DNA from: Marispirochaeta sp. | GTDB taxonomy: Bacteria > Spirochaetota > Spirochaetia > JC444 > Marispirochaetaceae | NCBI GenBank assembly: GCA_963676835.2 | Contig: CAXXFF010000004.1 | Coordinates: 128,001 to 192,000, forward strand | Direction: 5' to 3' | Length of the DNA: 64,000 nucleotides | Part shown: positions 1 to 64,000 of the stretch, in pieces | Position numbering within the stretch: the first letter of the stretch is position 1 | Layout: each line of letters begins with the position of its first letter | The notes under the pieces: model-generated | What the model was told of the DNA's origin: nothing | The model's database searches: none | What the model saw: only the letters and a program-made list of their open reading frames with translations | Translations under genes and position numbers: made by a program

Positions 1-55
1 GGAATAGCGTTGCCGACAGACTTGCTGCCAGCATTATTATCAGAATCTTTTTCAT
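1..55 (-). CDS. 5' part of a CDS running off the left edge (MKKDSDNNAGSKSVGNAI...)
   Basis: ATG at 55-53 with AGGAG upstream; frame stays open to the window edge. Confidence 0.5.
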   Translation of the reverse strand, partial: MKKILIIMLAASLSATLF

Positions 56-82
56 ATTCCGCTCCTGAATATCGGACCCGTC

Positions 83-580
83 TTAAAGCCGCAGTTTTCC
101 CAGGGTACCGCTTGCAATGGATTCACCCATAACAATGCAGATATCGTTTACGGGAGTATCGGGTCTGTCGTTTACATCCTCCGGAACCAGGTCGCCCTGG
201 GTAAGAAGGCCTCCGTCCAGAACACTGTACAGACGGTAACTTGCCTCCCGGGGAGTAAGGGCTTCTTCTTCTGAGACAGGCGCATTCAGGGAAAAATCAA
301 TCTCCAGCAGAAAGTAGGCACCGCCGCTTTTTGCAAGCCTCATGGAAAGCCTTTCCGAGGGAATATCAAGCTTTTCATTGGAGACAACAACACCTGCATT
401 GAAAACAATATGGCCCGCATCAAAGAGGGTTTCCATTACACCATCTTCCAGGGCGGCCTGCAGCTCCACAACTCCGGGTATCTCCGGATTCAGGGAGTTT
501 TTGGTAAACACCAGTACGGTCTCGCCCCAGACGGGCAGGGAAACCATAAGGGCACAGATAAGGATAAGAAGACGATTCAT
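83..580 (-). CDS. Hypothetical exported protein
   Basis: GGAGG RBS before ATG 580; signal-peptide-like MNRLLILICALMVSLPVWG. Confidence 0.75.
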   Translation of the reverse strand: MNRLLILICALMVSLPVWGETVLVFTKNSLNPEIPGVVELQAALEDGVMETLFDAGHIVFNAGVVVSNEKLDIPSERLSMRLAKSGGAYFLLEIDFSLNAPVSEEEALTPREASYRLYSVLDGGLLTQGDLVPEDVNDRPDTPVNDICIVMGESIASGTLGKLRL

Positions 581-597
581 GGATACCTCCGCTTCTA

Positions 598-624
598 GTA
601 TCGACACTAAACAGCTGAGCTTGA
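598..624 (-). promoter_or_regulatory. Putative sigma28 (FliA)-type promoter
   Basis: TCAA-N15-GTCGATAC just upstream of the RBS of the 580 gene; consensus TAAA-N15-GCCGATAA. Confidence 0.45.
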
Positions 625-661
625 TCGCTTTTAAGCATCCGTGGTACGGTGCTTGTCATTC

Positions 662-1237
662 ATGGAATACTTTGTTCTACAGGTACAGACGGGAATGGAA
701 GCCAAGGTTCTCAAACTGGCCCGGACGGAACTCCGGGTAAAAGGACTGACCGAAGAGTTTACCGGCCGGCTCCTGTTTCCCCAGAGGGTACTCCATATCC
801 GCCGGCAGGGAAAAACCCGTAAGGAAAATGCCCCCATCTACCCCGGTTATCTCTTCCTGGAAGCCGAAAAGGTGGAACCCGAAGTCTACTGGGCTCTCCG
901 CCCGGTTAAGGGCATATACAAGTTCCTTAAATCCAATACAGATATTGAACCTCTCCATGGCGAAGATCGCCGTATTCTGGTACACTTTCTTGAGCACGGA
1001 GAGACAGTTGCCCTCTCCAAGGTTGTTTTCGATGAGAACAGCAGGATTGTGGTAAAGGAAGGACCCCTTAAAGGTATGGAAGGCTCCATAGTAAAGGTGG
1101 ACAGACGCAAACGGCGGGCACGGGTGCGGCTGAGCATGTATAAAGACTCGTTTACCGTGGACTTCGGGTTCGAACTTCTGGACAGTGCAACAGAGACAAA
1201 AGAAGATACTCAAGAAGAGACGAAAGCAGAAAAGTAG
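662..1237 (+). CDS. NusG-family antiterminator paralog (LoaP/UpxY-like)
   Basis: NGN domain (YFVLQVQTG...PIYPGYLF) and KOW (VKEGPLKGMEGSIVKVDRRKRRARV); the basic KOW resembles LoaP; it heads a sugar-biosynthesis operon rather than sitting with secE/rplK. Confidence 0.85.
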   Translation: MEYFVLQVQTGMEAKVLKLARTELRVKGLTEEFTGRLLFPQRVLHIRRQGKTRKENAPIYPGYLFLEAEKVEPEVYWALRPVKGIYKFLKSNTDIEPLHGEDRRILVHFLEHGETVALSKVVFDENSRIVVKEGPLKGMEGSIVKVDRRKRRARVRLSMYKDSFTVDFGFELLDSATETKEDTQEETKAEK

Positions 1238-1239
1238 GA

Positions 1240-2715
1240 ATGCAGAAAAACGCCAGGACCTTATTTATCATAGGCGCAGGCTTTGCCGGCCGGGAGATCG
1301 CTGCGGAAATCCGCACCAAGGGCACCTTTGGAAAAGTGGTGGCCTTTCTCGACGACAACCCGGCAAAAATAGGCAGCGAAATAGAAGGCGTTCCGGTTCT
1401 GGGACCGATAAAAAATGTACACCACATTAAACAGGCATGCCCGGCAGATGAAGCCCTTATCGCCATTCCCGGTGCAACCACAGCCCAGCTGAAAACAATC
1501 TACGAAGCCCTGTCATCAGCTGCATTTGAACGGATACGCATTCTGCCTAATCTTGCTCAGATAATCGACGGTGATGCCCACCTTATCCAGACAAGAGAGA
1601 TCGCAGTGGAAGACCTTTTAGGGCGCACCCCGGTGAGGATTCCCCTGAAAGAGACCTTGAGTTACCTCCGGGGCAAGCGGGTACTGATCACCGGAGCCGG
1701 CGGGAGTATCGGCTCTGAGCTTTCGCGGCAGCTTCTTTCCGCCGGCGCCGAGCGTCTCTACCTGCTGGACCACGGCGAGAACAACGTCTACGAGATTGAA
1801 AAAGAGCTGCGGATCCTCCAGGAAGAGGGAGTCGGCGAAAAGGCAACCCTGGTGCCGGTAATCGGTGACCTGAAAGACCGGGATTACACCCGCTTTATTA
1901 TAGAGAGGCTGAAAGCGGATATCGTCTTTCACTGCGCCGCCTACAAACATGTTCCCATGGCCGAGAACAATCCGGTGGAAGTGGTAAAGAACAATGTGTT
2001 CGGTACCCTGAATCTGGTGGAAGCGGTCCGGGACACCGAAACATCCCGTCTGGTGCTTATATCCACCGATAAAGCTGTTGAACCTGCCTATATCTACGGT
2101 GCCTCCAAACTTATCTGCGAAGAGGCGGTAATGTCCGGAAACAACGGCAGTCAGCATTTTATGACCGTACGTTTCGGGAATGTACTGGATTCACGGGGCA
2201 GTATAGTGCCTCTGTTCAAAAAACAGATACTCAAAGGCGGCCCGGTTACCATTACCGATGCCCGGGCCTCGCGGTTTTTCATGACCATTCCCGAAGCGGT
2301 ATCCCTGGTCCTCAAGGCGGGCAGTCTGGGAAGCGGAGGCGAGCTTTACGTACTGGATATGGGTGAACCTGTCCTTATCCGTGAGCTGGCCGAACAGATG
2401 ATCCGCTTCTACGGCTTCGAACCCGGAAGAGATATCGGTATTGAATATATCGGACTCCGGCCGGGAGAAAAACTTGAAGAAAAGCTCTGGTCCGCCGGAG
2501 AGACAAGTGAAGCAACTGATTTTCCCCGGATACTCCGGCTGACTTCCCGTGAAGGCCTCAATGGCGACCTGAGAAGCCTGGTGGAAAAGCTGCACCCTGT
2601 CTGCTATTTCGACAAGGACCGGGCCGATGAATACCGCAACCGGCGTCTTCTGCGCACAATTCTGGCAGAGTACATCCCGGGATTTGAGACAGCCGATGAT
2701 GAACCCAGATACTGA
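1240..2715 (+). CDS. CapD/PglF-like UDP-sugar 4,6-dehydratase lacking the N-terminal transmembrane region
   Basis: IIGAGFAG, EDLLGR, TGAGGSIGSEL, AAYKHVP, STDKAV, YGASK, RFGNVL, GLRPGEKL. Confidence 0.92.
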   Translation: MQKNARTLFIIGAGFAGREIAAEIRTKGTFGKVVAFLDDNPAKIGSEIEGVPVLGPIKNVHHIKQACPADEALIAIPGATTAQLKTIYEALSSAAFERIRILPNLAQIIDGDAHLIQTREIAVEDLLGRTPVRIPLKETLSYLRGKRVLITGAGGSIGSELSRQLLSAGAERLYLLDHGENNVYEIEKELRILQEEGVGEKATLVPVIGDLKDRDYTRFIIERLKADIVFHCAAYKHVPMAENNPVEVVKNNVFGTLNLVEAVRDTETSRLVLISTDKAVEPAYIYGASKLICEEAVMSGNNGSQHFMTVRFGNVLDSRGSIVPLFKKQILKGGPVTITDARASRFFMTIPEAVSLVLKAGSLGSGGELYVLDMGEPVLIRELAEQMIRFYGFEPGRDIGIEYIGLRPGEKLEEKLWSAGETSEATDFPRILRLTSREGLNGDLRSLVEKLHPVCYFDKDRADEYRNRRLLRTILAEYIPGFETADDEPRY

Positions 2716-3868
2716 TTTCCTGCCCTTCGCCCTCCCCTCTCTTGGAAAAGAGGAAGAAGAGGCGGCCCTGCGGGTAATACGCTCCGGATGGCTTACCACC
2801 GGAAGAGAGACCGCCGCCTTTGAAGAAGAATTTGCCCGCAAGGTCGGAGCCCGCTTCGCTCTGGCCCTGAACTCAGCCACCGCAGGCCTGCACCTCGGGC
2901 TGGAAGCCCTCGGCATCGGCCCGGAAAGTACAATTATAACCACACCCTACACCTTTACCGCCACAGCCGAAGCTGCCCGGTACATGGGGGCACGGATTGT
3001 CTTCTGCGATATCGGGCCTTCAGGTTTCAATATGGACCCGGAAATGCTGGAACAGTGTTTTAAACAATGCCGGGCCGAAGGGATGAATGTTCAGGCTGTA
3101 CTGCCTGTGCATATAGGCGGCGAACCATGCGGAATGACTGCAATTATGGAGCTTGCCCGGCAGTACGGGGCAGCGGTGCTGGAAGATGCGGCCCATGCCT
3201 TTCCGGTAAAATCAGACGACGGCAAATGGACCGGAACATCCGGTAATGCCGGGGTCTACTCATTCTACGCCACCAAGACCATTACCACCGGAGAGGGGGG
3301 CATGCTGGTGACCGATGACGAGGATCTCGCAGCCCGGGTACGGGTGATGCGGCTCCACGGCATAGACAGAACCATCTGGGACCGCTACACCTCTGCCTCT
3401 TCCGGCTGGAGCTACAGTGTTGTGGAAGCAGGCTACAAGTACAACATGACCGACCTTGCCGCTGCCATCGGCAGGGAGCAGCTGAAAAAAGCTGACCTGT
3501 TCCTGGAACAGCGGAGATATATTGCAGCCCGGTACCGGGAATCAATGGACGGACTGCCCGGGCTTATTCTGCCTGAAGACAAGGAAGAGCATGCCTGGCA
3601 CCTCTTTATTATCGGACTGTCCCCTGAAGCCGGAATAAGCCGGGATGCAATGATAGAAGCTTTGAGAAAACAGGGCGTCGGCACTTCGGTCCATTATATT
3701 CCCCTCCATGTAATGCCCTATTACCGCGAGCTCTACAAGCTTGAACCCGGAGATTTCCCCAATGCCTGGGAGAGGTATAAAAAATCCTTAAGTCTGCCGA
3801 TTTTTCCCGGTATGACCGACAGCCAGGTTGACAGAGTTATTGAGGCGGTCAAGAATAGTCTCGTATAA
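2696..3868 (+). CDS. DegT/DnrJ/EryC1/StrS PLP-dependent sugar aminotransferase
   Basis: SGWLTTG, EDAAHA, SFYATKTITTGEGGM, GYKYNMTD. Confidence 0.93.
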   Translation: MMNPDTDFLPFALPSLGKEEEEAALRVIRSGWLTTGRETAAFEEEFARKVGARFALALNSATAGLHLGLEALGIGPESTIITTPYTFTATAEAARYMGARIVFCDIGPSGFNMDPEMLEQCFKQCRAEGMNVQAVLPVHIGGEPCGMTAIMELARQYGAAVLEDAAHAFPVKSDDGKWTGTSGNAGVYSFYATKTITTGEGGMLVTDDEDLAARVRVMRLHGIDRTIWDRYTSASSGWSYSVVEAGYKYNMTDLAAAIGREQLKKADLFLEQRRYIAARYRESMDGLPGLILPEDKEEHAWHLFIIGLSPEAGISRDAMIEALRKQGVGTSVHYIPLHVMPYYRELYKLEPGDFPNAWERYKKSLSLPIFPGMTDSQVDRVIEAVKNSLV

Positions 3869-3880
3869 TAAACGGAGACT

Positions 3881-5914
3881 ATGGACCGCCGAAACATCAA
3901 GTACATCGACGATTATTTTGACTCACCCATGCTGCATCTGAAGATTTACCGCTCTTCCATTTCGCGGGGGTTTATCAGCCGTATTTCATATCCGGATCCT
4001 CCAGAAGGGATTTTGGTTCTTGGAGCCCAGGATATTCCCGGAGAAAACAGTCTTGAACTGGCCGCAGAAAGCAGAATGCCCCTGCTGGCAGAGGGAGAAA
4101 TCAAATATCAGGGACAGCCTGTTCTACTCATTGGTGGAGAAAATCCTGCCGAGGTGGAAGCCTTTATGCAGGCCATAGAGGTATCCTGCTACGGTATTAC
4201 CGACATGCCCGATTTTTCCCGCCCCGACGAGGCGGAAACCATAATGGAAACCCGCTTCACCGAGGGCAGGGCTCCTGCAAAGAAGCAGAAAGAACTCCGG
4301 ACACAAACAGAAGAGTACTTCATCGAAGAGACCCTTCCCTGGACCATAGATACCCAGGGAGGATATGCCTGCTTTGAGGAGGGCCGTCTTACGGTCTACT
4401 CTTCAACCCAGTGGCTCCACCATGTGCACAAGAGTGTCGCATCCGTTCTGGCGATTCCAGGGAAAGAGCTGACAGTTCGCCGGACTGCCTATTCGGCCCA
4501 GTTTGAAGAGAAGCTCTGGTATCCCTCTATTCTCGCCTGTTATGCGGCCCTTGCCGCCAGGCTCAGCGGTAAATCATCCAGACTTGTGCTGATGCCCAGG
4601 GAGAGGCTTTTCTTCGGGCCCCGGGGAACACCTTTAAGAATCCGGCATACCAGCAGTCTCGATGAGAAAGGTAAGGTTCAATCCTCCCGGGTTGCAATAG
4701 ATCTCGAATCGGGAGCTTTTTCCGTCTACTCGGAAGAAGTTCTTAAACGGGCGGCCCTGGCTTCGGTGGGGACTTACCGCAGCAGGCATACAACGGTAAG
4801 TGCCCGGTTGATAGAAACCCCCAGACGCCCTCTGGACTTTTCCCCGGGAGCAGGCGTTGCGGGATGCTTCTTTGCCTCGGAACTCCATGCCGAAGGAATG
4901 GCTGCAGAAGCAGGCACAGATCCTCTAACCTGGCGCCTGGAGAATCTGAGCGAAGCCGCAGAACCCCTGGCAGCGCTTCTTCAGAGAGTGGCGGACGAGT
5001 CGGATTTCCGCCGCAGATATGCGGCATACGAACTGGTAAAACAGCGGAGAGAGACCGCCGGATGCGGTTCACAGCCCATGAGGGGCATCGGAATAGCTGC
5101 GGTCTATCAGGGAAACGGCTTTTTCGGTCTTGGCGAAGAAGCGGGAAAATTCAAGGTGACCGCCAGACTGGAATCCGAAGGTGATCTCTACATCTACACC
5201 TCCGGGCTTTCCGGAATGCACCGCACATCCTCTCTGGCCCGCCGCCGTGCCGCGGAAATTCTCGGTATTCCCAGGGAGGGAGTACATATTATAAACGACG
5301 ATACCGACCTTGTACCGGAAAGCGGGCCCTCCGGCCTCTCCCGGAACATCACTATAGTCTACCGGCTGGTTGAGCGCTGCTGCGAAGGCATAAAGAAAAA
5401 ACGCTTCCGCAACCCTCTGCCCATAGAGGTGTCCCGCTCCTTCCGGCTGCCGGCCAAAAACCGCTGGGATGAGAAAAGCCTCAGCGGCAATCCCTATACC
5501 GCAAAATCCTGGGCCGCCTGTGTGGTGGAAATTGAGATGACCCCGGTGCTGCTTGAGCCTTCGGTACGGGGAATATGGGCCGCCATGGACTGCGGAGAGA
5601 TAGTCCACCGTCACAGAGCGGAGAGCTCGCTGGAAACAGGAATACTCCATGCTGTCGAGAGCTGCGGTTTTGACCTCAAGGAGAAGGTAGACCGGGGGAA
5701 TCCCTTTTTTCTCCCCGAATTCAGACATCTTCCGCCGATCCACCTCAGCTTCAACCGTAATTCCCTGCAGAAGTTTCCTTCCGGAATTGGAGATCTGCCC
5801 CATATTATGGTACCGCCGGCCTATGCTTCAGCCCTGAATCAGGCTGCGGGAGTGCGGTTTACCCATTTTCCTCTTTCACCCCGTAAAATACACCAGTTCA
5901 TGGAGGAAAAATGA
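3881..5914 (+). CDS. Xanthine dehydrogenase/CoxL-like large subunit with degenerate Moco motifs
   Basis: N-terminal YIDD...RS...DIPGEN, GQPV, SSTQ, DTDLVP, DCGEIV; Moco-binding motifs altered (see findings). Confidence 0.8.
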   Translation: MDRRNIKYIDDYFDSPMLHLKIYRSSISRGFISRISYPDPPEGILVLGAQDIPGENSLELAAESRMPLLAEGEIKYQGQPVLLIGGENPAEVEAFMQAIEVSCYGITDMPDFSRPDEAETIMETRFTEGRAPAKKQKELRTQTEEYFIEETLPWTIDTQGGYACFEEGRLTVYSSTQWLHHVHKSVASVLAIPGKELTVRRTAYSAQFEEKLWYPSILACYAALAARLSGKSSRLVLMPRERLFFGPRGTPLRIRHTSSLDEKGKVQSSRVAIDLESGAFSVYSEEVLKRAALASVGTYRSRHTTVSARLIETPRRPLDFSPGAGVAGCFFASELHAEGMAAEAGTDPLTWRLENLSEAAEPLAALLQRVADESDFRRRYAAYELVKQRRETAGCGSQPMRGIGIAAVYQGNGFFGLGEEAGKFKVTARLESEGDLYIYTSGLSGMHRTSSLARRRAAEILGIPREGVHIINDDTDLVPESGPSGLSRNITIVYRLVERCCEGIKKKRFRNPLPIEVSRSFRLPAKNRWDEKSLSGNPYTAKSWAACVVEIEMTPVLLEPSVRGIWAAMDCGEIVHRHRAESSLETGILHAVESCGFDLKEKVDRGNPFFLPEFRHLPPIHLSFNRNSLQKFPSGIGDLPHIMVPPAYASALNQAAGVRFTHFPLSPRKIHQFMEEK

Positions 5915-6390
5915 AGATAGAGTTTATCCTCAATGGATCCCCGGTCTCCCTGGACATTGAGTCCGACAAGCTGCTTATCGATCTTCTGCGCAACCGCTTC
6001 AATCTTATAGGTACCCATGCGGGCTGCAGAACCGGCGAATGCGGAGCCTGTATTGTACTGGTAAACGGAGAAATCTTTCATGCCTGTCTGCTGCCCATGT
6101 TTAAAGTGCGCGGCACCCGGGTAACCACTATAGAGGGCTTTGCCAGACAGCATGCCTACCGGGAGATCCTTGCAGGATTCAGGGAAGCAGGATTAAGCCC
6201 ATGCCGCTTCTGCGCTCCAGGACGCATACTGGTTACCCACTCCCTGCTTGAGCACTCCTCAAATCCGGAGGAAGAGGAAATTACCGAGGCATTCCGGGCC
6301 GTAAAATGCCGCTGCACCGACCCGAGAACCTACCAGAAAGCCGTCCAGTATGCCGGGCGCCTGAGAAGGAACAAACACCGTGTCGGCTGA
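5911..6390 (+). CDS. CoxS/XdhC-like 2x[2Fe-2S] subunit
   Basis: GCRTGECGAC...C and CRFC...CRC; TTIEG. Confidence 0.9.
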   Translation: MKIEFILNGSPVSLDIESDKLLIDLLRNRFNLIGTHAGCRTGECGACIVLVNGEIFHACLLPMFKVRGTRVTTIEGFARQHAYREILAGFREAGLSPCRFCAPGRILVTHSLLEHSSNPEEEEITEAFRAVKCRCTDPRTYQKAVQYAGRLRRNKHRVG

Positions 6391-7249
6391 ACTGCGCAGG
6401 GAACAGCGGCCTAAAAAAGTATTCACCCCGGCGGGCCTCACAGATATGCTCAACTATTATCGTGATCATCCCCGGGCTGTACCCTTCGCCGGCGGGACCT
6501 ATCTCCTGCTCACCCGGGATCTGGTCAAAAACCAAGTGTACAATGAGCTGATAGAAACAAGCAGAGTTCCAGAACTCAACCATATAAGCCGCACCGAACG
6601 CTACATGGAAATAGGCGCGGCAGTCCCCATCAGCAGGATTCTCCGTACAGGTCGTCATGTCATGCCCAGAGCACTCTATTCAGCACTCAGCCAGATAGGC
6701 GGACCGGCACTGCGCAACCAGGCAACCCTGGGAGGAAACCTCTGCAGCCCGGAACACCGGCTTTCCATATACCCCATACTGCTGCTTCTGGATGTCCGGC
6801 TGGAGCTGCGCCGTTCAGGCGGCAGCCGTTGGGTTAATCTTAACCGTTTTATCAATTCCGAAGGACGGCCTATCTTTGAAGCAGGAGAACTGCTGACCCG
6901 CATCCGGATTCCCTTTCTCAGCTGGGATGTGGAGGAGTTCCGTCAGCAGGAGCGGATTTTCTCATCTGATCATTTTATTTTCTGCGGTATAGCAAGCCGC
7001 CAGAAAGAGATCCTCAGCGATCTGCGAACCTGCTTCTGCCTGGGTAACAAGCAGGTTATCCGGGCCCGTAACGTCGAGGCCGAACTGATCGGCCGCAGAC
7101 TCCCCCTGCCGGAGGACGACCGCCGGGAAACCGCCCTTATTCTGCAGCACCAGATAGAGAGAAACCACCCCGACCTGGATCCTTTTCAGGCGGAACGGAT
7201 ACGGCGCAATATGAACTGGTTCATGCAGCGCCTGAATGAATCAATCTGA
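6380..7249 (+). CDS. CoxM/XdhB-like FAD-binding subunit
   Basis: AGGTYL, IGAAV, LRNQATLGGNL, GELLTRIRIP. Confidence 0.88.
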   Translation: MSAELRREQRPKKVFTPAGLTDMLNYYRDHPRAVPFAGGTYLLLTRDLVKNQVYNELIETSRVPELNHISRTERYMEIGAAVPISRILRTGRHVMPRALYSALSQIGGPALRNQATLGGNLCSPEHRLSIYPILLLLDVRLELRRSGGSRWVNLNRFINSEGRPIFEAGELLTRIRIPFLSWDVEEFRQQERIFSSDHFIFCGIASRQKEILSDLRTCFCLGNKQVIRARNVEAELIGRRLPLPEDDRRETALILQHQIERNHPDLDPFQAERIRRNMNWFMQRLNESI

Positions 7250-9251
7250 TCCGGAGCAGCAGATGACCGCAGAAACCCAGAAAGAAAAAACCTACAGACC
7301 ATTAAGCACGATTGAGATCAGGCGGCTGGAAGAACGGGGATCGGTCTGCACAGACTGGCAGCAGGTAATTGTTGAATCCCCCTTTGACCCGGAAAAAGTC
7401 AGCGGCTGCATCTTCAGGGGTGATGTTAGAATAGGCGCCATGAGAGAATCTGCGGTATCCGACGGGGACCTCAGCCTCCCCTCAGGTCTGTACCAGAGCA
7501 CCCTGGAAAACTGCACTATCGGTGCTGATTCTGCTCTGCACAGGGTCGGGTATTGCAGGGATTACTCCATCGGAGACAGAGTGCTGCTCTCTTCGGTCAG
7601 CGAACTCACCGCCAGTCCACGACGAAAAACCCCTCGTACAAAGCTGCCGTTCTCTTTATCCGTAATGAACGAAGCAGGGGGCAGAGAGATTTTCCCCCTC
7701 CCGGGTATGACTACTGCCATGGCCTGGGCCTGGGCAAAGTTCAGAGACAGGCTGGATTTTGTCACCGCCATGGAAAACAGTGCTCTTGCCTGGCTCAACA
7801 GCCGGCAGGGAACCTTCCCGGCATATATTGCTAATGGCGCGTCCTTAAGAAACTGTGGAGGCCTCCGCGACTCCTGCATAGGCCCCGGGAGTAGAATTAA
7901 GGGAGTCGGAAGTATTCAGGCTGTTTTTATCGACTCCAGCGAAGAGAGCCCCGTAATCATCGGCACCGGAACCTGCCTGGAGAATGGCGTTATCTCTCCC
8001 GGGTGCAGCGTTGAGAGGGGTTCCACGCTGCTTCGCTTCTTTCTTGCAGAAAATGTATCCATCGACCTGAATGCCCGGATTGTCGACACATGGGTTGGAG
8101 ACAACAGCCATATCGCATGCTGTGAAGTACGCTCAAGCCTGCTTTTTCCCGGCCATGAGCAGCATCACAACAACTCATTTCTCATTGCAGCGGAGCTTCA
8201 GGGAATGTCCAATATCGCCGCCGGGGCCACCATCGGTTCAAACCACAACAGCAGGGCTGCGGATAACGAGCTGAGTGCCGCCAGGGGATTCTGGCCGGGA
8301 CTCTGTACCAGCCTGAAACACCCGAGCCGTTTCAGCTCTTTCTGCCTTATAGCCAAAGGGGATTATCCCTCAGAGCTGAATATTCCCCTGCCCTTTTCCC
8401 TGCTCAACAATAACACTGCAGAGAATACCCTCGAGATTATGCCTGCCTACTGGTGGATCTACAACAAATACGCCCTGTTTCGAAACAGCTATAAGGTTCG
8501 ATCCAGAGATCACCGGGTACATAAAAGGCAGACTGTAACCAGTAGTTTTCTGGCTCCGGATACGGCGGATGAGATACTCAGAGCATTGGAGCTGCTCTCC
8601 GCTGCTGGAGAATCTCATAGATACGAACGTTCGCGACGGGAGGTGAAGGTACTTAAAAAGAGCCGGGCAATTGAGGCCTACAGGGAAATGCTCAGCCTGT
8701 ATGCCGCAGAAAGCATCAGCCGATGGATCCAGGCTGAAGAGCCGAAATCCTGGAATGAGGTGTTACAGAAACTTGAAAGCGAAAAAATTTCCGGCTGGCT
8801 GAATTTTGGAGGAGAGATAAGCTCTGCGTTAAGGGTGCAGACCTTTATTTCCCGGACAGCCTCAGGCGAGCTTGATTCTCTGGAGAAACAGATCGGATAT
8901 CTCAACGGACATGCCGCGGAAGAAAACAGTGCAAGGGCCTCTCATGGATTAGCAGTTTTCTCTTATCTGCTGAAAAAACAGGGGGTAGAAACAGAAAAGA
9001 CCAGCCCATCTTTAAAGGACTGGAACTCCCTGCTAACTTCTGCAACCGGGATTCTAACGACCATCGAGAAAGAAGTGGTGCAGAAACGAACAGAGGATTT
9101 TTCCGATCCCTTCCGTACCGCTCTTTACCGCTGCGAGGCCGAAAAGAGCGCAGTACTGGGAGATCCGCGAAAGAATTCCTTTGCTGAAGGAATACACAAG
9201 GAAAACAATCTGTTACGCAGACAGTTTGCAGCAGCTTCTTTGCGTTCCTGA
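7236..9251 (+). CDS. DUF4954-like protein (hexapeptide/beta-helix region)
   Basis: NEAGGREI, HIACCEV, HEQHHNNSFLIA, IGSNHNSR, RGFWPGLC motifs recalled for DUF4954. Confidence 0.75.
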   Translation: MNQSDPEQQMTAETQKEKTYRPLSTIEIRRLEERGSVCTDWQQVIVESPFDPEKVSGCIFRGDVRIGAMRESAVSDGDLSLPSGLYQSTLENCTIGADSALHRVGYCRDYSIGDRVLLSSVSELTASPRRKTPRTKLPFSLSVMNEAGGREIFPLPGMTTAMAWAWAKFRDRLDFVTAMENSALAWLNSRQGTFPAYIANGASLRNCGGLRDSCIGPGSRIKGVGSIQAVFIDSSEESPVIIGTGTCLENGVISPGCSVERGSTLLRFFLAENVSIDLNARIVDTWVGDNSHIACCEVRSSLLFPGHEQHHNNSFLIAAELQGMSNIAAGATIGSNHNSRAADNELSAARGFWPGLCTSLKHPSRFSSFCLIAKGDYPSELNIPLPFSLLNNNTAENTLEIMPAYWWIYNKYALFRNSYKVRSRDHRVHKRQTVTSSFLAPDTADEILRALELLSAAGESHRYERSRREVKVLKKSRAIEAYREMLSLYAAESISRWIQAEEPKSWNEVLQKLESEKISGWLNFGGEISSALRVQTFISRTASGELDSLEKQIGYLNGHAAEENSARASHGLAVFSYLLKKQGVETEKTSPSLKDWNSLLTSATGILTTIEKEVVQKRTEDFSDPFRTALYRCEAEKSAVLGDPRKNSFAEGIHKENNLLRRQFAAASLRS

Positions 9252-9280
9252 TTTCTTAACTGCCCGAAGACACAGAAGGA

Positions 9281-10378
9281 TTAAATAAGATGCAGCCGCA
9301 GGAGCTCTTCCACCACCTTTTTTCGGGTAATCGGTTTAATAACATAGGCATCCGCCTGGTCTTTGAAGCTTTTACGGATGCTGTCTGCCTCGGAAACAGA
9401 GGAGACCACAGCAATTCTTGACCGGTCGAGCCCGGCAACGCCATGATCAGCTTCCAGACTCCTCATTGACTGAAGAACCTCCCGTCCGGACATTTCGGGC
9501 AGATTGATATCGAGAATAACCAGATTATAGGTATCGTTATCCAGAAGCTTCTGCCGGAAGGCATCCACCGCTTCCCGTCCGTCGACTGCCACATCACAGC
9601 TTCCAAAAGGGCCGAGAACCGACGCTTCAAGGTGCCGGGTTGCAAAATCATCCTCTACTATCAGGATCTTAAGGTCTGAGGGAGGGTTGCTGCCGGGAGT
9701 ATCAGGCTCCGTACTTACCTGCTTCTGCGCGACAGCTGAAGAGGCAGGGTCTTTAACCGGTTGGAAGGGATCGGATATGACCTCTCTTATTTTTGTCTCC
9801 GGTTCGGCACTTTCGAAAGTCAGAGTTACGGTAACCGTTTCCTGGGCAGTATCCCAGCTCTCCGGCGGTGGATCTGCTGAAACCAGGGTTCCTATGGCGG
9901 CAATGTTCCTGAACACCGGAAGTTTGCCGAAACGCTCGGCGGATAAGCTGGTTTTTACTGTTTTATGCAGCTGCCAGCGGCCTCCGGCTGCAGTCGCATT
10001 AGAAGGTTCTTCCCGGGAAGGGGCTGCAGGGGAATCAGAACCCGAAAGATCATAGCTTGTCTCTTCCGCACTGCCGAGATTCTTCCGGGTAATATCCAGG
10101 ACAACAAGAAACTCATCCACTACACCCGGGTCAAGGGAATCCCCGGTGTTACGGCAGCGGTCCATGATATTTTCGAGGTTATGCAGCATTTTCGAGGAAA
10201 CCGGAAATCCGCCCATTCCAAGGGCGCTCTTAAGGCTGTGGGCACTGCGGAACATGGAATGAATAAGAGCCGAAGCTCCGGACTCCGCTGCTTTATGCTC
10301 ATAATCAACCAGATCCTGTTCGAGGGCATCCAGATGATCAAGTATCTCCGCCATATAGGCTTCCTGTTCGGAACTCAT
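9281..10378 (-). CDS. CheA P1(Hpt)-P2-like domains fused to a receiver domain; no kinase domain
   Basis: MFRSAHSLKS Hpt motif; C-terminal ILIVEDD...LVILDINLP...YVIKP. Confidence 0.82.
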   Translation of the reverse strand: MSSEQEAYMAEILDHLDALEQDLVDYEHKAAESGASALIHSMFRSAHSLKSALGMGGFPVSSKMLHNLENIMDRCRNTGDSLDPGVVDEFLVVLDITRKNLGSAEETSYDLSGSDSPAAPSREEPSNATAAGGRWQLHKTVKTSLSAERFGKLPVFRNIAAIGTLVSADPPPESWDTAQETVTVTLTFESAEPETKIREVISDPFQPVKDPASSAVAQKQVSTEPDTPGSNPPSDLKILIVEDDFATRHLEASVLGPFGSCDVAVDGREAVDAFRQKLLDNDTYNLVILDINLPEMSGREVLQSMRSLEADHGVAGLDRSRIAVVSSVSEADSIRKSFKDQADAYVIKPITRKKVVEELLRLHLI

Positions 10379-10403
10379 AAATCCTTACATCCTGAAAATA
10401 AAA

Positions 10404-10757
10404 TTATTCAAAATACGAATCATAGTCGTGATTCACACAATAGGTGATAAGCCGGTCAATTTCAAACTTGAAGCCGGGGAAAGTTCCGGTATATGCAGCA
10501 ATATCCCCGGCGGCGGCTGAATCTTCCAGCTGCCCGGCCAGAACTGCCGATTCCGATGCTGCCGAAGAGATTAAAGAACTGCGGATACGGTGAGCAGTCT
10601 GTCGAACCTCTTCATTCTGCTGCAGCTCCACCGCCTTTTGCAGAACAGCAAGCTCTTCCGGCAGTTTCTCCATCAGGATCCCGATAACATCCTGAAAGAG
10701 GTCGGAATCGTCCTCATAAATCTCCTTGATCATGTTCTCGTCAAAAACCGGCTTCAA
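10404..10757 (-). CDS. Stand-alone Hpt domain protein
   Basis: TTG start after GGGGAG; AHRIRSS...A..LE pattern. Confidence 0.75.
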   Translation of the reverse strand: MKPVFDENMIKEIYEDDSDLFQDVIGILMEKLPEELAVLQKAVELQQNEEVRQTAHRIRSSLISSAASESAVLAGQLEDSAAAGDIAAYTGTFPGFKFEIDRLITYCVNHDYDSYFE

Positions 10758-10761
10758 ACTG

Positions 10762-11262
10762 CTACTCCCCGTGAATTTCGTTAACCAGGGCGTCAAAGAT
10801 AGTCAGCATGTCTGATGTTGTTTTACGCAGCCGCCCGGAGATAATCTGGGCAATAGCCCGGGTTATGGGCAGTCCGATGGAAGGATTATCATTTCCCAGA
10901 GAAAGGAAATCTTTCTTTGAGATAATAAGAAACTCCGAATCCACCGCTGCAAGTACCGTGGCGGAACGCTTGTCATCATCAATAAGAGCCAGTTCGCCGA
11001 AGAACACATTATTCTCCGCCTTCAGGCTCACCACCGTATAGTTATCCCCGGCCCGGGTCTGCTTGAGAATTTCCACCCCGCCGCTTAAGACAACGAACAT
11101 TTCGCTTCCGATGTCCCCTTCGCTGATTATGGTCTCCCCTCCCTTATAGCGTCTGGTGCGGCAGATTTCAATAAGCTTGTCCATATCTTCCGGTGTTTTG
11201 CTCACCTCTTTAAACAGGGAGATCTTTTCAAGGCGCTCCCGGACATTCTGGTTCTCGCTCAT
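10762..11262 (-). CDS. Cyclic-nucleotide-binding domain protein (no HTH)
   Basis: IISEGDIG, FFGELALID..KRSATV. Confidence 0.88.
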   Translation of the reverse strand: MSENQNVRERLEKISLFKEVSKTPEDMDKLIEICRTRRYKGGETIISEGDIGSEMFVVLSGGVEILKQTRAGDNYTVVSLKAENNVFFGELALIDDDKRSATVLAAVDSEFLIISKKDFLSLGNDNPSIGLPITRAIAQIISGRLRKTTSDMLTIFDALVNEIHGE

Positions 11263-12431
11263 GAGGCTTCACTCCTGCGTTCAAGTATGATTGCCATTGA
11301 ATGGGGACGGATCACATATTCATCGGAAGGCACAAAGACCGGCCGGTTTACTTCAAGCCCTTTCACCTTCTGCAGGTTGGTAACCAGGGCAGAGACATCG
11401 GATGTCTTCTGTGCATTGCGAAGAGCCTCAATCTTCATTCTGTTGGGCGAACCGGTATTTTCCAGAATCCCCAGGAGTACCGTATCCTCAAAGGCCCGGA
11501 AACCCTCTTTGTAGAGACCGAAGGTTTGCCCGATGTACTCTCTGGGAATATTCACCGTACCAAGAGCGGCTCCCCCTTCATCTGCACTGATGAGATCCTG
11601 AATAATGTGAGACATGCCGTTTACAATACTGGAGCGGGAGAGTATTTTACGGGAAAGATCCCGGGTAAAGATAACCTCATCACAGTCGGCATGTTTCAGA
11701 TAGCTCTCATACTTGCGGTCCAGAAGTTCCGCAGTGGTATATATATCCTTGGAAATCGCCTTTATGGTCAGCACGGTCATAACCGTTTTTGAGTCGGTTT
11801 CAGAGACAATGGAACTCTCAAATGTATCAGCTAAAATAAGCACCTTCCGGGCCCTGCGCACATTTGCCCGGCTGAGGGTGGCTTCCGAGAAATAGTCACC
11901 CCTGACGAACTTCAGCCCCTTAAGCTCCGAAACCTCTTTCAGCTCTTCTACGGTATCAGACTCAATATTGGAAATAAGGACAATCTTCTCGTCAGTCAAA
12001 TCGCTGCCTTCAAGAATGTCCAGAAGAATATCCCGCATATGCGCTTTCCACCCGCACACTATCAGATGGTCAGATAACTTGGGAAAATCCATCAATCCCC
12101 TCCTTGCTCGGGTGTTTCGCTCCACGAAGATTGAAGCCAGAGTACCGGACAGGGCACTGGTTGCGGCAATCCCTAAAAATATGGAAAGAACCGCTACAAT
12201 ACGTCCGGCACTGGTCATGGGAACTTTATCGCCGTAGCCTGTAGTTGAAAAGGTAATTATGGCCCACCAGAGGCCGTCCATAACATCCGCAAACTGATCG
12301 TTGGAGTTATTCTCCAGAAAATAGACAAGTCCGCCGGTCACCAGAAAAACCGAGAAAAAGAACAGTGCTATTCTCACCAGAGCAGAGTCAAAAAGATTAT
12401 TGAAAAACCGCTTTAAACGTTTATATGCCAT
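11259..12431 (-). CDS. 2-TM potassium channel with RCK (TrkA-N) domain
   Basis: WWAIITFSTTGYGD selectivity filter; HLIVCGW RCK start. Confidence 0.9.
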   Translation of the reverse strand: MAYKRLKRFFNNLFDSALVRIALFFFSVFLVTGGLVYFLENNSNDQFADVMDGLWWAIITFSTTGYGDKVPMTSAGRIVAVLSIFLGIAATSALSGTLASIFVERNTRARRGLMDFPKLSDHLIVCGWKAHMRDILLDILEGSDLTDEKIVLISNIESDTVEELKEVSELKGLKFVRGDYFSEATLSRANVRRARKVLILADTFESSIVSETDSKTVMTVLTIKAISKDIYTTAELLDRKYESYLKHADCDEVIFTRDLSRKILSRSSIVNGMSHIIQDLISADEGGAALGTVNIPREYIGQTFGLYKEGFRAFEDTVLLGILENTGSPNRMKIEALRNAQKTSDVSALVTNLQKVKGLEVNRPVFVPSDEYVIRPHSMAIILERRSEAS

Positions 12432-12434
12432 CTG

Positions 12435-13646
12435 TCAGTTCTCCAGCAGAGTGATCTCCACCCTTCTATTCAGCCGTTTGCCCTCTTCCGAGGAGTTATC
12501 CGCCACAGGGTCCCGGGCGCCCATACCGCGAATCACAACAGAATCCTCGCTGCGGGCACCCAGACGTATCAGGTAGTCCGCAACAACTCCTGCCCTCTCA
12601 AGTGAGAGCCTCTCCCGGCCTTCCCGGGTGCCCGCCAGGGCGGTATGTCCGGTAATAAGGACATCCCGTTGTGGATACTGTTTGAGAATTTCCGCAACTG
12701 CGGCAACCTTGCTCTCCTCTCCCGGCACAAAACGGGAGGAATCGGGGAGGAAACGGATATTATGAAGGGCGATTGTAACACCTTCATCATCAACACGTAC
12801 AGAGGAATCCTCTACTCCGTCTTCATTCAGGCTCCTGCGGATATCCTCTGCAACCGACTCCTTTTCCATCTTTTCAACGGCGGTAATCTCCGCCGATGAT
12901 GTACCGGAAAAGGTCCAGGAAGAGCCGTCGGTCATCTGCATGACCAGCTCAAACTCTTCGGTATACCCCCGCAGAAATCCGTTTGCGTTATCCCAGAAAA
13001 GATGCTGACTGGAGAAACCGCTGATGGAAACCGGGGCATATCCGCTGCTTGAGGGAAACCGATGATATACCTGGTAAACTGCATCCACAAGATCAACCGG
13101 CTCGTTTTGAAATTGTCCTTTGCCCTTGTAGGTGTAGGCCACATTGATGGGAAAACTTACCACCCCGAACCCGGCACCGGTATCACGGAAATCATGAACC
13201 TCTTCGCCGACGCCGACCCAGGTATCCCCGGGAGCAACATCCCTTTCGGGAAAGCTGGGCACATTGCGGACTACAGGAAAGGTATATTCCGATGGGACCT
13301 GCATATTACCCAGCAGATCCCTCCGGTATGCAGTTGGATGTTCCTCTGCCCACTGATAAGCCCCTGCATCGCCTGTTGAGCGGTTGGCAATCTGGAAAAT
13401 CCCTTCAAGCTCGCCGTAGTCTTCACCGGCGGCAGCTATTTTGTAGGCTATTTTATAGCGGAGCTCCGACTGCTGAACCGCCTGCTGAAAACCAAGCCGC
13501 TGGGTGACTGTCTCATCTACCCGGGCGACTGCTTTAAACTGGGCTTCCGGCTCATACTTAAAGCGGAATTCTTCAGCCAACAGTCCCGCCGGGAGCAGGA
13601 ATCCCGCTGCTAATGCAAGGAACAGGAGCAAGCTTCGTGGATTCAT
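12435..13646 (-). CDS. OmpA-family peptidoglycan-binding domain protein, exported
   Basis: Signal peptide; C-terminal ITGHTA...LSLERA...NRRVEI. Confidence 0.88.
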   Translation of the reverse strand: MNPRSLLLFLALAAGFLLPAGLLAEEFRFKYEPEAQFKAVARVDETVTQRLGFQQAVQQSELRYKIAYKIAAAGEDYGELEGIFQIANRSTGDAGAYQWAEEHPTAYRRDLLGNMQVPSEYTFPVVRNVPSFPERDVAPGDTWVGVGEEVHDFRDTGAGFGVVSFPINVAYTYKGKGQFQNEPVDLVDAVYQVYHRFPSSSGYAPVSISGFSSQHLFWDNANGFLRGYTEEFELVMQMTDGSSWTFSGTSSAEITAVEKMEKESVAEDIRRSLNEDGVEDSSVRVDDEGVTIALHNIRFLPDSSRFVPGEESKVAAVAEILKQYPQRDVLITGHTALAGTREGRERLSLERAGVVADYLIRLGARSEDSVVIRGMGARDPVADNSSEEGKRLNRRVEITLLEN

Positions 13647-13660
13647 TTTATCAACCTTCC

Positions 13661-13689
13661 TTGACAAAGGGACATAGCGCTTATATCCT
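13661..13689 (+). promoter_or_regulatory. sigma70 promoter
   Basis: TTGACA-N17-TATCCT. Confidence 0.55.
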
Positions 13690-13721
13690 CAAATTTAAGG
13701 TCTTCTACACAGGTAGCATGA

Positions 13722-15257
13722 GTGTTTCACAATCTTAGTCAGCCCCAGTCAGATTTACTGTTAACCATCCTCAACAACGCCGGCTTCGATGAGCCAACGC
13801 CGCTTCAGCAGAAGGTCGTACCGGTAATACTTTCCGGCCGGGATGTACTGGCGGAAACCCTCTATGCCGAGGGAAGAACCATCGCGTATCTTCTTCCGGT
13901 TCTCACCTCACCGCCGGCGAAACAGCCGGAACCTTCGGTACTGATCGCCGTGCCGGGAATTCCCCAGGTAAAAAAGACCATGCTCCAGGCACGCCGGCTG
14001 GCGGAGGGCAACGGAATCCCCCTGAACATGATATCCCTCGGCTGGGACACCCCCATCAAGCGGGAAGTGAAACAGCTTAAAGACAATCCCGGTATCATTG
14101 TCGGCACCTCGGTGCGAATAATTGACCATATCAGACGGAACTCGCTGGATCTTAAAAACCTTCAGGTTCTTATTATCAACCAGGAAAACCCCGAAAGCAG
14201 CGATGAATTTACCCGGGATATACAGTTTATTCACTCCAGGATACGCCGTAAACCTCAGACGGTACTGTTTGCTCCAACCCTGAGGGATACAGGAGAACTT
14301 GAAAAAGAGCTGCACTCTCCGATTATGGTGAAATCCGAAGACTGGGATACCAATAATCAGATTCAGAGCCTTTTTGAAGTTACCGACCCGACCCATAAAA
14401 GCGATGTATTACTGAGTCTTTTTTTAAGCGGAAGAATTACCAGGGGAGTAATCTTCTGCCGCACAATGGCAATAGTGAAAACTCTCGAAAAGAAGCTTGC
14501 CAAAGAGAATATTCACAGCCGCATACTATCTACCCGATCCTCAAACCATCAGAAGGAGGAGATAATTCGTCAGTTCAAGATCGGCAGCTTTCCATGTATT
14601 CTGACCAATCAGATTTCGGTTATTCCGGAAATAGAAAAATCCGAATATGTGATATTTTTTAACGTGCCAATTACAGACGAATCTTTTACAGACATTTCCT
14701 CCCGGATCACCGGCAGGTCAGAAACAAGGGTCGTCACGTTTATGACCAGAGAGGAATCGGGAACCTTACTGCATCTACAGGAGAAAAACAGAATGAAAAA
14801 GGAGAACTTGCCCGATAACGACGACGTTATTCGTGGAAAAGTTGAAAGTATTGTAGAACGGATCCGCGCTAATACGGATCCGGAAGAGCTTAACAGATAC
14901 AGGAAAATAATTCGAAAGAATGTACCCCTTAGTCTGCGTAGCTATGTCAGCGCTTATTTAATCAAGGAAGCCCTGGGAAACACCGCCCGGGGAGATAATC
15001 CGTTTAAAACGGTATTTGTTTCTGTGGGCAGGAATAAAAGGGTTTTCCCCCGGGACCTCTCCCGGCTTTTCGCAACCACCCTGGATATTTCTTCCGGTGA
15101 CATCGGCAGCATCAAGGTCCTGGATAATTACTCCTTTGTTGACGTTCCGGCAAGCCGCGCCCAGGAGGCGATCGATAAGCTGGACGGCAGTGATTTCCAT
15201 GGACGGAAAATCGCCGTCAATTTTGCCCGTAAAAAAGAGGAAAAAATCCTCAAATAA
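13722..15257 (+). CDS. Degenerate DEAD-box helicase-like protein with C-terminal DbpA RNA-binding domain
   Basis: Q-motif GFDEPTPLQ, IIVGT..RIIDHI, VIFCRT; C-terminal IGSIKVLDNYSFVDV. Confidence 0.8.
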   Translation: MFHNLSQPQSDLLLTILNNAGFDEPTPLQQKVVPVILSGRDVLAETLYAEGRTIAYLLPVLTSPPAKQPEPSVLIAVPGIPQVKKTMLQARRLAEGNGIPLNMISLGWDTPIKREVKQLKDNPGIIVGTSVRIIDHIRRNSLDLKNLQVLIINQENPESSDEFTRDIQFIHSRIRRKPQTVLFAPTLRDTGELEKELHSPIMVKSEDWDTNNQIQSLFEVTDPTHKSDVLLSLFLSGRITRGVIFCRTMAIVKTLEKKLAKENIHSRILSTRSSNHQKEEIIRQFKIGSFPCILTNQISVIPEIEKSEYVIFFNVPITDESFTDISSRITGRSETRVVTFMTREESGTLLHLQEKNRMKKENLPDNDDVIRGKVESIVERIRANTDPEELNRYRKIIRKNVPLSLRSYVSAYLIKEALGNTARGDNPFKTVFVSVGRNKRVFPRDLSRLFATTLDISSGDIGSIKVLDNYSFVDVPASRAQEAIDKLDGSDFHGRKIAVNFARKKEEKILK

Positions 15258-15276
15258 CCCCCCGAAGGCAAGCTTC

Positions 15277-15311
15277 AACACCCCTCCTGGCATCCAGGAG
15301 GGGTGTTTTTC
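15277..15311 (+). terminator. Intrinsic terminator
   Basis: AACACCCCTCCTGG-cat-CCAGGAGGGGTGTT followed by a T-run. Confidence 0.85.
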
Positions 15312-15332
15312 ATTATGGGTCTATTGGGTAGG

Positions 15333-16514
15333 CTATATAAAAAATCGAAGCAGGATAAAAATTGCTGACCCGTTGAGAACCAATGCGGCAAGAAACAGTG
15401 CTGCCGCGGCAATCTCTCTCAGCCGTGCGCCTGCAGCACAACGGCGGCTCAGATCGCCGGGATGACCGGGAATAAGAATGGACTCGGCAAAGGGATCTTC
15501 AACCCCGCCGCAGAAAGCAAAAAAACGCCGTTCCCGCAGTTCATGGGCTTTCAGGAGACGGGTTGTGCGTACTGCGAAGTCCGGACACTCCCGGCCTGTA
15601 CGGATCAGATCATCCCGGACTGTCACCCGGTACTCACTGCCGTCGGGCAGCCTGGTTGCCGCCCCTGCCCGGATCATTGATTCACTGAAAAACCGGCGCA
15701 CCGGCAGCATCAGGAGGTCCCGTTCCGCCCTCAGATAGCGCCCCGACCGCCAGATACGCCTGAAGAGAGAGTAGAAAAAGAGCCCCGGCGGGATAAAGGG
15801 GGCCGCAGGAAGCAGGCTCATGGTAAGTGCCATATGGGCAAAGAATAGATCCCTGGGAGTACGGAGGAAAATATAGGCCAGAATGAACAGAGTAAAGGAA
15901 GAGAGTGTTATGGACAGGGGGGTAAACTGGTTGAAGTATTCATTTCGCTGTCTCCCGGCCCATACTGCCCGGCGCAGCAGCATTGCAGGATCGCCGTCAT
16001 AAATCAGGACCAACAGCCCACTGCTCTCTTCCGCCTGAAACACCGGTCGTTCATTTTCATACATCAGGGTTCCCGCAACAAAGAGTCCGGTACCCTGAGG
16101 AAAGGAAGATATCTGCCTGCTTCTGGTATAGGCCGGTGGAATATCTGAAAAAGGGATCTCGTCCTGTTCAACCCGTATGCCCCTGGAGTCCTCAGTCTGA
16201 AGCTCACTCCCTGCGGAAAGGGTAAAGACAGAGATATCCGCGAGATCCACCTGAACCGAAAGTTTTCCGTTGGTTATCCAGATACGGTCATCCCCCCTGC
16301 CCGCCTCGATTCTTCCGAAAAAGCGGTATCGGCGGTTGGCGGTCTTTTCCCTCACAATTCGATAGGTCAGAATGGGATAGTCCATTGAAGCATAGAGGGC
16401 TTCCCGGAAAATACGCCACTGTCTGCGCACCCGGAAGGCTCCCAGAAGGGGGAAGAGAAAATATCCGGCAGATGCAATGCCGAGAATTATGAAGAGTTGA
16501 GCCACTTGTTGCAT
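15333..16514 (-). CDS. Hypothetical membrane protein
   Basis: 393-aa ORF with about four hydrophobic segments. Confidence 0.75.
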   Translation of the reverse strand: MQQVAQLFIILGIASAGYFLFPLLGAFRVRRQWRIFREALYASMDYPILTYRIVREKTANRRYRFFGRIEAGRGDDRIWITNGKLSVQVDLADISVFTLSAGSELQTEDSRGIRVEQDEIPFSDIPPAYTRSRQISSFPQGTGLFVAGTLMYENERPVFQAEESSGLLVLIYDGDPAMLLRRAVWAGRQRNEYFNQFTPLSITLSSFTLFILAYIFLRTPRDLFFAHMALTMSLLPAAPFIPPGLFFYSLFRRIWRSGRYLRAERDLLMLPVRRFFSESMIRAGAATRLPDGSEYRVTVRDDLIRTGRECPDFAVRTTRLLKAHELRERRFFAFCGGVEDPFAESILIPGHPGDLSRRCAAGARLREIAAAALFLAALVLNGSAIFILLRFFI

Positions 16515-16546
16515 ACCCTGATAAAATGAACTATTCTTATCCTACC

Positions 16547-17215
16547 ATGGTGGAAAGAATTATTGTAGGCTCCCTGAGCACCAACGCATACATTTACTCG
16601 GAATGGAAAAAAGAGTGTCTTGTTGTTGATCCCGGCGGAAGCCTTGATCTGATTCTATCTCAGATGGCAATAAAAAACTTTGTTCCTCTGGGAATTGTCT
16701 GCACCCATGGCCATCTTGACCATATTGCAGCAGCATACGACCTGCAGCATCACTTCCGGGATAAAGATATTGAAGTTCCCATTGCAATCCATGAAGCCGA
16801 TGCCCGCTACCTCGGCGTTGAGGCGGACAAACGGCATCGTGCAAGCTTCAGTGAGCTTGGCATAAATATGGAGGATGTACTGGAGGGAGATGTGCCCCTT
16901 TTTCCCGAACCGGACATTATCCTGAAAGAGGGATCGCAGATTCTTGATTCCGGTCTGGTTGCCATCCATACACCCGGACACACTCCGGGCAGTATCTGTT
17001 TGTACTCGGAAACCCACGGGATTCTCTTTTCCGGAGACACCCTCTTTTTTGAAGGTATAGGCCGGACAGATCTCAGCGATGGTGACGGGAATGCAATTCT
17101 GTCCAGTATTAAAGAGAAGCTTTTAACCCTTCCCGATGAAACAAGGGTTTTTCCCGGTCACGGGCCCAGTACAACCATCGAGCGGGAAAAAAAGAATAAT
17201 CCTTTTATAGCTTGA
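16547..17215 (+). CDS. MBL-fold metallo-hydrolase (glyoxalase II/YcbL-like)
   Basis: THGHLDH, HTPGHTPGS, FSGDTLF, PGHG. Confidence 0.9.
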   Translation: MVERIIVGSLSTNAYIYSEWKKECLVVDPGGSLDLILSQMAIKNFVPLGIVCTHGHLDHIAAAYDLQHHFRDKDIEVPIAIHEADARYLGVEADKRHRASFSELGINMEDVLEGDVPLFPEPDIILKEGSQILDSGLVAIHTPGHTPGSICLYSETHGILFSGDTLFFEGIGRTDLSDGDGNAILSSIKEKLLTLPDETRVFPGHGPSTTIEREKKNNPFIA

Positions 17216-17606
17216 AATCCGTAACGAGACCGGTAGCTCCCCCGAGACTCAGAAAGGGGTTGGTGTCTGCTTTAATGTAGGCAGCATGCAGCTTTTTCGA
17301 TAAATCCTGAATAAGAGCGTCCATACTTTTTTCAGACAATCCGGTCAGATCTTTTTCTGAAGGCAGCTTCATTGCCTCCCTGTTTTTCATCTTTACCAGA
17401 CGGTCAATAAGTGTATCGATTGTTCTCAGTTTTGATATGGGATAACCGCCGCCTGAAGGGTCGGGACGTCCGGAAACATGCTTGAACCGGGCATACAGCG
17501 CGTTGGCGCTGGAGACGGGAAGAGAAACCCTGCCGGAACCGCTGCTCCCCCGGATAACACTGGTGAGGGGGACTGTTCGATGTGTAGAAACTGATTGTAT
17601 AGCCAC
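17205..17606 (-). CDS. Hypothetical protein
   Basis: 133-aa ORF filling the gap; GTG start. Confidence 0.65.
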   Translation of the reverse strand: MAIQSVSTHRTVPLTSVIRGSSGSGRVSLPVSSANALYARFKHVSGRPDPSGGGYPISKLRTIDTLIDRLVKMKNREAMKLPSEKDLTGLSEKSMDALIQDLSKKLHAAYIKADTNPFLSLGGATGLVTDFKL

Positions 17607-17688
17607 CGGTTTTTCCCTTTTACTGCGAGACCCGCTATCGGGGCCTTACTTCATTTTCGGGAAAAAACGAAAGGCTGTTTAGAAAAAT

Positions 17689-18045
17689 CTACCTGTTTCG
17701 GCGTTCGTCCGAGCTTTTGCAGGCAATACACATAAGGGCATAAGGAATCGCTTCCAGCCGCTCTTTGGGTATAAGTTTATTGCAGCGCATACAAATTCCG
17801 TAACGCTCGTTCTTTATTCTGGAAAGGGCTGAATCTATAAGCCGGAGACGTTTTACATCGTTGGAGCTCAGTGTCTCGAGAGTTTTCCGGTCGATATCGT
17901 CTGCTGCTACATCAACCAGGTCCTTGGGATCCATATCATGCACGAGATTTTCAAAGTCCTGACTCTCGCTCATAAGGTTACTCACAATCTCTTCTTTCAG
18001 GGAAAAGAGCTTTTCCTTCATCTGGTCCACGAACGCTTTGTCCAT
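17689..18045 (-). CDS. dksA: DksA/TraR family protein, 4-Cys zinc finger
   Basis: DLVDVA coiled-coil tip; YGICMRC...RLEAIPYALMCIAC. Confidence 0.85.
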   Translation of the reverse strand: MDKAFVDQMKEKLFSLKEEIVSNLMSESQDFENLVHDMDPKDLVDVAADDIDRKTLETLSSNDVKRLRLIDSALSRIKNERYGICMRCNKLIPKERLEAIPYALMCIACKSSDERRNR

Positions 18046-18149
18046 ATGTCCTACCTTCGGTGTCCTGTGACGCAATATGGCAAGAGAATATGTAGCATAT
18101 GAGAAAAAAAGTCAAGCATATGACCTTTTCCGGGTAAAAACTCCTCACC

Positions 18150-18179
18150 TTGACAAAGAAAGCTGCAATATCCTACAAT
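18150..18179 (+). promoter_or_regulatory. sigma70 promoter of infA
   Basis: TTGACA-N18-TACAAT. Confidence 0.65.
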
Positions 18180-18203
18180 TTCGTCATACTCACAGGAGGA
18201 AAC

Positions 18204-18422
18204 GTGGCTAAAGAGGAAGCAATTGAAGTAGAAGGTATCGTAAAGGAGTCTCTCCCGAATACAATGTTCAGGGTGGAGCTCCAGAATGGACACGTTATCC
18301 TTACCCATCTTTCCGGAAAAATGCGCAAGCACTACATCCGCATAGTTCCCGGCGATAAAGTCCGGGTTGCCCTCTCTCCCTATGATCTGACCAGGGGAAG
18401 AATCATCTACCGGGAACGCTGA
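18204..18422 (+). CDS. infA: Translation initiation factor IF-1
   Basis: GTG after [17 protein letters not shown]...[15 protein letters not shown]...RGRIIYR. Confidence 0.97.
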
Positions 18423-18434
18423 GTCCCGGTACAA

Positions 18435-18887
18435 TCACCGTAAAATAACCCAGACAGCTCCCTCTCCCCCCATTGCAGGCTGCGGCACACCGTGCTCGCC
18501 GCAGAGGGGAGATTCAGCTACAAAGCGGCGTACCTGCCTGCGAAGCACCGACTCCCCGGATTCGGAATGGTTTCCCTTGCCGTGAATAATAAGCACCTTT
18601 TTTAATCCCCGCTTCTTTGACCTTTTAAGAAACGCGGTCAACTCCCTGATCGCTTCTTCCTGAGTATACCCGTGCAGATCCAGGGTCTCCTGGGGAGCCA
18701 TACGGCGAATTGTCTTACGGGAAGGACTCTTGTGCCCCGGAAGGTGATAATCGTCATCTTTCTGTTCCGCAGGGTTATCTTCCAGCCAGCGGTCCATAAG
18801 ATTGCGGTATTCCTCCTTCCGGGTATCATTCTTTTTTTCTTCGCTTCCCTGTTTTTCCCAGGCATCGAGAATATCGCCGAAGCCCAT
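18435..18887 (-). CDS. Smr-domain endonuclease
   Basis: LDLHG, IIHGKGNHS, GGEGAVWV. Confidence 0.9.
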   Translation of the reverse strand: MGFGDILDAWEKQGSEEKKNDTRKEEYRNLMDRWLEDNPAEQKDDDYHLPGHKSPSRKTIRRMAPQETLDLHGYTQEEAIRELTAFLKRSKKRGLKKVLIIHGKGNHSESGESVLRRQVRRFVAESPLCGEHGVPQPAMGGEGAVWVILR

Positions 18888-18888
18888 G

Positions 18889-20976
18889 CTACTCTTCTTT
18901 CTCTTTGCTCAGGGCTGTCTCTCCGCCCAGGGCGGTCTTCTCACCTTCCCCCAGGAGCTCTTTTTCAAAAATCAGGGAGTCCGTACTGATCCAGCCTTCT
19001 GCACCGTAGGCAGTCTGTACCAGACAGAATGTATCTGATTCCTGCCTGACTTTTACCGCCAGACCTTCGGGCAGCTCAACCCAGTCTCTGGCAGTACTGC
19101 GGGGAATGCGGTGACTGGTTACATCCGCCGCAATAACACCGAGTTTTTCCATGGAAACCAGCAGGCCGTGCAGAAGCAGACCACCGGAACAGATTGCCAG
19201 TGTTGCCATTAACAGACTCGCCAGAAGCAGATTAACCGGCCGTCTGAAAACCCGTAAAATGAGGGTCGCAAAAAACAGATTGTAAAAAACAAGCAGCAGA
19301 ACAAAGCTGATGTCGGGGTTAAAGAATTCGGGCAGCGGAAACTGGCGGATATACTCACCATTCCCCTGAATCTCCTCCATAAGGGCGGAAGTTTCGGGAT
19401 CGGAGATTCCTCTTCTGGCTGCTCCTAAAAGAGCAGTCATTGCGTAGCTGCGGTTTCCTGCTTCTTCATAACAGACTGCCAGATTGAAAAACAGGCGTCC
19501 GTTCTGCGGATTGTCCGACACAAGGTCCCGGTAGAGTTCCGCTGCTTCCGTAAACCGGTCTGCTACGGCTGCACTGTAGGCCATATCCGCCTGCTGCAGC
19601 AGATCCGTACCGGAGCCGGAACCGGTTAAAAAAAGCAGTAGCGGCAGAAGCAGCACCGGGGAGCCGTACATAAGCTTCTTTTTTCTTCTCCTCAGGAACA
19701 GAAGCAGAACCGGTCCGGGGACAAAGAGTGCATAAATCCACGGCAGGGTATAAAGCCTGTGGGGCTGGGTTTCAAGGAGTTCGTCCCGGGTGAAAAGCAA
19801 GCTTACGGGATTATATAAACCGGAGTCGGCAGCCGGGATTCCGCCGGGACTGATATCGATGGATAACCGGGATCCCGCAACAGCAACTTCCCGGTTATCG
19901 ACAGTATCCATACTGTAAAAGCCGGGAACCTCAATGGTATATGACCCTGTGCTGCCGGCTTCAAGGATGTAGGCTGTTTCCCGGAAGCCTTTATAGCCCC
20001 TCCGGGAAGGATTATATACATAATCCTCGCTGCTGCGTAAAAGGGTAAGTCCGCCGAAATCCGGTTCCGGCGGTGTAAGGTAGGCAAGATTCCCTTCCCC
20101 GCTTATTCTTACGGTAACGGTAATTTCATCCCCTTCCTCAGGATCATCAGGAAATACAGCGGTACTCATCTCAAACAAACCCACCGCACCGCTGGATGCG
20201 ACAGCTGATGGAAGAGGGAAAACATCGAGGGCAACAGCCGGTCCGGTGCCCCTCAGGTTTCCCGCAGTAACCGTCGCCTTATTAAGAAAAAACCTGCCAG
20301 GGCTGGTAGGAGTATAGAGATAACCCATCACAGGCACTGTATACAGGGTACTACCGCCGTATATTCGACTGCGGATCTCACCAAGTTCCGGGGCCTCTTC
20401 AAAAAACCCCCCGCTGGACGCGGAAACAGAGACACCTTCAGGAAGAATGATTTCCTCCTGATTTTCCACGACTATAACCACAGGAATTGTCTGCCCCTCA
20501 TAAACGGGCCCTTCCGGGTACTCCCAGTTTACTTCGAGAGGCAGAATCAGCTCACGGGACCTGTAAGTACCCACCCTGACAATAAAGGGTGCGGTTGTAT
20601 AACTGCTGCTGCCTACACTGTAGGGAATGCCGGGAAAAAGAATGCGTCCGGTCAGGGAAGAGCGCAGAATATAACTGACAGATGCGGCGGGATAGCTCGA
20701 TCCATCCTCCCGGGTTTCCACAACTCCCCGGATATAGGGACCGGCATAGAGCCGCACACCTTCGGGAAAATCCCAGTCTCCCGCATCTACAACAGAAGCC
20801 GAAGGGGTATCCACCACAAAGGAGATAGTGAACCTGTCATTCATCCCCACCGGATCAGGCAGAACTTCAACATTCAGCCCCTCTTCTGCACTGAGAAAAT
20901 GGAGTCCTGCACTGAGCAGGAGTATTACCAAGAAGGTTCCTGATCGTCGTCTTCCCCGTCTTTCTGGGATACCCAT
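18889..20976 (-). CDS. BatD-like protein fused to BatE-like TPR/SH3 region
   Basis: GAVGLF and ISGEGNL BatD motifs; TPR (LFFNLAVCY); C-terminal SH3 (LPEG...GAEGWI). Confidence 0.75.
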   Translation of the reverse strand: MGIPERRGRRRSGTFLVILLLSAGLHFLSAEEGLNVEVLPDPVGMNDRFTISFVVDTPSASVVDAGDWDFPEGVRLYAGPYIRGVVETREDGSSYPAASVSYILRSSLTGRILFPGIPYSVGSSSYTTAPFIVRVGTYRSRELILPLEVNWEYPEGPVYEGQTIPVVIVVENQEEIILPEGVSVSASSGGFFEEAPELGEIRSRIYGGSTLYTVPVMGYLYTPTSPGRFFLNKATVTAGNLRGTGPAVALDVFPLPSAVASSGAVGLFEMSTAVFPDDPEEGDEITVTVRISGEGNLAYLTPPEPDFGGLTLLRSSEDYVYNPSRRGYKGFRETAYILEAGSTGSYTIEVPGFYSMDTVDNREVAVAGSRLSIDISPGGIPAADSGLYNPVSLLFTRDELLETQPHRLYTLPWIYALFVPGPVLLLFLRRRKKKLMYGSPVLLLPLLLFLTGSGSGTDLLQQADMAYSAAVADRFTEAAELYRDLVSDNPQNGRLFFNLAVCYEEAGNRSYAMTALLGAARRGISDPETSALMEEIQGNGEYIRQFPLPEFFNPDISFVLLLVFYNLFFATLILRVFRRPVNLLLASLLMATLAICSGGLLLHGLLVSMEKLGVIAADVTSHRIPRSTARDWVELPEGLAVKVRQESDTFCLVQTAYGAEGWISTDSLIFEKELLGEGEKTALGGETALSKEKEE

Positions 20977-21515
20977 CTGGACTCCTCCTTCCGTTTTATG
21001 TAATTAAGAATGCGGTCCACATCTTCATCGGCGGATGCAGACCGGTCAACCGCCCGGCCTTCCGCAGGCTCTTCGACGGCCGCCTTCTGGCTGCCCAGCT
21101 TCTGCAGTGACAGTTCCAGATTTCGTTTGGCGGCAACACTGTCGGGATTGATTATCAGCGCCTGCCTGAAAAAGCTGTAAGCCTGTTCATACTGACTCAT
21201 TTCATAATAGAGGTTGCCATGGTTGAAGAGGGTCCGGAAACGCAGTTCAGCGTCGGTGCCCTGCAGAGCAAGGGACCACTCTTCGTCGGCTGCGACGGTT
21301 TCACCCAGGGCATAGAAAACATTGCCCAGATTGTAATGAACCACCTCCTGGTCCTCCGGCTCATCTTCGAGCAAGCCAAGGTATTCAACCGTGGCATTCT
21401 GATATCTGCCGTTAATGAAATCATAATTACCCTTGATAATTCTCCAATGGGCACCCTGAGGAGAACATCCGGCGAGTCCGGCCATAAGCAGAAGGATCAG
21501 TAAACTCTTTTCCAT
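20925..21515 (-). CDS. BatC-like TPR protein
   Basis: YNLGNVFY, FNHGNLYY, AKRNLEL. Confidence 0.8.
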   Translation of the reverse strand: MEKSLLILLLMAGLAGCSPQGAHWRIIKGNYDFINGRYQNATVEYLGLLEDEPEDQEVVHYNLGNVFYALGETVAADEEWSLALQGTDAELRFRTLFNHGNLYYEMSQYEQAYSFFRQALIINPDSVAAKRNLELSLQKLGSQKAAVEEPAEGRAVDRSASADEDVDRILNYIKRKEESRWVSQKDGEDDDQEPSW

Positions 21516-22471
21516 CGAACCGTCCGTACGAGAAAATATACCAGCAGTGCCGCGAAGGCTATGAGCAGATAAACCCGGTAGGCGGGTTCTCTGGGGTGAC
21601 TGTATCGTACATTACCACCCTCAATGAGGTCTTCAATTTTGCGCATCAGCCCGGGATCGTTAAGAGAAAGAAACTCGCCGCCCGTTTCGGATGCAAGATA
21701 GTCCATCTCTTCCGGCATCAGCCGGGTTATTACCGCATTCCCCTGGCTGTCCTTGAGAAAGCCTCCACCTGCGGCAGGAACTCCTGCCCCTTCGGGAGTA
21801 CCCGCACCGAGGGTTATGAGGAGGATATCCTGCTCCTGCAGAGCAGTCAGAACCGTTGCAATGGAGGGGCCGAAGTTTTCTCCATCCGAAAAGAGCAGCA
21901 GCAGTTTGTCACTCTCAACGCCTGAGGGAAAAGCCTCCACCGCAGTTTTCAGCCCAGCTGCCAGATCAGATCCGCGGCTCGATATTGACCCCGGACCAAG
22001 GTTCTGCAGTACCGTCTCGAATAGAGCAAGATCTTCTGTGGCCGGAATCATTCTTGACCCGATGTTGGTAAACACAACCAGTCCGAACCGTGCCGTGCCG
22101 CCCCGGACGGCAAGAATATTACGCATTACCTCAAGGGAACGTTCAAGCCGGGTGGGAGAAGAGTCCGCTGCAAGCATACTGCGGGATAAATCGAGGGCAA
22201 ATATAATATCCCGGGACTCAACCGTACGAATCTCGGGTTTGCCCGGTTTTTCCGGTTCTGCGGCGGCAAAAACAAGAAAGACCGTAAAAACGGTTACTGC
22301 CATGGCGGTGAAAAACCATTTCACCGTAAATACATCCAGAAAATCAGATGCCCGCCATTTGCCGAGTATCCTGGAAAGATCATGCCGGCTGCGGCGGAAA
22401 TCTGCCAGCAGAAGCAGGCCGAGAGGAATTAGAAGGAGAAAAGCGAAGAAATATTCAGGCTTCTGAAACAT
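21497..22471 (-). CDS. BatB-like VWA protein
   Basis: DLSRSM MIDAS, PTRLE, FSDGE. Confidence 0.85.
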   Translation of the reverse strand: MFQKPEYFFAFLLLIPLGLLLLADFRRSRHDLSRILGKWRASDFLDVFTVKWFFTAMAVTVFTVFLVFAAAEPEKPGKPEIRTVESRDIIFALDLSRSMLAADSSPTRLERSLEVMRNILAVRGGTARFGLVVFTNIGSRMIPATEDLALFETVLQNLGPGSISSRGSDLAAGLKTAVEAFPSGVESDKLLLLFSDGENFGPSIATVLTALQEQDILLITLGAGTPEGAGVPAAGGGFLKDSQGNAVITRLMPEEMDYLASETGGEFLSLNDPGLMRKIEDLIEGGNVRYSHPREPAYRVYLLIAFAALLVYFLVRTVRWKRVY

Positions 22472-22473
22472 CG

Positions 22474-23475
22474 TCAGCAGATCTCCTTTAAAATAAATTT
22501 TCGTAAAGTGAAGTGCAGGAGTACACAGATGCCTGCAGCAAGAAGAAATCCGTGATATACCGGAACCGTATCGGTTTTAACCTTGATACGCTTCTCCGTT
22601 ACCGCCAGTGAATCAATGGAACGGAAGACTGTCTCCAGGGCTCCCGGAGTTGCCGCGGAATAAAAGCGCCCTCCGGTTATATCGGCAATTTTTTTGAGAA
22701 GCTCCTCGTCGTAGGTACCGGAGAATACTCCGCGGAAGATTTTTCCTGTTTCGGGATCCTGGTATTCCCCGGGAATATTCCCGTCACTGCCGATACCGAT
22801 GGCATAGATGCTGATCCCCAGGGATGCTGCTATTTCCGCGGCACTGGAAGGAGTTATTTCTCCCGCATTGTTTTCTCCATCCGTAAGCAGAACAATTATC
22901 TTCTGCTCTGCACTGCTTTCTTTCAGGTGAAGAGCTGCAACGGCGAGCCCCATGCCTATGGACGTCCCCTTTCCGAGGCTCATAAGCTCAAGGTCATCCA
23001 GAGAGCTTATGTAGGCCCCGTAATCCAGCGTAGGCGGTACTTTGAGCGCAGCCTCATCAGAGAATACCACCAGTCCAACAGGATCATTTTCCCGGGAACG
23101 TATAAAAGAACGGATTACATTCCGGGCTGTATTGAAGCGGTTTTCCGGGTAGAAATCCTGGGCAGCCATACTGGGCGACTCATCCAGCACAAAGACAATA
23201 TCGATACCCCGGGTCAGGTAGACCCTCTCCTTGAGGATTCTGCCGGGCCCGGCCAATGCAAGGATCAGGCAGACAGCACCAAGCCAGAAAAAGAGCTCCG
23301 AAAGAAAACCGCCCAGCTTCAGAGAGAAAGGTACTTCGTCAAAGTAGTCTCCCCGCCAGACAGACAGGGTATAGGGCAAAGCCCCGCCGCGGTTCTTCCA
23401 GAAATAGGCAGCCCAGAGAGCCGGGGGGAAAAGAGCAAACAGGAGGAGGTACCCGGGGCTGTCAAATATCCACAT
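22474..23475 (-). CDS. BatA-like VWA protein
   Basis: GIDIVFVLDESPSM, GTSIGMGL, LLTDGENNAG. Confidence 0.88.
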   Translation of the reverse strand: MWIFDSPGYLLLFALFPPALWAAYFWKNRGGALPYTLSVWRGDYFDEVPFSLKLGGFLSELFFWLGAVCLILALAGPGRILKERVYLTRGIDIVFVLDESPSMAAQDFYPENRFNTARNVIRSFIRSRENDPVGLVVFSDEAALKVPPTLDYGAYISSLDDLELMSLGKGTSIGMGLAVAALHLKESSAEQKIIVLLTDGENNAGEITPSSAAEIAASLGISIYAIGIGSDGNIPGEYQDPETGKIFRGVFSGTYDEELLKKIADITGGRFYSAATPGALETVFRSIDSLAVTEKRIKVKTDTVPVYHGFLLAAGICVLLHFTLRKFILKEIC

Positions 23476-24400
23476 CGGAAGCCTCCTCTTTTTCGCGTCC
23501 TTCGCCGGCGCGGAACTGTACTTCCATATCTGCAGAAAGTTCACGCAGACGCAGAAGGTCATCCCCTTTCTGGGCAGCTCCGGCCTCCCTACCTGCAAAT
23601 TTTATGGTATCCGCATACTCCAGAAAATGGATAAGCCGCATGGCCGAATCCTGTTGGGGAAAAATATCCAGCATGACCATACGTATTTCATGAATGGTTG
23701 TGGTTATGCAGTCAATGCCGGTACGCCTGCTTATATAGCTGCGGACCGCATCGGAAAGGGCATAGTAAAAATCCCGGTCGGGCATAATCAAGGTCTGGGA
23801 GGACAACTCTTTAAGATCACGCCGGAGCCTCCAGTAGGGACGCCTGCGGCTCAGGGTGAGAAACAGGGAATGGGTCCTGCGCCGCACAAAACCTGCAGAG
23901 GAGATGACAATTACCGGCCCGGCAAATACAAAAAAAGCAGTAATAAAAATCAGAAACAGGGTACCCGGCAGATAGAGCTGCCCCTGAAGTTCGGCAATCT
24001 CGCCGCTGTCATTCTCATCAAGGATAGAACTGGTATGTATCTTCATGCCTTTGAGGGTATAGCCCCGGAAGTTAACATCCGGCAGGGTTCGTGTTCCCGG
24101 CGCAAAGGAGGAGAAAAAGAGCCGAAGCTCAAGGGAATCTCCAACCTGCGCCACTGCGGCATCCCGGAAAACCATCCAGTCCGCCCTTGGCAGTGCGGCG
24201 GGAGAAAGAATGCTCTCACCGTCGGGATCGAGAACAACCCGCATCTCCACCGTGTCTCCCACAAAGTACTCCGGAGGGAGAAAGTGAACAGACATAACCC
24301 GGGGCTCTGCCTGAAGAGTCACTGCCGACAGGAGCAGCAGAGAAAGTGCCAGCAATACTTTAACCGCACCTCTCACCGCTTTTATTTCTGCAAGCCTCAC
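23462..24400 (-). CDS. Bat-operon membrane protein (hypothetical)
   Basis: Signal peptide, one TM, FY..LS..VRSYI...ADTIKFA; position between DUF58 and batA. Confidence 0.75.
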   Translation of the reverse strand: MRLAEIKAVRGAVKVLLALSLLLLSAVTLQAEPRVMSVHFLPPEYFVGDTVEMRVVLDPDGESILSPAALPRADWMVFRDAAVAQVGDSLELRLFFSSFAPGTRTLPDVNFRGYTLKGMKIHTSSILDENDSGEIAELQGQLYLPGTLFLIFITAFFVFAGPVIVISSAGFVRRRTHSLFLTLSRRRPYWRLRRDLKELSSQTLIMPDRDFYYALSDAVRSYISRRTGIDCITTTIHEIRMVMLDIFPQQDSAMRLIHFLEYADTIKFAGREAGAAQKGDDLLRLRELSADMEVQFRAGEGREKEEASDVDI

Positions 24401-25272
24401 CGGTTCCGCCTCCTGTTCTTGAAGAAGGCAAGAACCTTTGCCACAGGATCATCCTGGGTATCCACAGAAAGAACCTCGATGTTGCGCTTTCTGCACTCCC
24501 TGCGGAAGAGAATCTCCTGGGTATCCCAGAAATCCGCATAGGCCTCCCGGAATGCCTTGTTGCCACCGGCGGCCCGTATGGTGTTTCCCCGCTCCGGATC
24601 CCGGAGAAGCACGCTTCCTTTGATGGGAATCTCCGTATCGCCCCTGTCGGTTACCCGGACAGCGATAACATCGTGTTTTCTGGAAAGCAGGGTCAGCTCG
24701 GTCCAGCCCGAGGCTGTACGGAAGTCTGAGAACACAACACAGATACCCCGGGAATGGAGACTTTCGTAGACAGTTTTCAGGGCTACACCAAGTTCACTGC
24801 CGAAGCCTTTGGCCCGGAGGGATTCCATATCCTGAATAAGACTGGCCACATGCTTGCGGCCCTTGGAAGGGGGCACCCATTTTTCAATCCGGTCGGAAAA
24901 AAAGACTCCCCCTACCCTGTCGTTATTATGAACCGCTGCAAAGGCGAAAATGGCCCCGAGAATCATGGCCATATCCCGTTTGCTCATTTCGCCGGTGCCC
25001 TGATCCAGGGAAGCGGAAATATCAAAAACCAGATTAAGTATCAGTTCCCGTTCTTCCCGAAAGGTCTTGGCGTAGGCGCTTCCCATGCGGGAGGAGACAT
25101 TCCAGTCTATGGTACGGATATCATCACCGTCGGTATATTCCCGCACCTCATCGAACTCAAGGCCGGGACCGCGGAAAACGGAGCGGTAGTTTCCCGCAAA
25201 CAGCCCTTCAAGGAGCCTGGCACTTACAAGAGGTAAATTTCGTATTCGCTGAAAGAGATTCTCTTTTTCCAT
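24397..25272 (-). CDS. DUF58 family protein
   Basis: GLEFDEVREY..GDDIRTIDWNV. Confidence 0.92.
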   Translation of the reverse strand: MEKENLFQRIRNLPLVSARLLEGLFAGNYRSVFRGPGLEFDEVREYTDGDDIRTIDWNVSSRMGSAYAKTFREERELILNLVFDISASLDQGTGEMSKRDMAMILGAIFAFAAVHNNDRVGGVFFSDRIEKWVPPSKGRKHVASLIQDMESLRAKGFGSELGVALKTVYESLHSRGICVVFSDFRTASGWTELTLLSRKHDVIAVRVTDRGDTEIPIKGSVLLRDPERGNTIRAAGGNKAFREAYADFWDTQEILFRRECRKRNIEVLSVDTQDDPVAKVLAFFKNRRRNR

Positions 25273-25288
25273 ATCCTCTGCCGCGGAA

Positions 25289-26275
25289 TCAGGGAACAGG
25301 TACGGCTTTGAGGATCATGGTTATAATGTCTTCCGGTGACAGCTCTTCCGATTCCGCCTCGTAGGAGAGTATGATCCTGTGCCGGAGCACATCGTATACT
25401 GTCTCCTTAACGTCTTCGGGAAGGACATAGTTTCTGCCGGCAAAGAGTGCCCGGACCTTGGCAGCCCGGTAGAGAAAAATGGTTGCCCGGGTGGATGCTC
25501 CGAACTCAATGTAGCGGGTAAAAGAGAGGCGGGATGAATCCTTCTCCCGGGAAGCGGTAATTATTGAGACAATATACTCTTCAATCCGCTCATCAACCTT
25601 TATCATCTCCGCTGTTTCCCGGATATTGTTGAGAATCCCCGGGGTAAGCACCTTCTGTACAAAAACCTTTTTCTCAACCCCCATGCGGCGCAGAATGGTC
25701 AGCTCATCCTGGGGATCGGGATAATCGATCTTGAGCTTCATCATAAAACGGTCGAGCTGGGCTTCCGGCAGAGGATAGGTTCCTTCACTTTCTATGGGGT
25801 TCTGGGTGGCCAGAACAAAAAAGGGCTTGGGCAGATAGTGGGTCTGATCTCCCAGGGTAACATGCCGCTCTTCCATTGCTTCCAGCAGGGCGGACTGAAC
25901 CTTTGCGGGGGCACGGTTGATCTCATCGGCAAGAATAATATTGGCAAAAACCGGCCCTTTCCGGGCGACAAACTCGCCGGTCTGCTGACGGTAGATCATG
26001 GTACCGATAAGGTCTGCCGGAAGAAGATCCGGGGTAAACTGCAGGCGGCTGAAACTCGCGTCCAGCACCTCCGCAAGGGTTTTAACTGCAAGGGTTTTGG
26101 CAAGACCCGGAACACCTTCAAGGAGCACATGCCCGCCGGCAATAAGCCCCATAAGCATACCGTCAACCATGGCCTCCTGGCCGATAAGACGTTTGGCGAT
26201 CTCACGCCGGCACCGGTTAAGCTCACTGCTGGCCCGGTCTACATTTGCATCAATCTGTTTAGCAACACTGCTCAT
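25289..26275 (-). CDS. moxR: MoxR-family AAA+ ATPase
   Basis: EGVPGLAKT, QFTPDLLPAD, DEINRAPAKVQSALLE, LPEAQLDRF. Confidence 0.95.
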   Translation of the reverse strand: MSSVAKQIDANVDRASSELNRCRREIAKRLIGQEAMVDGMLMGLIAGGHVLLEGVPGLAKTLAVKTLAEVLDASFSRLQFTPDLLPADLIGTMIYRQQTGEFVARKGPVFANIILADEINRAPAKVQSALLEAMEERHVTLGDQTHYLPKPFFVLATQNPIESEGTYPLPEAQLDRFMMKLKIDYPDPQDELTILRRMGVEKKVFVQKVLTPGILNNIRETAEMIKVDERIEEYIVSIITASREKDSSRLSFTRYIEFGASTRATIFLYRAAKVRALFAGRNYVLPEDVKETVYDVLRHRIILSYEAESEELSPEDIITMILKAVPVP

Positions 26276-26304
26276 GTATATATCCTTAACTCACTTTTCA
26301 CTTT

Positions 26305-27585
26305 TTAACTGCGGTATTCGGCATTTTCACGAACGTATTCGTAGGAAAGATCACTCCCCCAGACAAGGGCTGATCCGCTGCCCTTGTTGAGATTTATCTC
26401 GATGGACACCGTTTCATAATGCTCGGGGTAGCCTTTCAGTTCCGGGGAGAAACTTTTTGCCAGAAGCAGATCACTTATGGCCGTCTCCTTTTCCGGACTG
26501 AGGTTAAACTCCCCTGCGGCAAAAACATCATAACCGCCGAAGCGTATATGAAGACTGGCCGGATCAAGAACAATTCCGTGGTTCCCCGCATAATCCCCCA
26601 ACGCAGCCACCAGGCGCCCCAGATTGGGGTCGTTGCCGTAGATTGCAGTCTTTACCAGAGGAGAATTGACTATTGCCTTGGCAATTCCCCGGGCTGCATC
26701 CCTGGAAGGAGCACCGGAAACAGAAAGCTCTATTACGTGGGAAGTTCCCTCGCCGTTACGTACAATATCTCCCGCAAGCAGACGGCAGAGCTCCTTCAGA
26801 GCGGCAGCAAAGGCATCCGCATCGGGTCTGCCCGATTTTCGGGAAGAGAGAATAATTGCCATATCACTGGTGCTCTGATCGCTGTCCACGGAAATGGCAT
26901 TAAAGGAATCTTCCACCGCAATTTTAAGAGCACTCTTCAGTTCCGTCCGGTCGAGATCGGCATCGGTCAATATAAAAGCCAGCATGGTAGCCATGTTGGG
27001 CTCGATCATCCCCGCACCTTTGGCTATTCCGACAATCCGAACCCCGTCAACTTCGACGGACCGTACCTTGGCAAAACGGTCGGTGGTCATTATTGACTTT
27101 GCCGCAGGCAGAACCGTTTCGGACTGAAGGTTTTTCACCAGCGGTTCAAGACTGGCAGATATTTCTGTTTCGGGTATACGCCAGCCGATTACCCCGGTTG
27201 ACGCATAGAGATACTCACTGCCCCTGCCTCCGGCATGCTCTGCCAGAACATCGGTTACCCGCTTTGCCGATTCAAGTCCGCCGGGAGCGCAGACATTGGC
27301 TACCTTGTTGTTTACCAGAACACCCCTAAGCAGATGTCCGCCTATCCGTTCTCTGCAGAGCAGAACCGGAGCTCCGGGAAAGGCGTTCCGGGTAAACACC
27401 CCCGCAAAGGAGTCTGTACCGCCGGTAACCTCGATAAGTGTGGTATTCATGGGAAAAAGTTTATCTCCCGGAAGCTCGGCAGGATGAAACTCAAGCCGTC
27501 CGGTACTGACCCGGAATCCTTCGGGAAGCAGACTCTGCGCTGCCAGATCTTTTTCATATTCTGCTGTACTTTCGTAAACCGCCAT
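26305..27585 (-). CDS. argJ: Ornithine acetyltransferase ArgJ
   Basis: STGVIG, IMTTD, KGAGMIEPNMATML, DQSTSD, SPLVKTA, DLSYEYVRENAEY. Confidence 0.95.
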   Translation of the reverse strand: MAVYESTAEYEKDLAAQSLLPEGFRVSTGRLEFHPAELPGDKLFPMNTTLIEVTGGTDSFAGVFTRNAFPGAPVLLCRERIGGHLLRGVLVNNKVANVCAPGGLESAKRVTDVLAEHAGGRGSEYLYASTGVIGWRIPETEISASLEPLVKNLQSETVLPAAKSIMTTDRFAKVRSVEVDGVRIVGIAKGAGMIEPNMATMLAFILTDADLDRTELKSALKIAVEDSFNAISVDSDQSTSDMAIILSSRKSGRPDADAFAAALKELCRLLAGDIVRNGEGTSHVIELSVSGAPSRDAARGIAKAIVNSPLVKTAIYGNDPNLGRLVAALGDYAGNHGIVLDPASLHIRFGGYDVFAAGEFNLSPEKETAISDLLLAKSFSPELKGYPEHYETVSIEINLNKGSGSALVWGSDLSYEYVRENAEYRS

Positions 27586-27685
27586 CAGACTTTTATAGTA
27601 CGGCAGGGAACAGGTTTGCAAGGGTATGATTTCCCAAAGGCTTGAGAAAAAGTACATTAAAGAGCAATATAAATGGTAAGGAGTA

Positions 27686-28264
27686 ATGTGTATGATTTTT
27701 TCCGAGCTTGTCAGAAACACCCGCAGCTTCCGCCGCTTTAATGAAAATGATCCTGTTCCGTCAGAGATGGTCAAAGAGCTTATTGACCTGGCCAGGATCT
27801 GCCCCAGCGCAGCCAACAGGCAGCCTCTGAGATACAGAATACTCAACAGTCCGGAAGACCGGCAGAAACTCTTCCCCTCACTGCATTGGGCAGCATACCT
27901 CAAGGAATGGCCCGGGCCGGCGGAAGGAGAACGGCCTTCCGCCTACATTCTGGTAATGCTTGATACAAAAATTACCAAAGAAGCGGGCATCGACATCGGT
28001 ATAGCCGCCCAGACTATCCTCGCCGGTGCGGTTGAGCAGGGCTACGGCGGTTGTATGTTCGGGGCAATCAAAAGGGACGCAATCCGGCAGGATTTCTCCA
28101 TTCCGGATCATCTGGAAATCCCCCTGGTAATAGCTCTGGGAAAACCGGCGGAGAAGATTCTCCTGGAAGAGACCGGAGACGATGGTTCCATCAAGTACTA
28201 TAGAGACTCCTCCGATGTCCACCATGTCCCGAAAAGGCCGCTGTCTGAGGTTCTTTTGGATTGA
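27686..28264 (+). CDS. Nitroreductase family protein
   Basis: TRSFRRF, PSAANRQP, GYGGCM, HHVPKR. Confidence 0.9.
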   Translation: MCMIFSELVRNTRSFRRFNENDPVPSEMVKELIDLARICPSAANRQPLRYRILNSPEDRQKLFPSLHWAAYLKEWPGPAEGERPSAYILVMLDTKITKEAGIDIGIAAQTILAGAVEQGYGGCMFGAIKRDAIRQDFSIPDHLEIPLVIALGKPAEKILLEETGDDGSIKYYRDSSDVHHVPKRPLSEVLLD

Positions 28265-29106
28265 TGGAAGATCTTATTCCCCTGACCAACTACCATACCC
28301 ATAATGAACTCTGTGACGGCAGGGGGGATGCATCGGAGTATGTTGCAGCGGCGCAGCAGAAAGGCTTTAAAGCCCTTGGTTTTACCAGCCATGCTCCCCT
28401 CCCCTTTGCAAACGAGTGGACCCTGAAAGAAGAAAACCTCCTGCCCTACATTAAAAAAATACGCTCACTTTCTGAACCGGAGGGTCTGGAAATATATCTG
28501 GGGCTGGAGATAGACTTTATCCCCGGCAAAATGGGCCCCGCCGAAGAACGGTGGAAAACCCTTGGCCTGGACTACACCATCGGATCAGTCCATTCATTGA
28601 GACCCGGGGAAACTGATCTTTCCATTGACGGCCCGGACAATGAGTTTCTGGCCCTGCTCAACGGTGAATTCAACGGCGACGGAACAGCAATGGCTGTCGC
28701 CTACTTTGAATATCTTGAAGAGATGATTAAGGCCGGAGGATTTACCATTCTCGGCCATATGGATCTGGTAAAGAAAAAAAATCTGCGTTTCTCTTTCCTC
28801 GACGAGAAGCATCCCCTCTACCGGGGGGCAGCCTTAAAGGTTCTGGACAGGCTCGCCTGTACCGGGATAATTCTGGAGATTAACACCGGAGGGATGTACC
28901 GCAAAGCCACCAACGAGGTCTATCCTTCACCGGAAATCCTCAAGGAAGCCTTTAGCAGGGATATACCCCTGATGATAAATTCCGATGCCCACACTCCGGA
29001 AGCTCTGGACTTTCATATTCCCGAATCCCGGCAGCTGGCAAGAGAGGCGGGGTACCGGAAGATAATGATGCTGCTGGACAGAAAATGGCAGTCCGTTACA
29101 CTTTAG
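28261..29106 (+). CDS. PHP-family histidinol-phosphatase (HisJ/HisK type)
   Basis: NYHTH, TSHAP, GLEID, GSVH, GHMD, EINTG, SDAH. Confidence 0.88.
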   Translation: MMEDLIPLTNYHTHNELCDGRGDASEYVAAAQQKGFKALGFTSHAPLPFANEWTLKEENLLPYIKKIRSLSEPEGLEIYLGLEIDFIPGKMGPAEERWKTLGLDYTIGSVHSLRPGETDLSIDGPDNEFLALLNGEFNGDGTAMAVAYFEYLEEMIKAGGFTILGHMDLVKKKNLRFSFLDEKHPLYRGAALKVLDRLACTGIILEINTGGMYRKATNEVYPSPEILKEAFSRDIPLMINSDAHTPEALDFHIPESRQLAREAGYRKIMMLLDRKWQSVTL

Positions 29107-29184
29107 ATCTCCGGAGAGATTTGCATACCTGTAATGGAATTGCTTATCTTTTATTCAGGCGAATATACGTAAAGGAGGCAGCTT

Positions 29185-30048
29185 ACGGAGAATCCAGACC
29201 AGGATATCCAGACCGATGAGGACCTGAAAAAGAAACTCATCGAATGCTCAAAAGCCTACAGGGAACGAACAGATCAGTTCAAACGTCTCCTTGCACAGGC
29301 AAGGGATATGACCGAGGTTCTGCGCAGTAACTTTGAAGGCATTGTTCACATTCTGAACGATGTAATGCTGCAGGCAAATCCGGTAATGGGCAGCCACGCC
29401 CGCCGCTGCTCCGGTCTTGCCAGAAGTATCGCCGGCGGCCTGAAGCTGAACCCCGACAGGCGGCGGCTGGTTTTCTACGCCGCAACCCTGCACGATATAA
29501 GCCTTATTGGAAAAAAAGAAGAGTGGCTCGATATGGACAGCTCCGGCTGGCTTGAACATCCGGACCAGAGTGCAGCCTTGGTTAAAACAGTTCCCAACCT
29601 CAACCGGATTGCCGCCGTTATTGCCGCTCATCACGAGCTGATGGACGGATCAGGCTTTCCCCTGGGGCTTAAGGGGCGGCAGATTCCCGTAGAAAGCCGT
29701 ATTATTTCCGCAGTGGTGGAATATGACCGAAAGACTGCCATAGATGGTAAAGATCCGGGGGAAGTCATCGACAGCATGCAGAGTTCCGGCAGCTACGATG
29801 ATGATGTTCTAACCATTCTTGAATCCATTGTTAAGGAAAACAGGGCACGGAGAAAATCCGGAGACCGGCTGGTCGGATCAGAGGACCTGATCCCGGGTAT
29901 GATCCTCGCGGACGACCTCATTCTCCGTAACGGCATGCTGCTGTTTACCGCAGACACTGCTCTTGATGAAAATGCCCTTGAGAGGATTCGCTCCTTTGAG
30001 GAGATGCTGGATTCGGAACGGCTGATTCGGGTGTATCCCGGAGCATAG
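29185..30048 (+). CDS. HD-GYP domain protein; start uncertain (ACG 29185 or ATG 29308)
   Basis: LHDIS, HHELMDGSGFPLGLKG..IP..SRII. Confidence 0.8.
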   Translation, partial: TENPDQDIQTDEDLKKKLIECSKAYRERTDQFKRLLAQARDMTEVLRSNFEGIVHILNDVMLQANPVMGSHARRCSGLARSIAGGLKLNPDRRRLVFYAATLHDISLIGKKEEWLDMDSSGWLEHPDQSAALVKTVPNLNRIAAVIAAHHELMDGSGFPLGLKGRQIPVESRIISAVVEYDRKTAIDGKDPGEVIDSMQSSGSYDDDVLTILESIVKENRARRKSGDRLVGSEDLIPGMILADDLILRNGMLLFTADTALDENALERIRSFEEMLDSERLIRVYPGA

Positions 30049-30069
30049 AGCCGGAGAGGACAGAAAGCC

Positions 30070-31215
30070 ATGAGAGAAACAATACTGGCCTCACTGAAAG
30101 ACCAGGAGATAATTCGCCGTATAGAAAGGATCTACCGTAAAGCTCCGGTTCGGGAGCTGAAGGATTCTGACAAATACATTATCTTCTCCGATATTCACAT
30201 AGGCAACGGAGGCCGGGCGGATGATTTCCGCCGAAATTCAGAAGACTTCATGACTATCCTCCGCGAGCACTACTTTCCCGGAGGCTATACACTTGTCCTG
30301 AACGGCGATATTGAAGAACTGCAGAAATTCACCATGAAGGGGATTCAGAAACGCTGGGCCGGGATATTCAGGATTTTTGAACAGTTCCATGCCGCCGGCA
30401 GGCTGATAAAAATCATCGGCAACCATGATCTTGAACTTTCCACAGGCAGGTTCAACAGTATCAACAGCAATCTGCTGGAGGCCCTCAGACTGGAATACAG
30501 GGGAAATACCCTTTTTCTGCTTCACGGACATCAGGCGGCAAATATTTTTCACCGCTATAACGATTTCGTTGGATTTCTGGCCAAGTTTATCGCCTACCCG
30601 CTGGGAATAAAAAACAGGACAGCCGCTCATAACTCAAAACGAAAGTACACCGTCGAGAAGGGAGTCTACCGCTTCTCTTATCTGAAAAAAATTGTATCCA
30701 TCATCGGACATACCCATCGGCCCCTGTTTGAAGGAATCAACAAGCGGGATTCACTCCGCTTTGCCATAGAACGTATCCTGAGGGACTATCCAGAGATGTC
30801 TGAAGAGGATAAAAACGGTGCACAGGAAGAAATCACCCGGCTGAAAACAGAACTGGAAAGCCTCGAAGGAAAGGAGCGCAATTGTCCGGATTCAAGTTTT
30901 TATCACAACGCCGATATTGTTCTCCCCAATCTTTTTAACTCCGGCGCAGTGATCGGCAGGCGGGGGATGACCGGAATAGAGATAGAAGAAGGGAATATAT
31001 CTCTGGTTCACTGGTTTGATGAATCAAAACGCAAAAAATACCTCAAAGGAACTCCAACCACCCAGCTGCCCGGAACCAGTCTGCACAGGCGACTGATAAA
31101 GAAGGATCACCTCGAATATATCTTCAACCGCATAACCCTGCTTGGATGGGTTGAGGAACATGGGGAAAAACATAAAAAAGAAGAGCATAACAAAGGAACA
31201 GACCCGGGTGAATGA
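30070..31215 (+). CDS. Calcineurin-like metallophosphoesterase
   Basis: SDIHIG, NGD, GNHD, HGH, GHTH. Confidence 0.88.
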   Translation: MRETILASLKDQEIIRRIERIYRKAPVRELKDSDKYIIFSDIHIGNGGRADDFRRNSEDFMTILREHYFPGGYTLVLNGDIEELQKFTMKGIQKRWAGIFRIFEQFHAAGRLIKIIGNHDLELSTGRFNSINSNLLEALRLEYRGNTLFLLHGHQAANIFHRYNDFVGFLAKFIAYPLGIKNRTAAHNSKRKYTVEKGVYRFSYLKKIVSIIGHTHRPLFEGINKRDSLRFAIERILRDYPEMSEEDKNGAQEEITRLKTELESLEGKERNCPDSSFYHNADIVLPNLFNSGAVIGRRGMTGIEIEEGNISLVHWFDESKRKKYLKGTPTTQLPGTSLHRRLIKKDHLEYIFNRITLLGWVEEHGEKHKKEEHNKGTDPGE

Positions 31216-31468
31216 GAATCAGGTTTTTCCCTCAAGGGTGCTGATAAAGGTAATCTTTCATGCCAGAAATACCGAGGCGGATGCCAGACGCATGATTACC
31301 GCAGCGCTGGTTCCCCTCGGTCAGATCCCTTCCGGATTCAGTTCCCGCCTGAGCAGGCAGGGGCGCTGGATGAGTGTCAGTTTTTTCTGCGAGATTCCCG
31401 CCAGAGAGACCCTGGATCTGGTTTATGATGAGCTTAAAAAACTGCCGGACGTTAGAATGCTTCTCTGA
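31208..31468 (+). CDS. DUF493/YbeD-like protein
   Basis: FP...KVI, SRQGRWMSVS, VYDELKKLPDVRMLL. Confidence 0.7.
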   Translation: MNENQVFPSRVLIKVIFHARNTEADARRMITAALVPLGQIPSGFSSRLSRQGRWMSVSFFCEIPARETLDLVYDELKKLPDVRMLL

Positions 31469-32015
31469 ATTCCGTCAGCCAGGCCTGAAAGACGGGCCTG
31501 CAGTAATCGGGAAGCCCGGAGAGAACCTTTTCTACAGATTTTTCCCGATCCAGCTTGCCGGGCTTTTTTGAATAAAAACAGTCTGCGTAACAGATAAGCT
31601 TCTCTTCCCAGGAACGGGGAAGCATATCCCGGTGAGGAAGATCCATCTTTTCCCGTATAATATCCTCCCGGCTCACACCGGTAAGAAAATGGCGTTCACA
31701 CACCAGAGCATGCTGAGGCAATCCGGCATCATCGAGAATTTTCCGCCCGATAATGCCATGATGCAGATACGGCGCGCTTCCGCTGCAGTGGAGAGAGGGA
31801 GTATTGGTCCCGATCATACCGATATCGTGCAGCATTGCCGCATCCCGGAGAAAAGTAAAATCCGTGGCTTTGTGGGAAAAGCGGCGGGCAACTTTTTCCG
31901 CTTTATCCGCAACCATCCGGCCGTGTATGAGCAGAATCTCCCGGGCCTCGGGATGTTCAGCGTACACAGAATCTATTAAATCCAATACATCAAAGGGAGA
32001 AGATACCACTTCCAT
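31452..32015 (-). CDS. HD (HDIG-type) phosphohydrolase
   Basis: H...LHDIG...HG...ERH...YAD. Confidence 0.85.
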   Translation of the reverse strand: MEVVSSPFDVLDLIDSVYAEHPEAREILLIHGRMVADKAEKVARRFSHKATDFTFLRDAAMLHDIGMIGTNTPSLHCSGSAPYLHHGIIGRKILDDAGLPQHALVCERHFLTGVSREDIIREKMDLPHRDMLPRSWEEKLICYADCFYSKKPGKLDREKSVEKVLSGLPDYCRPVFQAWLTEFREAF

Positions 32016-32021
32016 ACCGTT

Positions 32022-32852
32022 TCAGCTGTCACCGGAAAGAGCGAAGGCTTCGGGAATAAAACGCTCAATGGCCTCGGCAACTCCGTTTTCCTGATGAGTG
32101 CGTTCGGTTACAAAGCGGGCAACCTCTTTTACTTCATCCCGTGCATTGGCCATGGCTACACTTACACCGGCCCAGGAGAGCATGCCGTAATCGTTCATGG
32201 AATCTCCGATGGCCATAACGTTCTCCACCGGGATATCCAGAACATCCGCCACATAGGCCAGGGCGGTGCCCTTGTCGGCATCGGCGCGGAGTATTTCGAG
32301 GAAATAGGGTTTGGAAGTAAAGATATTGGCGGCATGGCCTAAAACAGCTTTAAGTTCCGCCTCTACCGGCTTCAGAGCCTCCGGATCACCGGGAATGACA
32401 AATTTGGTTCGGGGCACCGTCAGGCTGGCACCGAAGGATTCAACCTGATGCCATCGCTGGCCGGTAAGCTTGCAGTCTTCGTCGGTGTAATGGCTGGGGC
32501 CTGCCGCAAATATGTCGCCGTCGCCGTAATACTGCATGGTCATGCCGTGGCGCTGGACAATTTCCCAGGCTTCGATTCCCACAGCAGGCTCCAGAGGGCG
32601 TTCCAGCACCACCGCCTCTGTTTCCGTAGAAACCACGGTGGCACCGTTATTGGTAATCATAAACCCCGGACGCCCCCACATTCCCAATTCCCGTCCAAAA
32701 CGGCGCATGGAAAAGAGGGTCCGCCCTGAAGCAAGAAGGACCGTGACACCTGCGGCTTCCGCAGCTTTCACGGCCTTCATGTTTTCGTTACTTATTGTAA
32801 GCTCCTCGGAAAGAAGCGTGTCGTCCAGATCATGAGCCAGTAGTCGTACCAT
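32022..32852 (-). CDS. Cof-type HAD-IIB hydrolase
   Basis: DLDDTL, ASGR, DKGTAL, GDSMND. Confidence 0.9.
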   Translation of the reverse strand: MVRLLAHDLDDTLLSEELTISNENMKAVKAAEAAGVTVLLASGRTLFSMRRFGRELGMWGRPGFMITNNGATVVSTETEAVVLERPLEPAVGIEAWEIVQRHGMTMQYYGDGDIFAAGPSHYTDEDCKLTGQRWHQVESFGASLTVPRTKFVIPGDPEALKPVEAELKAVLGHAANIFTSKPYFLEILRADADKGTALAYVADVLDIPVENVMAIGDSMNDYGMLSWAGVSVAMANARDEVKEVARFVTERTHQENGVAEAIERFIPEAFALSGDS

Positions 32853-32883
32853 GGCCCTAATGTAACAACGGATTCCCTGCTTA

Positions 32884-33936
32884 TCAAGCGTCAGGCATGA
32901 AGGAGCTTGTTACCTTATCCTCGGGGATATCCTTCTTGAGGACTTCCGGGTTAACAATGGAATCGGGCAGTTCTCCGTCGGCCATTTTAATTAAAGAATC
33001 AACCAGGGAACGGGCACATGCACAAACGGCATCCACATTATTGGCTGCTCCGGCAACATGGGGGGTACAGATTGCATTTTCACAGGCAAGCAGGGGATTG
33101 TCTGCGGGAACAGGCTCTTCCTCGAATACATCCGTTGCCGCACCGGCAATGACACCTTCATTGAGAACCTTTGCCAGAACCGCATCATCATAGATTCCGC
33201 CCCGGCTGGTATTGATAAAAAAGGCTGAGGGCTTCATCATCTTGAAGTGCTCTTCTGTAAGCATGCCCTTGGTACCGGATGTAAGGGGCATATGACAGCT
33301 CACATAGTCGGAGGTCTTCAGAACCTCTTCAAGGCTGACCAGCTTGATTCCCCTGGCGGCCATTTTCTTTTCATCAGCATAGGGGTCGTAAGCCTGAACC
33401 TTCATACCCATGGGTGCCACAAGTTCAACCAGACGCTGTGCGATTCCGCCGCTGGCAAGGAGTCCCAGGGTTCTTCCCTGAACATAGTAGGTGGTATAGG
33501 CATTTTTACCGTTAAACTGTTTTTCACGGATGTAGCTGTTAAAGAAGGTCAGCCGCATATTGAGAGCCATTATGAAGGCCAGGGCTGTTTCCGCAACAGA
33601 CTCCCGTAAACCACCGGGGGCATTTGAAAGGATTACATTGTGTCTGTTACATGCGGGAATATCCACATTCTCAAAGCCCGCACCAAAGCGGCCGACCCAT
33701 TTAAGGTTATTGCCTTCCATGGTGGCATCATTAACCAGGCGGTGCCCCATGATAATATAGTAATCAACCCCTTTCATCTCTTCCGCTGCCACATCATGGC
33801 TGGGTTTGGAATCGAGGGTACGCAGATATTTAAGTTCAAACCGGCCGTCTTTTTTCAGGCGGTCAATCTCTTCACTGTAGCCTTCGTATTTACCGCAGTA
33901 ATCATACTCGAAAGCGACAACATGTTTCTTACTCAT
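32884..33936 (-). CDS. D-isomer-specific 2-hydroxyacid dehydrogenase (SerA-like)
   Basis: GAGFENVD, SVAE, INTSRG, DVFEEEP, TPHVAG. Confidence 0.88.
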   Translation of the reverse strand: MSKKHVVAFEYDYCGKYEGYSEEIDRLKKDGRFELKYLRTLDSKPSHDVAAEEMKGVDYYIIMGHRLVNDATMEGNNLKWVGRFGAGFENVDIPACNRHNVILSNAPGGLRESVAETALAFIMALNMRLTFFNSYIREKQFNGKNAYTTYYVQGRTLGLLASGGIAQRLVELVAPMGMKVQAYDPYADEKKMAARGIKLVSLEEVLKTSDYVSCHMPLTSGTKGMLTEEHFKMMKPSAFFINTSRGGIYDDAVLAKVLNEGVIAGAATDVFEEEPVPADNPLLACENAICTPHVAGAANNVDAVCACARSLVDSLIKMADGELPDSIVNPEVLKKDIPEDKVTSSFMPDA

Positions 33937-33972
33937 TGTGCAGCTCCTGTCTCTTGAACAAAAGATATAAAA

Positions 33973-33988
33973 AATTGTGTATACAATT
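33973..33988. promoter_or_regulatory. Palindromic operator, GntR-family-like
   Basis: AATTGTGTATACAATT, 14 of 16 positions symmetric, 37 nt upstream of the dehydrogenase start. Confidence 0.55.
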
Positions 33989-34109
33989 CGTACCGCAATG
34001 CTATAGCATATTCAAGAGTGAGTCAAGAAATGACGTACAAAACCGGCGAAGAATTACTCTGATCTGGTCGACTCATGCAGAGATGAGAAGGATATGATAT
34101 CCTGATTAT

Positions 34110-34802
34110 ATGCGAAAGACAGAATTTATTACCGATTATGTTAAACACCCCGCCGGAAGCTGCCTTGCCTGCTTCGGCGACACCAAGGTTATCTGCACAG
34201 CCACCATCGAAGAGTCTGTGCCCCCGTTTTTGCGGGACAGCGGGTCCGGCTGGCTGACAGCGGAATATTCCATGCTGCCCGGCAGTACCGGAGGAGGCAG
34301 AAAGCGCCGTGACGGAGTAAAACGTGACGGAAGAGGCGTTGAAATAAGCAGGCTCATCGGACGCTCTTTAAGGGCTGCGGTGAAGCTGGATGCCCTTGGG
34401 GAAGTAAGTATTGTTATTGACTGCGATGTACTCCAGGCGGACGGCGGAACCAGAACTGCAGCTATTTCCGGCGGCTGGGTGGCCCTGTATCTGGCACTGG
34501 AAAAACTGGCGGCAGCCCAGGGAACAAGTGGTCCTGAAGCCTATTTAGCCGGACAGCTGGCCGCGGTAAGCGTCGGTATCGTAGATGGAGAAATTATCTG
34601 TGACCTCGATTATGCCCACGACTCCAGAGCAGAAGTCGATCTGAATGTCGTCATGAGGGATACGAACCTTGTCGAGGTTCAGGGCACCGGTGAAAAAGGG
34701 GTTTTTGACAGAAAGTCCCTGGACAAACTTCTGGATTCAGCAGAAACAGGCATTGCTGAAATAATAGCAAGTCAGAACAGAGCCCTGTCAAATCGCGGAT
34801 AA
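34110..34802 (+). CDS. rph: Ribonuclease PH
   Basis: GDTKVICTA, GWLTAEYSMLP, EISRLIGRSLR, DVLQADGGTRTA, EVQGTGE. Confidence 0.95.
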   Translation: MRKTEFITDYVKHPAGSCLACFGDTKVICTATIEESVPPFLRDSGSGWLTAEYSMLPGSTGGGRKRRDGVKRDGRGVEISRLIGRSLRAAVKLDALGEVSIVIDCDVLQADGGTRTAAISGGWVALYLALEKLAAAQGTSGPEAYLAGQLAAVSVGIVDGEIICDLDYAHDSRAEVDLNVVMRDTNLVEVQGTGEKGVFDRKSLDKLLDSAETGIAEIIASQNRALSNRG

Positions 34803-34822
34803 CCTGTATTATACGAAATGAC

Positions 34823-34866
34823 AAAAAAACGCCGGAAGGACAACTCTGTCTTTCCGGCATTTTTTA
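34823..34866. terminator. Bidirectional intrinsic terminator
   Basis: A-run, GCCGGAAGGAC...GTCTTTCCGGC stem, T-run, between convergent genes. Confidence 0.8.
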
Positions 34867-34902
34867 TATAGGCTTCTAAAACTGTCTCTGGAAAGAGGGG
34901 TT

Positions 34903-35721
34903 TCAGAAAGAATCGAGACGGGTTTTATAGCCGGTTTTGTTGGAAGTAAGTTCCCCGGTAATGGCAGTGTCATCAGTGAGGTTCTCCCAGGAATACTTCA
35001 CAATATCTCCTGGAACCTTGTCTGCCAGCCACCATTCATACCGGACTTCATACCCCTCTTCACCTTCTGTTTCGGGAACATAGGTATCTTCAATAAGAAA
35101 GTGTTCTGCAGAATAGGAACCGGCAGGAACTGTCACAGATACCTTTCCTGTGGAGAAGTTTTTAAAGTCGCCGTCATAGAATCCCACTTCCTCAGCGGTT
35201 TCCTCTTCAACTTCAGTGCTCTCAACAGACTCCTCCTGCTCGGGAATCCATTCCCGTACACTGTCGGTCTCCGCATCGTAATAACGGAACTTCAGCAGGG
35301 TGTACTCATCATCAACCAGTGCTTCGGAGATAAACTCCTCTTCGTTTTCGGCCTTATAGCGAAGGAACCACCAGGCGGTACCGTCTGAGTTACGTTTCAA
35401 CAGGGCCCGTTCGACCTGTACAGAGCTTTCGCTTTCATCGTTTCTGGAAGTAATGTTCCAGGCAACGCCTTCACCTTCACTGAAATCTTCATACCCCGCA
35501 CCATAGCCGCCGGCATAGAACACCTGAGCGTACATAATGGTTGCGATCATGGAGTCTTCCAGAGCACCGAGGCCGACCGCATCTGCCATGGCCTGGTTCA
35601 TCCGGGCTTCAGTTTTACCCAGCAACGATCCGGACATAAGATCGTCAAAGGAAATACATCCGACAAGGGATCCAGCCAGGATCAGGACAAGGAAAAAACC
35701 TGCAAATCTTCTCATATTCAT
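34903..35721 (-). CDS. Hypothetical acidic lipoprotein
   Basis: Lipobox-like LVGC after a hydrophobic stretch. Confidence 0.75.
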   Translation of the reverse strand: MNMRRFAGFFLVLILAGSLVGCISFDDLMSGSLLGKTEARMNQAMADAVGLGALEDSMIATIMYAQVFYAGGYGAGYEDFSEGEGVAWNITSRNDESESSVQVERALLKRNSDGTAWWFLRYKAENEEEFISEALVDDEYTLLKFRYYDAETDSVREWIPEQEESVESTEVEEETAEEVGFYDGDFKNFSTGKVSVTVPAGSYSAEHFLIEDTYVPETEGEEGYEVRYEWWLADKVPGDIVKYSWENLTDDTAITGELTSNKTGYKTRLDSF

Positions 35722-35877
35722 ACTTATTGCTCCTGCAAATAGATTACATAGTATGAAAATACTTCACCCTTTTCTGAAAAAGGTCAACACTCTGATATGC
35801 CGCCTTGTGGGATCTTTATTCTCATTGCTTTTGCCGGAAAAAATGGTATGCTCTTAGGTAGAAGAAGGCAACAGAAG

Positions 35878-37428
35878 ATGAAAGCAGCCGTAGTACGCAT
35901 CAACGCACTTTCCGCTTTACTTTTTTTCTGCATTTTTCCTTTACTCCAAGAGCTGAACGCAACTCCCCTGATTATCGGCTCCGAACCGGACTATCCCCCT
36001 TTCTGCACAATGGATGAGAATGGAGAGGCCTCAGGTTTTTCCGTTGACCTTTTCAGGGCAAGTGCCGAGGCCATGGGCTATGACGTTCAGTTTGTCGTAA
36101 GACCGTGGAATATCCTGCTTGAGCAGCTCAGAAACGGTGAGATAGATGCTCTTCCCCTGGTTGGATACTCAGAGAGCCGGGCGGAGTATCTTGATTTCAC
36201 CTTTCCCTACACAACCCTGCGGGGTGCGGTTTTTGTTCGCAGGAGCGAGAAAAACATACATACCCTTGAGGATCTCAAGGCGCGGGATATACTCGTCATG
36301 CAGGGAGATAATGCAGACGAATACATAAGCCGGAACAATATATCGGATTCAATTATCCGAACTGATTCGTTTGATATAGCCTTCAGACTGCTTCAATCCG
36401 GAGCTCATGATGCAGTAATTGCCCAGAGGCTTATGGGAGAAAAGCTGCTTGAGGAAATGGAGATTGATTCCATTGTTCCTCTGGATATCGAACTGCCGGG
36501 ATTTGCACAGCAGTTTCGCTTTGCCGTAACCAGAGGAAACAGTAAACTTCTGGAAGATCTCGATACCGGATTACTGCAGACAATATCAGATGGAACCTAT
36601 TTCCGTCTTCATACTGAATGGTTCAAAGCACAAGATTGGCACGATATTCCTCTACAGGAAAAACTCTATTCCCTGTTATGGATAATTATTCCGGTGCTGC
36701 TGATACTCCTGGTCACTTTTATTCTTTACCTGCGCCTGGATATACAACGAAAAACACGCAGGCTTAAAGAGGAGATCAAGCAAAGACAGGAGACAGAAGA
36801 GTCTCTTCACAAGCTGCTCAAGGAAAAAGAGACCCTACTGAAAGAGGTGCATCACAGAATCAAGAATAACTTTGCCACGGTGGAAAGCCTTTTATCACTT
36901 CAGGCAGCAGAGATGAAAAACGACGAAGCAAAATCTTCCTTACTCAATTCCATGAGCAGGGTAAGCAGCATGAGACTTCTGTACGATAAAATGCTTTTAT
37001 CTGATAACTATAAAAGTACGTCATTAAGGTTTTATCTCTCCAATCTTATAGATGAGATTATCCAGCTGTATCAGGGCGTAACAGAAATTCGGGTGGAATC
37101 GCATATTGACGATATAGTCCTGGAACCGGGAATACTCTTTTCCCTCGGCCTTATGGTTAATGAGCTCATGACCAACTCGTTTAAATATGCCTTCCCTTCC
37201 GCAAAGGATGGACAGCTGAGCATCGAGGTTAGGACCGATGACACCATGCTCTACCTCAGGATGCAGGACAACGGAAATGGACTGCCGAAAAACTTCGTAC
37301 TCGAAAATCAGGAAGGATTCGGTCTGAACCTGGTCCAGATGCTGGTGGAACAGTATCTGGGGGAGTTCAGCATGAAATCGGATGGAGAAGGAACCTCTGC
37401 CGATATCAGCATTCATCTTCCCAAGTGA
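35878..37428 (+). CDS. Sensor histidine kinase with SBP family-3 periplasmic domain (HisKA_2 type)
   Basis: DYPPF SBP domain, TM, EVHHRIKNN, NELMTNSFKYAF, DNGNG, GFGL. Confidence 0.88.
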   Translation: MKAAVVRINALSALLFFCIFPLLQELNATPLIIGSEPDYPPFCTMDENGEASGFSVDLFRASAEAMGYDVQFVVRPWNILLEQLRNGEIDALPLVGYSESRAEYLDFTFPYTTLRGAVFVRRSEKNIHTLEDLKARDILVMQGDNADEYISRNNISDSIIRTDSFDIAFRLLQSGAHDAVIAQRLMGEKLLEEMEIDSIVPLDIELPGFAQQFRFAVTRGNSKLLEDLDTGLLQTISDGTYFRLHTEWFKAQDWHDIPLQEKLYSLLWIIIPVLLILLVTFILYLRLDIQRKTRRLKEEIKQRQETEESLHKLLKEKETLLKEVHHRIKNNFATVESLLSLQAAEMKNDEAKSSLLNSMSRVSSMRLLYDKMLLSDNYKSTSLRFYLSNLIDEIIQLYQGVTEIRVESHIDDIVLEPGILFSLGLMVNELMTNSFKYAFPSAKDGQLSIEVRTDDTMLYLRMQDNGNGLPKNFVLENQEGFGLNLVQMLVEQYLGEFSMKSDGEGTSADISIHLPK

Positions 37429-37473
37429 CTAAAGAGCCTTATGGTTACCTTTCGATATAGACATCCTCTAACG

Positions 37474-37502
37474 TTGACACCCCCGGCCTATTTCACTACT
37501 AT
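37474..37502 (+). promoter_or_regulatory. sigma70 promoter of the tRNA
   Basis: TTGACA-N17-TACTAT. Confidence 0.75.
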
Positions 37503-37513
37503 TCTCACCACAC

Positions 37514-37587
<74 letters not shown>

Positions 37588-37592
37588 AAAAG

Positions 37593-37624
37593 AAAGGACC
37601 AGCTTCGGCTGGTCCTTTCTTTTT
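37593..37624 (+). terminator. Intrinsic terminator with cUUCGg loop
   Basis: AAAGGACCAGC-TTCG-GCTGGTCCTTT plus T-run. Confidence 0.85.
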
Positions 37625-37630
37625 ACCCCC

Positions 37631-37815
37631 TATGTGTGCGGAACACAAGCGCGTTCGAATCGTGTGCAGGAATCCGCCAAAGGCGGTATTCCAACCCAAG
37701 GCTATGACAGGGTTTTCCCTTATGGGAAAAGCCCGAGAATAGCCGCAGTGGCCAGCGATTCGCGAAGCGATATCGCGAGCCGAAGGTTTACGCAGTAAAC
37801 CGAACGGTCGGGGAA
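37631..37815. repeat. Multi-hairpin element with tRNA T-arm mimic (REP-like or ncRNA)
   Basis: At least five consecutive inverted repeats; see findings. Confidence 0.5.
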
Positions 37816-37865
37816 CCTGATTACAGCTTTTCCCTCAAATACGAGTATAACCGTCGGCTGCCATA

Positions 37866-38486
37866 CTACAGAACCTTGAAGACAAGCACTTCACAGGTGG
37901 AATCCTCTTCTTTAACATACTCAATGGTCTGCTTTTCAAGTAATTCCCATTTATCCTGCCTCTCCAAATCGGAGGTAATCTCACTATAATTTTGATCCTT
38001 CCAGGCATCTGTTTTCACAGTAAAGCAGACTGTACCGCCAGACCGGATGATTCGTACAAGTTCATACAACGCACCTGGCCCGACATGACCGAAGGTAAAA
38101 GTACCGACACTGATTAGTGCATCATAGGAACCAGACGCTATATCCAGCGGCTTATTCAGGTCTGCCTGAATGAGTTTTTTATATACATTTTTCTTCTGTG
38201 CCTGAGCCAGCATTGCCTCGGAATAGTCCAGACCGTCTATGGTACTGATCCCTCTCCCGGACAAAAGAGAACCAATAATCCCGGTTCCGCAGCCCACATC
38301 CAATACTTTGTTTTCATTATCCACACCAGACCGAATAAATATATTTACTGTTATTGCAGGAGCCGGGTATCCCATTTCATTGAGTAAATCATTATCATAG
38401 CTTTCCGCCCACTTACCGTACACTGCTGCCAGATCATCTGCAGTCTCAGCACTTATCGCCTCTTCATGTATTTCGCGTCTTCCCAT
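37866..38486 (-). CDS. Class I SAM-dependent methyltransferase
   Basis: Y.KWAESYD, VLDVGCGTG, GLDYSEAML. Confidence 0.88.
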   Translation of the reverse strand: MGRREIHEEAISAETADDLAAVYGKWAESYDNDLLNEMGYPAPAITVNIFIRSGVDNENKVLDVGCGTGIIGSLLSGRGISTIDGLDYSEAMLAQAQKKNVYKKLIQADLNKPLDIASGSYDALISVGTFTFGHVGPGALYELVRIIRSGGTVCFTVKTDAWKDQNYSEITSDLERQDKWELLEKQTIEYVKEEDSTCEVLVFKVL

Positions 38487-38651
38487 TGCACAACTCCCTT
38501 TTAATAAACTATTAAGGCTCAAAGAAACCTTTTATATACGGCACGGCCGCTTATGCCATAACCATGGTACCTTCCCGTTCCGGGATTGTACAGGAACTAA
38601 AAAAACAATGAACACTTTATTCCCCTCCTCTAATTCTCTATACTCTTACCT

Positions 38652-39830
38652 ATGAACAAGATGCCCTCCAAAACCAGATGTATCGGAATCCTCACCTCCG
38701 GCGGAGACTGCCCCGGGTTGAATGCAGCCATCCGCGGTGTCGCCAAGGCGGCCATGAACAACTACGGGATTAAGGTTGTCGGTATTCAGGACGGGTTCCG
38801 CGGCCTGGTGGAAAACCGCACCATGATTCTGGACGACAGAAATGTTTCCGGGCTCCTGACCATGGGAGGAACCATCCTCGGCACAAGCCGCGACAAGCCT
38901 CACAAAATGCCCATGGGGGGCAAGAAGCAGGACATGACCATGGCAGCTGTGGAAAATATCCGGCGTCATCAGATTGACTGCCTGGTATGTCTCGGAGGAG
39001 GCGGCACTCAGAAGAATGCCTACCACCTGCACACCAAAGGAGGCATAAACGTTATTACCCTCCCGAAAACAATCGATAACGATGTCTGGGGTACCGATGT
39101 TACCTTCGGCTTTGATACCGCCATGGGAATTGCAACCGAAGCAATCGACAGGCTTCACACCACCGCCACCAGCCATCACCGCATAATTGTCTGTGAGATT
39201 ATGGGAAACAATGCCGGATGGCTCGCTCTGGGAGCTGGAGTTGCCGGAGGCGCCGATGTAATTCTGATTCCGGAAATTCCCTACGATCTCAATGCAGTAG
39301 CCGAGCACCTTACCGAACGACGCCGGACAGGAAAACGGTTTTCCATAATCGCCATAGCAGAGGGTGCACGCTCCATTGCCGAAGTTGAAGCTGCCGGTCT
39401 GTCAGAGGATGATGAGAAAAAATCAGATAAAGACGAGATCCGCTTCGACGAGCAGGGATTTCCCTACCATCCGGTAAAGGAGCCCAAGGCGTCACAGCTT
39501 ACCCGGCAGATACAGGAACTTACCGGCATAGAAGCCCGGGTTACCTTTCTCGGCCATGTACAGCGGGGAGGCATCCCCTCCGCCACAGACAGGCTTTACA
39601 GCACCCTGTTAGGAACAAAAGCTGCTGAACTGCTGGCTGCAGGCGAATACAATGTAATGGTCTCGATAGAAGGAAAAACCTGTACCTCCATCCCCCTTGG
39701 TGAGGTCGCGGGCAAAAAGAAAACTGTACCTTTTGATCATCCCTGGATCCGCAGTGCCCGGCTGGTGGGAACCTGCCTGGGAGAACCGAAGAAAACCGCA
39801 ATTGGAACAGAGGGAAAAAAAGGAAATTAA
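38652..39830 (+). CDS. pfkA: 6-phosphofructokinase (PfkA family, group III-like)
   Basis: [46 protein letters not shown]. Confidence 0.93.
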
Positions 39831-41029
39831 AAACCTGCTGCAGGAATCAACCGTACTTCCAGATAGCCGTTACCCGGCGGAATTTCAAACAGAGTCTCAG
39901 GCTTTTCTGTGGATTTTTCCAGAATCGAAGTAAACTGAAAATCTTCAGAGTCTGAAAATAATACATCCACCAGCCGGCACTCTGCAGGGGAAATAAGAGA
40001 CAAAGTTACGGGCATGTAATACTCTTCAGGGTCCAATTGGCTGCTGTATCGGTAACGGTAAATCCCCGCCTCTTCATTAAAATCAACCAGATATATTTCC
40101 AGACTGTTCCGCTGCTCAATGTAGCGGGCAGCATCGCCGAAAGTGGCAAACCAGAAATTCTCAGCCTCCAGCTTATCCAGAATTAATCTGAAGATCTCAA
40201 GAGGCAGCGCCTCCCAGCCCAATACCTCTTGTTCTATTCCGGGAGACTCAATCCCGTGAAAGTTCGGCACCAGCCAGCCGCGGCTGCCGAGAATAGTGTC
40301 CATAACAGCAGTCAGCCGGGCTTCGGTATCTCGCTGCAGGATGCCCCGGGCCCCGACGGCGTAGATATTTTCCGGGGTGTCACCGACGACTCCACCGAAA
40401 CGGGGGTGCTCAGGGTCATCGGATATTCCTCCGCTACGGGCAGCGCTGAAAAAGGATGCCGCAGCCTTTAGGGCTTCGGGAGAAGTCCGCCAGTAGGGCC
40501 AGCCGAAACTGAAAACAGGTACCCCGGGCAGTTCCCGCCGGAGATCCTCAGCAGATTGGGTCATTTCCGCCAGGGCCTGATCCGGGTGGGCCGCAAGATC
40601 AACATGATGTGCCGAATGGCTTGCAATTTCGTGTCCGCTTCCGGAGAGAACCCGGGCATCATCCCATGAGAACAGGCGGTATCTTGTCTCGCCATCCATC
40701 CAGTATCCCTGGTTCATACAATCGGTAATAACAAAAAAAGTGGCAGGGATTCCCCTGGAGTCAAGCTCCGGATAGGCGGCAAGAAACTGATCAAGGGTGC
40801 CGTCATCGAAGGTAATGGAACAGGCAGCCCGGGCATTACCGTACCAGGGAACTGGAGAAACTATGGGAGCAGAAGGACACTTGAGGGTTTCTTCCGCAAC
40901 GCTTTCACTGGCTGTCTCTGAGATTTTTCCTGCCGGTGGGGTCGATGCACAACTGCCGAGAATTCCCATACCGCAGAGGAGAACCAGAATTATTCTGCCT
41001 GCAGGCTGTTTATAAACCGGGGTATTCAT
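39827..41029 (-). CDS. Polysaccharide deacetylase (NodB/CE4) lipoprotein
   Basis: Lipobox [32 protein letters not shown]. Confidence 0.85.
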
Positions 41030-42380
41030 CGGGAGGGACCTCCATATTCCATCTGCGTACTGCATAATATTCATTCCTTATGGCATGAACCATCTCTACA
41101 CCGAATACGGCAGCATCCGCCTGAGTCTGATGTGACAGTAAGGCCTCGGTCTGACGCTTCAGCACCTTCTCCCGGCTCACCGCCAGTGCATCGGGGTACA
41201 GTTCATGCTGCCGGGGGTCAACCGCAAGCAGATGCGACCCGGGAAGATTGAGACCGTGATACTTCATATAGTCCAGAGCTGCTGCAACCGCTATACCGGT
41301 ACTCTCATGTTCAAAGTGCTCCCTCGAAGCGGAAGGCCCGTCGGGCGACACGATAATCGCCGGATTCAGAGTTTGTATTACTTCGGCAATCCGTGCGGCC
41401 AGGGGTTCTTTTCCACCCCATGAATCAAGCACCTCATTATGGGTCATAACATCCGCCAGCCCGTTATAGGGATGATTGGGAAGTCCGAAGCGGATAAACA
41501 GATCACAACCAAGAATTTTCAGCGCAGCTTCCACCTCCCGAAGACGGATCTCCGGCAGGTTCTCCCTTTTGCCCGCATACCCCTCACGGAAAATACCCGA
41601 TTCCCCGTCGGTAAGGAGCAGTACCGCGGTACTCTTACCTTCAATATCCAGACGGGACAACAGGGCCCCGTAATCCAGGGACTCATCATCCGGATGGGCG
41701 TGAATAAAAAGAACATCCACTTTAACAGCCGGAACAGCTCCCCCCGGGGGAATTTGAATGAGATCCGTTGATGCAGAAATTGCAACATCCCGGCGGGCAG
41801 GAATCTTTTCTTCAGTTATTGCTTCAAGCGCTGTGTCCTGAGGCTGCGTCTGTTCCATGCCGGGCAGAATCAGAGTAAAGGAAAGCAGGCCCGAAAGAAT
41901 TGGGATCAAAAAAAACAGAAGAGAAAGATTAAGTATCCTGGCAGATATTTCCCTGGTGCTGGAAGAAGAGAGCACTCCACCGACCCTGCCGAGGTATCGC
42001 ATTTTCCAACCCGACCAGCGGAGAAAATCACCCGGGGCAAGACTGCCCCGTAGAGTACTTACACCGGAAACAACCATTGTCTTTTTGGAAACTACCTGCA
42101 AGCGGCCGTCGATAAACGTGAGGGCCAGATCCGTCTTCTTTAACCTGGAAGAGAGCCATAACTGACTTGAAAAAAAACCGGAACCGTCAAAAATAAAACT
42201 GTTTAATCCGGGATTTTCGAGATAGATATCTTCTGAGGTACCCTCATGTTCCATTGAGAGGTATAGACTGTCCCCGGAGAATGAAAACAGCCCCTCTCTT
42301 GCCTTACGCAGGAAAAGATAGAGAACCGGGAACAATAAAATTAAGGGAATAAGTAAGATTGCAGCCAAAAACGGATACAC
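41010..42380 (-). CDS. Membrane-anchored PIG-L/LmbE family deacetylase
   Basis: HAHPDDE, LTDGE, R..E, HFEH, H.TQ; two TM segments N-terminally. Confidence 0.83.
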   Translation of the reverse strand: MYPFLAAILLIPLILLFPVLYLFLRKAREGLFSFSGDSLYLSMEHEGTSEDIYLENPGLNSFIFDGSGFFSSQLWLSSRLKKTDLALTFIDGRLQVVSKKTMVVSGVSTLRGSLAPGDFLRWSGWKMRYLGRVGGVLSSSSTREISARILNLSLLFFLIPILSGLLSFTLILPGMEQTQPQDTALEAITEEKIPARRDVAISASTDLIQIPPGGAVPAVKVDVLFIHAHPDDESLDYGALLSRLDIEGKSTAVLLLTDGESGIFREGYAGKRENLPEIRLREVEAALKILGCDLFIRFGLPNHPYNGLADVMTHNEVLDSWGGKEPLAARIAEVIQTLNPAIIVSPDGPSASREHFEHESTGIAVAAALDYMKYHGLNLPGSHLLAVDPRQHELYPDALAVSREKVLKRQTEALLSHQTQADAAVFGVEMVHAIRNEYYAVRRWNMEVPPDEYPGL

Positions 42381-42382
42381 CT

Positions 42383-42422
42383 AAAAAATGCCGGGGTCCT
42401 GCAGAAAGGACTCCCCGGCATT
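42383..42422 (-). terminator. Intrinsic terminator after the 43085 gene
   Basis: ATGCCGGGG..TCCT...AGGA.CCCCGGCAT plus T-run on the minus strand. Confidence 0.7.
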
Positions 42423-42446
42423 ATTCTTATCTGACCATCTGAAAAA

Positions 42447-43085
42447 TCAGCGGCCGAAGCTTAAGGCCAGACTGTTGCTTCTCAGTACAATCCAGTCACC
42501 TTTCATACTCTTTTCATTATCAAGATAAAAATAGACATAGTAGTTCGGGTCCAGAGGACTGTAGACCTTCACCAGGCCGCTGTTACCGTCAACAACCATT
42601 TTTACAGGAATCTCCTGATTCAGGTTGGCATCAGTAAGCAGGTATGCATACTTGTTTAAGTCGATACTCTCTTCAAGGTTCATGCGGGTATGGGAAACGC
42701 TCTTATATACCTGGGCACTGAGACCTTTGGGGATATCACTTGAAACCGGGGAATTATCGTAGTTGAGCCAGAGAAGAAATGAATCTCCGGAACCCCAGGA
42801 TTTTCTCGGATGAACCGAGTCTGCAAAGATATGCATTCCGAATCCTCCGTGGAGGTCTTCTGCACCGCCTTCGTAGCGTACATTGAACTCATAAATCATG
42901 GGCCCACTCTGGGGAATTTTAATATTGACCTTGGCGAGGGGATCAACATCATCCATCTGATACAATCTGTTTCCGAGCAGCTCCCAGTCGCCTTCGGCAA
43001 ACTGATACTCCGGCAGCCCGGTCTCCGCAGCAAAAACCGGGAGGAGGAGACCAGCAAGTGCGAGTAAAACTACCACCTTCTTCAT
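42447..43085 (-). CDS. Hypothetical exported beta-rich protein
   Basis: AGGAG RBS; signal peptide MKKVVVLLALAGLLLPVFA. Confidence 0.78.
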   Translation of the reverse strand: MKKVVVLLALAGLLLPVFAAETGLPEYQFAEGDWELLGNRLYQMDDVDPLAKVNIKIPQSGPMIYEFNVRYEGGAEDLHGGFGMHIFADSVHPRKSWGSGDSFLLWLNYDNSPVSSDIPKGLSAQVYKSVSHTRMNLEESIDLNKYAYLLTDANLNQEIPVKMVVDGNSGLVKVYSPLDPNYYVYFYLDNEKSMKGDWIVLRSNSLALSFGR

Positions 43086-43239
43086 AGCGATTCTCCTTGA
43101 TACAAAATTTTTAGGGACCTTACCATGGTAGGTTACCACTTGACAGCCGTCAAGTTATTTCTCCGTGAGCATTTTTAGTTTTTCGCAGATCATAAAAAAT
43201 ATAGTATTATTGTTATATACTGGATAAAAAGGAGTAATT

Positions 43240-43659
43240 ATGAAACATTCCATAGACTGTACCTGGAAAGAAGGAATGGCCTTTGAGAGTACTATTGAAG
43301 GGCACACCATAAAACTGGACGCGGCAGAAGAGTTCGGCGGAAAGAACAGCGGTCCAACGCCCAAACCGCTGCTGCTGACATCCCTTGCGGGCTGCACAGC
43401 CATGGATGTAATTTCTCTGCTGAAGAAAATGAAGCAGCCTGTCTCATTCTTCAATATTGAGGTTGAATCAGAACTCAGCGAAAGCCATCCGAAAACCTAC
43501 ACCGGAATAACCATGGTCTACCAGTTTAAAAAAGGTGACGGTCTGGATGAAAGCAAGGTTGAAAAAGCCATCAAGCTTTCCCAGGAACAGTACTGCGGTG
43601 TATCCGCCATGCTGAAAAAAGCCACCACTGTAGACTACCGGATAGAATATCTCGATTAA
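43240..43659 (+). CDS. OsmC/YhfA family protein
   Basis: GPTPK.LLL.SLAGCTAMDV, YCGVS. Confidence 0.9.
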   Translation: MKHSIDCTWKEGMAFESTIEGHTIKLDAAEEFGGKNSGPTPKPLLLTSLAGCTAMDVISLLKKMKQPVSFFNIEVESELSESHPKTYTGITMVYQFKKGDGLDESKVEKAIKLSQEQYCGVSAMLKKATTVDYRIEYLD

Positions 43660-43689
43660 TCAGTAAGTCCGAAGGGAGTTTCCCTCAAC

Positions 43690-43721
43690 AAAAAAGCCGC
43701 CGGTATATTTCCGACGGCTTT
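43690..43721 (-). terminator. Intrinsic terminator of hcp
   Basis: GCCGTCGG...CCGGCGGC plus T6 on the minus strand. Confidence 0.7.
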
Positions 43722-43741
43722 ACAATAGACATATGCAGCAA

Positions 43742-45358
43742 TCAGGCTCCAGCCATCATGGCTTCCACATCCTCAGCTACAGTTCCTGTCGCTTTGATAT
43801 TGAAGTTATCCACCAGAACCTTAGCCACACCGGGGGACAGGAAGGCCGGAAGGGTCGGCCCGAGACGGATCCCCTTTACTCCCAGATAAAGAAGAGCCAG
43901 AAGCACCGCGACCGCCTTCTGCTCGTACCAGGCAATATCAAAGGAGATGGGGAGCTCGTTAATATCTTCCAGACCAAAAACCTCTTTCAGCTTAAGGGCA
44001 ATTACCGCAAGGCTGTATGAATCGTTGCACTGCCCTGCATCCAGTACCCGGGGAATACCACCTATATCACCAAGGTTAAGCTTGTTGTAACGATATTTGG
44101 CACAGCCTGCGGTAAGAATAACAGAATCTTCAGGCAGGGCTTCTGCAACATCGGTAAAGTAATTTCTGCCGGGCTGCCTGCCGTCACAGCCGGCCATAAC
44201 CACAAAGCGCTTAATAGCTCCGCTCTTTACCGCATCAACAACCTTATCTGCAAGAGCAAGCACCTGGGCATGGGCAAAGCCGCCGACAATCTCACCGGTC
44301 TCTATCTCCGTGGGAGCCGCGCAGCCCTTCGCCAGGGCAATTACCGCACTGAAATCCTTCTCGCCACCTTCGACTGGTTCGGGAATATGGGTTACGCCAG
44401 GGTATCCTGTAACACCGGTGGTGAAAATTCTATCTTTATAGGCATCCTTCACCGGAGTAATACAGTTGGTTGTCATTACAATGGGGCCATTGAATGAGGC
44501 AAACTCCTTGTCCTGCTTCCACCAGGCATTACCGTAGTTACCCACAAAATGTGAATACTTCTTAAACGCCGGGTAGTAGTTGGCAGGAAGCATTTCCGAG
44601 TGAGTATAAACATCAACGCCGGTACCTTCGGTCTGCTTGAGCAGAGCTTCCATATCTTTAAGATCATGGCCGGAAATAAGAATACCCGGATTGTTGCCAA
44701 CCCCAATATTTACAGCAGTTATCTCAGGATTGCCGTAGGTTTCGGTGTTGGCCTTGTCCAGCAGAGCCATTGTTGCCACAGCTGTTTCTCCGGTTTTCAT
44801 GGTAAGAGCAACCAGTTCGTCAGCGGACTTCTCCTCCAGGGTTGCAGCGAGGGTCTCAATTAAAAAGCTGTATACTGAATCATCCTCATAGCCGAGCTGA
44901 GCGGCATGCCGGGCGTAGGCTGCGACACCTTTACAGCCATAAATAATCAGCTCCTTCAGTGAGCGCACATCTTCATTTGATTCAGAAAGCACACCAACAA
45001 GAGCAGCTTTTACCGGCCACTGGGATTCATCAAGATTCCATACCGCTGCATCATTGGTTACAGCACCGGTAGAAATTGAATCCCGCAGGTGCAGGGCATT
45101 GCGGATAAAGCCTTTAAGACTCTCGTCATCAAAATTGGCGTTGGTTATTGTGGTAAAAAGGCCATCGGCAACAGCTCTTCCGGCATCGCTCTTTGCCGCG
45201 GAATCCCCGGATGCTGATGCAACGGCTGCAAGGCCCTTCAGGGTATAGATTAATAAATCCTGATATCCGGCGGTTTCGGGCTTTTTGCCGCAAACGCCGC
45301 TTACAGTACAACCGCTGTTTTTTGATGCTTCCTGACACTGAAAACAGAACATACTCAT
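43742..45358 (-). CDS. hcp: Hybrid cluster protein (hydroxylamine reductase)
   Basis: MFCFQCQE...GC...GVCGK, SGHDL, YTHSEM, AGCDG, GQCND, WYEQKA. Confidence 0.97.
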
Positions 45359-45434
45359 GGTAAAACTCCTCTTTAATGCCGGAAGCTTTCTGCCCCGGCT
45401 GTATCTGAAGAGTACCCTTGAAATCGGAGTAGTT

Positions 45435-45452
45435 CTGTAATATATGTTACGT
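45435..45452. promoter_or_regulatory. HcpR-type operator
   Basis: CTGTAATATATGTTACGT between divergent hcp and Crp/Fnr genes; resembles GTAAc-N-gTTAC HcpR boxes. Confidence 0.7.
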
Positions 45453-45453
45453 T

Positions 45454-46158
45454 ATGGGCGAAATATCCTCTCAAATACCGGGAAGAGTTTATCAGGACCT
45501 TGCATCATCTCCGTTTTTTTCCGGTTTTAGCGTCAGAGAAATACGGGAACTCTGCAGTACAAGCCGCTGCAGCTTTAAAACCTTCCACCGGGAAGCCCTG
45601 GTTGCCTTCCGCAGCGACAGCTATGACCGGCTCTTACTGCTCTCCCGGGGTACACTTATTGCGGAAATAGTGGACGACCGGGGCACCAGTCTCAAGGTGG
45701 AAAGCCTCACCGGGCCGACACCGGTGGCGACAGCCATTCTTTTTTCCACCGAAGCACTGCTGCCGGTACAGCTGCGGGCGGAGACAGATGTAGAGCTCTT
45801 AAGTATTTCCAGACAGGGGATACTCGATATGTGCAGGGAGGATGAACGTTTTCTTACTGCATATCTCAGGGACGCCGGAGACAAGGTTACCTTTCTGGCG
45901 GAAAAAATACGACTCCTCCGTTTTACCACAATTCGTCAGAAAATTGCCGGATATTTTCTGGATCTCCTCCGGAAACAGGGCACCGAACTTATCAGCCTTC
46001 CCTACAACCTGGAGGTAACCGCAGATATGTTCGGAGTAACCCGGCCGGCCCTCTCCCGCTCTCTGTCACAGCTTGTAGAAGATGGAATTTTAGGAAGGGA
46101 AGCCCGGGAATACCGTATTTTAAAGAAAGAGAAACTGAAGGAAATGCTTTCAGAATAA
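45454..46158 (+). CDS. hcpR: Crp/Fnr regulator, HcpR-like
   Basis: cNMP-like domain, TIRQKIA, FGVTRPALSR HTH; divergent from hcp. Confidence 0.85.
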   Translation: MGEISSQIPGRVYQDLASSPFFSGFSVREIRELCSTSRCSFKTFHREALVAFRSDSYDRLLLLSRGTLIAEIVDDRGTSLKVESLTGPTPVATAILFSTEALLPVQLRAETDVELLSISRQGILDMCREDERFLTAYLRDAGDKVTFLAEKIRLLRFTTIRQKIAGYFLDLLRKQGTELISLPYNLEVTADMFGVTRPALSRSLSQLVEDGILGREAREYRILKKEKLKEMLSE

Positions 46159-46172
46159 GCGCTAAGGTTCTG

Positions 46173-46868
46173 TTACAGATCCTTCATCCGGTAGCCTATA
46201 CCCCGGACAGTTTCTATGCAGTCACCGGTTTCGCCCAGTTTTTTGCGGATATTAAGAATCTGAACATCAACTGACCGCTCGGTTACCGGGTAATCATCAC
46301 CTTTAATATTGGAAATAATCTGCCCCCTGCTGAAAACCCAGCCGGGGTTACGGGCAAGAAACTCAAGAATCTGGTACTCCGTAAGACTGAGCGACAGGGA
46401 CTCTCCCCTGTTTTCCACCTTATGGCGAAGAGGATCAATGGAGATGCCGTGGATGTTAATAGGACCGGCCTGATCAGCTTTCTGTTCAGCAGCTCCTCTT
46501 CGCCGCAGAAGTGCACGAACCCGGGCGGTCAGCACCTTGGGGCTGAAGGGTTTGGTAAGATAATCATCTGCACCAAGTTCCAGACCGAGTATTATATCCG
46601 ACTCGTCATTGCGGGCTGTAACCATGAGGATGGGGATGTCTCTGCTTGCATCTTCCATACGGAGCTTTTTGCAGATATCTATGCCGCTTAATCCGGGAAG
46701 CATGAGGTCAAGAATAATCAGATCGGGACTGATTCGACGGGTCTCTTTCAAGGCTTCATCACCACGGTGCACCCCATGAACGGTAAAGCCCTCTTTTTCG
46801 AGATTAAACCGAATCAGCTCAAATATTGACAGCTCGTCTTCAACAACAAGAATTACAGTTTTTGCCAT
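46173..46868 (-). CDS. OmpR/PhoB-family response regulator
   Basis: VVEDE, ILDLMLPG, GADDYLTKPF, ERSVDV, ETVRGIGY. Confidence 0.93.
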   Translation of the reverse strand: MAKTVILVVEDELSIFELIRFNLEKEGFTVHGVHRGDEALKETRRISPDLIILDLMLPGLSGIDICKKLRMEDASRDIPILMVTARNDESDIILGLELGADDYLTKPFSPKVLTARVRALLRRRGAAEQKADQAGPINIHGISIDPLRHKVENRGESLSLSLTEYQILEFLARNPGWVFSRGQIISNIKGDDYPVTERSVDVQILNIRKKLGETGDCIETVRGIGYRMKDL

Positions 46869-46931
46869 ACGCCCCCGCAACAGCTATCAGCTTAACTCAT
46901 TTTACCATGGGGGGGAATGAGAAAAAAAGAG

Positions 46932-47297
46932 TCAGGCCCGTATTCTTCTACGACGGTCTATCTCTGTCTGCGCTTCAACAGTGTAGAGAGCATATGGAAT
47001 GGCCCTCAAACGTTCGCGGGGAATAATTTTTCCGCTTTTAAGACAGTACCCGTAGCGTCCGGCTTTAATCCGGCCCAATGCAGAGTCTATCTGCTGCAGC
47101 CGGGTAAGCTCCTGATGACCAAGATGTTCAAGGGTTTTGCGTTCTATGTCGGAACTTGCAAGATCCACCGAATCCATGGGTTCGTTTTTCTCACATAGTT
47201 CTGCAAGTTCACTGCTCTCCTGTACCAGGCGTTCAATGATGCCGCATTTAAGCTCCTGCAGACGTTCCTCCATTTCATTTAGAAAAGACTGGTCCAT
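46932..47297 (-). CDS. DksA/TraR paralog lacking the 4-Cys zinc finger
   Basis: DSVDLA; YGYCLKSG..IPRERLRAIPYALYTVEAQ. Confidence 0.85.
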   Translation of the reverse strand: MDQSFLNEMEERLQELKCGIIERLVQESSELAELCEKNEPMDSVDLASSDIERKTLEHLGHQELTRLQQIDSALGRIKAGRYGYCLKSGKIIPRERLRAIPYALYTVEAQTEIDRRRRIRA

Positions 47298-47514
47298 CCG
47301 AAGACTCCTCCAACATTGTTTTGGGAACCAATATAGTCCGGTTTTTCGAATAATCAAACATTTTTTTTAAGAAATGATGAAATTACTTGGATTATTTACA
47401 AGAAATAGCGAGAAAACTACGATTTGTTAAAATAGTGTGAAAAAAACTTCAATTGCATCCGCTAAAAAATGTGAGTAAACTAAGAACGTACGCCCCCTGG
47501 GAAAGGAGTGATTC

Positions 47515-47898
47515 ATGAAGCATAATTTGGAAGAGTACCGGAAACGCATTAACAGTCTGCCCGAACATGATCGTAAAAGTATTGATATTGCCGCTGAACA
47601 GCTTAGAATGCTTCAGGCTTCTTTTAATACAGGATCAATGGATGTTGATCTGATAAACATCACAAAAACGAATCTCCTTGATCTGTTTCAGGAAATAGAC
47701 GGCTACAGCCTGGAAGAGCTCCGCAAAACGTGGATGTTTGAGCCGCCCTTTGATCCGGCAAAACCGGAAGAGTGGCTGGACCATGCAAAACAGGTGAGAA
47801 TAGCCTATCTGACCGAACAGTTTGAACTGCTCTCCCGGCTCCGCAGCGATGAGCCTGAGGCCTGGGATGAGATCAACGAACTGTTTTTCGACGATTGA
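47515..47898 (+). CDS. Hypothetical acidic protein
   Basis: AAGGAG RBS; 127-aa ORF. Confidence 0.75.
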   Translation: MKHNLEEYRKRINSLPEHDRKSIDIAAEQLRMLQASFNTGSMDVDLINITKTNLLDLFQEIDGYSLEELRKTWMFEPPFDPAKPEEWLDHAKQVRIAYLTEQFELLSRLRSDEPEAWDEINELFFDD

Positions 47899-48866
47899 GG
47901 CCTAACCTGAATACTGTACGAGCTTATATAATCTGCATTTTGCTGGTTCTTGGTTCCGGATTCCTGGCCGGAGAAGAGGCGGTTCACGAAGTGGAAGCCT
48001 CATTATACGCCGGCTTCGGTTCTACAGAGTACTTTCTTGATGTAAATGACGGCTCAACGGGAGTACAAAGCCTGCTGATTTTCCCTACCGATGCGCTCTA
48101 TGCAGGAGTTCAATATACATATACCCCTCCAGGCGGCGCATGGCAGGCAGAAGTCGCTCTCAGCACAAACATTACAGCCCCATACAGCATGATGCTTGAT
48201 TACGACTGGTTTTATTATGTGGGATACTCATCAATACCCTTCAGCTATACAGAATCAAATCTGGTTTTTCGCGCCCTCGATGTAAAGACCAGGGGCAGCC
48301 TGACTCTGATAGACACACCTCAGACAAAAATCTACCTCACCGGAGGATACAACCTTTTTTTCAACTATCAGTTAATGACCGATTATGCAGGCTGGCAGTA
48401 TCAGGATAACGACAGCGATGGTGAGTATGAAGCAGTCTACATATCTTCCAATGCTGACGGGATTGAATACTGGGTTCTTTTCCACATGATTTCGGCAGGG
48501 GCAGCATGGGAGAGCCGATTGGACAGCAGTATAAGTCTCAGATTGGAGGCAGCTCCCATTGCGGGACTATTCTTTGACAGCGATGATCATCTGCTTCGGT
48601 ATAAGCTGTCCACTGCTTCAGGTTTCGGCCTGGGGATTTCGGGAAATGCCGCCCTGAGATACGAGCCTGCATCAAGCTCTGCAAGTTCCTGGTATGCCGA
48701 ACTGTACACTGCGATTCGCTGGTTTCAGGCAAACGGGTCCCAGCGTCAATACTGGTACGCTGATGGAGATCAACCGGAGGGAACGGAAAACACCGGAATT
48801 CCTCATCAGGTTACTCTCTTCGATCCGCAAATCGGGCTGAAATTCGGGTTTCAGCTGAGTCCCTGA
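47895..48866 (+). CDS. Omptin-family outer-membrane protease
   Basis: S.L.FP, MLDYDW and DSDDHL catalytic motifs, beta-barrel pattern, signal peptide. Confidence 0.75.
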   Translation: MRPNLNTVRAYIICILLVLGSGFLAGEEAVHEVEASLYAGFGSTEYFLDVNDGSTGVQSLLIFPTDALYAGVQYTYTPPGGAWQAEVALSTNITAPYSMMLDYDWFYYVGYSSIPFSYTESNLVFRALDVKTRGSLTLIDTPQTKIYLTGGYNLFFNYQLMTDYAGWQYQDNDSDGEYEAVYISSNADGIEYWVLFHMISAGAAWESRLDSSISLRLEAAPIAGLFFDSDDHLLRYKLSTASGFGLGISGNAALRYEPASSSASSWYAELYTAIRWFQANGSQRQYWYADGDQPEGTENTGIPHQVTLFDPQIGLKFGFQLSP

Positions 48867-48867
48867 T

Positions 48868-49827
48868 TTACGATTTCTCTTCCGACGAGACGACCCTGTT
48901 GCGGCCAGCCTGTTTTGCAAGATACAGAGACTCGTCAGCCTGTTTTATCAGCTGGGCCTGATCCTGATCGGTCAGATCCTGCACGCCGGCACTGATGGTG
49001 ACTTTGAGGTCGGGAAAGTTCCACTCATGCTCTTCCACCCGTGAGCGGATACGCTCCGCGATAACCATACCTCCGTCCAGGGGCGTATTGGGCAGTACCA
49101 GCAGAAACTCTTCACCGCCGTAACGGCCCGCAATGTCTCCCTCACGGATATTGGAGCGGATAATATCCGTTACCACCCGGAGGACATCATCGCCGAAGGG
49201 GTGTCCATGGGTATCGTTTATATTCTTGAAGAAATCAATATCAAGCATCATCACCGTAAGAGGAGAACCGTAGCGACGGGCATTTGCCGCCTCCTGGTGA
49301 AGCCGTTCTATGGTGAAGGAGTGGTTATACAGTCCGGTCAGGCTGTCGGTAATAGCCAGCTGCTGGAGCTGCTGATTCTGCTTACCCACCTCATCCATAA
49401 AGTGAATTATCAGCTTCCGGTTATTTACCAGCTCAATATGATTACGTACCCGCACCAGCAGCTCTTCCGTGTTGAAGGGCTTGGAAATATAATCCGCGGC
49501 GCCAAGCTTGAATCCCTTTACAATATCTTCCGGCTGATTAAGGGCGGACAGAAAAATCACCGGAATATCTTTCATCTCCGGAGAATCTTTCATGCGGCGG
49601 CAGACTTCAAACCCGTCTATTCCGGGCATCATAATGTCCATCAGTACCAGATCCGGCTTAACCCGGGGAATCATTTCCAGCGCCTTCTCACCGCTTGAGG
49701 CGGGAGAAATCTTGAACCCCTCATCCTTGAGGATCTTGCCGAGAAACTGAATATTTGCAGGCACATCATCCACAATCATGATTGCCATTTCGCTTATTTC
49801 AAAGGGTGATGTCAGAAAATCGGTCAC
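48868..49827 (-). CDS. Response-regulator diguanylate cyclase (REC-GGDEF)
   Basis: IVDD, LMDIMMPG, DSLTGLYN, REGD I-site, RYGGEEF. Confidence 0.93.
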   Translation of the reverse strand: MTDFLTSPFEISEMAIMIVDDVPANIQFLGKILKDEGFKISPASSGEKALEMIPRVKPDLVLMDIMMPGIDGFEVCRRMKDSPEMKDIPVIFLSALNQPEDIVKGFKLGAADYISKPFNTEELLVRVRNHIELVNNRKLIIHFMDEVGKQNQQLQQLAITDSLTGLYNHSFTIERLHQEAANARRYGSPLTVMMLDIDFFKNINDTHGHPFGDDVLRVVTDIIRSNIREGDIAGRYGGEEFLLVLPNTPLDGGMVIAERIRSRVEEHEWNFPDLKVTISAGVQDLTDQDQAQLIKQADESLYLAKQAGRNRVVSSEEKS

Positions 49828-52800
49828 CTACTCCTCCGGTGGAAATTCAATAATCCCTAACAGAACCGGCAGACGCTTCATTAAAAGCTCCATGCTTTCA
49901 ACATCCACAGTCTCAGCGGCAGACTTCATCTGGTCGCTCCAGCTCTGCAGCCCGCGGGCATTATATTCTTCAGCAATTGCCCTGACCCGTTCGGCAAAAA
50001 GCTCCAGATCTTCGGTATAGTAGGAACTTTTCAACTCCTGCCATTCCAGCATCAGCTGCTTTGCCTCTGCTTCAGGTACAATGATTGTACCCGAATCCGC
50101 GGTGTTATTAAAAGAGGAGCTTGATGTTTCATCCCGGATCTCCACCAGGGGCAGATATCTGACAAGCACTTCATGAACCTGCTTAAGGCTCACCGGTTTC
50201 AGCAGCACCTCATCCACCCCGGCTTCTGTTATCCTGTCCCGGATGTTCCCCATGCTCGAAGCGGTAATCCCCGCAACCGGCACAGTGGGAAACTGACGCT
50301 TGAACTCTGCAAGAACCGCGTATTCATCTCCAGTGGTTGATGATGCACTGAGATAGATAATAAGAAGATCCGGAACATCCCGCTCAGAAGCTTCCAGCAG
50401 ATTATCCAGTTCTGTGGCAACAATATGCAGATTCCGGCCGGCATAGGAAACATACTTCCGCATGAGCTGAAGATTTATCTCGCTATTGTCGGCTATGGCA
50501 ACCACTGCAGGCTCAAAAACAGCTAGCTCCGCAGCCTCAGGATCTTCGGCATATTCACTTATACTTGAGACTGCAACATCCGGCAGGGTAAGAATAAAAC
50601 GGCTTCCCCGACCCTCTTCACTCTCCAGACGAATATCACCACCCATAATCCGGGCCAGCCGCCGGCTGATGGTGAGTCCGAGGCCTGTGCCGCCGGAATG
50701 GGGAGCCTTACGCTCCCGCACCTGATGAAAGGCTTCAAATACTTCGTCCTGCTGTTCCCGGGGAATCCCCTTTCCGGTATCCGATATTTCGATATAGAGA
50801 GCTGCAGTGTTAGAGACTGGTCCGGCAATGGCTATATGCAGGGTTACCGAGCCGGATTCGGTGAACTTGACAGCATTGCCCACAAGATTGAAAAAAATCT
50901 GCCTGAGACGGACTCCGTCAAGCAGAAGCCCCCGGGGAACATCCGGATCAACCCGGAAATCGATCTCAAGCCCTTTACGGTCACAATCAACGGAAAACAG
51001 ATCCACAATCTCCCTGCCTACATCGCGAATATCCAGGGGGGATTGGACAAGATCAAGACGTCCGGCTTCGATTTTGGAGAGATCCAGTATATCGTTGATA
51101 ATGCTCAGCAGGGTTTTACCGCTTTTCCGGATGATGGAAATATGTGACTTCAGTTCCGGAGCAGTAATTTCCCGCTGAAGGACCTCGGCAAAACCGAGGA
51201 TGGCATTCATGGGAGTACGTATTTCGTGACTCATATTGGCAATAAAAAGACTTTTTGCCTGGTTCGCCTCTTCCGCGGTCTGTTTTGCCTCGGTAAGCCG
51301 CTGCTCCGTCTGTTTCTGGTGTGAAATGTCCCGGATAATCAGCTGCACAATCCCGGCCCGGGGGTCCAGCAGTGAGGCTGAGATATCAGCATCAACCTCC
51401 CGGGAACTCTGCGCCTCAAGGACAGCTTCCCGGCGCACGTGGGTTCCCCGGCGCAGGTAGCCGACCAGCTCATCATGATCATGCTCATCTTTGTAAACTC
51501 TGCGTATGTTTTTCGTTTCAAGTTCTGCCTTATCACAATCCAGCAGGGCTGCAGCGCTGTTGTTCACCTCGAGAATATCGCCCACTATGTCATGAATGAT
51601 AATTGCGTCGTTGGAGTTCTGGAACAGAGCCCGGTATTTACGTTCACTGTTTTCCAGTCGAAGGCTGCGTTCCCTTTCGGTGGTCACATCTTCATAGAGT
51701 CCCAGTACCGCGGTGGGTTTTCCCTGTGCATCCGGGATGGGGATTTTACTGAAACGGATATAGCGTAGAAGTCCGTTTTTGTCCGGTACCGGTTCAAGAA
51801 TATTCAGCCGTGCAGTTCCACGACTGAATACACCGTCAGATTCCTTCAACGAGAGTGCTCCGGCGAAGGTGGAATGCAGCTGCTCCTCAGATTTTCCGAC
51901 AATAGCTTCCGGAGAAGAGAAACCTGCATCTATGGCAAAACGGCTGTTGCAGCCGAGAAAAACTCCGGAGGCGTCCATCCAGAAAACACTCATGGGAATA
52001 TTGTCCATTACGAGGGAGAGCATCTGCCTGGAGTTGCGCAGCTCACTGGTCCGAAGCCGCACTTCCTTCTCGATATCTTCCGCCCGGGAAACCGAAACAA
52101 GAACGGTGGAAAAAAAGACAAGCACCACAATCAGGGCAAATCCCATTACAATCTCGGGAAAATATCCCATGGGCTCTTCAAACGCTCCGGGAGCTTTGCT
52201 TATTCGACACTGCAGAGTTGAGCCGGGAAAGTAGGTCAGTCGAGTGTAAATACCGTCAACAAATTTCTCATTGAAGAGTTGATACGGCTCCTGAGAAGTG
52301 TAGGTGTCGTTAAAGGAGAATTCCAGATTATATGCATCCCGTTCCAGAAGCCCGCCGATAAAATTAAACAGTATTACCGGCGAGAATACCAGGCCGACCC
52401 CTCCGCCATTGGAAGTTGCCCGAAAAAGGCCGATAATATCCGAACTGTCAAAGCGCAGCGATTCAGAATCCGGTGCAGCCACAAAGATGTCTCCTGTATC
52501 CAGGCTTTTAACATGTTCTCTTTGACCAGCTACAAAGGTTTCAGCATTTGCCTGGAGGTAGACAAACTCATTATTCCCGTAATACTGCATGGTATCGCCG
52601 TTCCAGCGGCACAGAAGTACCAGATCCCGGTAATTCCGGGTAAGAGATTCGGCAAGTTTTGTAAATGCATCTTCTGAAATATTCGGGTCTGCCTTGATTT
52701 TTTTTACCACTTCCAGATTATCAGCATATTGACCGAGCAGGCGGTAGCGCATTTCCAGAACCTTCCCGGCCAGGATAGCCTGACGCCGCATGGCATCATA

Positions 52801-53808
52801 TTCCTGTATTCTGCGGGATTCTGCCTCATAGGAGGACATTACCTCAAAAGAGGCAATGGATCCCACCATTCCCAGCAGGGTGATAAGGAAAACCATATAA
52901 TAGCGGCTGCTTAAGTTTTTTCGCCCCGACTGCTCACGGATTGTAATCCCCGCAAGGGAAAATCCGTAACAGATAATAGCCGTTATCACCAGAATAATTG
53001 CCAGGGGGACCAGATTACGCTGCAGAGTTCCCCGGTTAAAGATATCGGCTCCCTGGTGTATTACTCCAACATAGATAAGTATGGAGGCTACAAAAAAGAG
53101 AAACCCCAGCCGTCGGGGAGGAAATACCGGGGAGATAAGCAGGAGAAAGCCCAAAAGAATGTATATCATCCATGACTGGTTGATATAGTTAAGCAGTACA
53201 CCAAATACAACAAGGAGCAGAGCGGCACCGATATAGGAAGGGGACAGGCTTTTCAGATTGTAGCTGCCCCGTTCCTTGAGGGCAATAAGCCAGGGAGCAA
53301 TGATAATGACAGGGCTGAAATAGCTTAAGAAAATGTGCAGCATATCCATCAGCGTAAGGGATAAAGGGATGGCACTGTATAGAGACTGAACTCCGGTTCC
53401 TGCGGTCATTAGAAAAAACGATGCGGCCCCGGCCGCTGCAACAAGTCCGGGAAGATCAGAGCAGCGTTCCAGGCAGCCCTTTTTCCGGCTGCGGTAATGC
53501 AGCATACTGCTGAAAACCCAGGAAGAAAAGGCCGAAGTAAGCCCCAGCTGCAGGGAAGAAATAATCAGAATATCCAGGGACAGGGGCTGTATGGCAGGCA
53601 GAAGCACCAGCATACCCGCAGAGATACCGACGAAGACACCGGCAAGGGCAGACAAACCGAACAGATAGACCGCGGCTACAGCAAAGGCGCTGAAAAACTG
53701 GAAAGGCGAAAGAAGATAGTTGCCTGGAATAATCAGACGGGCCGCCAGGATCTGCACAAAAATCAGGAAAGCTGTTAATGCCGCAATCCTTACCCCGTCC
53801 TTATTCAT
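49828..53808 (-). CDS. Multi-TM (MASE1-like) PAS-PAS hybrid histidine kinase
   Basis: ANMSHEIRTPMN, NLVGNAVKFT, DTGKG, GTGLGL; C-terminal atypical receiver. Confidence 0.9.
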   Translation of the reverse strand: MNKDGVRIAALTAFLIFVQILAARLIIPGNYLLSPFQFFSAFAVAAVYLFGLSALAGVFVGISAGMLVLLPAIQPLSLDILIISSLQLGLTSAFSSWVFSSMLHYRSRKKGCLERCSDLPGLVAAAGAASFFLMTAGTGVQSLYSAIPLSLTLMDMLHIFLSYFSPVIIIAPWLIALKERGSYNLKSLSPSYIGAALLLVVFGVLLNYINQSWMIYILLGFLLLISPVFPPRRLGFLFFVASILIYVGVIHQGADIFNRGTLQRNLVPLAIILVITAIICYGFSLAGITIREQSGRKNLSSRYYMVFLITLLGMVGSIASFEVMSSYEAESRRIQEYDAMRRQAILAGKVLEMRYRLLGQYADNLEVVKKIKADPNISEDAFTKLAESLTRNYRDLVLLCRWNGDTMQYYGNNEFVYLQANAETFVAGQREHVKSLDTGDIFVAAPDSESLRFDSSDIIGLFRATSNGGGVGLVFSPVILFNFIGGLLERDAYNLEFSFNDTYTSQEPYQLFNEKFVDGIYTRLTYFPGSTLQCRISKAPGAFEEPMGYFPEIVMGFALIVVLVFFSTVLVSVSRAEDIEKEVRLRTSELRNSRQMLSLVMDNIPMSVFWMDASGVFLGCNSRFAIDAGFSSPEAIVGKSEEQLHSTFAGALSLKESDGVFSRGTARLNILEPVPDKNGLLRYIRFSKIPIPDAQGKPTAVLGLYEDVTTERERSLRLENSERKYRALFQNSNDAIIIHDIVGDILEVNNSAAALLDCDKAELETKNIRRVYKDEHDHDELVGYLRRGTHVRREAVLEAQSSREVDADISASLLDPRAGIVQLIIRDISHQKQTEQRLTEAKQTAEEANQAKSLFIANMSHEIRTPMNAILGFAEVLQREITAPELKSHISIIRKSGKTLLSIINDILDLSKIEAGRLDLVQSPLDIRDVGREIVDLFSVDCDRKGLEIDFRVDPDVPRGLLLDGVRLRQIFFNLVGNAVKFTESGSVTLHIAIAGPVSNTAALYIEISDTGKGIPREQQDEVFEAFHQVRERKAPHSGGTGLGLTISRRLARIMGGDIRLESEEGRGSRFILTLPDVAVSSISEYAEDPEAAELAVFEPAVVAIADNSEINLQLMRKYVSYAGRNLHIVATELDNLLEASERDVPDLLIIYLSASSTTGDEYAVLAEFKRQFPTVPVAGITASSMGNIRDRITEAGVDEVLLKPVSLKQVHEVLVRYLPLVEIRDETSSSSFNNTADSGTIIVPEAEAKQLMLEWQELKSSYYTEDLELFAERVRAIAEEYNARGLQSWSDQMKSAAETVDVESMELLMKRLPVLLGIIEFPPEE

Positions 53809-53831
53809 TCAGGTATTCCTTTGCCCCGGCT

Positions 53832-54491
53832 TCATGCTGACAGCAGAAAATCCGAAAACTCGGTAACTGCGGTAAAATAGTGTTTACATCTCCGGCGCAT
53901 TTCCGCCTCAATAGTACTGACCCGGTGCCCCCAGCCTGCACCCAGGGCGTCTATTCCGGCGTCCCGGGCCATATCGATACCGGGAGAAAGATCATCCAGC
54001 ACAGCTGCTTCTCCGGGAGCAACCCCGATTTGCCTGAGAGCCTCAAGAGCAGGCCAGGGATGAGGCTTTCTTTTCAGCGGGTCCGCGTGCCAGCCGAAAA
54101 CCATGTCCGGTTCAAATCCATCGGCTCCATGGGCATAATCCCTCCGGATAAGGTCTTCTTCCGAATGGGAAACCACAACGACCTTACCGCCGGCCTTTTT
54201 GAAGGCATGCAAAGTCTCCACCATTCCGGGAAAAAAAGAGGGGATACGGGTGCTGGTAAAACTTCTCCAGATTTCCATTTCCTCCTGCATTTCCACAGGG
54301 CTGAAATTCAGTTCTCCCGTATAATATGCGAATACACCGGGATCGAAATTCTTCTCAAACCAGCCCTCAAGAGTTTCCGGAGTATGTTCCGGCCGCATAC
54401 GTTTAAGAATCTCAAGATGTGCGGGATAATGGATAATGCGGGTACTGTCGACACAGGTGTCATCATGGTCAATCAGCAGACAGCGGTACAT
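53832..54491 (-). CDS. HAD-family phosphatase
   Basis: DHDDT, VSHS, KPHP, DDLSPG. Confidence 0.85.
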   Translation of the reverse strand: MYRCLLIDHDDTCVDSTRIIHYPAHLEILKRMRPEHTPETLEGWFEKNFDPGVFAYYTGELNFSPVEMQEEMEIWRSFTSTRIPSFFPGMVETLHAFKKAGGKVVVVSHSEEDLIRRDYAHGADGFEPDMVFGWHADPLKRKPHPWPALEALRQIGVAPGEAAVLDDLSPGIDMARDAGIDALGAGWGHRVSTIEAEMRRRCKHYFTAVTEFSDFLLSA

Positions 54492-54559
54492 AAAAAACCT
54501 CTCGGGCTGTTATTATCTTTCTTGTCCACATCGGTTTTTCCTGGTACATTTAGCAGACG

Positions 54560-54949
54560 ATGCTTGAACGAAGTAAATTTACACCGGATCAGCTTCTTTT
54601 CGCAATAGAAAACAGAGAGTTCGAAGAAGGGCTGCTTGCTTCTGCACCCATGGTGGTCTGTGTAATGACCCAGAGCTGGTGCCCCCAGTGGATATTCATG
54701 CGCAGCTGGCTGAAAAAACTGGCAAAACATCCTGACGAATCCGAGGGGCTCAGAATTCAGACCTTTGAGACCGAGTATGATAAAAGCCCGGTTTTTTCCG
54801 ATTTCCGCGAATTCAAGGAGCAGATCTGGAACAACTGGGAAGTTCCCTACCTGCGCTATTACGTAAATGGACAGCTGGCAGCAGAGTCGAACTTTGTTTC
54901 TTCCATGATGTTTCTGGACAATCTGCGTCAGGCTGAAAAAAAGCTCTAA
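54560..54949 (+). CDS. Thioredoxin-like protein (WCPQW)
   Basis: TQSWCPQW; cis-Pro-like EVPYLRYYVNG. Confidence 0.65.
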   Translation: MLERSKFTPDQLLFAIENREFEEGLLASAPMVVCVMTQSWCPQWIFMRSWLKKLAKHPDESEGLRIQTFETEYDKSPVFSDFREFKEQIWNNWEVPYLRYYVNGQLAAESNFVSSMMFLDNLRQAEKKL

Positions 54950-54992
54950 GTTTATTTGATCTAAACCTGCCCCGGCTCTATACTTAGTCTCA

Positions 54993-56507
54993 ATGAAAGA
55001 AAACGCTCCCCGCTTCCCGGAGGCCCTGCAGCGTGCCCTGTTAAGCAACAGCACTGAAGGTATACTGATTTTTCATGCTCCCTCCGGAACGCCGACAGCA
55101 GACACTCTTATGCTCACACATATTAACCCTGCAGGGGAACGTCTTCTAGGCTGCGACAGCGAAACCGCAGAAGAAAAAACCCTTGGAGAGCTTTTCCCGG
55201 AGCACTCTCTCCGCTGGAGAAACCGGCTGAAGAGAAGCTTTACAGAGGGCGTCAATGAAACATTATTCTATCAGCCGGATATCAGCCGGGAAAGGTATAC
55301 AATTACCGCTTCTGCTGTCGACAGCGAATATCTTCTCCTGATCTTCCATAAAGACAGTCACAGCAGCATTAAAGATGCTTCAACAGAAAAATCATTTCCT
55401 ACCCATCTTCTCATGGCCAACATCAGCCACGAACTGCGCACTCCATTAAACGGTATTATAGGAATGGCAAGCCTCTTAGAAGAGAGTATTGAGGATGAAG
55501 AGCAGCGGGAACTTTTGAGCATGATAGGCTTCTCTGCCAACAATCTCAGCCGTATTATCCGTGACCTGCTGGAACTGAACCGCATTGAATCGGGACAGAT
55601 CTCATTAACAAACACCCTTTTCTCCCTGCAGGAGACAGCAGACAGGATACTCCGGGAAGTAGACGGAATTGTACGAAAAAAGAACCTGAAAATTACCCTG
55701 GAAACCGACTATAATCTGCCGGAATACTATGGAGACAGAAATAAGATTGCCCAGATCCTGGGGAATCTTGTAAACAACGCAGTACAGTTTACCGACGAAG
55801 GATGGATATCTGTATCTATCACCCGGCAGGCAAAACAGCTTTTAATACAGGTTCAGGATACCGGAATAGGCATTCCGGAAGATGAGCTTGAGGTTATTTT
55901 CAAGAACTTCCGGGTTGGGGAAGATCCCTACACAAAGGAATACAGCGGGCTTGGAATCGGACTGTCCATAGTAAGCCACCTTGTACACCGAATGTCAGGG
56001 ACCATACGTGTAGACAGCAGTGAGGGTAAAGGTTCGCTCTTTACCATTTCCCTGCCCTGGACAAACACCGGAGAAAGACAAAATGGGGAAAAAAAGCCGG
56101 GAAGGTCATCAGCAGATGAACGGCTGAAAATTCTTATTGCCGAAGATGAGGCAATAAACCGCATTTATATTCGAACCCTTCTGGAACGTCAGGGTTATCT
56201 GGTTGAAGAGGCTAAAAACGGGGAAGAGGCATGTCTCATGGCCGCCGGCACAGACCCCTCTTTCGATCTTATTCTTATGGATATCTACATGCCTAAAAAA
56301 AACGGCGTGGACGCTATAGCTGAAATACGCGGGCAGCAAAACTCTCACACCGGCGCTCCGGCAATAATAGCAATGACCGCCACTTCCGATCAGGATGAGC
56401 GTAACAATGCCATGAATGCCGGTGCAGACGGCTTTATCTCAAAACCCTTGAGTGAAACAAACCTCATCCGCTGTATCAGCAAGATCATAAAAGACAAACA
56501 GAAATAA
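54993..56507 (+). CDS. Cytoplasmic PAS hybrid histidine kinase
   Basis: SHELRTPLN, NLVNNA, DTGIG, GLGIGL; REC AEDE...LMDIYMP...SKP. Confidence 0.9.
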   Translation: MKENAPRFPEALQRALLSNSTEGILIFHAPSGTPTADTLMLTHINPAGERLLGCDSETAEEKTLGELFPEHSLRWRNRLKRSFTEGVNETLFYQPDISRERYTITASAVDSEYLLLIFHKDSHSSIKDASTEKSFPTHLLMANISHELRTPLNGIIGMASLLEESIEDEEQRELLSMIGFSANNLSRIIRDLLELNRIESGQISLTNTLFSLQETADRILREVDGIVRKKNLKITLETDYNLPEYYGDRNKIAQILGNLVNNAVQFTDEGWISVSITRQAKQLLIQVQDTGIGIPEDELEVIFKNFRVGEDPYTKEYSGLGIGLSIVSHLVHRMSGTIRVDSSEGKGSLFTISLPWTNTGERQNGEKKPGRSSADERLKILIAEDEAINRIYIRTLLERQGYLVEEAKNGEEACLMAAGTDPSFDLILMDIYMPKKNGVDAIAEIRGQQNSHTGAPAIIAMTATSDQDERNNAMNAGADGFISKPLSETNLIRCISKIIKDKQK

Positions 56508-56540
56508 AAAGACCCTGCAGCTCCCACACTGCAGGGTCTT
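56506..56540. terminator. Intrinsic terminator (best on minus strand, hsp20)
   Basis: AAGACCCTGCAG...CTGCAGGGTCTT with flanking A-run. Confidence 0.75.
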
Positions 56541-56551
56541 CAAAATAGGCA

Positions 56552-56956
56552 TTAGCCCTTTTTAATCTCTATTGTCCGGGGCTGTACTTCCGGAAGTTTC
56601 GGTATGGTGACCGATAGCACGCCGTTGCTGAAGCGTGCTTCAACGCCTGTCACATCAGCATCCTTGGGTACCACAAAGCTTCTGCGGAAACTCCGATGCG
56701 CTCTTTCCCGTACAAGATACTTGCTGGTATCCTCCACCGCTTCCTTAGGCAGATTTGCCTGAAGAACCAGAACCCTGTCTTCGATTACTGCTTCAACCTC
56801 GGTATCACTGAAACCGGGAAGATCCGCCTCAAGACGATATGCATTATCATCCTCTACAATATCTACCGGTGGAAATACAGATTTTTCTCCCAACAGGGAA
56901 TCCCATACCTTATCAATGCTGTTTACCATGGGGCGTCTGTGTACGATATATGCCAT
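56552..56956 (-). CDS. Hsp20/alpha-crystallin small heat-shock protein
   Basis: PPVDIVE, ADLPG, RER...FRRSF, FSNGVLSVTIPK; AGGAGG RBS. Confidence 0.92.
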   Translation of the reverse strand: MAYIVHRRPMVNSIDKVWDSLLGEKSVFPPVDIVEDDNAYRLEADLPGFSDTEVEAVIEDRVLVLQANLPKEAVEDTSKYLVRERAHRSFRRSFVVPKDADVTGVEARFSNGVLSVTIPKLPEVQPRTIEIKKG

Positions 56957-57010
56957 AATGTATCCTCCTGCTGCGGATATTATATTTATTTTTCCGCTCA
57001 AACATATAAA

Positions 57011-57027
57011 AGCAGGATACGTGCCAA
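57011..57027 (-). promoter_or_regulatory. sigma54 -24/-12 promoter of hsp20
   Basis: TTGGCACGTATCCTGCT versus consensus TGGCACG-N4-TTGCW. Confidence 0.75.
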
Positions 57028-57235
57028 TTTTTGCAAGAAGTTGGAATTATTTACTAATTCTTTTCTATATAAATAATTAACCTTGATTCCACCGAATCAT
57101 CCGAATAGATGCTACAGCAATGCATGCTGGTATGGCTGTGGCAGATTGCTACAAGCCCGGGAGAAAGAAATATTAATCGGTCAAAATGACACATTCTGAC
57201 AATTTTGACCCACAAAAAATGGGTCGATTGAATAC

Positions 57236-58228
57236 TCAGCGGGGCAGATAGAAAAACAGTATGGTGCCTGCCAGGTAAATAACATACAGAGAAAGCAGAA
57301 TGATTCCTTTCCAGCGCTGCAGAGAGTAGCGGTGCCGGGCAAGGAGCAGCATGGTGGCAACCATAACTATCATTACGGGAAAGGCAAAAAAGATAACATC
57401 CGCGGCTACAGTAATTGGGTTTGCTGCTGCAGAGGCACCTACAATCCAGAGGATATTCAGAATATCCGCACCGATAATGTCTCCGAAAGCCAGATCACCA
57501 TGTCCTTTGCGGGCGGCGGTAATACATGTGGCAATCTCCGGAAGAGAGGTGCCGATGGCAATTATGGTCAGCCCGATGATAATTTCCGGCACACCGAAAA
57601 AGCGGGCAATGTTCAAAGAGGAATCCACCAGGAATTCACTGGCGAGGATTACACCGGCCACACCGATAAAAAAAAGCAGAATCATTTTTTTTAACGAGCC
57701 GGGTTTTACGTGCTCATCCACCTCGTCTTCCGCGGCAGGAACGGACTTACTGTTTTTCCTGCTGGCTCTAACCAGTACGGCAAGATAGATAATCAGAATC
57801 CCCACCAGAACAAGTCCTTCCCATCGGCTGATAACACCATTCAGAGCAAGCAGGAAGGCGATAACATCAATTCCAATGAGAAAAAAGCCGACATTCTTGA
57901 GAATCTTCGAATTAACCTTTATGGCAGCCGGCGCAACAAGAATACCCAGCGCAAGAGCAACTCCGTCGTCAACAATAACCGACCCGATGGCATTGCCCAG
58001 GGCAATTTCAGGAAAGCCTCTCAAAGCAGACATAAGAGATACGGTAAACTCCGGGGCAGTGGTGGCAAACCCGACCAGGACAATACCGATAATAACCTTG
58101 TCGATATTCGCCTTGACTGCAACACCTACGGCACCATCAACAAGAAAATCGGCACTTTTGGCAAGGATATAAAAACTTATAAAAAGCACAATAAAATTGA
58201 GCAGAATGTTATCAGCAGGAAGATGCAT
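57236..58228 (-). CDS. Ca2+/Na+ antiporter (CaCA, YrbG-like)
   Basis: Alpha repeats ATTAPE and GTSLPE; multi-TM. Confidence 0.9.
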   Translation of the reverse strand: MHLPADNILLNFIVLFISFYILAKSADFLVDGAVGVAVKANIDKVIIGIVLVGFATTAPEFTVSLMSALRGFPEIALGNAIGSVIVDDGVALALGILVAPAAIKVNSKILKNVGFFLIGIDVIAFLLALNGVISRWEGLVLVGILIIYLAVLVRASRKNSKSVPAAEDEVDEHVKPGSLKKMILLFFIGVAGVILASEFLVDSSLNIARFFGVPEIIIGLTIIAIGTSLPEIATCITAARKGHGDLAFGDIIGADILNILWIVGASAAANPITVAADVIFFAFPVMIVMVATMLLLARHRYSLQRWKGIILLSLYVIYLAGTILFFYLPR

Positions 58229-58367
58229 CCGTCCCTCCACAGAGATTTACATAGGTCTAAACTTAACCAACCGGCAGATCTTTAGCAAGTAAGGAAACAG
58301 ATCATTACTGACATAACCGGGGGAACTGCGTATAATGCAGCAACTTAATCCGTATCCCGGAGGATGC

Positions 58368-59111
58368 ATGGAAGGGTCTGTCCTGTCACTTGTACTGTTG
58401 CTTTTTGCGGGAATAGCCGCAGGTTTTCTTAATGTGCTGGCCGGTGGAGGATCCCTGCTGACTCTTCCCATATTGATCTTTCTCGGGCTCCCTCCGGTAA
58501 CTGCCAACGGAACAAACCGGGTAGCAATTCTCTGTCAGAATGTGGTGGCGGTCCACAAGTTCCGTAAAACCGGTTTTTTCATGCTGAAAGAAGGCATTAT
58601 CCTTGGACTGACCGCATCTGTCGGTGCAGCTGTGGGCAGTATGATAGCTGTTGAAACCTCCGGGGAGCTGTTCCGCCGGATCCTTTCGGTGGTAATGATT
58701 ATTGTGCTGGCCCTGATTCTTCTGGGGAACAAGACAAACCCGGGACAGGAGAAAGTGCAGAATATCCGCCTCCTGGTGCCTCTCTTTTTCCTGGTGGGAA
58801 TCTACGGCGGTTTTATTCAGGCCGGAGTAGGTTTCATTATTATTGCCATTGTCACCACTGTAGGCGGTGCAGGCCTTATCCAGACCAATGCACTGAAGGT
58901 TCTGGTAATAATGATCTACATGATTCCGTCTCTCATCGTCTTTCTTGTCCAGGGGCATGTAAACTGGACTGCCGGACTTGTCCTGGCAGCAGGAACCACA
59001 ACCGGCGCATGGCTCGGCGCCCGCTTCTCCGTGCTGAAAGGCGACAAATGGATTCGCTATATCCTTACCGCTGCGGTGGTATCCATGGCAGTTAAGCTCT
59101 TCTTTTTTTAA
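58368..59111 (+). CDS. TSUP/TauE sulfite exporter family protein
   Basis: AGGGSLLTLP, ANGTN, YGGFIQAGVG. Confidence 0.88.
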   Translation: MEGSVLSLVLLLFAGIAAGFLNVLAGGGSLLTLPILIFLGLPPVTANGTNRVAILCQNVVAVHKFRKTGFFMLKEGIILGLTASVGAAVGSMIAVETSGELFRRILSVVMIIVLALILLGNKTNPGQEKVQNIRLLVPLFFLVGIYGGFIQAGVGFIIIAIVTTVGGAGLIQTNALKVLVIMIYMIPSLIVFLVQGHVNWTAGLVLAAGTTTGAWLGARFSVLKGDKWIRYILTAAVVSMAVKLFFF

Positions 59112-59182
59112 GCCTTCAAAGGGGGGTGCCGGAGGCAGATTATTTTCTGGCATTCCCGGGAGGTCGGTGTCATAATTAAAGT

Positions 59183-60859
59183 ATGAAAACCGATATCGAT
59201 ATCGCCCGGGAATACTCCCTCAGTCCAATCGAAGAAATTGCAGCAAAAGCCACTATCCACAAAGATGAGCTTCTGCACCACGGTCCCAACATTGCCAAAA
59301 TAAGCTGGTCCGGTATTAAACGGATACTGGATGAACCGGTAAAAGGCAAACTGATTCTGGTCAGTGCCATAACGCCCACTCCTGCAGGAGAGGGAAAGAC
59401 AACTACCAGTATCGGGCTTGCCCAGGGACTTGCGAAAATCGGGAAACAGGCCATAGTGGCCCTGCGAGAACCATCCCTTGGACCGGTGTTCGGTATAAAA
59501 GGCGGGGCAACAGGGGGAGGACATTCCCAGGTACTGCCCATGGAGGAGATAAATCTCCACTTCACCGGCGATCTCCATGCCGTAACCAGTGCCCATAATC
59601 TCATATCCGCGGCTCTGGATAACCGCCTTCACTTCGGTAATAAACCTTCCATTTCTCCCCGGAACATACTCTGGCCCAGAGTCATGGACATGAACGACCG
59701 GGCCCTGCGCAGTATTGTTATCGGTCTCGGCGGCCGCCTTAACGGTGTACCTCGGGAGAGCGGATTTGACATTACCGCGGCATCGGAAATTATGGCCATT
59801 CTCTGCCTTGCCATGGGCTATGAGGATCTCAAGGAACGGATTTCACGGATACTTCTGGCATTTACCGATGACGGTGATCCGGTAACCGCCGGTGACCTCA
59901 ATATTCAGGGTGCTGCAGCAGCTCTGCTGAAGAATGCCCTGCTGCCGAATCTGGTTCAAACCGGAGAAGGTGTCCCTGCCCTTATTCACGGCGGCCCCTT
60001 CGCCAATATAGCCCAGGGGGCAAACTCCGTACTGGCAACCAATATGGCCATGCGATGTGCAGATTATGCTGTAACCGAAGCCGGTTTCGGATTTGATCTT
60101 GGCGCCGAGAAGTTTTTTGACATAGTTTCTCCCATGGGAGGATTTTCACCCCAGGCAGTGGTCCTGGTTGCCACCGTCCGGGCTCTTAAGATGCACGGCG
60201 GAGTGAAGAAAACAGAGCTCGACAAACCGGACCCGGGAGCAGTAGCCCGGGGCGGAGAAAATCTCGAAAAGCATCTGGAGAATATTAACAAATTCGGCGT
60301 TCCCGCCACGGTTGCCATAAACCGTTTCCCCGGAGACAGCAACGAAGAGATTGAAACGGTCAAACGGATATGTGAAGCCCGGAACATTCCTTTCGCCGTA
60401 TCCACCGGCTGGGCTGACGGCGGCGAAGGAACCAAAGAACTGGCAGAGCAGGTGGTTCGGCTCCTGCAGGAGAACGACCTCCCGGCTGCCCGACCGCTTT
60501 ATGACTGGAAACTGCCGGTACCGGACAAAATAGCAAAGGTTGCCAGAGAGATATACGGAGCCCAGGCGGTTGATTTTACCAGTGAGGCCAAACAGGATCT
60601 CAAACGTATTGAGAAACTGGGATATACCGGGCTTCCGGTGTGTATAGCCAAGACACAGAGCTCTCTTTCAGACAACCCGAAGCTTCTCGGCCGACCGAAG
60701 GATTTCCTGGTTACCGTACGGAGAATACTGATATCCGCAGGTGCCGGTTTCCTGGTTCCCCTGACCGGAGAAATAATGCGGATGCCCGGACTGCCGCGAA
60801 TTCCCTCGGCGGAAGATATTGATATCAACGAAACAGGTGAGATATCAGGACTATTTTAA
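59183..60859 (+). CDS. fhs: Formate--tetrahydrofolate ligase
   Basis: TPAGEGKTT, GIKGGATGGG, HGGPFANIA, TEAGFG, MPGLP. Confidence 0.97.
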   Translation: MKTDIDIAREYSLSPIEEIAAKATIHKDELLHHGPNIAKISWSGIKRILDEPVKGKLILVSAITPTPAGEGKTTTSIGLAQGLAKIGKQAIVALREPSLGPVFGIKGGATGGGHSQVLPMEEINLHFTGDLHAVTSAHNLISAALDNRLHFGNKPSISPRNILWPRVMDMNDRALRSIVIGLGGRLNGVPRESGFDITAASEIMAILCLAMGYEDLKERISRILLAFTDDGDPVTAGDLNIQGAAAALLKNALLPNLVQTGEGVPALIHGGPFANIAQGANSVLATNMAMRCADYAVTEAGFGFDLGAEKFFDIVSPMGGFSPQAVVLVATVRALKMHGGVKKTELDKPDPGAVARGGENLEKHLENINKFGVPATVAINRFPGDSNEEIETVKRICEARNIPFAVSTGWADGGEGTKELAEQVVRLLQENDLPAARPLYDWKLPVPDKIAKVAREIYGAQAVDFTSEAKQDLKRIEKLGYTGLPVCIAKTQSSLSDNPKLLGRPKDFLVTVRRILISAGAGFLVPLTGEIMRMPGLPRIPSAEDIDINETGEISGLF

Positions 60860-60916
60860 TCATATTTGTATCATTGGTTACAGAAGGGGCTGCAAAAAAT
60901 CAGTACATTAACTCTT

Positions 60917-61960
60917 ATGAAGAAGATAGCCTTTTTTGATGCGAAACCGTATGACCGCAGATTTTTTGAGCAATCCGGAATTGACCGGGATATGGAAATT
61001 ACCTTTTTTGAAACCCGGCTCTCACCGCATACCGTTGATCTGGTTCGCGGGTTTGACGGAGTCTGTGTATTTGTAAACGATACAGTTGATGCCATGGTTC
61101 TGGATAGACTTGCAGAAGAAAAAATAGAAGTTATAGCCTTGCGCTGTGCCGGTTACAATAATGTCGATCTTGACGCGGCATACGGCCGGGTTCATATCCT
61201 TAGAGTTCCTGCATATTCCCCCTACGCAGTAGCTGAACATGCACTTGCACTAATTCAGACTCTTAACAGAAAAACACATAAAGCATATCTGCGGACGAGG
61301 GAAATGAATTTCTCCCTGGCCGGTCTTACCGGATTTGATCTTCATAATAAAACTGCTGGAATAATCGGTACCGGTAAAATAGGCAGAATAATGATCCGCA
61401 TCCTTAACGGACTGGGCATGAAGGTGCTCGCCTACGATCCTTATCCCTCCCGGGAGGCAGCAGAAAAAGAAAGTTTTTCCTATGTCGACCTGGAGACTCT
61501 TTACCGGGAGTCTGATGTAATATCCCTTCACTGTCCTCTGACACCGGAAACACATCACATAATAAACGAAACAGCTATAACCCGGATGAAATCGGGAATT
61601 ATGCTCATTAACACCAGCCGTGGAGGCCTGATAGATACCCGGGCTCTGGTGGATGGACTGAAAAGCGGTAAGATCGGTTATGCCGGTCTGGATGTATATG
61701 AGGAAGAGGGGGAATTTTTCTTCGAAGACCTTTCATCTGAGATTATTCCCGATGATCTGCTTGCCAGACTTTTAACTTTTCCCAATGTGCTGATTACATC
61801 ACATCAGGGCTTCTTTACCAGTGAAGCCCTGGAAAACATAGCGGCCACTACCGTAGGAAACCTCAGTGGATATTTTTCCGGAGAGCCGCTTGCCAACGAG
61901 GTCTGCTACCGCTGTGAGAAAGCAGTATGCAGAAAACAGGAAGAAGGACGCTGCTTCTAA
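60917..61960 (+). CDS. ldhA: D-lactate dehydrogenase-like 2-hydroxyacid dehydrogenase
   Basis: RCAGYNNVD, VPAYSPYAVAEH, GTGKIG, NTSRG, LDVYEEE, TSHQ. Confidence 0.9.
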   Translation: MKKIAFFDAKPYDRRFFEQSGIDRDMEITFFETRLSPHTVDLVRGFDGVCVFVNDTVDAMVLDRLAEEKIEVIALRCAGYNNVDLDAAYGRVHILRVPAYSPYAVAEHALALIQTLNRKTHKAYLRTREMNFSLAGLTGFDLHNKTAGIIGTGKIGRIMIRILNGLGMKVLAYDPYPSREAAEKESFSYVDLETLYRESDVISLHCPLTPETHHIINETAITRMKSGIMLINTSRGGLIDTRALVDGLKSGKIGYAGLDVYEEEGEFFFEDLSSEIIPDDLLARLLTFPNVLITSHQGFFTSEALENIAATTVGNLSGYFSGEPLANEVCYRCEKAVCRKQEEGRCF

Positions 61961-61970
61961 ACTCAAACTG

Positions 61971-63875
61971 TTAAACAAACAGCTTGTCGATCTTCTCCTT
62001 GTACAGCTCGGTGATAACATGACGCTTTATCTCCTGCTTTGCAGACAGCTCACGGCCTATTTCAAAACTCCTGGGGATTACGGCAAAGCGGTAGATTCTC
62101 TCATAATGCTTGAATCCGGTTTTACCGCTGACAAGTTCCTGGATCTCACCGTTAAACAGTTCATACACCTCCGGGAGTTCGAGCATATCCTCCCGGGTAA
62201 TATAGGGAATATGGTTCAGTTTGATAAACTGCTCCACCTCTTTCACGTCCGGAACTATCAGAGCCGACAGGAATTTCTGATCCTGACCGACCACCATAAC
62301 CTGTTCAATATAGGCCGATTCCCTGAGCTTGTTTTCGATGGGACCGGGTTCGATATTTTCGCCGCCGAAAAGAACGATGGTATCCTTGGCACGTCCACGG
62401 ATATCAAACTCACCATCCATAGTCCATACTCCGAGGTCTCCGGTATTCAGCCAGCCTTCAGAATCAAGCACCGCATCGGTCAAATCCTTCCTCTTGTAGT
62501 ATCCCTGCATAATCTGGGGGCCTCTTGCCAGAACAACACCTCGAACGTTGGGAGGAACATCTTTGCCCTTATCATCAACGATACGTATTTCCGTTTCCGG
62601 GAAAACATTCAGGGTAAGAGGTTTCGGCCGGAAAAAGTTCCGCACAGCCACTACTGGACCGCTTTCTGTGAGTCCGTACCCATTGAGCAGGGTTATACCT
62701 GCGGACTGAAAGAAAAGATCCACCGCGGCCGGCAGTGATCCGCCGCCTGAAACACCGGCACGGAAGCGTCCTCCCAGTTTTTTCTTGATTGCAGAAAAAA
62801 CCAGGATATCCCCGAGAAGCTTAAAGGGCAGCAAGATGAGCATGGGAAGGATTCCAACACAAATATCAACTATTCTGTTTCGATATCCAAAACGGGGCAG
62901 ACGGCCTTTTACCATATTGGAGAAGAGAGAAAACTTCCCACCCACCCAGACAAAAGTATGAAAGAGAATCCGGGTAACAACCGGCTTTGTCTGGACATTC
63001 CGGAACACACCGGCCCGGACAGACTCCCAGATTCGGGGAACTGATGCCATCCACTGGGGACGTACCGCCTGAAAATCCTGAAGCATTATTTTGCCGATGG
63101 GTTTTGAATAGGCAAGAGCACTGGCTGTTCCAATAGCCACGTACTGCACTACCCGTTCGAAAGAGTGCCACACAGGAAGAACAGAAAGCCAGATATCACC
63201 AGGCTGTATATCAACAATCTGAGGGACTCCTTTCACCTGATGCAGATAGGAACCATGAGAAAGCATAACACCCTTGGGCTCACCGGTAGTTCCGGAAGTA
63301 AAAATGATGGTAGCTACATCATCTGCCTTTCCGGTATCAACCGCTTTTTGAATCAGCTCGGGCTCATCTTTTAACAGTGCCTCGCCCAGGCCCATTATAT
63401 CCCCATAGGTATGCAGGGTTATCCCATCTGGAAGTCCGGAAAAATCCTCTTTATGGAATTCCTGATCAAGTACAATCAGATCCTTTATTTCCGGAACCAT
63501 CTCTGCGGCGCTCAGAATTTTTTCCAGCATGTCCAGGTTTTCGGCAAAAACCGTTTTACACTCGGAAAAACCAAGAATAAAACCAATTTCCTGTGCCATG
63601 GAATCCCGTCCCCGGGGGACATCTATTGCACCAAGAGATAATACCGCAAGATCGGCGACAAGCCACTCTTTTCTGTTGTCCGCAATAAGGCCAAGCCTGT
63701 CATCACGACGGACCCCGAGACTGTAGAGTCCGGCAGCAAAGGTATTTACCTCAGCATACAGTTGAGTAAAAGTTACCGGGGTAAATACACCTTTCCGGTT
63801 TTTGGAATACTGCGCAGGTGTATCGGGGTATTTATCTACAGTTGCTCTGAATAATTGTGGAATTGTTGTAAACAT
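61971..63875 (-). CDS. Long-chain fatty acid--CoA ligase
   Basis: FTSGTTGEPKGV, GYGLTE, NTGD, GRAKD, GENIEP. Confidence 0.92.
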   Translation of the reverse strand: MFTTIPQLFRATVDKYPDTPAQYSKNRKGVFTPVTFTQLYAEVNTFAAGLYSLGVRRDDRLGLIADNRKEWLVADLAVLSLGAIDVPRGRDSMAQEIGFILGFSECKTVFAENLDMLEKILSAAEMVPEIKDLIVLDQEFHKEDFSGLPDGITLHTYGDIMGLGEALLKDEPELIQKAVDTGKADDVATIIFTSGTTGEPKGVMLSHGSYLHQVKGVPQIVDIQPGDIWLSVLPVWHSFERVVQYVAIGTASALAYSKPIGKIMLQDFQAVRPQWMASVPRIWESVRAGVFRNVQTKPVVTRILFHTFVWVGGKFSLFSNMVKGRLPRFGYRNRIVDICVGILPMLILLPFKLLGDILVFSAIKKKLGGRFRAGVSGGGSLPAAVDLFFQSAGITLLNGYGLTESGPVVAVRNFFRPKPLTLNVFPETEIRIVDDKGKDVPPNVRGVVLARGPQIMQGYYKRKDLTDAVLDSEGWLNTGDLGVWTMDGEFDIRGRAKDTIVLFGGENIEPGPIENKLRESAYIEQVMVVGQDQKFLSALIVPDVKEVEQFIKLNHIPYITREDMLELPEVYELFNGEIQELVSGKTGFKHYERIYRFAVIPRSFEIGRELSAKQEIKRHVITELYKEKIDKLFV

Positions 63876-64000
63876 GTATCAACTATACAATGCAGTAGAA
63901 ACAAACTCAAATTAATTCGGCCGGCGGCCGAGAGAAAATCGAAAACTTTCCGCAATAATTTATTCTTATTTCTATTGCAATATTATTTACCATTGACGTA

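Follow-up and report, generated by a model that had tools for sequence, protein, structure and literature searches.

The results described below point to a xanthine dehydrogenase (XDH) that probably gave up molybdenum at the root of the Spirochaetia, becoming a class-wide core flavo-iron–sulfur complex free of the molybdenum cofactor (Moco), with its emptied pocket refashioned for another partner; even treponemes with the smallest genomes would need it, and only family f5 is without it. In the window (the whole 64,000-nucleotide stretch of Marispirochaeta DNA analysed), the three genes of this complex, here termed L, S and M and collectively the trio, lie in a run of seven open reading frames, all on the plus strand and spanning positions 662–9251 in the order loaP–capD–degT–L–S–M–DUF4954, next to a divergent reading frame:

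83..607, minus strand, divergent conserved ORF of no known family (no Pfam or NCBIfam match)
662..1237, plus strand, LoaP-class NusG paralog, 191 aa (NF033641, 147 bits, cut-off 125)
1240..2715, plus strand, CapD/PglF-like UDP-GlcNAc 4,6-dehydratase, 491 aa (PF02719)
2696..3868, plus strand, DegT-family PLP aminotransferase with catalytic Lys194 (PF01041)
3881..5914, plus strand, XDH-like large subunit L, 677 aa (PF02738/PF20256/PF01315)
5911..6390, plus strand, small subunit S with ligands for two [2Fe–2S] clusters (PF00111 + PF01799)
6380..7249, plus strand, FAD-binding medium subunit M, 289 aa (PF00941)
7236..9251, plus strand, DUF4954 protein, left-handed beta-helix (PF16314)

The computed spacings along the run (+2, −20, +12, −4, −11 and −14 nt) agree with a preliminary description of seven co-oriented genes with overlaps or gaps of at most 12 nt. 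The reading that we favor, at a probability of roughly one half (0.52), is that this operon joins two separate functions, namely the start of a glycan, provided by capD and degT, and a Moco-free FAD/[2Fe–2S] housekeeping electron-transfer complex, provided by the trio.

Molybdenum-site, iron–sulfur and flavin motifs of the trio

For the motif audit, the columns of L were mapped onto chain 3sr6_C of bovine xanthine oxidase (XO), whose residue roles served as the guide, and nine of the first 180 loci were dropped for having no L of at least 560 aa. In the L of the window, GGGFGGKE is replaced by SAQFEEKL (205–212), AFRGFG by FSPGAG (320–325), GQG by GMHR (445–448) and GEP by GDLP (637–640). These replacements extend over the whole L clade: GGxFGGK and RG[FY]G each occur in 0 of 140 members and G[QN]G in one of 140, as against all 31 canonical relatives in each case, the column equivalent to E802 is retained in 0/140 versus 30/31, and the T484 and A486 columns of the TxASR motif are gone. 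The column of the catalytic Glu still holds Glu in 64 of 140 members (31/31 canonical; Asp638 in the window), and Gln177 is kept in 87 of 140. Among 146 further top profile matches to L, GGxFGGK was found in none and RG[FY]G in one. Trp178 and Trp213 are clade-specific residues of what is predicted to be a remodelled pocket. The fold is preserved (AF2 pLDDT 91.5; Foldseek TM 0.82–0.88 to XDH, AOR and 4-HBCR), and L is predicted to be a Moco-free pseudo-enzyme subunit with an XDH fold. The tree and the synteny each recover the split between the L clade and the canonical relatives independently; on the tree, it takes a single change to divide 58 L-clade rows from 33 canonical rows (SH-like support 100, FastTree), the calculation having been made on 91 of 185 rows so that deep branching is approximate. 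L sequences thus form a single clade of one bacterial class, under purifying selection (dN/dS 0.04–0.20 in nine unsaturated pairs). The suggestion in the preliminary description that an XDH-like complex had been repurposed is therefore borne out, with the Moco motifs gone and the FeS and most FAD motifs retained.

As for S, all eight cluster ligands (C39/44/47/59 and C98/101/133/135) are present in the window; seven of these positions are occupied by Cys in 128–132 of 135 members and C133 in 111 of 135. The Gln that precedes C98 (position 97), found in 31 of 31 canonical relatives, is not one of the four residues that the clade most often has at this position. M retains the AGGT and RNxATxGGN motifs, with the two canonical Asp residues (AGGTD and TxGGN..SPxxD) replaced; among 131 members, G38 is kept in 127, T40 in 118, T116 in 128, G119 in 131 and N120 in 112. 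The modeled M (AF2 pLDDT 93.8) has flavoprotein subunits as its best ten Foldseek matches, with TM 0.75–0.80. A side observation bears against a Moco-free redox chain, in that the FeS cysteines or the AGGT motif are eroded in some members having all three genes. Cysteines of S are lost in about six such loci, the four N-terminal ones being absent from genome G094, nearly all from G193 and locus L056, and several from loci L053, L062 and L075; AGGT was not found in genomes G136, G390 and G399, and G228 has an altered form of it; all four genomes are flagellin-less. The trio also diverges rapidly, with mean identities of 29–34% versus 58% for CapD, 49% for DegT and 47% for canonical L. Correlations of pairwise identity among the genes fit common descent as well as co-evolution and play no part in the reading.

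Distribution of the trio and of Moco genes

The distribution of the trio was counted from the M alignment together with checks of the loci; this alignment was used because the narrow L alignment missed the intact locus of genome G148 and picked up canonical XDHs as well. By this measure, M occurs in all 76 genomes of the class that lie outside family f5 (75 verified at the locus level), and the trio is absent only from f5, a family of small genomes that we take to be probably the Borreliaceae. Members of the Borreliaceae are known for life without iron proteins. All 52 genomes of family f2 contain the trio, while MoeA was found in 0/52 and XdhC was above the cut-off in 3/52, each with a second, canonical-type XDH alongside; among 80 genomes, MoeA was found in five and XdhC in ten. 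Neither Moco biosynthesis genes nor XdhC were found in the Marispirochaeta genome of the window (G000, 97% complete). The absence of Moco genes alone proves little, because this genome and G354 have canonical XDH subunits and yet lack both MoeA and XdhC.

It is against this distribution that a continued use of metal by the L clade has to be judged, i.e., that its members are still molybdo- or tungsto-enzymes, in which non-canonical residues would bind a cofactor that is imported or altered. The intact fold and the partial retention of Gln177 and of Glu at position 638 would be in agreement with such an enzyme, as would the xdhC gene that adjoins four deep-branching members (MoeA being present in three of these four genomes), and the canonical-XDH genomes that likewise lack Moco genes suggest that cofactor uptake may exist. 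We nevertheless consider it very unlikely, since the pterin-contact loops have been replaced along with both the Arg/Gln contacts of L and the Gln of S, every motif is retained by the canonical XDHs that occur in these same Moco-less genomes, and XdhC was not found in 49 of 52 f2 genomes. The partly kept Gln177 and catalytic Glu, together with xdhC next to the four deep-branching members, stand as observations pointing away from Moco loss.

Gene order, sugar genes and transcription

The gene-neighborhood survey proposed in the preliminary description showed that the order is conserved across the Spirochaetia and that the XDH-like genes are linked to the sugar genes: with close kin and a few duplicates counted, so that loci are not independent, degT lies directly 5′ of L in 121 of 134 loci with room (140 L-clade loci surveyed), capD within 4.5 kb of L in 108 of 126, S and M after L in 128 of 129, and loaP adjacent in 65 of 117, as compared with canonical XDH loci, where degT (0/28), capD (0/25) and loaP (0/23) are all lacking. 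This arrangement is far beyond chance, and loaP–capD–degT–L–S–M is an old gene order of spirochaetes. In G094, at 1.1 Mb the smallest of the sampled genomes, capD–degT–L–S–M is present without loaP. The divergent ORF at 83..607, having a common short intergenic region with loaP, is syntenic in many loci and is followed there by a SPOR protein and ligA. The T. pallidum locus tags named in the preliminary description for a similar run (TP0077–TP0081) find no mention in the literature searched. The DUF4954 gene, earlier counted as part of the system, turned out to be a local neighbor only: it stands directly after M in no more than 3 of 128 loci, which all belong to close kin of the Marispirochaeta genome studied, and occurs in 70 of 80 genomes at sites other than the L–S–M locus, ruling out a seven-gene module that includes it. 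An Atlas search gave DUF4954 clusters only.

Downstream of the trio, dnaE–yggT–recG comes next in 42 of 128 loci, and it still adjoins the trio in flagellin-less genomes; upstream, loaP stands directly 5′ of L where capD–degT have been lost (loci L005, L107, L136 and L137). Both placements, as well as the persistence of all three genes despite eroded FeS cysteines or an eroded FAD motif and the rapid divergence under purifying selection, would fit a non-catalytic scaffold or sensor, responding to redox or to a purine or pterin ligand and acting on another machine, possibly that of DNA replication/repair or transcription, for which electron transfer would be dispensable. We regard this as rather unlikely in view of the seven cysteines each conserved in 128 or more of 135 members, the core FAD motifs kept in most, and the loss of the dnaE linkage in most f2 genomes and in the window.

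CapD, in which Pfam found no membrane domain, is closest among solved structures to PglF/WlaL (239–243 bits, versus 145 for 2gn4), falls below the PseB cut-off (TIGR03589, 182.5 versus 407.75), and has its T-D-K and YxxxK catalytic residues in 116 of 119 sequences. The best NCBIfam model of DegT is PseC (TIGR03588, 375.8 bits, below the cut-off of 423.5; LegC, 221), its closest solved structure is ArnB, and its Schiff-base Lys is present in 122 of 126. CapD likely catalyzes the opening step in the synthesis of a nonulosonate (Pse-like) glycan of flagellin; because CapD is nearer in sequence to the non-inverting PglF than to PseB, the product may be of either the Pse or the Leg/Bac type. T. denticola flagellins bear a Pse-like glycan requiring PseI, according to PMC9862357. 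Among 32 genomes tested, eight are flagellin-less; capD and degT orthologs were found in none of the eight, NeuB is absent from seven, and the trio is present in all. The neuB gene is sited elsewhere in the genome. The phyletic match with flagellin and NeuB indicates that capD and degT likely encode the two enzymes with which synthesis of the flagellin glycan of spirochaetes begins. The co-occurrence of CapD and DegT with flagellin and NeuB fits the flagellin glycosylation foreseen in the preliminary description, whereas the trio is kept without flagellin.

The same comparison bears on whether the flavin/FeS complex reduces or otherwise alters the CapD/DegT nucleotide sugar or its acyl substituent in flagellated spirochaetes. 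In 3,6-dideoxyhexose synthesis, FAD/[2Fe–2S] reductases pair with DegT-family E1 enzymes, and such a role would account for the position of degT directly 5′ of L and for the sense-strand RNA that runs unbroken over degT–L–S–M in a relative (G261; three runs of one study) as a transcript-like coverage block. In the E1/ColD-type PMP dehydrases, His replaces the Schiff-base Lys. DegT has Lys and not His at this position (122/126), which rules out an E1/E3 deoxysugar dehydrase–reductase pair, and its score against the RfbH model is 152 (cut-off 423). A capD ortholog is found in 66 of the 76 non-f5 genomes, and the other ten still have the trio, as do all eight flagellin-less genomes; the trio is located away from capD/degT in G238 and G402–G405. 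A part for the trio in nucleotide-sugar modification, as first proposed, is thus unlikely, and it probably works apart from the neighboring sugar genes. A complex prediction for L (residues 120–677) with DegT scored 0.00 in two runs and, no controls having been folded, is weightless either way. The tightness of degT as the nearest neighbor of L (121/134), its place in the same coverage block in G261, from which capD is split off, and the confinement of the capD/degT losses to a few lineages (f6, f12, G218, G327 and G401) are observations at odds with two functions.

For the label "antiterminator-led", support comes solely from family membership, LoaP being above its family cut-off. Only about every second locus has loaP as a neighbor, and UNCG leader hairpins show no enrichment (present in 3 of 72 upstream regions versus 1.9 in shuffles, none in the window), the scan having covered 200 nt upstream of loaP, so that the LoaP target may lie elsewhere. 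The scans for promoters and terminators gave about as many hits as in shuffled sequence (6 versus 5.8 and 12 versus 11.3, respectively). The RNA coverage and the dN/dS values together rule out a pseudogene reading of the trio. A decaying relic kept by operon inertia, as the missing catalytic motifs and rapidly diverging sequences might imply, is highly improbable given those dN/dS values, the presence in 76 of 76 genomes including that of 1.1 Mb, expression in the relative, and the conserved clade-specific residues.

Predicted action of the complex and relation to known systems

In the two-function reading, CapD and DegT would make a 4-amino-4,6-dideoxy UDP-sugar as the start of the flagellin nonulosonate glycan. 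Independently, M would bind FAD and swap hydride with NAD(H), S would pass single electrons through its two [2Fe–2S] clusters, and L would serve as a scaffold with the XDH fold, whose remodelled pocket at the Moco site (Trp178, Trp213) may dock an external acceptor, for example flavodoxin or ferredoxin, or else a small ligand. We infer the cofactor content, assembly and electron partner of the trio, as well as which sugar is produced. For CO dehydrogenase, a Moco-free structure is on record (1ffu, by its title); therefore, the L–S–M scaffold can assemble without the cofactor.

The trio is worth comparing with the heterotrimers of the xanthine oxidase family (R. capsulatus and bovine XDH, 4-hydroxybenzoyl-CoA reductase, quinoline 2-oxidoreductase and aerobic CO dehydrogenase), with which it has in common the three subunit types, their folds, the ligand sets for two [2Fe–2S] clusters and most of the FAD motifs, whereas its Moco loops and Arg/Gln pterin contacts have been replaced, as has the catalytic Glu in most members, and its genomes are mostly without XdhC or MoeA. 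CapD and DegT are akin to the PseB/PseC and PglF/PglE pairs in the T-D-K of the SDR dehydratase, the PLP aminotransferase Lys and the co-occurrence with NeuB and flagellin; they differ in that CapD, though PglF-like, shows no membrane domain and has Tyr at the PglF Met position, and in that both fall below the Pse cut-offs. The E1/E3 system of CDP-deoxysugar 3-dehydrase and reductase (RfbH–AscC/AscD) likewise places a DegT-family enzyme beside an FAD/[2Fe–2S] protein, but here DegT has Lys194 and the flavoprotein is of the XDH type. The LoaP family has been reported in Spirochaetota in PMC12691694, and a LoaP member heads a long operon here as in the Bacillus velezensis antitermination described there; in contrast to that system, the UNCG leader hairpin is not enriched, only about 80 nt lie between the divergent genes, and terminator-like sites are at shuffle level.

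In Peng et al. 2018 (PMC6147048), hundreds of genomes are described as having molybdoenzyme homologs and no Moco pathway, no sequence feature is said to mark such "orphan" XO-family proteins, and their Mo use is left open, with tests urged; in Table S1, each of the 19 Treponema genomes has one or more XO-family proteins, and 15 of these genomes are scored as lacking a Moco pathway. The Treponema orphans are very likely the L clade, for which clade-wide motif loss, synteny and distribution are documented here in addition. No published description of the L clade or the operon was found in the literature searched, mostly outside subscription journals, and an earlier one is possible. The motif loss of the L clade offers a sequence mark in answer to the question raised in PMC6147048, together with one purifiable test case. 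It also argues that the annotation "xanthine dehydrogenase/molybdopterin" is a misnomer for a gene set that belongs to the core of most spirochaetes, including treponemes. Altogether, a conserved, expressed complex retained in a 1.1-Mb genome would represent a missing piece of spirochaete redox physiology.

The seven-gene run and its neighborhood

ORF calling reveals seven same-strand ORFs at window positions 662–9251, with successive spacings of +2, −20, +12, −4, −11, and −14 nt. The preliminary description was correct in depicting this run as co-oriented and closely spaced, and its family calls agree with the matches obtained here.

662–9251, +, run of seven genes, in the following order (genes 2–7 assigned by family matches)
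Gene 1, +, LoaP-class NusG paralog (147 bits against a cut-off of 125)
Gene 2 (1240–2715), +, CapD-type dehydratase
Gene 3, +, DegT aminotransferase
Genes 4–6, +, xanthine dehydrogenase (XDH)-like large, small [2Fe–2S], and medium FAD subunits (L, S, and M; together, the trio)
Gene 7 (7236–9251), +, DUF4954 protein
83–607, −, conserved divergent ORF matching no family; many Spirochaetia keep it in synteny with ligA and a SPOR protein gene
9281–12431, −, convergent genes for an Hpt-receiver protein, an Hpt protein, a cNMP-binding protein, and an RCK-domain potassium channel

The gene-order survey comprised 80 genome-scan loci and 116 phylum-sample stretches, including close kin and some duplicates, with tallies made on the first 180 loci. 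After nine partial loci were dropped, two motifs divided 171 full-length L proteins into 31 canonical and 140 others, the latter forming the L clade, devoid of these two molybdenum-cofactor (Moco) motifs; the nearest named homologs of the window L are from Marispirochaeta. Among the 140 L-clade loci, S and M follow L in 128 of the 129 whose sequence extends far enough, degT lies immediately 5′ of L in 121/134, and capD lies within 4.5 kb of L in 108/126, bearing out the proposed linkage of the trio with capD and degT; loaP is present at 65/117 and dnaE downstream in 42/128. None of these neighbors was found at canonical XDH loci (degT 0/28, capD 0/25, loaP 0/23, dnaE 0/26). The ancestral order is likely a divergent ligA–SPOR–orf followed by wzz-like, loaP, capD, degT, L, S, M, dnaE, yggT, recG, and rsmD-like genes. 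The DUF4954 gene, regarded earlier as part of the module, adjoins the trio on its 3′ side in just 3/128 L-clade loci and occurs as a single copy elsewhere in 70/80 genomes searched, indicating its relocation to this operon in the lineage of the window. It is kept in the flagellin-less family f6 and was not found in family f5, a loosely trio-like pattern, and at loci L069 and L181 it lies near the block on the opposite strand.

Several local variations were observed. Twelve of the first 80 loci (e.g., L011:5402–6694 and L068:6108–7352) have a Wzz-like (GNVR domain) gene 5′ of loaP or capD, a hint that the sugar may feed a surface polysaccharide as well. The capD–degT gap in genus g2 is an insertion hot spot (L183:8791–16538, L187:5261–19573, L188:4783–19992) carrying arrays of genes for S41 peptidases, CAAX proteases, and a C39 ABC exporter plus HlyD, with ~250-bp repeats between them. 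Just 5′ of loaP in L187 (3163–3208) is a 40-nt repeat, also contained in a highly abundant RNA that originates at another site of the genome, with thousands of partly matching reads and further copies between the inserted genes. In genome G339, a single 514-aa ORF (L170:9221–10765) occupies the expected place of S and M after L, possibly as an S–M fusion.

The view of the run as an antiterminator-led operon is upheld as to LoaP family membership, a family reported in Spirochaetota (PMC12691694), whereas no leader-hairpin enrichment was found upstream of the loaP loci scanned. In a relative, G261, three raw-read runs from one study gave a sense-strand depth of 13–177 over degT–L–S–M, with molecule ends piled at 1587–1597, close to where degT begins, and coverage nearly nil 700 nt upstream. 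This pattern fits a degT–L–S–M transcript without proving one. In G261, loaP–capD, ~13 kb off behind inserted genes, is covered separately, with coverage dropping after capD; the sequenced strain may differ from the genome upstream.

The molybdenum site of L and cofactor supply

Alignment to solved enzymes shows that the Moco loops of L are replaced. Both GGxFGGK and RG[FY]G are absent from all 140 L-clade proteins, each missing independently, a count that is partly circular for these two motifs because they defined the split; features outside them concur. G[QN]G is found in 1/140 of the L clade versus 31/31 canonical proteins, Glu in the catalytic column in 64/140 versus 31/31, the E802 equivalent in 0 versus 30, and Gln in the Q581 column in 4% versus at least 95%, the residue roles being those in bovine xanthine oxidase (XO). 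The Gln preceding C98 of S, present in 31/31 canonical enzymes, is replaced in the L-clade partners. Newly fixed residues include Trp178 (91% versus 0), Trp213 (78% versus 0), Pro514, and Gln654. A FastTree analysis of 91 rows separates the 58 L-clade members from the others by a branch whose SH-like support is 100; for the most part, family labels group together, as vertical descent predicts. Among 146 new top hits of a profile search of 1.8 billion proteins, GGxFGGK occurs in none and RG[FY]G in one. On the motifs examined, the trio does not qualify as a molybdoenzyme; it would work like the flavin and FeS portion of an enzyme of the XO family, and it is very probably Moco-free.

MoeA was found in 5/80 genomes (0/52 in f2, a family that clusters with records named as Treponemataceae) and XdhC above cut-off in 10/80 (3/52 in f2, all three adjoining a second, canonical-type XDH). 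XdhC chaperones are usually needed for maturation of bacterial XO-family enzymes, according to a review (PMC2997495). In the window's own genome, G000 (97% complete), no MoaA–C, MoaC, MoeA, MogA-type, or XdhC match was found, although it carries three canonical L genes with all Moco motifs (G000:C2:1470768–1521690), two of them in one long gene cluster; the missing Moco genes are therefore only supportive of a Moco-free trio. Genome G354 is similar, with canonical XDH subunits and neither MoeA nor XdhC found. Such genomes point to import of the cofactor or to a route not yet recognised. That the trio is still a metallated enzyme is quite improbable given the replaced motifs, and the best counter-case to the Moco-free reading is offered by four deep-branching L-clade members (L030, L053, L062, and L075, in G402–G405) with xdhC directly adjacent, three of the four genomes having MoeA. 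Their motifs are already degenerate, dnaE lies downstream and capD elsewhere, and they may be evolutionary intermediates.

Sugar genes and separation of the trio from them

CapD is closest to PglF, with T-D-K and YxxxK in 116/119 proteins, and the best scoring model for DegT is PseC, below cut-off; a PseB/PseC-like role, of either stereochemistry, is likely. Residue 286 of CapD (gene at 1240–2715, +) is Tyr across the whole clade versus Met in wild-type PglF, and is Tyr also in the PglF variant chain 5bjy. An E1/ColD-type dehydrase requires a flavin/FeS reductase partner; such a role for DegT was ruled out by its catalytic Lys, present in 122/126. T. denticola flagellins are described as bearing a pseudaminic acid-like glycan requiring PseI (PMC9862357).

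In a 401-genome phylum sample, the M alignment matches 76/76 same-class (Spirochaetia) genomes outside f5, 75 of them confirmed at locus level, and 0/11 in f5; the subset of out-of-class matches retrieved was all canonical. A capD ortholog (E below 1e-110) occurs in 66 of the 76. Flagellin was not found in 8 of 32 genomes tested (f6, 3/3; f12, 5/5), all eight being among the 10 without a capD ortholog; no degT ortholog was found in any of them (22 genomes tested), nor NeuB in seven, whereas every other non-f5 genome tested has NeuB. L–S–M is nevertheless kept in 8/8, with the S cysteines intact (L of G228 is cut by a contig end). Thus, capD and degT follow flagellin and this nonulosonate synthase across genomes, as fits the suggested flagellin glycosylation, whereas the trio does not. 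These losses represent few independent events in draft genomes, where non-detection is not proof of absence. No capD ortholog was found in flagellated G218 and G327, or in G401; G208 and G270 have capD, with no degT ortholog found; and capD lies away from the trio in G238 and G402–G405. The trio is probably independent of the sugar pathway, and its participation in nucleotide-sugar modification, proposed earlier and favored by gene linkage, is unlikely in view of its retention where capD and degT were not found.

Retained features and possible role of the trio

The AlphaFold models of L (pLDDT 91.5) and M (93.8) both match XDH-family folds. Seven [2Fe–2S] cysteines of S are kept in 128–132 of 135 proteins and the eighth in 111/135; among 131 M proteins, the FAD motifs AGGT and TxGGN are largely kept and two canonical Asp are replaced. 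The dN/dS of L is 0.04–0.20 in nine pairs (a tenth being saturated); that such a complex is a relic is hardly credible. Mean identity is low for the trio proteins, at 29–34%, versus 58% for CapD, 49% for DegT, and 47% for canonical L. Several or all S cysteines are gone at ~6 loci (the N-terminal set in G094; nearly all in G193 and L056; several in L053, L062, and L075), and AGGT is absent or altered in four flagellin-less genomes, which together argue against a universal redox role. At L166:9645–10112, L085:9615–10094, and L056:11926–12546, S has lost one or both [2Fe–2S] ligand sets, with all three genes of the trio still intact. A scaffolding or sensing role in which redox chemistry is dispensable would accommodate these losses; it is a possible though doubtful alternative, against which stand the widely kept cysteines and FAD motifs.

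No published description of the L clade or the operon was found in the literature searched, which excludes most subscription journals. Table S1 of Peng et al. 2018 (PMC6147048) lists an XO-family protein in 19/19 Treponema genomes, of which 15 have no Moco pathway, whereas the two Borrelia rows examined list no such protein; the authors found no sequence feature marking these orphan proteins and left Mo use open. We favor, at a probability of roughly one half, a Moco-free electron-transfer complex, electron transfer being the weakest step of this reading: M would exchange electrons with NAD(H), S would relay them, and L would serve as a scaffold, the rebuilt pocket of which may dock an outside acceptor.
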